From: Escherichia coli
Lineage (GTDB): Bacteria; Pseudomonadota; Gammaproteobacteria; Enterobacterales; Enterobacteriaceae
Assembly (NCBI RefSeq): GCF_029227855.1
Contig: NZ_CP074356.1
Direction: 5' to 3' (one strand)
Length of the DNA stretch: 64,000 nucleotides
Shown here: one piece after another, positions 1 through 64,000 of the stretch
Position numbering within the stretch: the stretch's first letter is position 1
Layout: every line of letters starts with the position of its first letter
Program-made: the position numbers and the translations under genes
The notes under the pieces: model-generated
What the model was told of the DNA's origin: nothing
Seen by the model: the letters and a program-made list of their open reading frames with translations, nothing else
Databases searched by the model: none

Positions 1-10671: not shown

Positions 10672-11592
10672 TTACCCCTTGCCTTTTACACTGCTGATAA
10701 AGGTGGAACGGGCAGATGTCGATCCCAGGCGTTCAGCTTCATCAAGCAGTTTTAACGCCTTATCAACATCACCTTTCGCGACAGCGTTTTTGATCGCGGT
10801 ATTAAAATAACTTTCCGTGTCGTTGAGCATCGGCTCGCTTTTCTTCACCGGTGCCGGAGCGGGTGCAGCCACAGCTGGTGCCGCCGTGTTACCTACCGTA
10901 ACCGGAGCTGGAGCGGAAGAACCAAATAAAGGTCCTACCAACACGCTGGAGCTGGAGTTCGTTTTCACTTTCAGTTTCAGTAAGCCATCGGTGGTATGAC
11001 GAGCAACCGGATCGGGGATATCCGGGATCGAGTTACCGACGCCCTTGGCATAGGCTTTAGCCGGGTCGAGCAGTTGGGTCGTCTGCTGGAGATCTTTTTC
11101 CGTGGTAAAGACCAGAACATAAAGTTTTTGCTGCCCCAACGCCGGTGTCAGGCGCATAACGCCTTCCAGCCGATCTGCACTCATCACGCCTGGTTCCTGG
11201 TAGGTGAAATAACTGCTGGGGAAGAAGGCTGATGGGGTCATGTTCTGATCAAGAATCAGCACGTTCGGCGCAAAAACGCTGGTTTGTTTGTTCACTTCGC
11301 TGGTCAGCGTCAGGGTCAGTTCGCCAATGTTTGCCGGGACGCTGTACGCAGCAACCGGACCACTGATGCCGGGAACGTTCAGTTGTTGGCCGCCGGTCGC
11401 CAGTTGGGTGGTCTGGGTTTTAGATTGATCGACCGGTGTCCAGGTGAGTTGTTGCAGCGCAGCAGATGGAATGGCTGGCGCGTCGCTGGTGTTTTGCGGT
11501 ACGTAGTTAACATCGGCAAGGCTGATTCCAGGCGCGCTTGCCAGTAACCCTGCTGATAAACAGAGGGCGATGAGACTTTTATTCATTTTCAT
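10672..11592 (-). CDS. malM: Maltose regulon periplasmic protein MalM
   Basis: ORF 10672..11601; MKMNKSLIALCLSAGLLASAPGISLA signal peptide; last gene of malK-lamB-malM. Confidence 0.93.
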   Translation of the reverse strand: MKMNKSLIALCLSAGLLASAPGISLADVNYVPQNTSDAPAIPSAALQQLTWTPVDQSKTQTTQLATGGQQLNVPGISGPVAAYSVPANIGELTLTLTSEVNKQTSVFAPNVLILDQNMTPSAFFPSSYFTYQEPGVMSADRLEGVMRLTPALGQQKLYVLVFTTEKDLQQTTQLLDPAKAYAKGVGNSIPDIPDPVARHTTDGLLKLKVKTNSSSSVLVGPLFGSSAPAPVTVGNTAAPAVAAPAPAPVKKSEPMLNDTESYFNTAIKNAVAKGDVDKALKLLDEAERLGSTSARSTFISSVKGKG

Positions 11593-11700
11593 TGTTTTCA
11601 CCTCAAAATCTGGAGCTCAGCGGTAGCCAGGCAATAGCGCGCTAAACCCGATAATCAGAGGGGCTTTCGCCCCTTTCAGATAATGACAACCTGTTTTTAT

Positions 11701-11822
<122 letters not shown>

Positions 11823-11834
11823 CAGGTTTTGCTA

Positions 11835-13205
<1,371 letters not shown>

Positions 13206-13246
13206 TCACATCACCTGTGACAGGCTTTGTGTGTTTTGTGGGGTGC

Positions 13247-14362
13247 TTAAACGCCCGGCTCCTTATGCAGTCGACGACATGCAGTGCCATCCTCACGGAA
13301 CAGATGGCAACGCTCTGGCGGCAGGCCGATAGCGAATGTGGCACCTTCTTCTACCAACACCACGTCGTTCTGGCGGTACACCAGGTTTTGACGAATGGAA
13401 GGGATCTGGATATGGATTTGGGTTTCGTTGCCGAGTTGCTCGACGACCTGAACTTCACCCTCAAGGATGACGTCAGCGATATCACTCGGCAGTAGATGTT
13501 CCGGGCGAATACCCAGCGACATATTGGCTCCAACCTGGACATCACGGCTTTCAACTGGCAGCCAGACTTGCTGACGATTTGGCATCGGCAGCTCCACCTG
13601 CACTTGATCGATTGCGGTGGCGGTCACTTTTACCGGCAGGAAGTTCATCTTTGGCGAACCGATAAATCCGGCGACAAAACGGTCTGCCGGATAGTGGTAC
13701 AGCTCCAGCGGTTTCCCAACCTGCGCCACGCGACCGGCGTCCAGCACCACGATTTTGTCGGCCAGCGTCATCGCTTCGACCTGATCGTGGGTGACGTAAA
13801 TCATTGTGCGGCCCAGGCGTTTATGCAGACGGGAGATTTCGATACGCATTTGCACACGCAGTGCAGCATCGAGGTTGGAGAGCGGTTCATCGAGCAAAAA
13901 TACGCTTGGCTCGGCCACCAGCGTACGGCCAATCGCCACACGCTGACGCTGACCGCCAGAGAGCGCTTTCGGTTTGCGATCCAGCAAATGCGCCAGTTGC
14001 AGCACTTCCGCCACCTGGTTAACGCGTTGGTTAATCACCTCTTTTTTTGCGCCAGCCAGTTTCAGGCCAAATGACATGTTTTCTGCTACTGACAGGTGGG
14101 GATAGAGCGCGTAAGACTGAAACACCATACCAACGCCGCGTTCTGCTGGCGGAGTGTCATTCATCCGTTTCTCACCGATGAACAGGTCGCCGCTGGTGAT
14201 CGTCTCAAGCCCGGCAATCATGCGCAGTAAAGTCGATTTACCGCAGCCAGACGGTCCGACAAACACCACGAATTCACCTTCATGGATATCGAGATTGATA
14301 TCTTTCGATACCACGACCTCGCCCCAGGCTTTCGTTACATTTTGCAGCTGTACGCTCGCCAT
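13247..14362 (-). CDS. malK: Maltose ABC transporter ATPase
   Basis: Internal Met [44 protein letters not shown] (Walker A) of ORF 13247..14452; LSGGQ signature present. Confidence 0.95.
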
Positions 14363-15917
<1,555 letters not shown>

Positions 15918-15927
15918 TGCTGTGAAA

Positions 15928-16048
15928 TGCCGGATGCGGCGTGAACGCCTTGTCCGGCCTACAAAACTGAAACGCATGTAGGCCTGATAAGACGCATCAG
16001 TGTCGCATCAGGCAGTTGTTGTCGGATAAGGCGTGAAAGCCTTATCCG
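15928..16048. repeat. REP/BIME elements in the malE-malF intergenic region
   Basis: gccggatgcggcgtgaacgccttgtccggcctaca and inverted copies read directly. Confidence 0.8.
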
Positions 16049-16070
16049 TCCTGGAATGAGGAAGAACCCC

Positions 16071-17615
16071 ATGGATGTCATTAAAAAGAAACATTGGTGG
16101 CAAAGCGACGCGCTGAAATGGTCAGTGCTAGGTCTGCTCGGCCTGCTGGTGGGTTACCTTGTTGTTTTAATGTACGCACAAGGGGAATACCTGTTCGCCA
16201 TTACCACGCTGATATTGAGTTCAGCGGGGCTGTATATTTTCGCCAATCGTAAAGCCTACGCCTGGCGCTATGTTTACCCGGGAATGGCTGGAATGGGATT
16301 ATTCGTCCTCTTCCCTCTGGTCTGCACCATCGCCATTGCCTTCACCAACTACAGCAGCACTAACCAGCTGACTTTTGAACGTGCGCAGGAAGTGTTGTTA
16401 GATCGCTCCTGGCAAGCAGGCAAAACCTATAACTTTGGTCTTTACCCGGCGGGCGATGAGTGGCAACTGGCGCTCAGCGACGGCGAAACCGGCAAAAATT
16501 ACCTCTCCGACGCGTTTAAATTTGGCGGCGAGCAAAAACTGCAACTGAAAGAAACGACCGCCCAGCCCGAAGGCGAACGCGCGAATCTGCGCGTGATTAC
16601 CCAGAATCGTCAGGCGCTGAGTGACATTACCGCCATTCTGCCGGATGGCAACAAAGTGATGATGAGCTCCCTGCGCCAGTTTTCTGGCACGCAGCCGCTC
16701 TACACACTCGACGGTGACGGCACGTTGACGAATAATCAGAGCGGCGTGAAATATCGTCCGAATAACCAAATTGGCTTTTACCAGTCCATTACCGCCGACG
16801 GCAACTGGGGTGATGAAAAGCTAAGCCCCGGTTACACCGTGACCACCGGCTGGAAAAACTTTACCCGCGTCTTTACCGACGAAGGCATTCAGAAACCGTT
16901 CCTCGCCATTTTCGTCTGGACCGTGGTGTTCTCGCTGATCACTGTCTTTTTAACGGTGGCGGTCGGCATGGTTCTGGCATGTCTGGTGCAGTGGGAAGCG
17001 TTGCGCGGCAAAGCGGTCTATCGCGTCCTGCTGATTCTGCCCTACGCGGTGCCATCGTTCATTTCAATCTTGATTTTCAAAGGATTGTTTAACCAGAGCT
17101 TCGGTGAAATCAACATGATGTTGAGCGCGCTGTTTGGCGTGAAGCCCGCCTGGTTCAGCGATCCGACCACCGCCCGCACGATGCTGATTATCGTCAATAC
17201 CTGGCTGGGTTATCCGTACATGATGATCCTCTGCATGGGCTTGCTGAAAGCGATTCCGGACGATTTGTATGAAGCCTCAGCAATGGATGGCGCAGGTCCG
17301 TTCCAGAACTTCTTTAAGATTACGCTGCCGCTGCTGATTAAACCGCTGACGCCGCTGATGATCGCCAGCTTCGCCTTTAACTTTAACAACTTCGTGCTGA
17401 TTCAGCTGTTAACCAACGGCGGCCCGGATCGTCTTGGCACGACCACGCCAGCCGGTTATACCGACCTGCTTGTTAACTACACCTACCGTATCGCTTTTGA
17501 AGGCGGCGGGGGTCAGGACTTCGGTCTGGCGGCAGCAATTGCCACGCTGATCTTCCTGCTGGTGGGTGCGCTGGCGATAGTGAACCTGAAAGCCACGCGA
17601 ATGAAGTTTGATTAA
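16071..17615 (+). CDS. malF: Maltose ABC transporter permease MalF
   Basis: Internal Met [26 protein letters not shown]... of ORF 16056..17615. Confidence 0.95.
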
Positions 17616-17629
17616 GGGAGATAACAAAA

Positions 17630-18520
17630 ATGGCAATGGTCCAACCGAAATCGCAAAAAGCACGTTTGTTTATTACTCACCTGCTACTGCTACTTTTTAT
17701 CGCGGCGATTATGTTCCCGCTGCTGATGGTCGTCGCTATCTCGCTGCGTCAGGGAAACTTCGCGACCGGTAGCCTGATCCCGGAGCAAATCTCCTGGGAT
17801 CACTGGAAACTGGCGTTAGGTTTTAGCGTTGAACAGGCTGATGGTCGCATTACGCCACCGCCATTCCCGGTACTGCTGTGGCTGTGGAACTCGGTAAAGG
17901 TCGCCGGGATTTCCGCGATTGGCATTGTGGCGCTCTCCACCACCTGCGCCTACGCTTTCGCCCGTATGCGCTTTCCAGGCAAAGCGACGCTGCTGAAAGG
18001 AATGCTGATTTTCCAGATGTTCCCGGCAGTACTTTCACTGGTCGCGTTGTATGCGTTGTTTGATCGTCTGGGTGAGTACATTCCATTCATTGGTCTGAAT
18101 ACTCATGGCGGCGTAATTTTCGCGTATCTGGGTGGGATTGCGCTGCATGTCTGGACCATCAAAGGCTATTTCGAAACCATCGACAGTTCGCTGGAAGAAG
18201 CGGCGGCGCTGGATGGTGCGACACCGTGGCAGGCCTTCCGCCTTGTCCTGTTGCCGCTGTCAGTACCGATTCTGGCGGTGGTGTTCATCCTGTCGTTTAT
18301 CGCTGCCATTACTGAAGTTCCGGTCGCGTCGCTGTTACTGCGTGACGTAAATAGCTACACCCTGGCCGTGGGGATGCAGCAATACCTCAACCCGCAAAAC
18401 TACCTGTGGGGTGACTTTGCCGCCGCTGCCGTGATGTCTGCATTACCGATCACCATCGTCTTCTTGCTGGCTCAACGCTGGCTGGTCAACGGCCTGACGG
18501 CAGGTGGTGTGAAAGGTTAA
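17630..18520 (+). CDS. malG: Maltose ABC transporter permease MalG
   Basis: 296 aa [42 protein letters not shown]... Confidence 0.97.
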
Positions 18521-18590
18521 AGATGTTGTTCTGCCAATGTTATGCCGCTGCACCCTCAACTTACGTTATCCCAACTTGTGACTATTATTC

Positions 18591-18615
18591 GGCGCTCCAC
18601 GGAGCGCCTTTTTTT
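18591..18615 (+). terminator. Intrinsic terminator of malEFG
   Basis: ggcgctccacggagcgcc followed by ttttttt. Confidence 0.75.
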
Positions 18616-18891
18616 CTTTCGTCTGCAATCTGAATCGTTCGCCGGTTAATATTCCCATCATAGAACTTATTATTTTTACGTTATTTGTTTTCCCACTTAC
18701 GATAATTCTCTTTCGTGCTCTGAATCACGGCAATAGTATTGTTTTTATCAATTTTGGATAATTATCACAATTAAGATCACAGAAAAGACATTACGTAAAC
18801 GCATTGTAAAAAATGATAATTGCCTTAACTGCCTGACAATTCCAACATCAATGCACTGATAAAAGATCAGAATGATCTAAGGCAGGTCTGA

Positions 18892-20367
18892 ATGAATACC
18901 CAGTATAATTCCAGTTATATATTTTCGATTACCTTAGTCGCTACATTAGGTGGTTTATTATTTGGCTACGACACCGCCGTTATTTCCGGTACTGTTGAGT
19001 CACTCAATACCGTCTTTGTTGCTCCACAAAACTTAAGTGAATCCGCTGCCAACTCCCTGTTAGGATTTTGCGTAGCCAGCGCTCTGATTGGTTGCATCAT
19101 CGGCGGTGCCCTCGGTGGTTATTGCAGTAACCGCTTCGGCCGTCGTGATTCACTTAAGATTGCTGCTGTCCTGTTTTTTATTTCTGGTGTAGGTTCTGCC
19201 TGGCCAGAACTTGGTTTTACCTCTATAAACCCGGACAACACAGTCCCTATTTATCTGGCAGGTTATGTCCCGGAATTTGTTATTTATCGTATTATTGGCG
19301 GTATTGGCGTTGGTTTAGCCTCAATGCTTTCACCAATGTATATTGCGGAACTGGCTCCAGCTCATATTCGCGGAAAACTGGTTTCATTTAACCAGTTTGC
19401 GATTATTTTCGGGCAACTTTTAGTTTACTGCGTAAACTATTTTATTGCCCGTTCCGGTGATGCCAGCTGGCTGAATACTGACGGCTGGCGTTATATGTTT
19501 GCCTCGGAATGTATCCCTGCACTGCTGTTCTTAATGCTGCTGTATACCGTGCCAGAAAGTCCTCGCTGGCTGATGTCACGCGGCAAGCAAGAACAGGCGG
19601 AAAGTATCCTGCGCAAAATTATGGGCAACACGCTTGCAACTCAGGCAGTACAGGAAATTAAACACTCCCTGGATCATGGCCGCAAAACCGGTGGTCGTCT
19701 GCTGATGTTTGGCGTGGGCGTGATTGTAATCGGCGTTATGCTCTCCATCTTCCAGCAATTTGTCGGCATCAATGTGGTGTTGTACTACGCGCCGGAAGTG
19801 TTCAAAACGCTGGGGGCCAGCACGGATATCGCGCTGTTGCAGACCATTATTGTCGGAGTTATCAACCTCACCTTCACCGTTCTGGCAATTATGACGGTGG
19901 ATAAATTTGGTCGTAAGCCACTGCAAATTATCGGCGCGCTCGGAATGGCAATCGGTATGTTTAGCCTCGGTACCGCGTTTTACACTCAGGCACCGGGTAT
20001 TGTGGCGCTACTGTCGATGCTGTTCTATGTTGCCGCCTTTGCCATGTCCTGGGGTCCGGTATGCTGGGTTCTGCTGTCGGAAATCTTCCCGAATGCCATT
20101 CGTGGTAAAGCGCTGGCAATCGCGGTGGCGGCCCAGTGGCTGGCGAACTACTTCGTCTCCTGGACCTTCCCGATGATGGACAAAAACTCCTGGCTGGTGG
20201 CCCATTTCCACAACGGTTTCTCCTACTGGATTTACGGGTGTATGGGCGTTCTGGCAGCACTATTTATGTGGAAATTTGTCCCGGAAACCAAAGGTAAAAC
20301 CCTTGAGGAGCTGGAAGCCCTCTGGGAACCGGAAACGAAGAAAACACAACAAACTGCTACGCTGTAA
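18892..20367 (+). CDS. xylE: D-xylose:proton symporter (MFS)
   Basis: 491 aa ORF MNTQYNSSYIFSITLVATLGGLLFGYDTAVISG...; sugar-porter signatures. Confidence 0.97.
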   Translation: MNTQYNSSYIFSITLVATLGGLLFGYDTAVISGTVESLNTVFVAPQNLSESAANSLLGFCVASALIGCIIGGALGGYCSNRFGRRDSLKIAAVLFFISGVGSAWPELGFTSINPDNTVPIYLAGYVPEFVIYRIIGGIGVGLASMLSPMYIAELAPAHIRGKLVSFNQFAIIFGQLLVYCVNYFIARSGDASWLNTDGWRYMFASECIPALLFLMLLYTVPESPRWLMSRGKQEQAESILRKIMGNTLATQAVQEIKHSLDHGRKTGGRLLMFGVGVIVIGVMLSIFQQFVGINVVLYYAPEVFKTLGASTDIALLQTIIVGVINLTFTVLAIMTVDKFGRKPLQIIGALGMAIGMFSLGTAFYTQAPGIVALLSMLFYVAAFAMSWGPVCWVLLSEIFPNAIRGKALAIAVAAQWLANYFVSWTFPMMDKNSWLVAHFHNGFSYWIYGCMGVLAALFMWKFVPETKGKTLEELEALWEPETKKTQQTATL

Positions 20368-20377
20368 TCTTCCTGTC

Positions 20378-20412
20378 CAGCACGCCGCGCCAGTTCGGCG
20401 TGCTGTCTTTTT
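20378..20412 (+). terminator. Hairpin plus T-run after xylE, overlapping the psiE stop; likely terminator for the convergent pair
   Basis: cagcacgccgcgccagttcggcgtgctg followed by tcttttt. Confidence 0.55.
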
Positions 20413-20821
20413 ACTCCCGCTTCAGCCGTTTCGAATTACACAACCACAGAGTGATCACCAGTAACAGGATCGCAGCCGAGTAGATCAACACATCCAGTGG
20501 CGATTTATGATCGACGATGATCAAGCGCACAATGGCGGTGATCCCAATATAGACAAAGTAACGTAGCGGGAAGTGAAAACCGGACTGAAAGTATTTCACA
20601 ATCAGCGCGATAAATTCGAAATAGAGAAAGTAAACCACCAGTCCTTCTACCAGCTCATATTTGCTGGTTTGTTCTGGCGCGAACAGCACATCTGCCAGAT
20701 GCACCGTTTCTTTGCCGAGGAAGACAACCAAAATCAGGCCGAGGCACAACAGGCCAAGATTGAGTACGGTCTGCAAAATGGTGGAGATAAACTCCACGCG
20801 CGGACGAGAGAGTGACGTCAT
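20411..20821 (-). CDS. psiE: Phosphate-starvation-inducible inner-membrane protein PsiE
   Basis: 136 aa [48 protein letters not shown]... Confidence 0.95.
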
Positions 20822-21090
20822 AGCAGTACCTCCTTCACAGTGGCGAGCTTCCTGTATAACGCAAAAATGTGACGGAGATCTATATTTTTTGTGTATGTTT
20901 TGTTCAACCTGGATTTGGAGCGCGCCTCCACCAAAGCCGGATATACCTACCCGTAGGCCGGATAAGCCGCGCCTGGCGGCGCATCCGGCAAGACAAACCG
21001 CACCAAAGCCGGTAATTCAAAAATCACCCATTCAGGTGATTCCCAGCCACCAGCAATGCGCGAAAAATCGACCATGTTCCTCTGGAACAA

Positions 21091-21369
21091 ATGAAACGTA
21101 ACCTGATAAAGGTGGTAAAAATGAAGCCTTATTTTGCTGCTTTGATGTTATCAGTCTCTGTTCTTCCTGCTTATGCTGGTCCGCTCGGTACTGCTGATAA
21201 AGCCGACCTACCGCAAAGCAATGTCTCCAGCCCAATGATGGCCCAGTCGCTCAGGCAACCAGATCTGCAACCGATATCGACGGACAGGAAGACAGAATGT
21301 TTTCGCCTTTACACACCAGATCGCAAACCGGGGGTGAACTGCGTTCCTGATGGCTCAACAGGCCATTAA
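21091..21369 (+). CDS. yjbT: Small putative secreted protein YjbT
   Basis: 92 aa ORF with a signal-peptide-like segment MKPYFAALMLSVSVLPAYAG; position between psiE and yjbH as in K-12. Confidence 0.75.
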   Translation: MKRNLIKVVKMKPYFAALMLSVSVLPAYAGPLGTADKADLPQSNVSSPMMAQSLRQPDLQPISTDRKTECFRLYTPDRKPGVNCVPDGSTGH

Positions 21370-21415
21370 GAATGAGGGTGCCAGTGATTGCGAAAACTGG
21401 CACCTTTCCCATGAC

Positions 21416-23512
21416 TTAGCGGAAATTGACGCTACGGTCGCTGGTCATGTCATACAACTGGAACTTACGCCCAAGTTGCTGACCACCGTCACGCGTCAGC
21501 GGCGTCCAGCCAATCGCCGCACGGCTGCGTGTCGGGCCAGACGAGAAGAGATCCAACGGTACCGAGACATACACGCCTTTGGTGAAGTCCCCTTCGCCGT
21601 ACTCCTCTTTCGAAACGTTGGTGATCGTGGCATAGCCGCCAACCACCACGCCGCTATCAAAGCGTTTGGCGATCTCCAGCGTGCCGCCTTTATCCCCTGC
21701 CAGATACTGCCCGACGCTGGCTTTCACCAACACGTCCTGGGCGAAAGATGGCGTCCAGTAGGCGGTCAGATGTCCGGTTTTCACGCTGTAGTCGGTGAAT
21801 TTCATCATATCTTTTGCACTACGCCAGTCGCGCTGTTTAACGTAGTTGGCATCCAGACCAAACGCCCAGTTACTGTCCAGCGGACGATACAACACTTCGG
21901 CCCCCGCACCGCCAAACATGGTTTCGAGATAACCTCCATAGACCTGACCGTAGAAGCCGTTGCCCAGATGCTGGAAGTAGTTGGCTTGCAGGTTATTCAC
22001 ATAGACATCGTTCTGCACATACTCGCGCACATGGGTACGAACGCGCGGTAAGTGCGAGTCCTGCGGCGGATTGGTGTAGTTAAACTTGTCGTAGTTGTTG
22101 GCAAGATTTGCAAACAGGCTGCCGGTGGTCAGCAGATGGTCCGTCAGCCACAAATCTGCCGTTCCCATCACGCCCAGCTGATACATGTAAAAGTTTTCCG
22201 GGCCACCGACCGACTGGTTCAGCACCGGATCGATGTGGAAATCAAAGCGTGATTTGTCGATATACCAGCCCTGCTCGGTGGACTGCGGAACCACTGGCTC
22301 GACGCGTTTTTGCGCCAGCTTCGTTTCGTGGCCCAACGGCTCTCCGGCGAGATGATTTTTCAGGCTGGCGACATCGGTTTCCGTCGTCACCTGCGGCATG
22401 TTAAAACGATTTTCCGTAATGCGGATCGTTTTGATCCCATCCGGCAGATCGTTCATCACGATCCGATTAGCACGGATGATCCCTTCGCGCGAATCACGAT
22501 ATTTCACCTGCTCGCCGGTGACATACAGCGTATCGCCTTTCGCCTGGATCTGCGGATCGGCAAGTCCGGCATTGTATTTCAACAGCGTTAACTGATTCGC
22601 CACCACCGAATGCTGCAAAATGGCATCCTGCGGCTGCGGTTGATATTGCGGGCGGGCGTTATCGTTGTAAGACGGGCGCAGATCGTTAAAGTTGGTGCGC
22701 AGCGTGACGCCAAACATAAAGGTGTTGCCACGTTCATAGCTAAGGTTAACGTCGGCCCAATCGGTAACGCGATAAATCGCACCGACGTTAAACTTACTTT
22801 TTTGCTCCAGCTTCCCGGCAAAATCCTGCTGATAATTATTGCCTTCATACTCCAGTTTCAGGCGCAGCGGTTGCCAGGGCGTCTGGTATTCCACGCCGCC
22901 AAACAGTGAGGCAGGACCGTGGAACATCTGGCTACCGTCGATAGATCCCGCCTGTTTGTAGCTGTTATCGCGATAGCAATATTTATCACTGGCTGAACAG
23001 AGCGGATTTTTTACATTACCGCTGGTGCCCAGATATCCCCAGCCCAGGCCGAGCGTAAAATCGAACGGCCCCCAGGCTTTGCTGGCAACAAGATATTCCG
23101 CATCAAACAGCCCCGTACCGCCGATATCCCGCGCACCAACCGCCACTTGCGGCAGCCAGTAACTCTCTTCCCACAAACGCAGTTTGAGATCGAAGGCTTT
23201 ATCTTTATACGTTTGATCGCCAGAGAACGCTTCGACGCTGCTGTACTGCCGGGTGCGCACGTCGGTGTAGCGCAGCGTTGTTTCCAGCCACGGGAAGAGT
23301 TGCACTGAAGCTGAGTAATAACGGTACTGATCGTTATCGCGATAGTTCAGACTCAACTCCCCTTCCCGTGCCATACGCGCGGTGGGAGTTTGTAATAATC
23401 CTACGCCACCGAAATCCGACTGCGACGGACCAATGGGCGCAGGATATGTTTCGCCGTAGCAAGCTGTGCTAATGCCCAGCGCCAGTAAGCTAAGCAGATG
23501 TCTTTTTTTCAT
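21416..23512 (-). CDS. yjbH: Outer-membrane lipoprotein YjbH of the yjbEFGH exopolysaccharide-associated operon
   Basis: 698 aa ORF; lipoprotein signal [18 protein letters not shown]; last gene of the operon. Confidence 0.92.
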
Positions 23513-24249
23513 TATTGAGGTATCCGCTGCGTCAGAGTCTGAAGAATGTCGGCGTTAAGGGCATCAGGCGTCTCACTCCAGACGGAGTCCGCGAGGCCAA
23601 CATAAATAATGCTGCCGGGCATCGGCTCTACGTGACGCTTGTTCCAGTAAGCCACCGGCGCTTTTTGCGTGCGTCCGTCCGGGTAAACCACCCACGCGTA
23701 GCTGCGATCCGCACCGCTAAGCAGGTTCTGCCCGGAGAGATAGCTCGCCACGTCGCGACCTGGAGTGAATGGCTGATTGCCAGGACGGCTGATAAGCCCG
23801 AACAGCGTGACCGTGGACGGTGGTGGCCCGACCCACAGCGTGTAGTTGCCCTGCAACGGTGGGTTACCGCGTTCGGCAACGCGCACAATATCAGGATCAA
23901 GATTGATTTTTTGCCTGCCCGTCACTTTCAACGCCTGAATTTGCTGGCGTAAGGCGTTAATGGCGGCGGCATCGTCGGCGCTGGAATCTGCAGCCTGTTC
24001 AGCCAGCCGTGTCAGCAACGCCTGCTGCTGACGCAATGCTGCCGCCGTTGCCAGCTCTTCGCTAATCACCGCACCGGGCCACCAGCTGTTTGCCAGCCGC
24101 GGTTGGCCTACCAGATCGATTAAATGCTCTGCACCCGTCAGCGTTTTGGCCTCACTGCTGCCATTGCTGAACACCTTGACGGTTCCTGCCGCGAAGACCG
24201 ATGACGCTCCCACACTCAAAAGCAACGCGACAATAGTTTGTTTAATCAT
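23512..24249 (-). CDS. yjbG: YjbG (yjbEFGH operon)
   Basis: 245 aa ORF with signal peptide; overlaps neighbouring genes by 1-4 nt (operon coupling). Confidence 0.92.
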
Positions 24250-24884
24250 TGTTTTGCCGCCTTGATGAGAGTGGTTTTCACCGGGAAATAATCCGCGCCG
24301 AGATACTGTTCCGACTGGCGAATTTGCCCTTCGCTGTCGATCCAGTAGCGGTTATGCCAGCGCGCCTGGTCGGTGGAGACTTCTTCGTCCAGCACGCGAA
24401 CCGGGGTTTCATCGCTGCCGACCTTGACGGTATCGGTGCCATCCCATTTGAAGACTGAGCGTGCGGTGGCGTAGCGTACCTGCTGGTACTCGGTCCAGCC
24501 CATCGTGCGCGTCCATGTTGCACCATCAACAATTTGTGCGGGTTTAATCAGCGGGTCGGCGGCAAGGTTATTCACTTCAATCAGGTTGTCGCCGCCAAGC
24601 AAAGTCTTCACCAGACGACCATGTTGTGTGACAAGAGTGGCTTGATCCTGAGTGACCCATTTTTGTTGTCCGTCTTCAGCGAAGGCCAGCACCACAAACA
24701 ATTGCGGCCCGCCATTAAGCTGCATGTACTGGCTGGCGTAGGGCATATTTTGAATATCATCGTCCGTCAGCTGTACGCCTGGCGTGCCGAACAGACTGTC
24801 CCACAGTGAATTGCCCAGCTCTTTAGTCGTGGCTGAACAGGCCTGTAATAGCAGGCAGATAAGAATGAGTGCAGGTCGCTTCAC
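24246..24884 (-). CDS. yjbF: Lipoprotein YjbF (yjbEFGH operon); probable GTG start
   Basis: ORF 24246..24914; GTG at 24882-24884 gives MKRPALILICLLLQACS (lipobox) and the expected 212 aa length. Confidence 0.88.
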   Translation of the reverse strand: MKRPALILICLLLQACSATTKELGNSLWDSLFGTPGVQLTDDDIQNMPYASQYMQLNGGPQLFVVLAFAEDGQQKWVTQDQATLVTQHGRLVKTLLGGDNLIEVNNLAADPLIKPAQIVDGATWTRTMGWTEYQQVRYATARSVFKWDGTDTVKVGSDETPVRVLDEEVSTDQARWHNRYWIDSEGQIRQSEQYLGADYFPVKTTLIKAAKQ

Positions 24885-24997
24885 GACTCTTCTCCAGAGG
24901 GGCAGAATAACCACACCGGAGTGTGGTTATGGTAAATCCCTTCATACTTCAAGCCACAGATGCAATGACTCAAATTATTTTGGGGATACATACTTTA

Positions 24998-25240
24998 TTA
25001 CTGGGTACTGGTGGTCGTGGTTGTGGTGGTCCCGGTATTAGAACCATCACCGCCACCGGTTGCCGCGAGCGCGACACCCACCGCCGAGCTTACGGTGCTG
25101 ACGCTGGTCGCGGAGGAACTCCCCGCCGAAACCGACGTTGCTGCCGACCCTGCCGCTTCGCCCACCTGTACAGGTGCAGCCCACGCAGAAGTCGCCGCAA
25201 GCGCAGATATGGCAAAAATGCCATACAGAACTTTTTTCAT
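24998..25240 (-). CDS. yjbE: Small secreted Ser/Thr/Gly-rich protein YjbE
   Basis: 80 aa [43 protein letters not shown]...[10 protein letters not shown]. Confidence 0.9.
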
Positions 25241-25550
25241 AACAATTTCCCTTCATTGAATGAATGGAGATTTACCCAAAAACATTTCGGGCGGGATCGA
25301 GTATACACAACTAAAGCATGCGAATTACGGCGCGGGGAATTAGAGATGGGGTTTTAGGATAATTGGAATGAATATCAAATATAAGCTACAACTTATATAT
25401 AAATAACATTAAAAATCATAATGTTAAAATAAAAGTAAAAGTAATTAATCTGAGTATTTTCCGAAATCAATCACGATTAAAAATCTATTTTAGGATTAAC
25501 CTCACGGTATGATTTCCGTTAAATCACAGACAAGGGGATTTATCTGATAA

Positions 25551-25579
25551 AACAATGCCGACATAACGTCGGCATTGTT
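25551..25579 (-). terminator. Intrinsic terminator downstream of pgi
   Basis: Perfect hairpin aacaatgccgac-ataa-cgtcggcattgtt about 15 nt after the pgi stop. Confidence 0.6.
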
Positions 25580-25594
25580 ATTAAGGTTTTTAAA

Positions 25595-27244
25595 TTAACC
25601 GCGCCACGCTTTATAGCGGTTAATCAGACCATTGGTCGAGCTATCGTGGCTGCTGATTTCTTTATCATCTTTCAGCTCTGGCAGAATACGGTTTGCCAGT
25701 TGTTTACCCAGCTCCACGCCCCACTGGTCGAAGGTGAAGATGTTCAGGATCACGCCCTGAGTAAAGATTTTGTGCTCATACAGCGCAATCAACGCCCCCA
25801 GGCTGAACGGAGTGATTTCGCGCAGCAGGATGGAGTTGGTCGGGCGGTTACCTTCGAACACTTTGAACGGCACCACGTAGTCAAGCGTTGCCGGATCTTT
25901 ACCCTGATCGCGATATTCCTGCTCAACCACTTCGCGGGATTTACCAAACGCCAGCGCTTCGGTCTGGGCGAAGAAGTTAGACAGCAGTTTCTGGTGGTGA
26001 TCAGAGAGCGGGTTATGGGTGATAGCCGGGGCGATGAAATCGCACGGTACCATTTTGGTTCCCTGGTGGATCAGCTGGTAGAACGCGTGCTGACCGTTAG
26101 TGCCTGGTTCACCCCAGATAATCGGGCCAGTCTGGTAATCCACAACGTTACCGTTACGGTCAACATACTTACCGTTGGACTCCATATTGCCCTGCTGGAA
26201 GTACGCCGCGAAACGGTGCATATACTGGTCATACGGCAGAATCGCTTCAGTTTCCGCACCAAAGAAATTGTTGTACCAGATGCCAATCAGCGCCAGCAGG
26301 ACAGGCAGGTTTTTCTCGGCAGGCGTGGTGGAGAAATGCTTGTCCATTGCGTGTGCGCCAGAAAGCAGTTCAACGAAGTTATCAAAGCCGATGGAGAGAA
26401 CAATCGACAGGCCAATCGCTGACCACAAAGAGTAACGGCCGCCGACCCAGTCCCAGAACTCGAACATGTTGGCAGTATCAATACCAAACTCGCCAACGGC
26501 TTTGGCATTGGTGGAAAGCGCCGCAAAGTGTTTTGCAACGTGTTTTTCATCACCTGCCGCTTTCAGGAACCAGTCACGCGCGCTATGGGCGTTGGTCATA
26601 GTTTCCTGAGTGGTGAAGGTTTTAGATGCTACCAGGAACAGCGTGGTTTCCGGGTTTACTTTTTTCAGCACTTCAGCGATGTGAGTCCCATCGACGTTAG
26701 AAACAAAGTGCATGTTCAGGTGATTTTTGTACGGACGCAGTGCTTCGGTCACCATGTACGGGCCGAGGTCAGAACCACCGATCCCGATGTTCACTACGTC
26801 AGTGATTGCTTTGCCGGTATAACCCTTCCACTCACCGGAGATAATCGCTTCCGAGAAGGTTTTCATCTTCTCCAGCACCGCGTTGACTTCCGGCATTACG
26901 TCTTTGCCATCAACCAGAATCGGGGTATTGCTACGGTTACGCAGCGCTACGTGCAGCACGGCGCGGTTTTCAGTGCGGTTGATCTTCTCGCCAGAGAACA
27001 TCGACTTAATCGCGCCCGCCAGATCGCACTCTTTCGCCAGATCCTGTAATTTCGCCAGCGTCTCTTCAGTGATGCGGTTTTTGGAGTAATCCACCAGCAT
27101 CTGATCGTCGAAGGTTGCGGAGAACTTAGAAAAACGATCGCCGTCTTTAGCAAAAAGATCGGCGATCGTAACGTCTTTCATTTCATCGAAGTGTTTCTGT
27201 AGTGCCTGCCAGGCAGCGGTCTGCGTTGGATTGATGTTTTTCAT
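25595..27244 (-). CDS. pgi: Glucose-6-phosphate isomerase
   Basis: Second Met of ORF 25595..27250: [34 protein letters not shown]..., 549 aa. Confidence 0.97.
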
Positions 27245-27469
27245 TAGCAATACTCTTCTGATTTTGAGAATTGTGACTTTGGAAGATTGTAGCGCCAGTC
27301 ACAGAAAAATGTGATGGTTTTAGTGCCGTTAGCGTAATGTTGAGTGTAAACCCTTAGCGCAGTGAAGCATTTATTAGCTGAACTACTGACCGCCAGGAGT
27401 GGATGAAAAATCCGCATGACCCCGTCGTTGACAACCGCCCCGCTCACCCTTTATTTATAAATGTACTAC

Positions 27470-27745
27470 CTGCGCTAGCGCAGGCCAGAAGAGGCGCGTT
27501 GCCCAAGTAACGGTGTTGGAGGAGCCAGTCCTGTGATAACACCTGAGGGGGTGCATCGCCGAGGTGATTGAACGGCTGGCCACGTTCATCATCGGCTACA
27601 GGGGCTGAATCCCCTGGGTTGTCACCAGAAGCGTTCGCAGTCGGGCGTTTCGCAAGTGGTGGAGCACTTCTGGGTGAAAATAGTAGCGAAGTATCGCTCT
27701 GCGCCCACCCGTCTTCCGCTCTTCCCTTGTGCCAAGGCTGAAAAT
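27470..27745 (+). promoter_or_regulatory. lysC leader containing the lysine riboswitch (L box); boundaries approximate
   Basis: Long GC-rich structured 5' UTR directly upstream of lysC with conserved-looking segments (agaggcgc..., ...gggggtgcatcgccgaggtgattgaacggctgg...); the E. coli lysC leader is an established lysine riboswitch. Confidence 0.65.
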
Positions 27746-27768
27746 GGATCCCCTGACACGAGGTAGTT

Positions 27769-29118
27769 ATGTCTGAAATTGTTGTCTCCAAATTTGGCGG
27801 TACCAGCGTAGCTGATTTTGACGCCATGAACCGCAGCGCTGATATTGTGCTTTCTGATGCCAACGTGCGTTTAGTAGTCCTCTCGGCTTCTGCTGGTATC
27901 ACTAATCTGCTGGTCGCTTTAGCGGAAGGGCTGGAACCTGGCGAGCGATTCGAAAAACTCGACGCTATTCGCAACATCCAGTTTGCCATTCTGGAACGTC
28001 TGCGTTACCCGAACGTTATCCGTGAAGAGATTGAACGTCTGCTGGAGAACATTACTGTTCTGGCAGAAGCGGCGGCGCTGGCAACGTCTCCGGCGCTGAC
28101 AGATGAGCTGGTCAGCCACGGCGAGCTGATGTCGACCCTGCTGTTTGTCGAAATCCTGCGCGAACGCGATGTTCAGGCACAGTGGTTTGATGTACGTAAA
28201 GTGATGCGTACCAACGACCGATTTGGTCGTGCAGAGCCAGATGTAGCCGCGCTGGCGGAACTGGCCGCGCTGCAGCTGCTCCCACGCCTCAATGACGGCT
28301 TAGTGATCACCCAGGGATTTATCGGTAGCGAAAATAAAGGTCGTACAACGACGCTTGGCCGTGGAGGCAGCGATTATACGGCAGCCTTGCTGGCGGAGGC
28401 TTTACACGCATCTCGTGTTGATATCTGGACCGACGTCCCGGGCATCTACACCACCGATCCACGCGTAGTTTCCGCAGCAAAACGCATTGATGAAATCGCG
28501 TTTGCCGAAGCGGCAGAGATGGCAACTTTTGGTGCAAAAGTACTGCATCCGGCAACGTTGCTACCCGCAGTACGCAGCGATATCCCGGTCTTTGTCGGCT
28601 CCAGCAAAGACCCACGCGCAGGTGGTACGCTGGTGTGCAATAAAACTGAAAATCCGCCGCTGTTCCGCGCGCTGGCGCTTCGTCGCAATCAGACTCTGCT
28701 CACTTTGCACAGCCTGAATATGCTGCATTCTCGCGGCTTCCTCGCGGAAGTTTTCGGCATCCTCGCGCGGCATAATATTTCGGTAGACTTAATCACCACG
28801 TCAGAAGTGAGCGTGGCATTAACCCTTGATACCACCGGTTCAACCTCCACTGGCGATACGTTGCTGACGCAATCTCTGCTGATGGAGCTTTCCGCACTGT
28901 GCCGGGTGGAAGTAGAAGAAGGTCTGGCGCTGGTCGCGTTGATTGGCAATGACCTGTCAAAAGCCTGCGGCGTTGGCAAAGAGGTATTCGGCGTACTGGA
29001 ACCGTTCAACATTCGCATGATTTGTTACGGCGCATCCAGCCATAACCTGTGCTTCCTGGTGCCCGGCGAAGATGCCGAGCAGGTGGTGCAGAAGCTGCAT
29101 TTTAATTTGTTTGAGTAA
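27769..29118 (+). CDS. lysC: Lysine-sensitive aspartokinase III
   Basis: 449 aa ORF MSEIVVSKFGGTSVADFDAMNRSADIVLSDANVRLVVLSASAGITNLL... Confidence 0.97.
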   Translation: MSEIVVSKFGGTSVADFDAMNRSADIVLSDANVRLVVLSASAGITNLLVALAEGLEPGERFEKLDAIRNIQFAILERLRYPNVIREEIERLLENITVLAEAAALATSPALTDELVSHGELMSTLLFVEILRERDVQAQWFDVRKVMRTNDRFGRAEPDVAALAELAALQLLPRLNDGLVITQGFIGSENKGRTTTLGRGGSDYTAALLAEALHASRVDIWTDVPGIYTTDPRVVSAAKRIDEIAFAEAAEMATFGAKVLHPATLLPAVRSDIPVFVGSSKDPRAGGTLVCNKTENPPLFRALALRRNQTLLTLHSLNMLHSRGFLAEVFGILARHNISVDLITTSEVSVALTLDTTGSTSTGDTLLTQSLLMELSALCRVEVEEGLALVALIGNDLSKACGVGKEVFGVLEPFNIRMICYGASSHNLCFLVPGEDAEQVVQKLHFNLFE

Positions 29119-29262
29119 TATTTCCCTACTGGCGTATAACGCTCACCGATTGTTATACGCCATCCTCACTGAAAACATAGATTAAATAATATCTGAAAAG
29201 CAAAATCACTCCTGTAGAACAGTATTATAATCACCGAAAAATATCATTTAACAGGAGTGTTA

Positions 29263-30189
29263 ATGGCTACTTTAATGGAAAAAGATGCACTTTTAAACGG
29301 AGCCAGTCAGTGCATCGCGTTTTTATCAAATATCATTGATAATTGCTCAGTTTCGTCGCATCAGGATTCAGGCGATGCTCTCAAGCGATTAGTCAGCTAT
29401 CGCGATTATCTTTATTCTACCCCCGCTGAACTTGTTGATTTTACACAAGGTAAGATTCTCCTTCAGCAGGTAAGAACTCAATATCAGCATGAATTCAACA
29501 ATACTACGCATTCAGAAAATAAAGCATCTTTTGATTCTATTTGGCAGCGTCTGACAAATCATGAAGTCACACCGCAACAGCATCCCATTGGTTTTGTTTT
29601 AGGTGGGCAACCCGGAGCAGGTAAATCATCTCTGATTGAATTAGCCAAAAGAGAGACAAAAGATAATATAATGATTATTAACGGTGATGATTTTCGATTT
29701 CTACACCCTGATTTTAATTATATCTACCAAAATTATGGGGATGATTTTGTTACCCATACAGCGAAATTTTCCGGCGAAACGGTCGAACGTGCAATTGAGA
29801 GAGCGATAGTCAGTAAACTCAACATTGTTGTCGAAGGAACATTTCGTAATGCCGCGACGCCGTTACAAACATTAAAAAAACTCAAAGATGCAGGCTACCA
29901 AACAGAAGTCATGATAAAAACAACCTCAGCGGCATTAAGCTGGGAAAGCACCAATGAACGGTATAGTAAGGACAAAGAGGCGGGAAATATTGCCCGAAAA
30001 GTGGATAAAAACCACCATGATATCGTCACCGGTTTGCTGGCAGAAAATGCCCGCAAGGTGTTTGCTTCGAACCTGTCAGATAAGTTTGCGGTGTATTCGC
30101 GTGAGAAGATGATATTTAGTTCACAAGCGGCAACGAATGACGATATTGCAACACTTATACAGAATGAAATCAGCGGGAATACACAATAA
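29263..30189 (+). CDS. Zeta-toxin-like P-loop kinase with an N-terminal extension of about 100 aa; accessory, AT-rich
   Basis: Walker A GGQPGAGKS, Walker-B-like hhhhEG (NIVVEGT), overall zeta/PezT-like layout; ATG at 29263 preceded by aggag; the ORF track extends to a GTG at 29257; markedly lower GC than lysC. Confidence 0.7.
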   Translation: MATLMEKDALLNGASQCIAFLSNIIDNCSVSSHQDSGDALKRLVSYRDYLYSTPAELVDFTQGKILLQQVRTQYQHEFNNTTHSENKASFDSIWQRLTNHEVTPQQHPIGFVLGGQPGAGKSSLIELAKRETKDNIMIINGDDFRFLHPDFNYIYQNYGDDFVTHTAKFSGETVERAIERAIVSKLNIVVEGTFRNAATPLQTLKKLKDAGYQTEVMIKTTSAALSWESTNERYSKDKEAGNIARKVDKNHHDIVTGLLAENARKVFASNLSDKFAVYSREKMIFSSQAATNDDIATLIQNEISGNTQ

Positions 30190-30224
30190 TAATAAGAGCT
30201 GATGGCGTGAAATAACGCCGGGCT

Positions 30225-31025
30225 TTATGCCCGGCGCATTACCGTCTGGTACATTAAGCTATCCAGTTCCTTAACGTCCCCTTCTCTGCTATCCGGTAAC
30301 AGCGGTGGAATTTCCCCACGCGCCTGTTCCGCACGAATAAACGCATGTAACAATGGACGGCGCGGACCATATTCCGCTTCTCCTGCGCGCTGTTTACGTT
30401 CCAGTAATTCGTCTATTTCTGCACGTAACGGCGCATCAAGTTCGCTTCCCGCCAGTAACTCAGCAAAGCGCATTGGCGGCACGCCTTTTCCCGCTTCGAC
30501 CCAGCGCACGGCCAGCAGCGGACGCAGCACGTAAAAGTATTTTTTCAGTCGAACTTCATCGCCCTGCAAATATCCGCGGAAGTTTTTCTGCGCCATCGAA
30601 TAGTAATGCCAGCGCGCACGCAGCGGAGAAAACCACATTGGGACCATTGCCTTAAGCGCCGTTATCGTTTCTTCATCTTGTTGATAGACCACCGGAGAAT
30701 CCAGCCATTCTATCAGCGTCGGGTTCGCGCCTTTCAATAATCCCAGCGCCTTACGCCACTCCCAACCGGAAACATCTAACTCGTCGTCGATGGGCAGCTC
30801 GATAACATCGCGCGGCGGCTCCACCCGCAGATACCATTCCAGCGGGTGAACATACAAAAACCGTACATCGTAGTCGCTGTCGGGCGAGGCAAACCCCCAG
30901 CCGCGGCTCCCGGATTCACAGGCATACAGCACTTTCACGCCGTAGCGCCGTTCTATTTCTTTTAACTGCTGCGATACCCGTTCGCGCATCGCAGCACTGA
31001 CTCCATTTAATGGCATGTTACTCAC
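30225..31025 (-). CDS. Pol-beta-superfamily nucleotidyltransferase-fold protein (minimal NTase plus helical C-terminal region); accessory
   Basis: Motif YACESGSRGWGFASPDSDYDVRF (G[GS]...D.D NTase signature); starts at GTG 31025 overlapping the upstream stop (GTGA) or at ATG 31016. Confidence 0.65.
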   Translation of the reverse strand: MSNMPLNGVSAAMRERVSQQLKEIERRYGVKVLYACESGSRGWGFASPDSDYDVRFLYVHPLEWYLRVEPPRDVIELPIDDELDVSGWEWRKALGLLKGANPTLIEWLDSPVVYQQDEETITALKAMVPMWFSPLRARWHYYSMAQKNFRGYLQGDEVRLKKYFYVLRPLLAVRWVEAGKGVPPMRFAELLAGSELDAPLRAEIDELLERKQRAGEAEYGPRRPLLHAFIRAEQARGEIPPLLPDSREGDVKELDSLMYQTVMRRA

Positions 31026-32149
31026 CCTTTGATATTAACCAACCCATGCAGAACCTGATCCAGACCGCCAAATACAGAGATGTTATCGATCCGCTCAGCC
31101 ACTCTCTCCAGCGTTTCTAGCTCTTTTAAACGCAACGCTACCGGATTGTTCTCCATGACTTTGGCGGTGTTCAGTAACGAGCGCGTCGCTGCCGTTTCTT
31201 CACGTCGGCGAATCACATTCGCCTGCGCAGATTTCTCCGCCTCAACCAGCTGCGCAAGGATATTTTTCATATCGCCAGGCAGGACGATATCTTTCACCCC
31301 TAATGAAGCAATCTCCATACCAAATGGCAACATGCGCGATTTCACCTGTTCGCTGACAACGTCATCAATGACCTGTTTATCTTCCAGCAGTTCATCCAGC
31401 GTACGAGTACCTACCGCTTCACGCAGGGCAAATTGCAATTCCCGATACAAATGATCAATCGGCTTCGTTAACTGACTAAATGCCAGCAACACGTCGCTGT
31501 AGCGCCAGTTAGCGGCGAGATTAATCCGCAGATTGACCTTATCTTTCGTTAAGATTTCTTGCCCGCTGACTTCCAGTACCTGCAAGCGGGTGTCGACAAC
31601 TTCAGCCTCAACCAGATGATTTATTTTCCAGTATGCTGTCAGCCCCGGCGGTAACAGCGCCTGCGTTTCACCATCGATTTTCAGCACGCCTACATGCCAG
31701 GCCGGAACCTGCACCGTGAGTATCGCATCGCGGCCTTTAACTGCCCCTTTGCGCCGTGGTTGCAATACCGCATTCATCACCTCCGTTTGTACCTGGACTT
31801 GCTGCGTATTCATCCGCACCAGTGTCAAATCATCTTCTACACGCCAGTACAAACGGCGCGTTGATGGCGGCAGAATCTCCAGCAAAATACCGTCCATATA
31901 CAACGCCCCGGCTTCAATCTCCGACAAGTCTGCCACCAGGCAATATTTCTCCACCCAATCAGGCTGAAAGCGGCGCAAATAATCCGCCAGCACGTCGGGA
32001 ACTTCGCTGCCATCGAGCGTAATCAGCAAGACTTCTGGCGTATTTAACCAGGGTAAAAGATGCTCGCCTGCATGCAGCACTTTGTAGTAATCGCCATTTC
32101 TGGAGAGTAATGCCAGCTGATCTTTTCTTACGCTTATTTTCTTAATCAT
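31022..32149 (-). CDS. SPFH/band-7 (stomatin/prohibitin/flotillin-like) domain protein without an obvious N-terminal transmembrane segment; accessory
   Basis: C-terminal half (...LTKDKVNLRINLAANWRYSDVLLAFSQL...GMEIASLGVKDIVLPGDMKNILAQLVEAEKSAQANVIRRREE...) resembles SPFH domains; RBS-like aagga 6 nt upstream of ATG at 32147-32149. Confidence 0.65.
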   Translation of the reverse strand: MIKKISVRKDQLALLSRNGDYYKVLHAGEHLLPWLNTPEVLLITLDGSEVPDVLADYLRRFQPDWVEKYCLVADLSEIEAGALYMDGILLEILPPSTRRLYWRVEDDLTLVRMNTQQVQVQTEVMNAVLQPRRKGAVKGRDAILTVQVPAWHVGVLKIDGETQALLPPGLTAYWKINHLVEAEVVDTRLQVLEVSGQEILTKDKVNLRINLAANWRYSDVLLAFSQLTKPIDHLYRELQFALREAVGTRTLDELLEDKQVIDDVVSEQVKSRMLPFGMEIASLGVKDIVLPGDMKNILAQLVEAEKSAQANVIRRREETAATRSLLNTAKVMENNPVALRLKELETLERVAERIDNISVFGGLDQVLHGLVNIKG

Positions 32150-32678
32150 TATCTATTCCTTGCTTAACAGCCGTCGCGGAAGCAGACACGAAGCGACAGG
32201 GGAATTCCCTTTTGCCTGTTACCCGGCATCTTTATCGGCGACGTTATCGGGGATCGCTGACTGCGCAATCCCTCACTTTTTATTTAATAAGTTAAAACCA
32301 GTATTCATTTCAGGAATGAATGTGGGAATCGAACCCATAATTGGCGTCAAAGGCTGACGGAACACGCCCGGAAAACAGCCTGGCCGTTCCTGGTGTGCCG
32401 ACGGGGTTTGACCCCCTTTGTAATTCAGTTTCAACGCGTACGAGATATTGCGAGAAGCGTGCCAGAATTGAGAAAAAATTATTAACCAAATGAAAAATAA
32501 AGATTTAATAAATTATTTTTGTTTGTAGAGGGAAAACTTTTCGCTAAATTTGTATCTGTATTTATCGTCAATTATCAAGAAAGATAAATATTTAAGAAGA
32601 GAACAAAGGAATATTATCAGTTCAGCTCGCAAACGAATTCCCGTACACTGAACTCTCTGGCTCACTGAGGGCACCATC

Positions 32679-32951
32679 ATGGCACTCCCCCGTATTACCC
32701 AAAAAGAGATGACTGAACGCGAGCAGCGTGAACTTAAAACACTGCTGGATCGGGCGCGGATTGCGCATGGTCGCGTACTGACCAACTCCGAAACCAACAG
32801 CATTAAGAAAGAGTACATCGATAAATTAATGGTCGAGCGTGAGGCTGAAGCGAAAAAAGCCCGCCAGTTGAAGAAAAAGCAGGCTTATAAACCGGATCCT
32901 GAAGCGTCATTTAGCTGGTCAGCAAATACGTCGACGCGCGGCAGGCGCTGA
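32679..32951 (+). CDS. yjbD: DUF3811 small protein YjbD
   Basis: 90 aa ORF MALPRITQKEMTEREQRELKTLLDRARIAHGRVL... Confidence 0.9.
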   Translation: MALPRITQKEMTEREQRELKTLLDRARIAHGRVLTNSETNSIKKEYIDKLMVEREAEAKKARQLKKKQAYKPDPEASFSWSANTSTRGRR

Positions 32952-33824
32952 TTAGCGCCCCTTCTTTTTACGCCCCGGAGAGGTAAAACGCTTACCGTTG
33001 GACGCCGGGCGACCGCCTTTTTCCGCCGTTTTTTCCATCTTAACGACTGGACGTTTGATGCCCGCTGTTTTCGGTTTGGCCTTCACTTTAGGTTTTGCCT
33101 CGGAAGAGGAATTTTCGATGAGCTTAAAGAGGTCGATTAACTCATCATCAGTTAAATCGCGCCACTCACCCAGCGGAATGCCGCTTAAGCTGACGTTCAT
33201 AATGCGCGTACGTTCCAGCTTTTTCACTTCATAGCCGAAATGCTCGCACATGCGCCGGATCTGACGGTTCAGCCCCTGCACCAGGGTAATGCGGAAGACA
33301 AACGGCGCTTCTTTTTTGACTTTGCACTTTTTCGTCACCGTCCCGAGGATCGGCACCCCCGCCCCCATACCACGAATAAATTCATCGGTAATCGGTTTAT
33401 CGACCGTCACCAGATACTCTTTCTCATGATCGTTACCCGCACGGAGGATCTTATTCACCAGATCGCCGTGATTGGTGAGGAAAATCAGCCCCTGGGAGTC
33501 TTTATCCAGGCGGCCAATCGGGAACACGCGTTTGCTGTGGTTAACGAAATCGACAATGTTATCGCGCTCGCCATCTTCGGTGGTGCTGACAATACCGACG
33601 GGCTTGTTCAGGGCGATAAGTACCAAATCTTCGGCTTCCCGAGGCTCAATCAACTGACCGTTTACTTTCACAACGTCGCCGGGTTTCACCTGATCGCCAA
33701 TGGTGGCTCGCTTGCCATTAAGGAACACATTGCCTTGCTCGATATAGCGATCCGCTTCGCGGCGTGAGCAAATTCCGCTTTCGCTGATGTATTTATTTAA
33801 ACGGACTGATGAGTCGGGCAGCAT
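32952..33824 (-). CDS. rluF: 23S rRNA pseudouridine synthase RluF
   Basis: 290 aa ORF with S4 domain and RsuA-type catalytic region ([16 protein letters not shown]); Lys-rich C-tail. Confidence 0.95.
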
Positions 33825-34035
33825 AAATTCTCCTGTAAAAAACGGAATATACCGTACCTTTGGGTTGATAAAAAATAGTCATGAGCGAACTATTTGTTAT
33901 TTCCATTGGCTTGAATTCGTTACCTGCTCAAATCACTTTCCAGAAGCAATGTGCGACATCGTGAGCCATGTCAGTAAGTGGTTAAATTCGCAGTGGTAGC
34001 ATGCCTCCCGTGATTTCTTACTAACCGGAGAAGTA

Positions 34036-34725
34036 ATGGAACTGCTTTTATTGAGTAACTCGACGCTGCCGGGTAAAGCCTGGCTGGAACATGCACTGCC
34101 GCTAATTGCTGAACAGTTGCAGGGTCGCCGCTCAGCGGTGTTTATCCCTTTCGCTGGCGTAACGCAGACCTGGGATGATTACACAGCGAAAACGGCTGCG
34201 GTTCTCGCTCCGCTGGGTGTTTCTGTCACCGGTATTCATAGCGTTGTCGATCCCGTTGCCGCGATTGAAAATGCTGAGATCGTGATTGTCGGCGGCGGGA
34301 ATACTTTCCAGTTGCTGAAACAGTGCCGCGAGCGCGGGCTGCTGGCACCAATTACTGACGTGGTTAAACGTGGCGCTCTGTATATTGGCTGGAGCGCAGG
34401 CGCTAACCTTGCTTGCCCAACCATTCGTACCACCAACGATATGCCGATTGTCGATCCGCAAGGTTTCGATGCGCTAAATCTGTTCCCGTTGCAAATCAAC
34501 CCGCACTTCACCAACGCGCTGCCGGAAGGCCATAAAGGTGAAACCCGTGAGCAGCGTATTCGCGAACTGCTGGTCGTCGCGCCAGAACTGACGATTATTG
34601 GTCTACCGGAAGGTAACTGGATCACAGTGAGTAAAGGTCACGCTACGCTGGGTGGCCCGAACACCACTTATGTGTTTAAGGCTGGTGAAGAAGCGGTGCC
34701 GCTAGAAGCTGGTCACCGTTTTTAA
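34036..34725 (+). CDS. pepE: Dipeptidase E (alpha-aspartyl dipeptidase)
   Basis: 229 aa [35 protein letters not shown]... Confidence 0.95.
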
Positions 34726-34765
34726 GTGAATTGCCGGATGCATGATCCGGCATCTTGTTCATAGC

Positions 34766-34803
34766 GCCTGATGCGACGCTTGACGCGTCTTATCAGGCCT
34801 ACA
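34766..34803. repeat. REP element downstream of pepE
   Basis: gcctgatgcgacgcttgacgcgtcttatcaggcctaca read directly; preceded by palindrome gccggatgcatgatccggc (34733-34751). Confidence 0.6.
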
Positions 34804-34815
34804 GGATTCACAATA

Positions 34816-64000: not shown

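What the first reader, a model, noticed from the sequence alone, without database searches (positions are those of the whole stretch)
27470..27745. Lysine riboswitch in the lysC leader
lysC is preceded by a leader of over 500 nt with extended GC-rich helices; the E. coli lysC 5' UTR is an established lysine-responsive riboswitch that controls translation and mRNA decay. The ORF-track frame 27444..27989 (minus strand) across this region is therefore not a gene.
Basis: established knowledge. Interest (0 to 1): 0.3.

Follow-up and report, generated by a model that had tools for sequence, protein, structure and literature searches.

The report
Known E. coli lysC lysine riboswitch
This is the well-studied lysine-sensing RNA switch in the leader of the E. 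coli lysC (aspartokinase III) gene; it is real and correctly identified, but already known and routinely annotated.

Summary
The call is right. Rfam's Lysine riboswitch model (RF00168) matches window 27481..27677 on the + strand at 99.5 bits (threshold 30, E 3e-26, full length). That is 92 nt upstream of lysC (27769..29118). RefSeq annotates a riboswitch at the same coordinates, and the 524-bp pgi-lysC spacer is present at >=95% identity in 5425 of 5426 complete E. coli genomes.

One detail is wrong. The leader is not over 500 nt: 524 bp is the whole spacer shared with the divergent pgi gene. Published numbering places the transcription start at 27463, so the 5' UTR is 306 nt. It is identical to that of a K-12-lineage genome.

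Across 47 Enterobacteriaceae leaders, P2-P5 and the L2-L3 kissing loop show compensatory changes. P1 and the Shine-Dalgarno-sequestering helix (27725-31 : 27757-63) are essentially invariant. The published mechanism is that lysine stabilises P1, which hides the Shine-Dalgarno sequence and exposes a C-rich tract to RNase E and Rho.

The 181-codon minus-strand ORF (27444..27989) is spurious: no Pfam family, no RefSeq annotation, and a broken frame in 43 of 46 relatives.

Side observation: 31 of 77 related species, including two Escherichia species, lack the aptamer but keep the sequestering hairpin.

The parts
27428..27433 (+). Probable lysC promoter -35 hexamer, TTGACA. An AT-rich -10 region (TTATTTATAAAT, about 27451..27462) follows.
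   Evidence: The sequence shows a perfect TTGACA 30-35 nt upstream of the published +1. The block TTGACA..TTTATTTATAA is conserved upstream of lysC in relatives. The simple sigma-70 scan did not report it because the -10 is non-consensus. Inferred, not shown.
27463..27768 (+). lysC 5' untranslated leader, 306 nt; +1 = G27463.
   Evidence: The published numbering (PMC10946432: G309 of the AUG, G349, U354-357, A364, Site1 250-253) matches the window bases only with +1 = 27463. The leader is identical to a K-12-lineage genome.
27469..27484 (+). 5'-terminal hairpin CCUGCG-CUAG-CGCAGG just upstream of P1.
   Evidence: Predicted in every fold. Across relatives it is variable and paired in only 61% of cells, and several species have an unrelated sequence here. 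It is probably not part of the conserved switch.
27481..27677 (+). Lysine riboswitch aptamer. P1 27485-91:27667-73. P2 27496-27504:27551-59. P2b 27512-18:27537-43. P3 27563-74:27583-93. P4 27594-27604:27611-20. P5 27622-27:27657-62, with an apical extension 27628-37:27642-51. L2-L3 kissing loop 27524-28:27576-80.
   Evidence: RF00168, 99.5 bits, E 3.3e-26. PGAP annotates the same coordinates. Covariation: 30 pairs with changes on both sides, 221 cells against 82.8 +/- 7.0 in shuffles, 0 of 500 shuffles as high. Kissing loop: 90.8% of cells paired, 11 compensatory cells.
27674..27768 (+). Expression platform, from the end of P1 to the start codon.
   Evidence: Alternative folds. ON-state anti-P1 pairings: 27661-65:27718-22, 27671-76:27706-11 and 27652-56:27726-30. 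OFF-state sequester helix: 27725-31:27757-63. No + strand intrinsic terminator was found.
27688..27732 (+). C-rich, G-poor tract (+226..+270). This is the published rut site for Rho and contains RNase E Site1, UCUU, at 27712..27715 (+250..253).
   Evidence: 43-50% C against 17-20% G in 30-nt windows. It corresponds to the 'position ~240' rut site and to the Site1 250-253 deletion in PMC10946432. UCUU confirmed at 27712-27715.
27725..27763 (+). Shine-Dalgarno-sequestering hairpin: CCUUGUG (27725-31) pairs with CACGAGG (27757-63). The Shine-Dalgarno GAGG is 27760-63, 5 nt before the AUG at 27769.
   Evidence: Local folds. 97.9% of cells paired across 47 species, with 5 of 7 pairs never varying. 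It is the only consensus structure kept in the aptamer-less leaders of relatives.
27769..29118 (+). lysC, lysine-sensitive aspartokinase III (449 aa); the regulated gene.
   Evidence: ORF list. RefSeq names it 'lysine-sensitive aspartokinase 3' at the homologous locus. It differs from the K-12-lineage protein at 3 residues.
27444..27989 (-). Spurious 181-codon ORF antisense to the riboswitch and to the first 221 nt of lysC; not a gene.
   Evidence: No Pfam family. Not annotated by PGAP in three genomes inspected. The frame is broken in 43 of 46 related leaders, including E. albertii.

Best explanation
Window 27463..27768 is the 5' UTR of the E. coli lysC mRNA and carries the canonical lysine riboswitch.

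The aptamer (27481..27677) is a five-helix junction with an L2-L3 kissing loop. When lysine is bound it locks P1 (27485-91 : 27667-73). With P1 closed, the downstream platform cannot form the anti-P1/antisequester pairing. CCUUGUG (27725-31) is then free to pair with CACGAGG (27757-63), which buries the Shine-Dalgarno GAGG and blocks translation initiation. The C-rich tract around +240 (27688..27732, including UCUU at 27712-15) becomes single-stranded. There it serves as an RNase E cleavage site and as a Rho loading (rut) site, giving mRNA decay and premature termination at the start codon (G309 = 27771) and inside lysC.

Without lysine, the 3' strands of P5 and P1 (27652-76) pair with the C-rich tract (27706-30). 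This frees the Shine-Dalgarno sequence and hides the RNase E/Rho site, so aspartokinase III is made.

Shown here: the aptamer match, the helices and their covariation, the two mutually exclusive pairing sets, the C-rich tract, and sequence identity to the studied K-12 leader. Taken from the literature: lysine binding, RNase E cleavage and Rho termination.
For: - RF00168 full-length hit, 99.5 bits, + strand only.
- Same coordinates annotated as a riboswitch by PGAP.
- The spacer is present in 5425 of 5426 complete E. coli genomes, at >=99% identity in 5420.
- The UTR is identical to a K-12-lineage genome.
- Published landmarks G309, G349, U354-357, A364 and Site1 UCUU all map correctly with +1 = 27463.
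- Compensatory changes in P2, P2b, P3, P4 and the P5 extension: 30 pairs, 221 cells against 82.8 +/- 7.0, 0 of 500 shuffles as high; slid controls 39-46% paired against 89.4%.
- Kissing-loop covariation.
- The sequester helix and the anti-P1 helices are predicted by folding and are 98-100% pairable in 47 species.
- C-rich, G-poor tract at +226..270.
- No + strand intrinsic terminator in the leader.
- Mechanism as described in PMC10946432.
Against: - Nothing contradicts the assignment.
- P1, the sequester helix and the anti-P1 helices are so conserved that they give no two-sided covariation. Their pairing rests on thermodynamic prediction, conservation and published work.
- Two alternative registers of the anti-P1 pairing are predicted. 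I could not consult the figure in Caron et al. 2012 to choose between them.
- The full-length minimum-free-energy fold does not reproduce the aptamer. This is usual for ligand-stabilised tertiary folds.
- The energy z-score is unremarkable and no better than on the antisense strand.
Confidence: 0.97

Rival explanations
1. The region encodes a protein on the minus strand (ORF 27444..27989, 181 aa), and the RNA-model hit is incidental.
For: An uninterrupted 181-codon frame exists. An open frame of similar length also occurs in a near-identical Escherichia strain and in two Kluyvera species.
Against: No Pfam family. Never annotated by PGAP at this locus. The frame is broken by stops or indels in 43 of 46 related leaders, including E. 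albertii and a third Kluyvera. It overlaps lysC codons 1-74 on the opposite strand. The substitution pattern in the region is that of RNA helices, i.e. compensatory pairs, not of codons.
Confidence: 0.01
2. The aptamer is real, but the switch works as in Bacillus subtilis, by lysine-dependent formation of an intrinsic transcription terminator.
For: Most characterised Firmicute lysine riboswitches work this way (established knowledge, restated in PMC10946432).
Against: No + strand stem-loop followed by a U-run occurs anywhere between the aptamer and lysC. The only terminator-like site inside the leader is on the minus strand and is within chance expectation. The platform instead contains a Shine-Dalgarno-sequestering helix. 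Published in vitro transcription gives full-length product regardless of lysine unless Rho and NusG are added.
Confidence: 0.01
3. The aptamer is a decaying relic, and lysine control of lysC in this strain is exerted only at the promoter.
For: lysC also has promoter-level lysine control (PMC10946432). 31 of 77 related species have lost the aptamer altogether. One E. coli isolate carries an IS1 between the aptamer and lysC. The switch is therefore dispensable in some lineages.
Against: The window's aptamer scores 99.5 bits over the full model. It is identical to the experimentally active K-12 sequence. It is conserved at >=99% in 5420 E. coli genomes. It keeps every core nucleotide that is invariant across the 47 aptamer-bearing species.
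Confidence: 0.01

Closest known systems
Escherichia coli K-12 lysC lysine riboswitch (Caron et al. 2012 PNAS; Bastet et al. 2017; Ghosh et al. 2024, PMC10946432)
   Same: It is the same element. The 306-nt UTR is identical to a K-12-lineage genome, every published landmark position matches, and PGAP annotates the same bases.
   Different: Within the transcript, nothing. The only difference in the 524-bp spacer is G instead of A at -38 (27424), upstream of the transcript. LysC differs at 3 residues. The strain also carries an accessory island downstream of lysC that K-12 lacks.
Bacillus subtilis lysC L box / lysine riboswitch (Sudarsan et al. 2003; Grundy et al. 2003), the founding members of RF00168
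   Same: Same aptamer family (five-helix junction, L2-L3 kissing loop, conserved junction nucleotides), same ligand, and same regulated enzyme class (aspartokinase). Basis: Rfam alignment and established knowledge.
   Different: The Bacillus platform is an intrinsic terminator/antiterminator. This one has no terminator. It uses Shine-Dalgarno sequestration plus exposure of an RNase E/Rho site. P5 here carries an extra 10-bp apical extension.
E. coli thiC, thiM and ribB riboswitches that couple translation control to Rho-dependent termination
   Same: A translational platform with a ligand-controlled C-rich rut site, and termination at a pause near the start codon (PMC10946432).
   Different: Different aptamer classes and ligands (TPP, FMN). 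In addition, lysC exposes an RNase E site directly ('nucleolytic repression'), which thiM and btuB do not.

Membership tests
Lysine riboswitch (Rfam RF00168; L box / LYS element) | Scores above the curated gathering threshold of the family covariance model over the full model | tested here: met
   99.5 bits against a gathering score of 30, E 3.3e-26, model positions 1-182 of 182, + strand only.
Lysine riboswitch (Rfam RF00168; L box / LYS element) | Five helices (P1-P5) around one junction, supported by compensatory base changes | tested here: met
   On a MAFFT alignment of 47 Enterobacteriaceae leaders, 30 of 79 pairs have two-sided changes. 221 cells change on both sides against 82.8 +/- 7.0 in shuffles (0 of 500 as high). 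89.4% of cells are paired against 39-46% when partners are slid. P1 and the core of P5 are invariant, so they are uninformative.
Lysine riboswitch (Rfam RF00168; L box / LYS element) | L2-L3 loop-loop (kissing) interaction | tested here: met
   GCCAG (27524-28) pairs with CUGGC (27576-80). 90.8% of cells are paired against at most 49.7% in slid controls. G-C changes to A-U in 10 sequences and A-U to G-C in one.
Lysine riboswitch (Rfam RF00168; L box / LYS element) | Conserved junction/core nucleotides (J1/2 AGAGG, GCCGAG, GUCACC, GGUGGAGC) | tested here: met
   These positions match the family consensus in the cmscan alignment. They are invariant in all 47 aptamer-bearing leaders, e.g. C23-G32, G96-C98, G159-C164 and G196-G200 in UTR numbering.
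Lysine riboswitch (Rfam RF00168; L box / LYS element) | Lies in the 5' UTR, sense strand, of a lysine biosynthesis or transport gene | tested here: met
   The aptamer ends 92 nt before the lysC ATG on the same strand. lysC is annotated as lysine-sensitive aspartokinase 3. The published transcription start at 27463 lies upstream of the aptamer.
Lysine riboswitch (Rfam RF00168; L box / LYS element) | The RNA binds L-lysine directly and selectively | not testable with these tools
   Not computable here. Lysine-dependent effects are reported for the identical K-12 sequence, including in purified in vitro transcription with Rho and NusG (PMC10946432).
Lysine riboswitch (Rfam RF00168; L box / LYS element) | K-turn and loop-E motifs in P2 | not tested
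   The internal loops of P2 contain the non-canonical positions flagged by cmscan. I did not analyse the motif geometry.
E. coli-type translational / RNase E / Rho expression platform | A helix that sequesters the Shine-Dalgarno sequence when P1 is formed | tested here: met
   CCUUGUG (27725-31) pairs with CACGAGG (27757-63), covering GAGG. 97.9% of cells are paired in 47 species. The helix is invariant, so there is no covariation. With the aptamer enforced, Shine-Dalgarno unpaired probabilities are 0.06-0.20 for five of the seven bases.
E. coli-type translational / RNase E / Rho expression platform | An alternative anti-P1/antisequester pairing, mutually exclusive with P1 and with the sequester helix | tested here: met
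   The unconstrained minimum-free-energy fold pairs 27661-65:27718-22, 27671-76:27706-11 and 27652-56:27726-30. The first two helices are 100% and 98.9% pairable in 47 species. They show only one-sided (G-C/G-U) changes and no compensatory pairs, so covariation is uninformative. A second register is also predicted.
E. coli-type translational / RNase E / Rho expression platform | A C-rich, G-poor tract (rut) containing the RNase E site UCUU at +250-253 | tested here: met
   43-50% C against 17-20% G at +226..270. UCUU lies at 27712-15. Function as reported in PMC10946432.
Protein-coding gene (minus-strand ORF 27444..27989) | Reading frame conserved in related genomes; homology to a protein family; annotated in curated genomes | tested here: not met
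   The frame is broken in 43 of 46 relatives. No Pfam family at E <= 0.01. Absent from PGAP annotation of three genomes.

The most novel reading that the evidence does not exclude
The element in the window is textbook. The only novel reading concerns its evolution.

Riboswitch control of lysC appears to be dispensable in the family. A single compact deletion, about 230 nt running from just after the transcription start to the C-rich tract, removed the aptamer and the anti-P1 strand in many Enterobacteriaceae. These include Citrobacter, Enterobacter, Lelliottia, Trabulsiella, Escherichia whittamii and Escherichia sp. E1V33. The Shine-Dalgarno-sequestering hairpin remains almost unchanged.

This would mean the hairpin has an aptamer-independent role, such as constitutive translational throttling or a trans-acting opener. 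It would also mean that the three-layer E. coli mechanism is not general, contrary to the statement that the system is 'well conserved within Enterobacteriales' (PMC5584792).
Probability: 0.5. Interest if true: 0.35.

Novelty: already known. Interest (0 to 1): 0.08.

Why it matters
For this window the value is in annotation. The result confirms a known cis-regulatory RNA and fixes its true boundaries: aptamer 27481..27677 and UTR 27463..27768. It corrects the leader length and removes a spurious 181-codon ORF from consideration.

The riboswitch itself is a reference system for multi-layer control (translation, RNase E decay, Rho termination) of the first committed step shared by lysine, threonine and methionine synthesis. 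It is also a target for lysine-analogue antibacterials and for lysine-overproduction engineering.

The side observation, if it has not been described before, gives a natural 'aptamer knock-out' series. Close relatives have lost the aptamer but kept the sequestering hairpin. They could be used to ask what the expression platform does on its own and how promoter-level lysine control compensates.

Tried and rejected
- **Folding energy as a test of structure.** z = -2.09 on the sense strand and -2.44 on the antisense strand. This is uninformative, and the minimum-free-energy fold does not reproduce the aptamer.
- **Sigma-70 consensus scan for the lysC promoter.** It was not detected because the -10 is non-consensus. 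The scan found only a pgi-side candidate on the minus strand and one inside lysC. The promoter was placed instead from the published +1 and the perfect TTGACA.
- **Reading primary sources.** Caron et al. 2012 and Rodionov et al. 2003 are not held. I relied on Ghosh et al. 2024 (PMC10946432), which restates their findings and numbering. I could not confirm from text my recollection that G31 is the residue mutated to abolish binding. I report only that G31 is invariant.
- **First alignment of all 77 leaders (A1).** It was scrambled because about 40% of the species lack the aptamer. I re-aligned only the aptamer-bearing leaders (A2).
- **Covariation test of the ON-state helices.** There are no two-sided changes, so the model cannot be proved or refuted this way.
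- **Recombination as an explanation for the aptamer-less Escherichia species.** Segment identities give no clear signal. lysC is about 84% identical to both the E. coli and the Citrobacter sequences, so the question is left open.
- **Terminator-like site at 27698..27685 (minus strand).** It is the reverse complement of the small platform hairpin and is within chance expectation (2 found against 0.9 expected).

Full report
**1. The observation**

I scanned window 24000..31000, both strands, against all Rfam families. There is one riboswitch match: RF00168 (Lysine) at 27481..27677 on the + strand. It scores 99.5 bits against a gathering score of 30, with E = 3.3e-26, and covers model positions 1-182 of 182.

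The ORF list places lysC (449 aa, MSEIVVSKFGGTS...) at 27769..29118 on the + strand. pgi lies on the minus strand and ends its coding region at 27244. The aptamer therefore sits in the lysC leader, on the lysC strand, 92 nt from the ATG.

Plain folding energy is not what makes the element significant. The z-score is -2.09 on the sense strand and -2.44 on the antisense strand.

**2. Organism and existing annotation**

The 524-bp pgi-lysC spacer (27245..27768) is found in 5425 of 5426 complete E. coli genomes. Identity is >=99% in 5420 of them.

In RefSeq records, PGAP annotates a 'riboswitch' (Lysine) at locus 4237..4433. This converts exactly to window 27481..27677. It is flanked by pgi and by 'lysine-sensitive aspartokinase 3'.

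Compared with a K-12-lineage (O16:H48) genome, the spacer differs at one base, 27424, which is position -38. The transcribed leader is therefore identical to the sequence used in the published experiments.

**3. Leader length**

Ghosh et al. 2024 (PMC10946432) number positions from the transcription start. They give G309 as the G of the AUG, Rho stops at G349, U354-357 and A364, and RNase E Site1 as positions 250-253.

With +1 = 27463, every one of these falls on the stated base, and Site1 reads UCUU at 27712..27715. The 5' UTR is therefore 306 nt (27463..27768).

A perfect TTGACA lies at 27428..27433, followed by an AT-rich -10 region. The simple promoter scan missed it. The remaining ~180 bp of the spacer belong to the divergent pgi promoter side.

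**4. Anatomy**

Projecting the Rfam consensus onto the sequence, and folding with and without constraints, gives these elements:

| Element | Coordinates |
|---|---|
| 5' hairpin | 27469-74 : 27479-84 |
| P1 | 27485-91 : 27667-73 (CCAGAAG / CUUCUGG) |
| P2 | 27496-27504 : 27551-59 |
| P2b | 27512-18 : 27537-43 |
| P3 | 27563-74 : 27583-93 |
| P4 | 27594-27604 : 27611-20 |
| P5 | 27622-27 : 27657-62 |
| P5 apical extension (10 bp) | 27628-37 : 27642-51 |
| L2-L3 kissing loop | GCCAG 27524-28 : CUGGC 27576-80 |
| Small platform hairpin | 27681-89 : 27694-27701 |
| C-rich, G-poor tract | +226..270, 43-50% C against 17-20% G |
| Sequester helix | CCUUGUG 27725-31 : CACGAGG 27757-63 |

The sequester helix covers the Shine-Dalgarno GAGG (27760-63), 5 nt before the AUG.

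The unconstrained minimum-free-energy fold instead pairs the 3' strands of P5 and P1 with the C-rich tract. The pairings are 27652-56:27726-30, 27661-65:27718-22 and 27671-76:27706-11. These are mutually exclusive with both P1 and the sequester helix. This is the ON (anti-P1/antisequester) state described in the literature.

A second register of this pairing is also predicted. I could not consult the original figure to choose between the two.

No + strand intrinsic terminator exists in the leader.

**5. Comparative test**

I fetched 80 lysC loci from Enterobacteriaceae species representatives. I aligned the 46 that carry the aptamer with the window (A2).

- For the OFF-state structure, 89.4% of cells form standard pairs, against 39-46% when partners are slid.
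- 30 of 79 pairs show changes on both sides.
- 221 cells are compensatory, against 82.8 +/- 7.0 in shuffles; no shuffle in 500 is as high.
- The compensatory changes are concentrated in P2, P2b, P3, P4 and the P5 extension.
- P1 (7 of 7 pairs) and the sequester helix (5 of 7 pairs) never vary. This is conservation, not covariation.
- The kissing loop is paired in 90.8% of cells, with G-C changing to A-U in ten sequences.
- The two core ON-state helices are 99-100% pairable but show only one-sided G-C/G-U changes.

The aptamer architecture is therefore independently supported here. The switching helices are supported by prediction, strict conservation and published experiments.

**6. Mechanism**

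The following is from PMC10946432, which summarises Caron et al. 2012 and adds new data.

- Without lysine, the antisequestering stem allows translation and hides the RNase E sites and the rut site.
- With lysine, P1 forms, the Shine-Dalgarno sequence is sequestered, and RNase E cleaves the exposed platform.
- Rho, with NusG, terminates at G309. Termination rises from 31% to 56% when lysine is added. Rho also terminates further inside the ORF.
- Deleting Site1 (250-253) raises RNA polymerase occupancy early in the ORF.

All sequence features these steps require are present in the window, and its leader is identical to the studied sequence. Lysine binding itself cannot be tested with these tools.

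**7. The minus-strand ORF**

ORF 27444..27989 (181 aa) is antisense to the aptamer and to the first 221 nt of lysC.

- It has no Pfam family.
- PGAP does not annotate it in any genome I inspected.
- An open frame of comparable length survives only in a near-identical Escherichia strain and two Kluyvera species.
- In the other 43 of 46 relatives, including E. albertii, it is cut by stops or by non-triplet indels.

It is not a gene.

**8. Comparison with what is known**

[quoted passage not shown] It shares the aptamer family with the Bacillus L box. It differs in the platform, which uses Shine-Dalgarno sequestration with RNase E and Rho rather than an intrinsic terminator. It resembles the thiC, thiM and ribB switches in coupling translation to Rho.

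Novelty: already known. Interest: low.

**9. Things seen on the way**

(a) 31 of the 77 evaluable species lack the aptamer. All 31 are negative at Rfam's gathering threshold across lysC +/- 1.5 kb, while all 9 positive controls score 74-100 bits.

In these species pgi lies only about 290-500 nt from lysC. In most of them the promoter block TTGACA..TTTATTTATAA is followed directly by a leader of roughly 80 nt. That leader is homologous to the 3' part of the E. coli platform. Its only consensus structure is the Shine-Dalgarno-sequestering hairpin.

The group includes Citrobacter, Enterobacter, Lelliottia, Trabulsiella, Escherichia whittamii and Escherichia sp. E1V33. Homology between E. coli and Escherichia sp. 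E1V33 runs uninterrupted up to the transcription start and resumes near +288, which is consistent with a compact deletion.

[quoted passage not shown] I found no mention of this loss in the literature I could search. It may still be visible in Rfam or RegPrecise distributions.

(b) E. coli EECO1006 (a blood isolate) carries IS1 inserted at the 3' strand of P1, with a 9-bp target duplication. This separates the aptamer from lysC.

(c) ERIC-like repeats are inserted in the apical P5 loop of Buttiauxella and Cedecea aptamers and in some Citrobacter leaders.

(d) Directly downstream of lysC the window carries an island encoding a zeta-toxin family protein, a nucleotidyltransferase and a slipin. 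The island is present in 1633 of 5426 E. coli genomes and absent from the K-12-lineage and O157 genomes inspected.

(e) Rfam STnc430 matches 25437..25586 on the + strand.

Noticed in passing
Related loci L005, L006, L008, L010, L011, L013-L019, L021, L022, L032, L045, L046, L049, L052, L053, L060, L064, L069, L071-L073, L076, L077, L079, L081, L082 (region upstream of lysC, about locus 1200..1500): 31 of 77 Enterobacteriaceae species representatives have no lysine aptamer upstream of the syntenic pgi-lysC lysC. They include Citrobacter, Enterobacter, Lelliottia, Trabulsiella, Escherichia whittamii and Escherichia sp. E1V33. Most have a leader of roughly 80 nt that starts right after the conserved promoter and keeps only the Shine-Dalgarno-sequestering hairpin (CCUUGUG...CACGAGG). 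This looks like one ~230-nt deletion of the aptamer plus the anti-P1 strand. I found no mention of it in the searchable literature.
   Followed up: partly
L083 (E. coli EECO1006, NZ_CP090319.1) 3931..4700; equivalent to window ~27667..27675: An IS1 element is inserted exactly at the 3' strand of P1, with target duplication CTTCTGGGT. It separates an intact aptamer from the expression platform and lysC in a human blood isolate. This is a natural uncoupling of the riboswitch.
   Followed up: partly
window 29257..30189 (+) and on to about 31600: Immediately downstream of lysC, where the K-12-lineage and O157 genomes inspected have yjbD, the window has an accessory island. It encodes a Zeta_toxin family protein (PF06414, E 1.3e-40), a nucleotidyltransferase-domain protein and a slipin-family protein. 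The island is present in 1633 of 5426 complete E. coli genomes and always on the chromosome.
   Followed up: partly
window 25437..25586 (+): Rfam match to the enterobacterial sRNA STnc430 (RF02053, 69.1 bits against a gathering score of 47). It lies between yjbE and the 3' end of pgi, on the strand opposite to both genes, and ends in a GC-rich hairpin (GCCGACAUAACGUCGGC).
   Followed up: no
L050 and L070 (alignment A2 columns about 203..330); L011, L017, L018, L069 leaders: ERIC-like repeats (...GAATCCC..GAGCTTAC..AAGTAAGTGA...GGTGAG...) are inserted in the apical loop of the aptamer's P5 extension in Buttiauxella noackiae and Cedecea sulfonylureivorans. They also occur in the short aptamer-less leaders of several Citrobacter species. 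L050 was scanned and still scores 74 bits against RF00168; L070 was not scanned.
   Followed up: no
L024, L026-L028, L031, L054-L057, L059, L065, L068 (alignment A2 columns about 425..570): Klebsiella and Raoultella leaders carry an extra structured insert of ~90-100 nt between the two arms of the Shine-Dalgarno-sequestering helix. They also have a longer P5 extension, which makes their UTRs more than 400 nt long. The function of these inserts is unknown.
   Followed up: no
L012 (CACSKA010000007.1): This record is titled 'Chryseobacterium sp. 18061', but it carries an enterobacterial pgi-lysC locus with an 88%-identical LysC and a typical enterobacterial lysine riboswitch. It is probably a mislabelled or contaminated assembly.
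   Followed up: no

Follow-up and report, generated by a model that had tools for sequence, protein, structure and literature searches.

The interval between lysC and yjbD in Escherichia coli NZ_CP074356.1 (GCF_029227855.1) very probably holds two independent units: an autonomous toxin gene, ezeT, and a reduced RtcR-type RNA-repair operon, slipin-rlaP, that is ancestral to the locus. The interval occupies positions 29119-32678 of the window, the 64,000-nt stretch of DNA that was analysed. ORF calling places three ORFs in it, gene 1 on the plus strand and genes 2 and 3 on the minus strand. An earlier note had described these ORFs and their motifs correctly, and its calls of a zeta-type kinase, an SPFH protein and a Pol-beta nucleotidyltransferase are borne out by Pfam: Zeta_toxin (PF06414) matches residues 103-284 of gene 1 at 1.8e-40, Band_7 matches residues 147-318 of gene 2 at 1.2e-23, and RlaP (PF10127) matches gene 3 at 1.7e-94 over model positions 1-248 of 249, its full length. 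The uncharacterised three-gene toxin/defence module that the note built from them does not stand, given that gene 1 is the published EzeT and genes 2 and 3 correspond to a different system that had already been predicted.

A polymorphic interval and the toxin EzeT

Presence was counted with a 4-kb query against 5426 complete E. coli genomes, 1424 of which hold at least 80% of it, in line with the presence/absence polymorphism proposed earlier. Most genomes that do not reach this threshold have lysC and yjbD ∼250 bp apart. Homology with the empty site ends exactly at the lysC stop codon (29118) and restarts at ∼32549, with ∼122 bp of unrelated filler in K-12-type strains, and this comparison reveals no direct repeats at the interval boundaries, as the note had reported. 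The K-12 filler includes a weak 26-nt colinear remnant of the leader described below. Prophages tend to insert at this variable site; in several strains prophage genes abut rlaP in the place of ezeT.

Base composition differs between the two units. ezeT has 40.3% GC and 35% GC3, versus 50.4% GC for slipin and 54.4% for rlaP, both with 56% GC3, like lysC. The contrast between an AT-rich gene 1 and near-core genes 2 and 3 had been noticed before; of the stepwise assembly deduced from it, the idea of parts with different histories holds, whereas genes 2 and 3 appear to be ancestral at the locus, not inserted. ezeT and rlaP are convergent, and a GC-rich hairpin between them (CGCCGGGCTTTATGCCCGGCG, 30216..30236), which overlaps the rlaP 3′ end, is likely a bidirectional terminator. 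In Rfam this hairpin matches only the terminator part of SorX, far under the gathering score.

Gene 1 (29263..30189, plus strand; alternative start 29257) encodes 308 aa from its ATG, with the Walker A motif GGQPGAGKS. It scores 7.6e-38 against the NCBIfam PezT model, under the equivalog cutoff, and among PDB chains it matches PezT (5e-33) and zeta (5e-27). Its DNA and protein are 100% identical to a CDS annotated WP_000212693.1, the accession of the experimentally validated dual antitoxin-toxin EzeT, which adjoins lysC (PMC10532202). Because the accession is the same, gene 1 is EzeT, an already characterised self-inhibited toxin and single-chain type II toxin-antitoxin. The ∼100 residues N-terminal to the kinase domain form a fused extension instead of an upstream epsilon/PezA gene, and this extension is the published cis-acting antitoxin domain. 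On its left, the variable interval begins with the 144-bp, AT-rich (34% GC) spacer from the lysC stop codon to the ezeT ATG (29119..29262, plus strand). This spacer contains the ezeT ribosome-binding site and presumably the promoter; no separate antitoxin ORF, and no ORF of at least 60 aa, is found in it.

The literature describes EzeT as a zeta/PezT-type UDP-GlcNAc kinase that is autonomous in published experiments, and reports both the kinase activity and the lytic toxicity of the truncated protein. The C-terminal kinase phosphorylates UDP-N-acetylglucosamine and thereby blocks peptidoglycan synthesis, with the covalently attached N-terminal domain inhibiting it in cis. ezeT is an AT-rich, Escherichia-restricted gene between lysC and rlaP, present in 1433 of the 5426 genomes, with 1370 copies at least 99% identical to the one in the window.

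The slipin-rlaP operon and its leader RNA

Gene 2 (slipin; 31022..32149, minus strand) encodes a 375-aa SPFH/Band-7 protein composed of three beta-rich repeats (residues ∼1-186), an SPFH core (∼190-290) and a long C-terminal helix (292-353). As modelled, this architecture recalls that of stomatin and of a major vault protein (MVP) in miniature. An SPFH-NfeD membrane operon of the QmcA-YbbJ type was considered and rejected: slipin has no hydrophobic segment or transmembrane helix (the maximum Kyte-Doolittle value in a 19-residue window is 1.13), and the interval has no NfeD ORF. The slipin family comprises 543 cluster representatives at E ≤ 1e-30. Homologues of ∼40% identity also adjoin RtcR and RtcB, with tRNA or tRNA-like genes directly upstream. 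Some distant homologues have neighboring TA, Fic or AAA genes but no RtcB.

Gene 3 (rlaP; 30225..31016, minus strand; motif GSRGWGFASPDSDYDV) encodes 263 aa, or 266 aa from an alternative GTG at 31025. The TGA/GTG overlap of genes 2 and 3 described earlier depends on the start chosen, and the RefSeq ATG at 31016 leaves a 5-nt gap; slipin and rlaP form one operon whichever start is taken. The enzyme retains the catalytic residues G36-S37, D48, D50 and D81, which do not vary among 11 aligned sequences with identities as low as 37%. By its sequence, gene 3 is an RlaP-family member of the Pol-beta superfamily and a predicted RNA 3′-end nucleotidyltransferase; a comparison with PDB chains gives no detectable sequence match. 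Pseudomonas RlaP enzymes add 1-2 NMP to RNA 3′-OH ends in vitro, and repaired tRNA was better aminoacylated in vitro with RlaP (PMC12776372). A minimal nucleotidyltransferase of the toxin-antitoxin or abortive-infection type (MNT-HEPN, AbiEii/MenT), as favored by the earlier note, was discarded: Pfam gives RlaP only, at full length, and the partner gene encodes an SPFH protein. The family is named for ligase adjacency, and no RNA ligase gene lies beside E. coli rlaP in the window interval. Elsewhere, rtcB adjoins rlaP in 10 slipin-containing orthologous loci and also in Pantoea, Serratia and Photorhabdus; the Photorhabdus gene is intact in seven of eight loci and fragmented in one (L028).

The operon has a structured 5′ leader of 299 nt (32150..32448, minus strand). 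An alignment of 18 Enterobacterales leaders (A1), folded with RNAalifold, yields a consensus of 47 pairs, 29 of them with compensatory changes. In this consensus 95.1% of cells are paired, versus 39-51% in slid controls, and none of 500 shuffles reaches the observed value. Of the 47 pairs, 44 are preserved in the E. coli sequence. Along the minus strand, the RNA alignment delimits domain 1 (32429-32353), an invariant tRNA T-arm-like element (GGGTTCGATTCCC, 32336-32324) and domain 2 (32243-32172). ARAGORN finds no tRNA match in the leader, no Rfam model, including tRNA, matches it at E ≤ 10, and the leader belongs to no Rfam family. Its position and T-arm motif hint at a possible equivalence to the b7a-tRNA discussed below.

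A sigma54-type promoter (TGGCACgcttcTCGCA, 32449..32464, minus strand) carries GG at -24 and GC at -12. Of 20 slipin upstream regions, 19 have the motif, always ∼300 nt from the ATG. Other genera have TGGCAC-N5-TGGCA in the same place, the -12 element being TCGCA in E. coli versus TGGCA in those genera. A palindrome, TTATC-N6-GATAA followed by a CGATA motif (32572..32587), was read from the sequences and is retained in K-12-type strains too. Its conservation with the sequence beside the rtcR start of other genera makes it a candidate for what is left of an RtcR upstream activating sequence.

Ancestry, selection and competing explanations

Evidence on the ancestry of the pair comes from 17 loci with rtcR beside slipin-(rtcB)-rlaP in Citrobacter, Klebsiella, Kosakonia, Phytobacter, Superficieibacter, Erwinia, Hafnia, Enterobacillus and relatives. 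Most of them sit between yjbD/panS and lysC-pgi, and the order in sister genera is yjbD-panS-rtcR, sigma54 promoter, ∼300-nt leader, slipin-(rtcB)-rlaP-lysC, with rtcR divergent from the operon. RtcR scores 820 bits, the cutoff being 650, and the gene between slipin and rlaP encodes an RtcB-family protein. rtcB is present in 10 of the 17 loci, and Klebsiella and Citrobacter also stably maintain a form that has rtcR but not rtcB. The E. coli locus encodes no RNA ligase, RtcR or RtcB, and locus-linked rtcR is found in 0 of 5426 E. coli genomes. Synteny thus points to genes 2 and 3 being ancestral at the lysC/yjbD locus in Enterobacteriaceae, without recent insertion. On this reading, the promoter, leader, slipin and RlaP are retained in E. 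coli, which has lost rtcR/panS and rtcB, and in K-12-type strains the whole unit has gone. The dS of the pair to Citrobacter, 1.5-1.9 versus 1.06 for lysC, fits vertical descent. For genes 2 and 3, this largely amounts to the widespread presence in Enterobacteriaceae at this locus that the earlier note had itself set against its module.

Of the 5426 E. coli genomes, 1631 carry the pair, with identities of 90-100%, and ∼70% are without it. dN/dS is 0.02-0.05 for slipin and 0.04-0.06 for rlaP, comparable to lysC, among alleles with dS of 0.17-0.63, and the pair is under strong purifying selection. Decaying alleles include one with an internal stop (L006) and two with IS insertions (H31 and H56). 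Such alleles, the absence of the pair from most genomes, the loss of rtcR and rtcB from the locus and the leader remnant in the K-12 filler would all fit a functionless operon relic heading for loss, as already in K-12-type strains. This explanation is nonetheless unlikely: dN/dS is as low as that of lysC across deeply diverged alleles, more than 1600 genomes have intact ORFs, the promoter and nearly all leader pairs are retained, and the rtcB-less form is stable in two other genera.

About equally improbable is an independent conflict system, in which RlaP would be a MenT-like toxin blocking tRNA 3′ ends and the SPFH protein a sensor or antitoxin. The Pfam family is RlaP rather than MenT/AbiEii, and although nucleotide addition to RNA 3′ ends in vitro could serve such a toxin, RlaP bettered the aminoacylation of repaired tRNA. 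The locus is variable and in some strains borders prophages, yet the pair descends vertically, keeps its synteny with core genes from genus to genus and resembles them in GC and dN/dS. RNA repair is itself tied to conflict, and some distant slipin homologues have the TA, Fic or AAA neighbors mentioned above; however, the constant linkage to rtcR/rtcB points to the repair side of conflict. Moreover, a search of the three proteins against PADLOC-DB 2.0, as the earlier note had suggested, gives no match for slipin or RlaP and, for EzeT, a marginal P-loop match (PDC-M04B, E = 8e-4) in which no single domain passes.

That EzeT, the SPFH protein and the nucleotidyltransferase form one toxin/stress or anti-phage module, with, for example, the SPFH/NTase pair sensing infection and releasing or modulating the zeta kinase, is the least probable explanation and a very remote one, even though the genes adjoin in 1424 genomes at a variable, prophage-prone site, ezeT is found only in pair-carrying genomes and always at the lysC-rlaP site, and its trigger is not established: EzeT is autonomous in published experiments and has its own cis antitoxin, ezeT is missing beside the pair in ∼200 E. 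coli genomes and in all other genera examined, the units are convergent with a terminator hairpin between them, base composition and allele diversity differ sharply between ezeT and the pair, the conserved partners of the pair elsewhere are rtcR and rtcB, and the PADLOC search gave the result above. ezeT is never seen without the pair (1433 ezeT genomes versus 1424 with the full island), so distribution alone is compatible with a functional link.

If the pair is the reduced RNA-repair operon favored here, RNA damage, in the form of tRNA fragments that the literature describes as sensed by the RtcR CARF domain, would turn on the sigma54 promoter. In E. coli activation would presumably proceed via canonical RtcR from the rtcBA locus, which is present in 5415 of 5426 genomes. 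Relative to the K-12 proteins, locus-linked orthologues are 61% (Citrobacter RtcR) and 72% (RtcB) identical, and cross-activation is uncertain because the Citrobacter RtcR is only 61% identical to that of K-12. Slipin may oligomerise into a stomatin/vault-like scaffold that acts with the tRNA-like leader RNA, which may itself be processed. RlaP would restore 1-2 nucleotides on the 3′-OH ends of over-trimmed RNAs, and RtcB, supplied in trans, would then religate the restored ends. Such a function of the E. coli pair with RtcB and RtcR in trans is speculative.

Relation to known systems

Gene 1 shares with EzeT (Rocker & Meinhart 2015) the accession WP_000212693.1, the position by lysC, and the Zeta_toxin kinase with its N-terminal extension. 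No difference was found for gene 1; its neighbors lie outside the published system. Gene 3 belongs to the same Pfam family, at full length and with the catalytic triad kept, as RlaP of P. fluorescens and P. aeruginosa, which is encoded in rtcB-rlaP-rtcA operons (PMC12776372), whereas the E. coli gene comes after slipin without an adjoining ligase or cyclase. Slipin shares the SPFH core and long C-terminal helix with the cage-forming stomatin, HflKC and prohibitin, and N-terminal beta repeats, an SPFH “shoulder” and a helix with eukaryotic MVP. It has neither a membrane anchor nor an NfeD partner, and far fewer repeats than MVP.

The closest precedent for the operon appears in passages of the cited sources (bioRxiv 10.1101/312249, PMC13404743) that attribute to Burroughs & Aravind 2016 both an association of a Band-7 protein, b7a-tRNA and RtcB and “MVP homologs” in bacterial RNA-repair operons. 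As far as these passages go, a Band-7/tRNA-like RNA/RtcB/RlaP system was already predicted in 2016. With the system so described, E. coli shares an MVP-like Band-7 protein, a structured and putatively tRNA-like element directly upstream, an RlaP immediately downstream and a sigma54-type promoter motif, and the orthologous loci of sister genera hold rtcR and rtcB in the expected places. The E. coli locus differs in lacking the RtcB ligase and RtcR regulator, and its RNA is a ∼300-nt leader with a T-arm-like motif only rather than a near-authentic tRNA.

E. coli rtcR-rtcBA and Salmonella rsr-yrlBA-rtcBA have a regulator family in common with the orthologous loci and a sigma54 promoter of similar form. 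In contrast to both, the E. coli locus studied here is without RtcA, has an SPFH/MVP-like protein replacing Ro60/TROVE, and includes RlaP. In the Salmonella operon, Ro60 and YrlA, a scaffold and a tRNA-like ncRNA, hold the place of slipin and the leader, which is structured and ∼300 nt long here versus ∼50 nt in K-12 rtcBA.

Composition and distribution of the lysC-yjbD island

The genes of the window run pgi (minus strand), lysC (plus strand, 27769-29118), three extra ORFs, yjbD (plus strand, 32679-32951), rluF (minus strand), pepE and yjbB. The three ORFs are those described in the earlier note, with lengths and motifs in agreement: ezeT, encoding a zeta-type kinase (plus strand, ATG at 29263, end at 30189; 308 residues with GGQPGAGKS), rlaP, encoding a Pol-beta nucleotidyltransferase (minus strand, 30225 to 31016 or 31025; 263 or 266 residues, carrying GSRGWGFASPDSDYDV), and the gene for slipin, an SPFH/Band-7 protein (minus strand, 31022-32149; 375 residues). 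A GC-rich hairpin (30216-30236) lies between the convergent ezeT and rlaP. The compositional contrast described in that note also holds, as ezeT is AT-rich (40.3% GC, GC3 of 35%), whereas the minus-strand genes are at 50-54% GC with a GC3 of 56%, equal to lysC. Homology to the empty site of K-12-type strains ends exactly at the lysC stop codon and restarts at about 32549, some 130 bp before yjbD; these strains have ∼122 bp of unrelated filler in place of the island, and comparison of the island edges with this empty site found no flanking direct repeats. Scans for sigma70 promoters and terminators scored the real sequence no better than shuffled sequence. A lysine riboswitch precedes lysC at about 27481-27677 (plus strand), as annotated by RefSeq in a genome identical over the 4-kb query (mapped from positions 82-278 of its locus, L001).

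The proposal that these ORFs form an uncharacterised three-gene toxin/defence module is not supported: gene 1 is EzeT, an already characterised toxin, and slipin-rlaP with its leader RNA is a reduced member of a predicted RNA-repair system, which removes a false lead. In Pfam, the anticipated Zeta_toxin (1.8e-40) and Band_7 (1.2e-23, residues 147-318) matches were obtained. The anticipated minimal nucleotidyltransferase of the toxin-antitoxin or abortive-infection kind gave way to RlaP/PF10127, the “RNA ligase-associating Pol-beta” family (1.7e-94, full length). PADLOC returned no match for slipin or the nucleotidyltransferase and only a marginal P-loop match for the kinase.

The identity of gene 1 is evidenced by both sequence and literature. 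By tblastn its product is identical at 308 of 308 residues to the WP_000212693.1 CDS, carried by a complete genome that matches the 4-kb query at 100% identity. A 2023 review lists this protein as the experimentally validated dual antitoxin-toxin EzeT and places its gene, in E. coli B1 strains, beside that of lysine-sensitive aspartokinase 3. According to its discoverers, the UDP-GlcNAc kinase forms the C-terminal part of EzeT and is kept inactive in cis by a fused N-terminal domain. This layout agrees with a Pfam kinase domain that begins at about residue 103 and with a 144-bp spacer 3′ of lysC in which no antitoxin ORF was found. Among the loci compared by tblastn, ezeT is confined to Escherichia, including a cryptic-clade genome with an 87%-identical allele. 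It is found in 1433 of 5426 complete E. coli genomes, with 1370 copies at least 99% identical to the window. A second allele class, ∼87% identical, occupies the same position in E. coli CUWW06 (L007, truncated by IS1) and Escherichia sp. MOD1-EC7003 (L009), and 47 genomes fall in the 80-90% identity band. The existence of this class suggests that ezeT is older in Escherichia than its near-clonal main allele implies.

Slipin and rlaP have a history different from that of ezeT. The pair is present in 1631 of the 5426 genomes with an identity spread of 90-100%; set against the 1433 genomes with ezeT, this leaves about 200 that hold the pair without the toxin, and in examples P2/Mu-like prophage tail genes abut rlaP at the ezeT position. 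Carriers are many natural E. coli of phylogroup-B1 type, including O104:H4, O111 and O103 STEC, and K-12 has lost the pair. The lysC side, equivalent to about 29119-30224, is a landing site for prophages and IS elements in E. coli CUVET16-465, GN25, EC19 and AF10 (L002, L003, L005 and L006), where ezeT has given way to IS1 and to P2/Mu-like genes for tail, Mor, holin and sheath proteins; in GN25 prophage/IS genes replace the whole island. Contigs from two MAGs labeled “Collinsella sp.” (L008) and “Bacillota bacterium” (L010) encode proteins 98-100% identical to those of the E. coli slipin, rlaP and ezeT genes and are almost certainly mis-binned E. coli DNA.

Rtc operon ancestry of the slipin-rlaP pair

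The origin of the pair is apparent from a RlaP scan of one genome per species, which gave 43 loci with genes assigned by tblastn and NCBIfam. Several Citrobacter and Phytobacter species, Klebsiella michiganensis, K. grimontii, Kosakonia and others share the order yjbD - panS - rtcR (divergent) | slipin - [rtcB] - rlaP - lysC - pgi. The locus-linked RtcR scores 820 bits against a curated NCBIfam cutoff of 650, and the middle gene encodes a 408-residue RtcB-family ligase 72% identical to K-12 RtcB. The order slipin-rtcB-rlaP occurs in ten loci, and another seven have slipin-rlaP and rtcR but lack rtcB. Pantoea and Serratia have rtcR | rtcB-rlaP without slipin, Photorhabdus has rtcB-rlaP, and a Burkholderiales MAG (L039) has rtcR | rtcB-rlaP-rtcA-(five tRNA genes)-tRNA-Thr-slipin. 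Five tRNA genes of this last cluster (RXJQ01000083.1, L039 8813-10333) look ordinary (Asp, Arg, Pro, His, Glu); together with the tRNA-Thr(CGT) gene they may serve an RNA-repair operon as an array of spare tRNAs. A search of the 5426 E. coli genomes found no lysC-linked rtcR; all rtcR matches (67% nucleotide identity, 5415 of 5426 genomes) are the canonical gene at rtcBA.

The dS to Citrobacter is 1.5-1.9 for the pair vs 1.06 for lysC. Because this divergence is of the same order as that of lysC, it fits vertical inheritance of a pair ancestral at the lysC/yjbD locus. The simplest history begins with an ancestral rtcR | leader-slipin-rtcB-rlaP operon. Escherichia would then have lost panS-rtcR and rtcB, and later gained ezeT between rlaP and lysC; finally, K-12-type lineages would have deleted everything. 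The K-12-type filler (about 897-922 of L004, an empty site) contains a 26-nt colinear match (22 of 26) to domain 2 of the leader (32216-32241), with a score of 32 against a shuffled maximum of 30; this is a weak but possible candidate for a deletion scar. No homology was found between the filler and the rlaP-lysC spacers of other genera. In two Citrobacter loci, tblastn segments are shifted in rtcR (L012, 2839-4415) or in rtcR, rtcB, slipin, rlaP and the flanking pgi (L038), which suggests frameshifts through operon decay or assembly errors.

The pair is dispensable, because some E. coli alleles carry stops or IS elements and 70% of E. coli genomes lack it, yet it is maintained where present. 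Within E. coli and the cryptic clade, the dN/dS of slipin (0.02-0.05) and that of rlaP (0.04-0.06), at a dS of 0.17-0.63, lie in the same range as lysC. The E. coli locus also keeps the promoter motif and RNA structure.

Sigma54 promoter motif and structured leader

All enterobacterial slipin genes are preceded, at a distance of ∼300 nt from the start codon ATG, by TGGCAC-N5-T(G/C)GCA, a sigma54 -24/-12 promoter motif (window copy at 32464-32449, minus strand). The structured RNA leader, ∼300 nt (32150-32448, minus strand), shows strong covariation across about ten enterobacterial genera in an alignment of 18 genomes. RNAalifold predicts 47 pairs, 29 with compensatory changes vs 5-11 in controls with partners slid by 1-3 columns; 95.1% of cells pair, vs 39-51% in the same controls, and none of 500 shuffles equaled the observed pairing values. 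The E. coli leader retains 44 of the 47 pairs and has a single-sequence folding z-score of -2.0.

A tRNA T-arm sequence, GGGTTCGATTCCC (32336-32324), is invariant between two helical domains of the leader. ARAGORN and Rfam 15 detected no tRNA and no RNA family in the leader region (no gathering threshold; E <= 1 over 3.8 kb, E <= 10 for the leader). A canonical cloverleaf fold was rejected, because the closing helix does not enclose the T-arm, which has a hairpin of its own after it. Seven contexts of distant slipins were looked up, of which three contigs were too short to inform. ARAGORN places same-strand tRNA or tRNA-like genes upstream of distant slipins in L039 (Thr), L053 and L060 (both Pro) and L058 (two genes), and RtcR and RtcB again flank two of those distant homologues. 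In L054 a tRNA-like sequence unrecognised by ARAGORN is visible upstream of the slipin gene.

Farther upstream, UAS-like motifs TTATC-N6-GATAA / CGATA (32587-32560, palindrome at 32572-32587) resemble, as judged by eye, sequences in the sister genera and the K-12 rtcBA upstream region. The palindrome is conserved beside the rtcR start codon in other genera, and it survives upstream of yjbD in K-12-type strains (L004) that lack the operon. This surviving copy may belong to the regulation of yjbD or be what is left of an RtcR site.

Slipin, RlaP and the comparison with vaults

RlaP, named for its association with RNA ligases, retains G36-S37, D48, D50 and D81, residues that do not vary even among sequences only 37% identical. 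No match was found among PDB sequences, and NCBIfam holds no RlaP model and gives slipin only sub-threshold HflK/C matches. Literature searches linking PF10127 with SPFH, or lysC with yjbD, found nothing, and one for RlaP with Band-7 gave no relevant match. A 2018 preprint credits Burroughs and Aravind (2016) with predicting the association of a Band-7 protein, b7a-tRNA and RtcB as interchangeable with Ro60/YrlA, without experimental validation. The present analysis supplies the identities, the synteny, the promoter motif, covariation of the RNA, selection and the fold, and the literature supplies the activities of EzeT, RlaP and RtcR. According to a December 2025 preprint, RlaPs from Pseudomonas extend RNA 3′-OH ends by one or two NMPs, with cleaved-tRNA mimics as preferred substrates, and tRNA that was over-trimmed and then religated is better aminoacylated through their action. 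RtcR senses tRNA fragments, according to PMC7790460.

Several roles can be proposed from these activities. Canonical RtcR may serve the orphan E. coli sigma54 promoter in trans, slipin may scaffold repair together with leader-derived RNA, and RlaP may repair 3′ ends for RtcB supplied by the rtcBA locus. A bolder and rather doubtful proposal is that ∼30% of E. coli strains contain an orphan “mini-vault” RNP, RtcR-induced in trans, that combines an MVP-like cage, a leader-processed tRNA-like RNA and RlaP in the service of RtcB. The soluble SPFH cage would be loaded with, or guided by, a tRNA-like RNA cut out of its own sigma54-dependent leader, and RlaP and the cage would rebuild over-trimmed tRNA ends for the RtcB encoded elsewhere. 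If true, a genetically tractable host would have an RNA-repair system split between two loci.

Many natural E. coli keep a selectively maintained half of the predicted Band-7/tRNA-like-RNA/RlaP branch of Rtc RNA repair. The locus is of value for its unannotated structured RNA, a vault-like SPFH protein in a tractable host and clear stepwise operon decay. E. coli would be a convenient host in which to ask whether SPFH/MVP-like cages and tRNA mimics act in RNA repair, whether the RtcR regulon is larger than rtcBA, and by what steps an operon at one locus is taken apart.

Slipin belongs to a large family of ∼375-residue proteins (543 cluster representatives at E <= 1e-30 in a 50%-clustered search); another homologue search gave nothing beyond near-identical E. 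coli entries. Slipin lacks any hydrophobic segment and is predicted to be soluble. A confident AlphaFold model from 62 sequences (pLDDT 90.8) predicts three five-stranded beta repeats, an SPFH core and a helical region of ∼85 residues. The solved relatives all assemble into large rings or cages, and by analogy slipin may reasonably be expected to build a homo-oligomeric scaffold. The longest structural alignments of the model are to the eukaryotic major vault protein, and a 2026 preprint treats these proteins as MVP homologues of bacteria, encoded in operons with RtcB and ncRNAs. If the mini-vault proposal is true, the E. coli pair would provide a direct model, in a bacterium, of what vaults and vault RNAs do.

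What the first reader, a model, noticed from the sequence alone, without database searches (positions are those of the whole stretch)
30213..30238. Convergent-gene hairpin overlapping the NTase stop codon
Palindrome cgccgggctttatgcccggcg lies between the zeta-like gene (stop 30189) and the convergent NTase gene (stop 30225-30227) and includes the latter's stop codon. It may act as a bidirectional terminator or as an RNA stability element for both transcripts. No clear T-run follows on either strand, so it is not a canonical intrinsic terminator.
Basis: seen in the sequence. Interest (0 to 1): 0.3.

Follow-up and report, generated by a model that had tools for sequence, protein, structure and literature searches.

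The report
Terminator hairpin ending an NTase operon
The palindrome is a real, conserved RNA hairpin that most likely ends the two-gene slipin–nucleotidyltransferase transcript in an accessory island of E. coli; it is an ordinary transcription terminator whose only oddity is that the gene's stop codon sits in its loop.

Summary
A perfect 8-bp G+C-rich stem (30216-30223 / 30229-30236) with a 5-nt loop (30224-30228) lies between a PezT/zeta-like gene (+) and a convergent RlaP-family nucleotidyltransferase gene (-). The NTase stop codon (30225-30227) is in the loop.

In the NTase sense the stem gains a ninth G·U pair and is followed by UUAUUUCAC.

The hairpin is single-copy and occurs only in the 1630 of 5426 E. 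coli genomes that carry the NTase. It stays with the slipin–NTase module when the neighbouring cargo changes from the zeta gene to a 15.7-kb phage-tail cluster. Its stem is invariant while three loop positions and the stop codon vary. One relative has a compensatory G:C→A:U change and a wobble change that pairs only in the NTase sense. Orthologous loci in other genera carry unrelated hairpins at the same place.

Best reading: a Rho-independent terminator and 3'-end protector of the slipin–NTase operon, probably sensitive to the terminating ribosome. In the zeta sense it is not a canonical terminator. No transcript data were available. The finding is ordinary and of low interest.

The parts
30216..30223 (-). 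Hairpin arm CGCCGGGC on the + strand. In the NTase-sense RNA it is the 3' arm (GCCCGGCG) and is non-coding.
30224..30228 (-). 5-nt loop (+ TTTAT; NTase sense AUAAA). It contains the NTase stop codon at 30225-30227. It varies among E. coli alleles (AUAAA, GUGAU, GUGAA), always with an in-frame stop.
30229..30237 (-). Hairpin arm GCCCGGCG(C) on the + strand. In the NTase sense it is the 5' arm (G)CGCCGGGC, which forms the last three sense codons CGC CGG GC(A) = Arg-Arg-Ala. Base 30237 makes a G·U pair with 30215 in the NTase sense only.
30207..30215 (-). U-rich tail of the NTase-sense hairpin: UUAUUUCAC. It is kept as UUAUUUUAC, UUAUUUAUG or UGAUUUAUU in other arrangements.
30225..31025 (-). RlaP-family (PF10127) nucleotidyltransferase gene, the last gene of the operon. 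RefSeq starts it at the ATG 9 nt downstream of the GTG.
   Evidence: (E 1.5e-94)
31022..32149 (-). Slipin / SPFH (Band 7) gene. Its stop overlaps the NTase GTG start (GTGA), so the two genes form one transcription unit that ends at the hairpin.
29257..30189 (+). Convergent zeta/PezT-like gene (probable ATG at 29263). It is low-GC cargo (36-44% against about 54% in the flanks). Its stop lies 26 nt before the hairpin.
   Evidence: (Zeta_toxin 1.3e-40)

Best explanation
The palindrome encodes the 3'-terminal stem-loop of the slipin–RlaP-NTase operon on the minus strand. Transcribed in that sense it forms a 9-pair G+C-rich hairpin followed directly by UUAUUUCAC, which is the anatomy of a Rho-independent terminator. 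The same hairpin would shield the finished mRNA from 3'→5' exonucleases. Its peculiarity is that the 5' arm is the last three codons of the NTase and the stop codon lies in the loop. A ribosome terminating at that codon covers both arms. The hairpin can therefore fold co-transcriptionally only when the leading ribosome lags behind RNA polymerase. Termination is thus expected to be partial and sensitive to translation, and read-through would run antisense into the zeta gene. Transcribed in the zeta sense, the hairpin lacks a U-tract and is not a canonical terminator. There it can at most pause or position polymerases, or act as the exonuclease stop for transcripts ended further downstream, for example by Rho in the C-rich, untranslated antisense-NTase RNA. 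What is shown: the structure, its strand asymmetry, its conservation and its linkage to the NTase module. What is inferred: actual termination, ribosome sensitivity, and any role for the + strand.
For: (1) Anatomy. Searches show 8 perfect pairs plus a G·U pair in the NTase sense and a tail UUAUUUCAC. The terminator score is +15.4 in the NTase sense and -22.3 in the zeta sense; two T-run hairpins elsewhere in the window score +17 and +26. (2) Linkage to the NTase module. In about 205 E. coli genomes the zeta gene is replaced by a 15.7-kb phage-tail cluster, and similarity to the window resumes at 30206-30210, that is at AAATAA plus the hairpin. (3) Conservation pattern. The hairpin is single-copy and present in exactly the 1630 of 5426 genomes that have the NTase. 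There are two major alleles (972 and about 622 genomes) differing by 3 substitutions, all inside the 5-nt loop, including TAA↔TGA, with no stem change. Across 12 distinct sequences all 108 pair cells are paired. One pair shows a G:C→A:U double change and one a C:G→U:G change in Escherichia sp. MOD1-EC7003. There the encoded tail changes from RRA to HRV, so the constraint is not on the protein. That variant folds at -16.2 kcal/mol in the NTase sense but only -12.8 (7 pairs) on the other strand. (4) Functional analogy. 13 of 32 orthologous loci from other taxa carry a contiguous hairpin of at least 8 bp starting within -15 to +40 nt of the NTase stop, against 3 of 640 internal control positions (Fisher p = 2e-16). 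Their sequences are unrelated: canonical A-tract/hairpin/T-tract in Klebsiella, REP-like in Citrobacter, and stop-in-loop again in two Bacillaceae. (5) Literature. In E. coli a terminator 5 bp after a stop codon dropped from about 90% to below 10% efficiency because of the ribosome (PMC4824070). Stable stem-loops without U-tracts mark and protect Rho-dependent 3' ends (PMC6061677).
Against: No transcript data exist for this locus, because K-12, where Term-seq and SEnd-seq were done, lacks the island. The tool's consensus terminator scan did not list the hairpin; once the G·U pair is counted in the stem, only 4 of the next 8 bases are T. The U-tract is interrupted (UUAUUUCA). Two variants score about 0 on the same scale (UGAUUUAUU -1.3; the A:U variant +0.2). 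That score uses a formula recalled from memory with modern energies, and it also fails the K-12-type lysC terminator. If E. coli ribosomes are closely coupled, a stop codon inside the loop predicts poor co-transcriptional termination, so the element may work mostly after transcription. Covariation rests on a single lineage, and control (a) reaches the observed value in 37 of 500 shuffles. Template switching within a quasi-palindrome could create a 'compensatory' pair in one event without selection.
Confidence: 0.68

Rival explanations
1. It is a true bidirectional terminator. The one hairpin stops both the slipin–NTase transcript and the zeta transcript (or the tail-fibre-assembly transcript in the other arrangement). 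On the + strand it would act through hairpin-positioned head-on RNA polymerase collisions rather than a U-tract.
For: It is the only strong hairpin in the 35-nt gap between convergent genes. In tail-type strains the convergent gene stops only 5-6 nt from it. The + strand has an A-rich run before the stem. A class of E. coli bidirectional terminators between convergent genes does not resemble intrinsic terminators, and a nascent stem-loop is needed to fix the collision site (bioRxiv 10.1101/2022.10.23.513370). In Klebsiella and relatives, where lysC directly faces the NTase, the hairpin in this position is symmetric (A-tract and T-tract) and plausibly serves both genes.
Against: The + strand tail is CATTACCG and scores -22.3. 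The wobble pairs (G·U in all 12 sequences, U·G in L006) become A·C mismatches on the + strand. The hairpin travels with the NTase module, not with either + strand neighbour. Expression levels, on which collisions depend, are unknown.
Confidence: 0.2
2. It is purely a post-transcriptional stability element. Transcription on both strands ends elsewhere (Rho-dependent, in untranslated antisense RNA), and exonucleases trim back to the hairpin, which sets the steady-state 3' ends.
For: A stop codon inside the loop predicts strong repression of co-transcriptional termination by the ribosome in E. coli (PMC4824070). Stem-loops without U-rich tails define and protect Rho-dependent 3' ends, with rut sites just downstream (PMC6061677). 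RNA downstream of the hairpin is C>G on both strands: C/G is 1.4-1.7 on the + strand and 1.1-1.7 on the minus strand, and the window's 90th percentile is 1.56.
Against: The minus-strand U-rich tail is retained in four different sequence contexts. A mere exonuclease barrier would not need it. The C/G enrichment is modest. The two roles are not mutually exclusive.
Confidence: 0.15
3. It is a boundary or recombination site of a cargo slot. The hairpin and the neighbouring motif would mark where alternative cargo (the zeta gene or the phage-tail cluster) is exchanged by a site-specific mechanism.
For: Similarity between cargo types breaks at 30206-30210, right next to the hairpin. The motif TGGCGT(N0-3)ATAAC occurs three times in 64 kb, all at the borders of the low-GC zeta cassette, against 0.16 expected. 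A second conserved hairpin (29130-29162) sits at the other border.
Against: No recombinase or transposase lies in or beside the island. The hairpin is single-copy per genome. Species without cargo have unrelated hairpins at the same place. Breakpoints at the edges of selected functional units are what homologous replacement would leave anyway. Two of the three motif copies are simply the two arms of one hairpin.
Confidence: 0.05
4. It is a chance palindrome with no function.
For: About 1.4 perfect G+C-rich 8-bp hairpins are expected per 64 kb of shuffled sequence. One genome tolerates an IS1414 insertion that splits the hairpin.
Against: The stem is invariant while the loop is hypervariable across two ancient alleles and two cargo contexts. 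There is a compensatory change with a changed peptide tail. Unrelated hairpins recur at the same position in orthologous loci.
Confidence: 0.04

Closest known systems
Rho-independent (intrinsic) terminators of E. coli, e.g. lambda tR2 as studied by Li et al. 2015 (PMC4824070)
   Same: A G+C-rich stem of 8-9 pairs, a 5-nt loop and a U-rich tail directly after the stem in the NTase sense. It sits at the end of an operon and protects the 3' end.
   Different: The U-tract is interrupted (UUAUUUCA). The 5' arm is coding and the stop codon is in the loop. In E. coli that placement is expected to let the terminating ribosome suppress hairpin folding; tR2 placed 5 bp after a stop codon had an efficiency below 10%.
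Terminators that abut or overlap stop codons in species with 'runaway' transcription (Bacillus subtilis; Johnson et al. 2020 as summarised in PMC7858274)
   Same: The hairpin begins before the stop codon. The two Bacillaceae orthologues of this NTase (L041, L046) also have the stop codon in the loop.
   Different: The host here is E. coli, where transcription and translation are thought to be more closely coupled, so the same geometry should make termination leaky rather than efficient.
Bidirectional terminators between convergent genes (Ju et al. 2019; Wang et al. 2022 preprint)
   Same: A single stem-loop in a very short gap between convergent genes.
   Different: The canonical overlapping type has a U-tract on both strands, and here only the minus strand has one. 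The collision type cannot be recognised from sequence.
Protective 3' stem-loops of Rho-dependent transcripts (Dar & Sorek 2018, PMC6061677)
   Same: On the + strand it is a stable stem-loop not followed by U's, with C>G RNA downstream.
   Different: Rho dependence is untested, and on the minus strand a U-rich tail is present.

Membership tests
Intrinsic (Rho-independent) terminator, NTase (minus) sense | Stable G+C-rich stem-loop (stem of about 5-14 bp, loop 3-8 nt) | tested here: met
   8 Watson-Crick pairs plus 1 G·U pair, loop of 5 nt, -19.8 kcal/mol
Intrinsic (Rho-independent) terminator, NTase (minus) sense | U-rich tract immediately 3' of the stem | tested here: inconclusive
   UUAUUUCAC has 5 of 8 U after the 8-bp stem, but only 4 of 8 if the G·U pair is counted, so the consensus scan did not list it. 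The weighted score is +15.4, within the range of clear terminators in the window. The tail stays U-rich in 4 sequence contexts.
Intrinsic (Rho-independent) terminator, NTase (minus) sense | Lies at the 3' end of a transcription unit | tested here: met
   It follows, and overlaps, the last gene of the overlapping slipin–NTase pair, and the next gene is convergent. Orthologous loci have hairpins at the same place.
Intrinsic (Rho-independent) terminator, NTase (minus) sense | Transcript 3' ends map to the U-tract; factor-independent release in vitro | not testable with these tools
   No transcript data. The island is absent from K-12.
Intrinsic terminator, zeta (+) sense / canonical bidirectional terminator | U-rich tract after the stem on the + strand as well | tested here: not met
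   The tail is CAUUACCG, with 2 U in the first 8 bases; the score is -22.3.
Collision-type bidirectional terminator (Ju 2019 / Wang 2022) | Stem-loop between convergent, co-expressed genes, with overlapping 3' ends on both strands | not testable with these tools
   The geometry fits. 3' ends and expression are unknown.
Protective stem-loop of Rho-dependent transcripts | Stable stem-loop without a U-tract, followed by a C-rich, G-poor untranslated region | tested here: inconclusive
   On the + strand there is no U-tract. Downstream C/G is 1.4-1.7, about the 90th-95th percentile of the window. Bicyclomycin sensitivity is untestable here.
REP / BIME dispersed palindromes | Many dispersed copies per genome | tested here: not met
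   A 40-nt query finds 1 place per genome (maximum 2), only in the 1630 genomes that carry the NTase. There is one copy in the window.
Known structured RNA family (Rfam) | Match at or above a family's gathering score | tested here: not met
   The only overlapping hit is SorX at 19.5 bits against a gathering score of 46.6, E = 0.46.

The most novel reading that the evidence does not exclude
The stop-codon-in-loop hairpin could be a translation-gated switch. When ribosomes finish the NTase close behind RNA polymerase, the hairpin cannot fold, and transcription reads through as antisense RNA across the convergent PezT/zeta-like toxin gene, which has no visible epsilon/PezA antitoxin gene beside it. 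When translation lags, termination occurs and the toxin mRNA is left unopposed. Toxin expression would then be tied to the translational state of the cell through a terminator rather than through a protein antitoxin.
Probability: 0.06. Interest if true: 0.5.

Novelty: new member of a known kind. Interest (0 to 1): 0.12.

Why it matters
The finding matters little beyond annotation. It assigns a 3' end to the slipin–RlaP operon, which is present in about 30% of complete E. coli genomes. It shows that the hairpin belongs to that operon and not to the zeta-like gene. It also provides a natural E. coli example of a terminator whose stop codon lies in the loop, which could be used to test how strongly ribosome–polymerase coupling suppresses termination in vivo. 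The surroundings are of more biological interest than the hairpin itself. They comprise a cargo slot between lysC and the NTase that holds either a PezT-like gene or a tailocin-like tail cluster, and an ancestral slipin–RtcB–RlaP RNA-repair module.

Tried and rejected
(1) The consensus terminator scan did not list the hairpin on either strand. The cause is the G·U extension of the stem, which shifts the 8-nt tail window; this is not evidence of absence. (2) Rfam at a permissive E-value gave only a sub-threshold SorX hit (19.5 bits against 46.6) over the hairpin, judged to be chance similarity to a terminator. (3) PADLOC found no defence-system model for the NTase or the slipin, and only a marginal hit (E = 8e-4) for the zeta-like protein. 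(4) A best-local-hairpin free-energy scan of orthologous 3' ends was uninformative. Internal coding controls folded almost as well (median -15.5 against -17.6 kcal/mol), and A/T tracts were absorbed into stems. An earlier perfect-stem version missed bulged stems. It was replaced by the test for at least 8 contiguous base pairs. (5) The REP/BIME idea was rejected because the element is single-copy. (6) The terminal inverted repeat found by the repeat finder around the zeta cassette (I4) looked like one of many chance pairs. The gapped-motif search shows it is non-random, but two of the three copies are the arms of one hairpin, so the matter is left unexplained. (7) ARAGORN found no tRNA gene in 27000-34000, so the tRNA-like T-arm fragment near 32322-32338 is unconfirmed. 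(8) The d'Aubenton-Carafa score was computed from a formula recalled from memory with Turner-2004 energies. It misclassifies the K-12-type lysC terminator, so it is used only for the contrast between strands.

Full report
**1. The observation**

The window is E. coli chromosome around pgi–lysC–yjbD–rluF. Between lysC (27769-29118, +) and yjbD (32679-32951, +) lies a three-gene accessory island:
- a zeta/PezT-like gene (29257-30189, +; Pfam Zeta_toxin 1.3e-40; NCBIfam PezT 7.5e-38, below the equivalog cut-off);
- an RlaP-family nucleotidyltransferase (30225-31025, -; PF10127, 1.5e-94);
- a slipin/SPFH gene (31022-32149, -; Band_7, 3.9e-26).

The slipin stop overlaps the NTase start (GTGA), so the two genes form one unit.

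The palindrome is exactly as described. CGCCGGGC (30216-30223), TTTAT (30224-30228) and GCCCGGCG (30229-30236) give 8 perfect pairs and a 5-nt loop. The NTase stop codon (complement of 30225-30227) lies in the loop, and the last three codons (Arg-Arg-Ala) form one arm. The fold is -19.0 kcal/mol on the + strand and -19.8 kcal/mol on the - strand, where G30237·U30215 adds a ninth pair.

Such perfect G+C-rich hairpins are only mildly over-represented in the window: 4 distinct against 1.36 ± 1.4 in shuffles. The other three carry obvious T-runs.

**2. Correction to the description**

On the minus strand the stem is followed at once by TTATTTCAC (30215→30207). The tool's consensus scan missed it because the G·U pair lengthens the stem and shifts the tail window.

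A d'Aubenton-Carafa-type score (formula from memory, so indicative only) gives +15.4 in the NTase sense and -22.3 in the zeta sense. Two clear terminators elsewhere in the window score +17 and +26.

**3. Which gene does the hairpin belong to?**

- The NTase 3' end is present in 1630 of 5426 complete E. coli genomes.
- 1425 of these have the zeta arrangement.
- About 205 have a 'hypothetical protein' in place of the zeta gene.

In strain CDE6306 that protein is the last gene of a 15.7-kb cluster inserted between lysC and the NTase. The cluster comprises a Mor activator, holin, lytic transglycosylase, tail sheath, tube, tape measure, baseplate and fibre genes. No head or packaging genes are annotated.

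Similarity to the window resumes at 30206-30210, that is at 'AAATAA' plus the hairpin. The hairpin and its minus-strand T-tract therefore travel with the slipin–NTase module whatever lies opposite.

A 40-nt query shows the element is single-copy per genome and confined to NTase-bearing genomes, so it is not a REP/BIME-type repeat.

**4. Conservation pattern**

Two major E. coli alleles (972 and about 622 genomes) differ by three substitutions in the 40 nt around the hairpin. All three are inside the 5-nt loop. They include TAA↔TGA, and an in-frame stop is always kept. The 16 stem bases are unchanged. Both loop types occur with both cargo types.

In 12 distinct sequences (E. coli, Escherichia sp. 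MOD1-EC7003, Superficieibacter, IMG/VR contigs) all 108 pair cells are paired. Escherichia sp. has a G:C→A:U double change and a C:G→U:G change. The encoded tail becomes His-Arg-Val, so the constraint is on pairing and not on the peptide. Orthologues in other genera end 2-3 residues earlier. That variant folds at -16.2 kcal/mol in the NTase sense but only at -12.8 kcal/mol (7 pairs) in the other sense, which is directional evidence for the minus strand.

Caveats:
- The covariation rests on one lineage.
- Shuffle control (a) reaches the observed value in 37 of 500 trials.
- Template switching in a quasi-palindrome can produce a paired change in one step.

**5. Comparative context**

In Citrobacter, Klebsiella, Kosakonia, Phytobacter and others the module sits at the same place and is convergent directly on lysC. 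Often an RtcB RNA-ligase gene lies between slipin and NTase. This matches the Pfam description of RlaP as RNA-ligase-associated and a recent biochemical study (PMC12776372).

The E. coli hairpin sequence is shared only with Escherichia sp. and Superficieibacter. Other genera have unrelated hairpins at or just after the NTase stop:
- canonical A-tract/stem/T-tract elements in Klebsiella;
- REP-like palindromes in Citrobacter;
- stop-codon-in-loop hairpins in two Bacillaceae.

13 of 32 loci have a contiguous hairpin of at least 8 bp starting within -15 to +40 nt of the stop, against 3 of 640 internal control positions (p = 2e-16). A 3'-end hairpin is thus a recurrent, replaceable feature of this gene, as expected of terminators.

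**6. Mechanism**

The best-supported reading is an intrinsic terminator and 3'-end protector for the slipin–NTase mRNA.

The geometry adds a twist. With the stop codon in the loop, a terminating ribosome covers both arms. Li et al. showed in E. coli that moving a stop codon from 28 to 5 bp before tR2 cut termination from about 90% to below 10%, and that removing translation restored it (PMC4824070). Terminators next to stop codons are typical of species whose polymerase outruns the ribosome (PMC7858274). Termination here should therefore be partial and dependent on ribosome lag, and read-through would produce antisense-zeta RNA. This step is inference.

In the zeta sense the hairpin is not a canonical terminator. 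Two non-canonical roles remain open. It could protect Rho-terminated 3' ends: PMC6061677 describes this role, and the downstream + strand RNA is untranslated with C/G of 1.4-1.7, around the window's 90th-95th percentile. Or it could position polymerase collisions between convergent genes (preprint 10.1101/2022.10.23.513370). Neither can be tested without 3'-end mapping.

**7. Rivals**

- A cargo-slot or recombination-site role is suggested by the breakpoint next to the hairpin and by the motif TGGCGT(N0-3)ATAAC. The motif occurs three times in 64 kb, all at the cassette borders, against 0.16 expected. However, there is no recombinase, species without cargo have other hairpins, and two of the three copies are the arms of one hairpin.
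- A chance palindrome is disfavoured by the conservation pattern.

**8. Verdict**

The element is an unannotated instance of a well-known kind. Its interest is low, at 0.12. The most novel reading that remains, a translation-gated terminator controlling antisense RNA against an antitoxin-less PezT-like gene, has a probability of about 6%.

Noticed in passing
window 29130-29162: A second conserved hairpin lies 12 nt after the lysC stop: TGGCGTATAAC / 11-nt loop / GTTATACGCCA, -17 kcal/mol, z = -5.8, with no T-run on either strand. It is kept with an A:T→G:C compensatory change in Escherichia sp. and with three compensatory pairs in the tail-type strain CDE6306 (GGTGAATAGCG/CGCTATTCACC). Strains without the island instead have a canonical lysC terminator (GGCCCGGAAG...TTTCGGGCC plus a T-run).
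   Followed up: partly
window 29130-29140, 29152-29162, 30203-30216: The motif TGGCGT(N0-3)ATAAC occurs three times in the 64-kb window (0.16 expected), all at the two borders of the low-GC zeta cassette. The third copy overlaps the T-tail of the finding's hairpin. It could be a remnant of how the cargo was inserted, or partly coincidence.
   Followed up: partly
L004 25330-41015 (E. coli CDE6306); also L007, L013, L045, L048-L054: In about 205 E. coli genomes, and in Superficieibacter and Phytobacter massiliensis, the slot between lysC and the NTase holds a 15.7-kb cluster of Mor activator, lysis and contractile-tail genes. No head or packaging genes are annotated. It looks tailocin-like or like a defective Mu/P2-type prophage. 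IMG/VR lists these stretches as viral contigs that end at the NTase.
   Followed up: partly
L010 1641-4792; also L011, L015, L017-L020, L023, L034, L045: In many Enterobacteriaceae the module next to lysC is slipin–RtcB–RlaP (a 408-aa RtcB-family ORF between the two genes). The E. coli island has lost RtcB, and slipin and NTase now overlap. About 70% of complete E. coli genomes lack the module at this site (3796 of 5426 give no match to the NTase 3' end); in the two such strains examined, lysC abuts yjbD directly.
   Followed up: partly
L060 2500-3860 (E. coli JNEC-KY172): One genome has an IS1414 (IS256-like) element inserted inside the hairpin, with an 8-bp target duplication TCACGCCC. The insertion leaves the NTase ORF and stop codon intact but separates the two arms, making a natural hairpin knock-out.
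   Followed up: yes
window 29207-29263 and 30187-30195: The Shine-Dalgarno region of the zeta-like gene (CAGGAGTG, 29252-29259) can pair with CACTCCTG (29207-29214) upstream of a TATAAT-like box. This might silence translation from lysC read-through RNA. The gene ends in three tandem TAA codons. It is annotated as frameshifted in some strains (Z1323HEC0399, O145:NM FWSEC0002). No antitoxin-like ORF is evident beside it.
   Followed up: no
window about 32322-32338 (minus strand): GTGGGAATCGAACCCAT is the complement of a tRNA T-arm-like sequence (GGGTTCGATTCCC) in the non-coding stretch between slipin and yjbD. It may be a relic of an integration site. ARAGORN and Rfam report no tRNA there.
   Followed up: partly
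L005 (Collinsella sp. MAG contig) and L007 (Bacillota MAG contig): Two metagenome-assembled genomes assigned to Gram-positive taxa carry short contigs whose encoded island proteins are 97-100% identical to those of this E. coli island. This is almost certainly binning contamination.
   Followed up: no
window 27481-27677: The lysine riboswitch upstream of lysC was detected (Rfam RF00168, 99.5 bits). It is known and already annotated in RefSeq.
   Followed up: yes

Follow-up and report, generated by a model that had tools for sequence, protein, structure and literature searches.

Why should a soluble SPFH (Band-7) protein be encoded immediately ahead of a Pol-beta-fold nucleotidyltransferase in Escherichia coli? 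We examined such a pair of genes within a 64,000-nucleotide stretch of E. coli DNA (contig NZ_CP074356.1; referred to here as the window), with the features listed in Table 1. An earlier sequence-only reading of this locus had described the two genes as translationally coupled, had taken the coupling to imply a fixed stoichiometry of the products, and had been unable to assign the pairing to any named system. We conclude that the E. coli pair is a reduced version of a predicted Rtc RNA-repair operon, and that the pairing, although genuine, does not define a system of a new type.

Table 1. Features of the SPFH-RlaP locus and its surroundings (window coordinates).
Feature	Position	Strand	Remarks
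Zeta-toxin-family P-loop kinase gene	29257..30189	+	convergent neighbour
GC-rich palindrome CGCCGGGCUUUAUGCCCGGCG	30216..30236	.	between rlaP and the convergent zeta gene
RlaP-family (PF10127) Pol-beta-fold nucleotidyltransferase gene	30225..31016	-	263 aa from the ATG at 31016
SPFH-RlaP junction AAAGGG TGA GTAAC ATG	31014..31030	-	from the sequence and the aligned junctions of relatives
SPFH/Band-7 ('slipin family') gene	31022..32149	-	375 aa, soluble
Leader RNA domain 2	32173..32242	-	long bulged hairpin of ~22 bp, just 5′ of the SPFH ribosome-binding site
7-bp hairpin AUUCAUU-CCUGA-AAUGAAU	32303..32321	-	directly after the T-arm
tRNA T-arm UGGGUUCGAUUCCCA	32323..32337	-	only clear remnant of the band-7-associated tRNA
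Leader RNA domain 1	32354..32428	-	three-way junction: closing helix, GGGG/CCCC hairpin, long bulged arm
Sigma54-type promoter element TGGCAC-N5-TCGCA	32449..32464	-	from the sequence
Upstream TTATC/GATAA repeats TTTATCTTTCTTGATAATTGACGATAAATACAGATAC	32552..32588	-	aligned to repeats near the rtcR start of relatives
Degenerate relic, first codons of a deleted divergent rtcR	32594..32620	-	from alignment; start codon lost

Protein families and gene neighbourhood of the pair

Profile searches agreed with the domain families named in the sequence-only reading: the SPFH protein matched Pfam Band_7 (PF01145; E = 1.2e-23, residues 147-318), and the nucleotidyltransferase covered the whole of the Pfam RlaP model (PF10127; E = 1.7e-94). 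The N-terminal beta-subdomain of the SPFH protein is present in three tandem copies (residues 1-69, 70-140 and 141-~200), the N-terminus appears as beta-repeats in the AF2 model, and the repeats are followed by a stomatin-like core and then by long C-terminal helices. The earlier suggestion that this protein lacks an N-terminal membrane anchor was borne out, as no membrane anchor was found in the protein and the highest Kyte-Doolittle mean over a 19-residue window was 1.13; an NfeD partner was likewise absent, with the RlaP gene lying downstream and a non-coding leader upstream. The SPFH protein probably forms a stomatin-like ring or cage. In E. coli RlaP the G-S...D-x-D motif (ESGSRGWGFASPDSDYD) was intact, and the protein shared 58-62% identity with the RlaP proteins of Pseudomonas rtc operons; a sequence search of solved structures returned no deposited structure of an RlaP relative.

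Full-length SPFH homologues, with the N-terminal repeats included, were obtained at 80 loci (42-84% identity) from a representative search and a genome scan. A word-indexed protein search returned near-identical E. coli sequences only. When neighbours were identified by seeded phmmer searches at 81 loci with full-length SPFH homologues, RtcB was adjacent at 58, RtcR at 56, RlaP at 34 and RtcA at 20. Thus, the pairing with RlaP recurs elsewhere, and the family that had seemed unassignable sits within Rtc RNA-repair operons, in which rtcR and a sigma54 promoter are followed in order by a tRNA-like RNA, the SPFH gene, rtcB, rlaP and rtcA. [quoted passage not shown] In a cyanobacterial relative, the same SPFH gene and tRNA-like RNAs are accompanied by a PNK-like kinase together with a Thg1-like enzyme of tRNA end repair, and this arrangement speaks for the repair of tRNA ends as a theme that does not depend on RtcB. 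From the E. coli island rtcR, rtcB and rtcA are all missing, and no rtcB lies between or beside the two genes.

The close linkage of the SPFH and RlaP genes is real and conserved, and we agree with the sequence-only reading that they form a single operon. The overlap on which that reading relied does exist: positions 31025..31022 of the minus strand read GTGA, such that the SPFH stop codon TGA (31024..31022) overlaps a GTG (31025..31023) that would give an RlaP protein of 266 aa. As a start codon, however, this GTG is improbable because the junctions of relatives (Citrobacter and Pseudocitrobacter) consist of the stop codon, 5 nt and an ATG (AAAGGATAAGTGAAATG; E. coli, AAAGGGTGAGTAACATG), and RefSeq/PGAP also places the nucleotidyltransferase start at the ATG (31016..31014), which is separated from the GTG by 6 nt. 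The homologous RlaP start is thus probably the ATG located 5 nt past the SPFH stop, the overlapping GTG probably being a by-product of the G that precedes the TGA. The true spacing is most likely a 5-nt gap, and the last SPFH codons, AAAGGG, most likely double as a predicted, Shine-Dalgarno-like ribosome-binding site for RlaP. Judged from the order of genes across the family, in most members of which rtcB stands between the other two, the direct SPFH-RlaP junction is a secondary outcome of rtcB deletion in a few Enterobacterales; because it is secondary, the coupling is no sign of the fixed stoichiometry that had been proposed.

Promoter and leader RNA

The sigma54-type element upstream of the pair occurs at the matching position in the rtcR-SPFH intergenic regions of relatives, and it resembles the canonical E. 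coli rtcB promoter (TGGCACGACGGTTGCA). Farther upstream, the TTATC/GATAA repeats constitute a putative RtcR-binding region, and the rtcR relic beyond them aligns with the 5′ end of rtcR of Citrobacter and other relatives; the same relic is also found in island-free, K-12-like genomes. Canonical RtcR and the island-type RtcR are 62% identical, the C-terminal DNA-binding end included. In Salmonella, RtcR is activated by tRNA fragments that bear a cyclic phosphate (PMC7790460). From these sequence comparisons, the module would most likely respond to canonical RtcR in trans.

Between the promoter and the SPFH gene lies a structured, covarying leader of ~290 nt. Because a single-sequence fold of the entire 321-nt leader was unremarkable (z = -1.46), its structure is visible only by comparison. 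RNAalifold analysis of 13 Enterobacterales gave the structure of domain 1, in which 94% of cells were paired and 15 of 27 pairs showed a compensatory change; none of 500 shuffles scored as high, and slid controls were 40-50% paired. For domain 2, folded from 11 Enterobacterales, the corresponding values were 93% paired and 14 of 22 pairs compensatory, again with 0 of 500 shuffles as high and with slid controls at 33-49%; the sequence motif of this domain occurred at 8 of 80 loci, all of them in Enterobacteriaceae. The 7-bp hairpin between the domains also differs in a compensatory manner among E. coli, Phytobacter and Pluralibacter, as compared by eye.

In relatives, ARAGORN called genes for tRNA-like RNAs, with anticodons that are odd or 2 nt long, directly 5′ of the SPFH gene, and such an RNA just upstream, which the sequence-only reading had not described, is the most constant partner of the SPFH family. 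A covariance model of the b7a-tRNA (R1) matched 59 of 66 non-enteric loci, 35 of them being outside its training set, and a Pseudomonas b7a copy matched the Rfam tRNA family at 56 bits together with a partial match to YrlA. In the leader of the window, neither ARAGORN nor Rfam detected a tRNA or an Rfam family, the only matches being terminator-like and sub-threshold. Model R1 aligned there to its positions 51-65 only, a match that is weak when taken alone (13.6 bits, E = 0.27), and a T-loop motif was present at the syntenic position of 71 of the 81 loci. The E. coli leader is best read, on the basis of these alignments, as a derived form of the b7a-tRNA that has lost its cloverleaf and in which the T-arm alone is recognisable.

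Distribution in E. coli and neighbouring genes

The island occurs in about 30% of complete E. coli genomes and is missing from K-12; 1631 genomes bear it, and 1623 complete genomes have both genes of the pair intact. Of 5426 E. coli genomes, 4857 have rtcB; by inclusion-exclusion, rtcB must accompany the island in 1062 or more of the 1631 genomes that bear it. A strain identical to the window carries rtcR-rtcB-rtcA at the canonical locus, with rtcB ~690 kb away. Both genes of the pair are under strong purifying selection, with dN/dS ratios of 0.03-0.07 (0.05-0.07 for RlaP); two E. coli alleles gave 0.026 and 0.047 at a dS of about 0.23-0.25.

The convergent kinase matched Pfam Zeta_toxin (E = 1.8e-40) and scored 130 bits against NCBIfam PezT, below the cutoff of 470. 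No antitoxin gene was found upstream of it, the 138 nt from the lysC stop to the kinase start being devoid of ORFs. The palindrome that separates the kinase gene from rlaP forms a terminator-like stem with a sub-threshold Rfam match on both strands, and it is likely a bidirectional terminator predicted to end the operon. Other E. coli have phage-tail remnant genes in place of the kinase and nevertheless retain the pair, and we consider the kinase E. coli-specific and probably unrelated to the module.

P2-like tail genes abut rlaP at loci L003 and L006 and in two E. coli strains, and we considered whether the module arrived as phage cargo. We did not adopt this origin because 50,697 phage records contained no SPFH homologue and because Citrobacter carries the module at the same chromosomal site with no phage genes. 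An anti-phage role, for which the earlier reading had suggested phage-susceptibility phenotyping, gained no support from PADLOC-DB v2, whose defence models include no family for SPFH or RlaP and gave a marginal hit to the zeta kinase (E = 8e-4) with no passing domain.

Proposed role and alternatives

We favor the interpretation, at a probability of roughly 0.6, that the locus serves Rtc RNA (tRNA) repair as a satellite, reduced in content and variable among strains, and works as follows. The sigma54 promoter and RtcR-type repeats would drive one transcript comprising the leader RNA, SPFH and RlaP; tRNAs broken with cyclic-phosphate ends would activate RtcR, and the island and the canonical rtc locus would be switched on together. 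An SPFH assembly would then organise repair, with leader-derived RNA as cofactor or decoy, while RlaP would refill nucleotides trimmed off the cleaved tRNA ends before RtcB reseals them. In this scheme we infer trans-activation by RtcR, oligomerisation and RNA binding by SPFH, and cooperation with RtcB, which most likely receives from the module an enzyme that fills in 3′ ends, together with a scaffold and an RNA cofactor. Pseudomonas RlaP adds 1-2 NMP to an RNA 3′-OH in vitro and partially rescues aminoacylation of a tRNA that lacks one anticodon-loop nucleotide (10.64898/2025.12.29.696909). The authors of that study flagged the mismatch between the 3′-OH product of RlaP and the 3′-phosphate substrate of RtcB, and called for an undiscovered RNA 3′-kinase (10.64898/2025.12.29.696909). 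The P. aeruginosa SPFH homologue, PaFlo8, is located within the rtc locus (PMC13086221), and its deletion had no phenotype for growth, virulence factors, motility, biofilm or oxidative stress, RNA damage being outside the assays. A more elaborate version of the scheme strikes us as distinctly speculative: a soluble, vault-like SPFH ring or cage would bind the leader RNA, capture cleaved tRNAs and, with RlaP and possibly the zeta kinase as RNA 3′-kinase, would rebuild nucleotides excised by 'smart' anticodon nucleases for the core RtcB, the island being a portable add-on to the RtcR regulon that acts in trans.

An unlikely alternative is that SPFH and RlaP are independent and that their adjacency is only the scar of the rtcB deletion, with SPFH and the leader RNA sequestering or protecting tRNAs or serving as decoys for anticodon nucleases, and RlaP acting alone on RNA ends. 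Consistent with independence are the rtcB gene that intervenes in most relatives, the lack of RlaP at 47 of the 81 SPFH loci despite the near-constant tRNA-like RNA, and the occurrence of RlaP alongside other ligases and in phages without SPFH (10.64898/2025.12.29.696909); moreover, the SPFH and rtcB genes share a 3′ end (AAAGGATAA), a pattern consistent with loss of the intervening DNA by simple deletion between short repeats, and a decoy role has been proposed for the tRNA-like YrlA (PMC7790460). However, the pair has been kept as a tight operon after rtcB loss in at least six Enterobacterales lineages, under the purifying selection described above, and one promoter and one predicted inducing signal are common to both genes. 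We think it far less credible that an ancestral rtcR-SPFH-rtcB-rlaP operon is decaying here and has left a remnant with no function. In favour of decay are the deletion of rtcR and rtcB, the degenerate state of the tRNA-like RNA, and the loss of the whole module from about 70% of E. coli genomes, in which a promoter-distal relic is left behind; decay is contradicted by the intact reading frames, by the low dN/dS between E. coli alleles and by a promoter and two RNA domains that are conserved across genera with compensatory changes.

The remaining alternatives invoke toxicity or the kinase. The nucleotidyltransferase toxins MenT and AbiEii block tRNA function by adding nucleotides at the 3′ end. 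By analogy, the module could be imagined as a device for abortive infection or as a toxin directed at RNA, in which RlaP blocks tRNA 3′ ends and SPFH and the RNA restrain or trigger it; we hold this to be very improbable. The locus is strain-variable and lies beside phage-tail remnants in some genomes, and untemplated addition by RlaP on undamaged or nicked tRNA is expected to shrink the active tRNA pool (10.64898/2025.12.29.696909). Against a toxin, none of the three proteins has a meaningful PADLOC match, the family is steadily linked to ligases, a cyclase and the damage-sensing RtcR, no SPFH homologue was found in the 50,697 phage records, and E. coli tolerated RlaP expression for purification (10.64898/2025.12.29.696909). 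Slightly less probable still is a three-gene system in which the zeta kinase is either a toxin held in check by the pair or the missing RNA 3′-kinase for RtcB ligation. Of the 1631 genomes with the island, about 1424 also have the kinase gene beside the pair; no antitoxin gene adjoins it, and in the cyanobacterium the gene after SPFH encodes a P-loop kinase of PNK type. Characterised zeta-family kinases phosphorylate sugar 3′-hydroxyls, those of UNAG (zeta/PezT) and NAD (AvrRxo1), and the RlaP authors call for an RNA 3′-kinase. In contrast, none of the 80 related loci in other genera has the kinase gene, which is convergent with rlaP and separated from it by a terminator-like palindrome, and the pair remains under purifying selection in those E. 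coli in which phage-tail remnants replace the kinase.

Under our preferred reading as an Rtc satellite, the closest known systems are the Band-7/b7a-tRNA operons, such as rtcR-PaFlo8-rtcB-rlaP-rtcA of P. aeruginosa, to which the island is related by full-length orthology of SPFH (56-84% identity, N-terminal repeats included), by orthology of RlaP (58-87% identity), and by a common sigma54 promoter, upstream repeats and a structured RNA before the SPFH gene. These operons have a ligase, a cyclase and an activator, whereas the E. coli island has none of the three in cis; they carry a tRNA-like RNA, whereas the E. coli leader is a non-cloverleaf RNA that has kept the T-arm, and in E. coli SPFH directly abuts RlaP. 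The Salmonella rsr-yrlBA-rtcBA operon follows the same logic, being an RtcR/sigma54 operon with a ring-forming, RNA-binding scaffold and tRNA-like RNAs before the repair enzymes, but its scaffold is a TROVE/Ro60 ring rather than SPFH, it is the E. coli island that adds RlaP, and YrlA is unrelated in sequence to the E. coli leader (no Rfam match). Membrane SPFH-NfeD scaffolds (stomatin, HflK/C, QmcA-YbbJ, YqiK) are anchored, while the E. coli protein has neither a transmembrane or hairpin anchor nor NfeD, carries two extra beta-subdomain copies in place of such an N-terminus and has RNA enzymes as genomic partners. The resemblance to the vault (MVP, vault RNA and TEP1) is one of analogy: the E. 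coli SPFH core is much nearer to stomatin than to MVP and has two extra repeats, not nine, and only the fold of the monomer is considered here. T4-type and Pnkp/Hen1 repair systems and phage RlaP homologues (T4 NrdC.11, jumbo phages) place the same nucleotidyltransferase family beside end-healing and sealing enzymes directed against anticodon nucleases; these systems lack SPFH (none in the 50,697 phage records) and the tRNA-like RNA, and their 5′-phosphate ligases accept the 3′-OH product of RlaP. In comparison with zeta/epsilon (PezT/PezA), the neighbouring gene has the kinase domain but not the small upstream antitoxin gene.

A Band-7 scaffold with a tRNA-like RNA in bacterial RNA repair has been a prediction since 2016, and biochemical work on RlaP, published for the first time in late 2025, did not settle the route by which RlaP products reach RtcB. 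The island offers a minimal system in E. coli, the most tractable of organisms: scaffold and nucleotidyltransferase follow a promoter and an RNA, and neither ligase nor regulator is encoded in cis. With ~30% of strains carrying it and K-12 lacking it, the effect of adding or removing the island can readily be tested against defined ribotoxins such as colicins E5 and D and PrrC/RloC-type nucleases. If our reading is correct, the island would exemplify an accessory locus that answers in trans to a regulator of the core genome, and it may help to explain why strains differ in how well they tolerate toxins that attack tRNA, agents that damage DNA and antibiotics that act on the ribosome.

An SPFH-nucleotidyltransferase pair between lysC and yjbD

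The window carries the E. coli chromosomal genes pgi, lysC, yjbD, rluF, pepE, yjbB and metH, and a 3.4-kb accessory segment of three genes sits between lysC and yjbD. Of 5426 complete E. coli genomes, 1424 have the whole segment and 1631 the SPFH-rlaP pair, which is chromosomal in every case. A lysine riboswitch 5′ of lysC (~27481-27677, + strand; RefSeq, identical strain) is an ordinary element with no connection to the pair.

Features of the accessory segment (positions in the window)
Feature	Position	Strand	Remarks
Zeta-toxin-family kinase gene	29257-30189	+	convergent to SPFH and rlaP genes (- strand)
rlaP gene	31016..30225	-	start at the ATG
SPFH gene	32149..31022	-	slipin family (RefSeq)
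Leader domain 2, long bulged hairpin	32242..32173	-	covariation
Extra GC-rich hairpin (GGGAUUGCGCAGUCAGCGAUCCC)	32250-32272	-	between the two covarying leader domains
T-arm	32337..32323	-	b7a-tRNA model, 13.6 bits, E 0.27
Leader domain 1, three-way junction	32428..32354	-	covariation, 13 genera
Sigma54-type promoter, TGGCAC-N5-TCGCA	32464..32449	-	near-consensus
TTATC/GATAA repeats	32588..32552	-	align with relatives' repeats abutting the rtcR start codon

Both protein assignments made in the sequence-only reading held: the SPFH protein matched Pfam Band_7 (E 1.2e-23, residues 147-318), and the Pol-beta nucleotidyltransferase matched RlaP (PF10127) over its full length (E 1.7e-94), retains the catalytic motif GS...DxD and is 58-60% identical to the RlaP genes of Pseudomonas rtc operons. 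NCBIfam returned weak HflK/HflC similarity and nothing stronger for the SPFH protein, named "slipin family protein" by RefSeq. The proposed lack of a membrane anchor was borne out, no hydrophobic segment being found in 19-residue hydropathy windows (maximum mean 1.13). A confident AlphaFold2 model (mean pLDDT 87; 40 diverse homologues as input) showed, from N to C terminus, three successive five-stranded beta units, an alpha/beta SPFH core and long helices. Residues 1-69 and 70-140 are further copies of the SPFH domain's own N-terminal beta-subdomain (HHalign, probability 98%) and stand where a membrane anchor would be. Repeat number differs among lineages: homologues of 500-540 aa with extra N-terminal repeats occur in L018, L031-L033, L035, L038, L041, L046 and the cyanobacterial loci. 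An SPFH-NfeD membrane scaffold was rejected for this system.

Both reading frames, the GTGA (31025..31022, - strand) in which the SPFH stop overlaps a GTG of the nucleotidyltransferase gene, and an alternative ATG six bases 3′ of that GTG were found as first described. The claim of translational coupling survived in part: the genes adjoin with a 5-nt gap, but relatives and PGAP favour the ATG over the overlapping GTG as the start. Because the junction of the nearest relatives sharing this gene order (stop, 5 nt, ATG; AAAGGATAAGTGAAATG) aligns base for base with that of E. coli (AAAGGGTGAGTAACATG), the alignment places the homologous start of rlaP at the ATG at 31016, and the GTG/stop overlap is most likely incidental. 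The final SPFH codons form the ribosome-binding site of rlaP.

Relationship to Rtc-type RNA-repair operons

Scanned without a profile, 1.84 billion representative proteins yielded 543 clusters of SPFH homologues at E <= 1e-30, many spanning the entire protein including the N-terminal repeats and some with extra repeats. A genome scan gave 80 loci from Enterobacterales, Pseudomonas, Burkholderiales, other Beta- and Gammaproteobacteria, and cyanobacteria. Seeded phmmer searches of all ORFs in these loci and the window (n=81) placed RtcB beside the SPFH gene in 58 loci, divergent RtcR in 56, RlaP in 34 and RtcA in 20; the zeta kinase was found in the E. coli window only (1/81). The commonest order was rtcR divergent from SPFH, rtcB, rlaP, (rtcA). 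Among the 81 loci, the direct order SPFH-rlaP was limited to E. coli and five further Enterobacterales (L006, L008, L009, L056, L062), all five of which keep rtcR. In Phytobacter, the SPFH and rtcB genes share a 3′ end (AAAGGATAA), which offers a simple route to exact rtcB loss.

The two genes thus co-occur elsewhere, as the sequence-only reading had proposed to check, but the fixed stoichiometric partnership that it drew from their tight coupling was not upheld. Because rtcB usually lies between them and the direct order is confined to six Enterobacterales, the gene orders indicate that the adjacency derives from a larger RNA-repair operon and is not itself evidence for a dedicated complex. 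Nor is the system unassignable to a named kind: it belongs with the Band-7/b7a-tRNA (band 7-associated tRNA)/RlaP Rtc-type repair operons, from which the E. coli island differs in having neither ligase nor regulator in cis and in its derived RNA. Ro60 and Y RNA in Salmonella rsr-yrlBA-rtcBA would parallel the proposed role of the SPFH protein and leader RNA. The island matches no PADLOC-listed defence system, and the system was not found among 50,697 phage records, which gave no SPFH homologue.

An Acaryochloris marina locus (L076, 7027-10360) lines up a pair of tRNA-like genes with genes for a long SPFH homologue, a P-loop kinase of the PNK-like type and a Thg1-like protein of the 3′-5′ polymerase type; neither RtcB nor RtcR is encoded within 8 kb. 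It is a different tRNA-end-repair combination on the same SPFH scaffold. The constant theme is tRNA-end repair, not RtcB as such. Several Burkholderiales and gammaproteobacterial loci (L026 6497-6872, L039 5626-7654, L045 6581-6841, L047, L049, L071 215-2455, L073 9986-13697) carry arrays of 4-18 ordinary-looking tRNA genes beside the SPFH gene, often with an HNH endonuclease gene; these may be spare tRNAs against anticodon nucleases.

A structured leader, probably a remodelled tRNA-like RNA

The sequence-only reading had not mentioned an RNA 5′ of the SPFH gene. A T-loop motif (GGTTCGAnTCC) lies there in 71 of 81 loci, often double with copies about 70-75 nt apart, and ARAGORN calls the tRNA-like genes as tRNAs with unusual or two-base anticodons. 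Rfam scored the Pseudomonas copy as tRNA (56 bits), with YrlA (Y-RNA-like) matching in part beside it. We used 29 tRNA-like sequences to build a covariance model. It matched 59 of 66 non-enteric loci, 35 of which had contributed no sequence to it, on the SPFH strand and in each case no farther than about 1.5 kb upstream of SPFH; four of the seven unmatched loci have <320 nt of upstream sequence. Further matches in some loci fall on ordinary tRNA genes at other places in the locus, and a 30-bit match at 53410-53483 (- strand) of the window is seemingly an ordinary tRNA gene far from the island. Burroughs and Aravind's "band 7-associated tRNA" is this RNA; Wang et al. (10.1101/312249) describe it as a prediction without experimental validation.

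Model matches suggest that the RNA was remodelled in Enterobacterales: an acceptor-stem-plus-T-arm minihelix matches in Providencia, Proteus, Hafnia, Mangrovibacter and Siccibacter, and the T-arm alone in the E. coli/Citrobacter group. In E. coli the leader is still highly structured. In domain 1, 94% of cells were paired (slid controls, 40-50%), with compensatory changes in 15 of 27 pairs; in domain 2, 93% were paired (controls, 33-49%), with compensatory changes in 14 of 22 pairs. None of 500 shuffles scored as high for either domain. The GCGCAG core of the intervening hairpin is kept in relatives.

Regulation, history and function of the island

The promoter element, close to the sigma54 consensus, lies where the relatives have theirs and is similar to the rtcB promoter of the canonical E. 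coli locus (TGGCACGACGGTTGCA). Beyond the repeats, the 5′ end of the rtcR coding sequence survives in degenerate form over about 30 nt (repeats and relic, 32552-32620). Island-free K-12-like genomes (L085, L086) retain repeats and relic beside yjbD, about 100 nt upstream, so the module looks ancestral at this site and removed by deletion there; the relic suggests an initial loss of rtcR, followed in most lineages by loss of the remaining module. A strain with window-identical sequence has rtcR-rtcB-rtcA intact at the canonical locus, rtcB is present in 4857 of 5426 E. coli genomes, and canonical RtcR shares 62% identity with its island-type counterpart in Citrobacter, C-terminal end included. 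Given the promoter and repeat homology, the RtcR identity and the canonical rtcR in the same genome, trans-activation of the island by canonical RtcR is plausible.

Low dN/dS argues against a decaying remnant. Compared with a divergent E. coli allele (dS about 0.23-0.25), SPFH has a ratio of 0.026 and RlaP one of 0.047; comparisons with Citrobacter and Pseudocitrobacter give 0.04-0.07. The zeta kinase (Pfam Zeta_toxin, E 1.8e-40) is extended by ~100 aa at its N terminus, and no epsilon/PezA-like antitoxin ORF was found beside it in the window. Other E. coli carry P2-like tail-fibre remnants in its place. P2-like tail genes (those for gpI, a tail fibre and DUF4376, and a 151-aa ORF) directly adjoin the rlaP 3′ end in L002 (E. 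coli B25FEP, 1-3505), L084 (AR_0013, 323-1482), L003 and L006, a junction recurring in the second E. coli island allele, Phytobacter and Superficieibacter. We treat the kinase as a neighbour outside the module; that it is the missing RNA 3′-kinase is attractive but weakly supported.

Pseudomonas rtc-operon RlaP adds one or two NMPs to RNA 3′-OH ends, prefers damaged RNAs and partly restores aminoacylation of a tRNA missing an anticodon-loop nucleotide, its 3′-OH product being ill suited to RtcB (preprint 10.64898/2025.12.29.696909). When the SPFH homologue PaFlo8 was deleted in P. aeruginosa, assays unrelated to RNA damage showed no phenotype. The island works like, and probably together with, the canonical Rtc system: tRNA cleavage would induce the module and rtcBA together, RlaP would refill trimmed 3′ ends, and the SPFH assembly with leader-derived RNA may serve as scaffold, chaperone or decoy. 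Such operons have been predicted bioinformatically and are experimentally unexplored; the E. coli form is a variant of them, whose main interest is its tractability.
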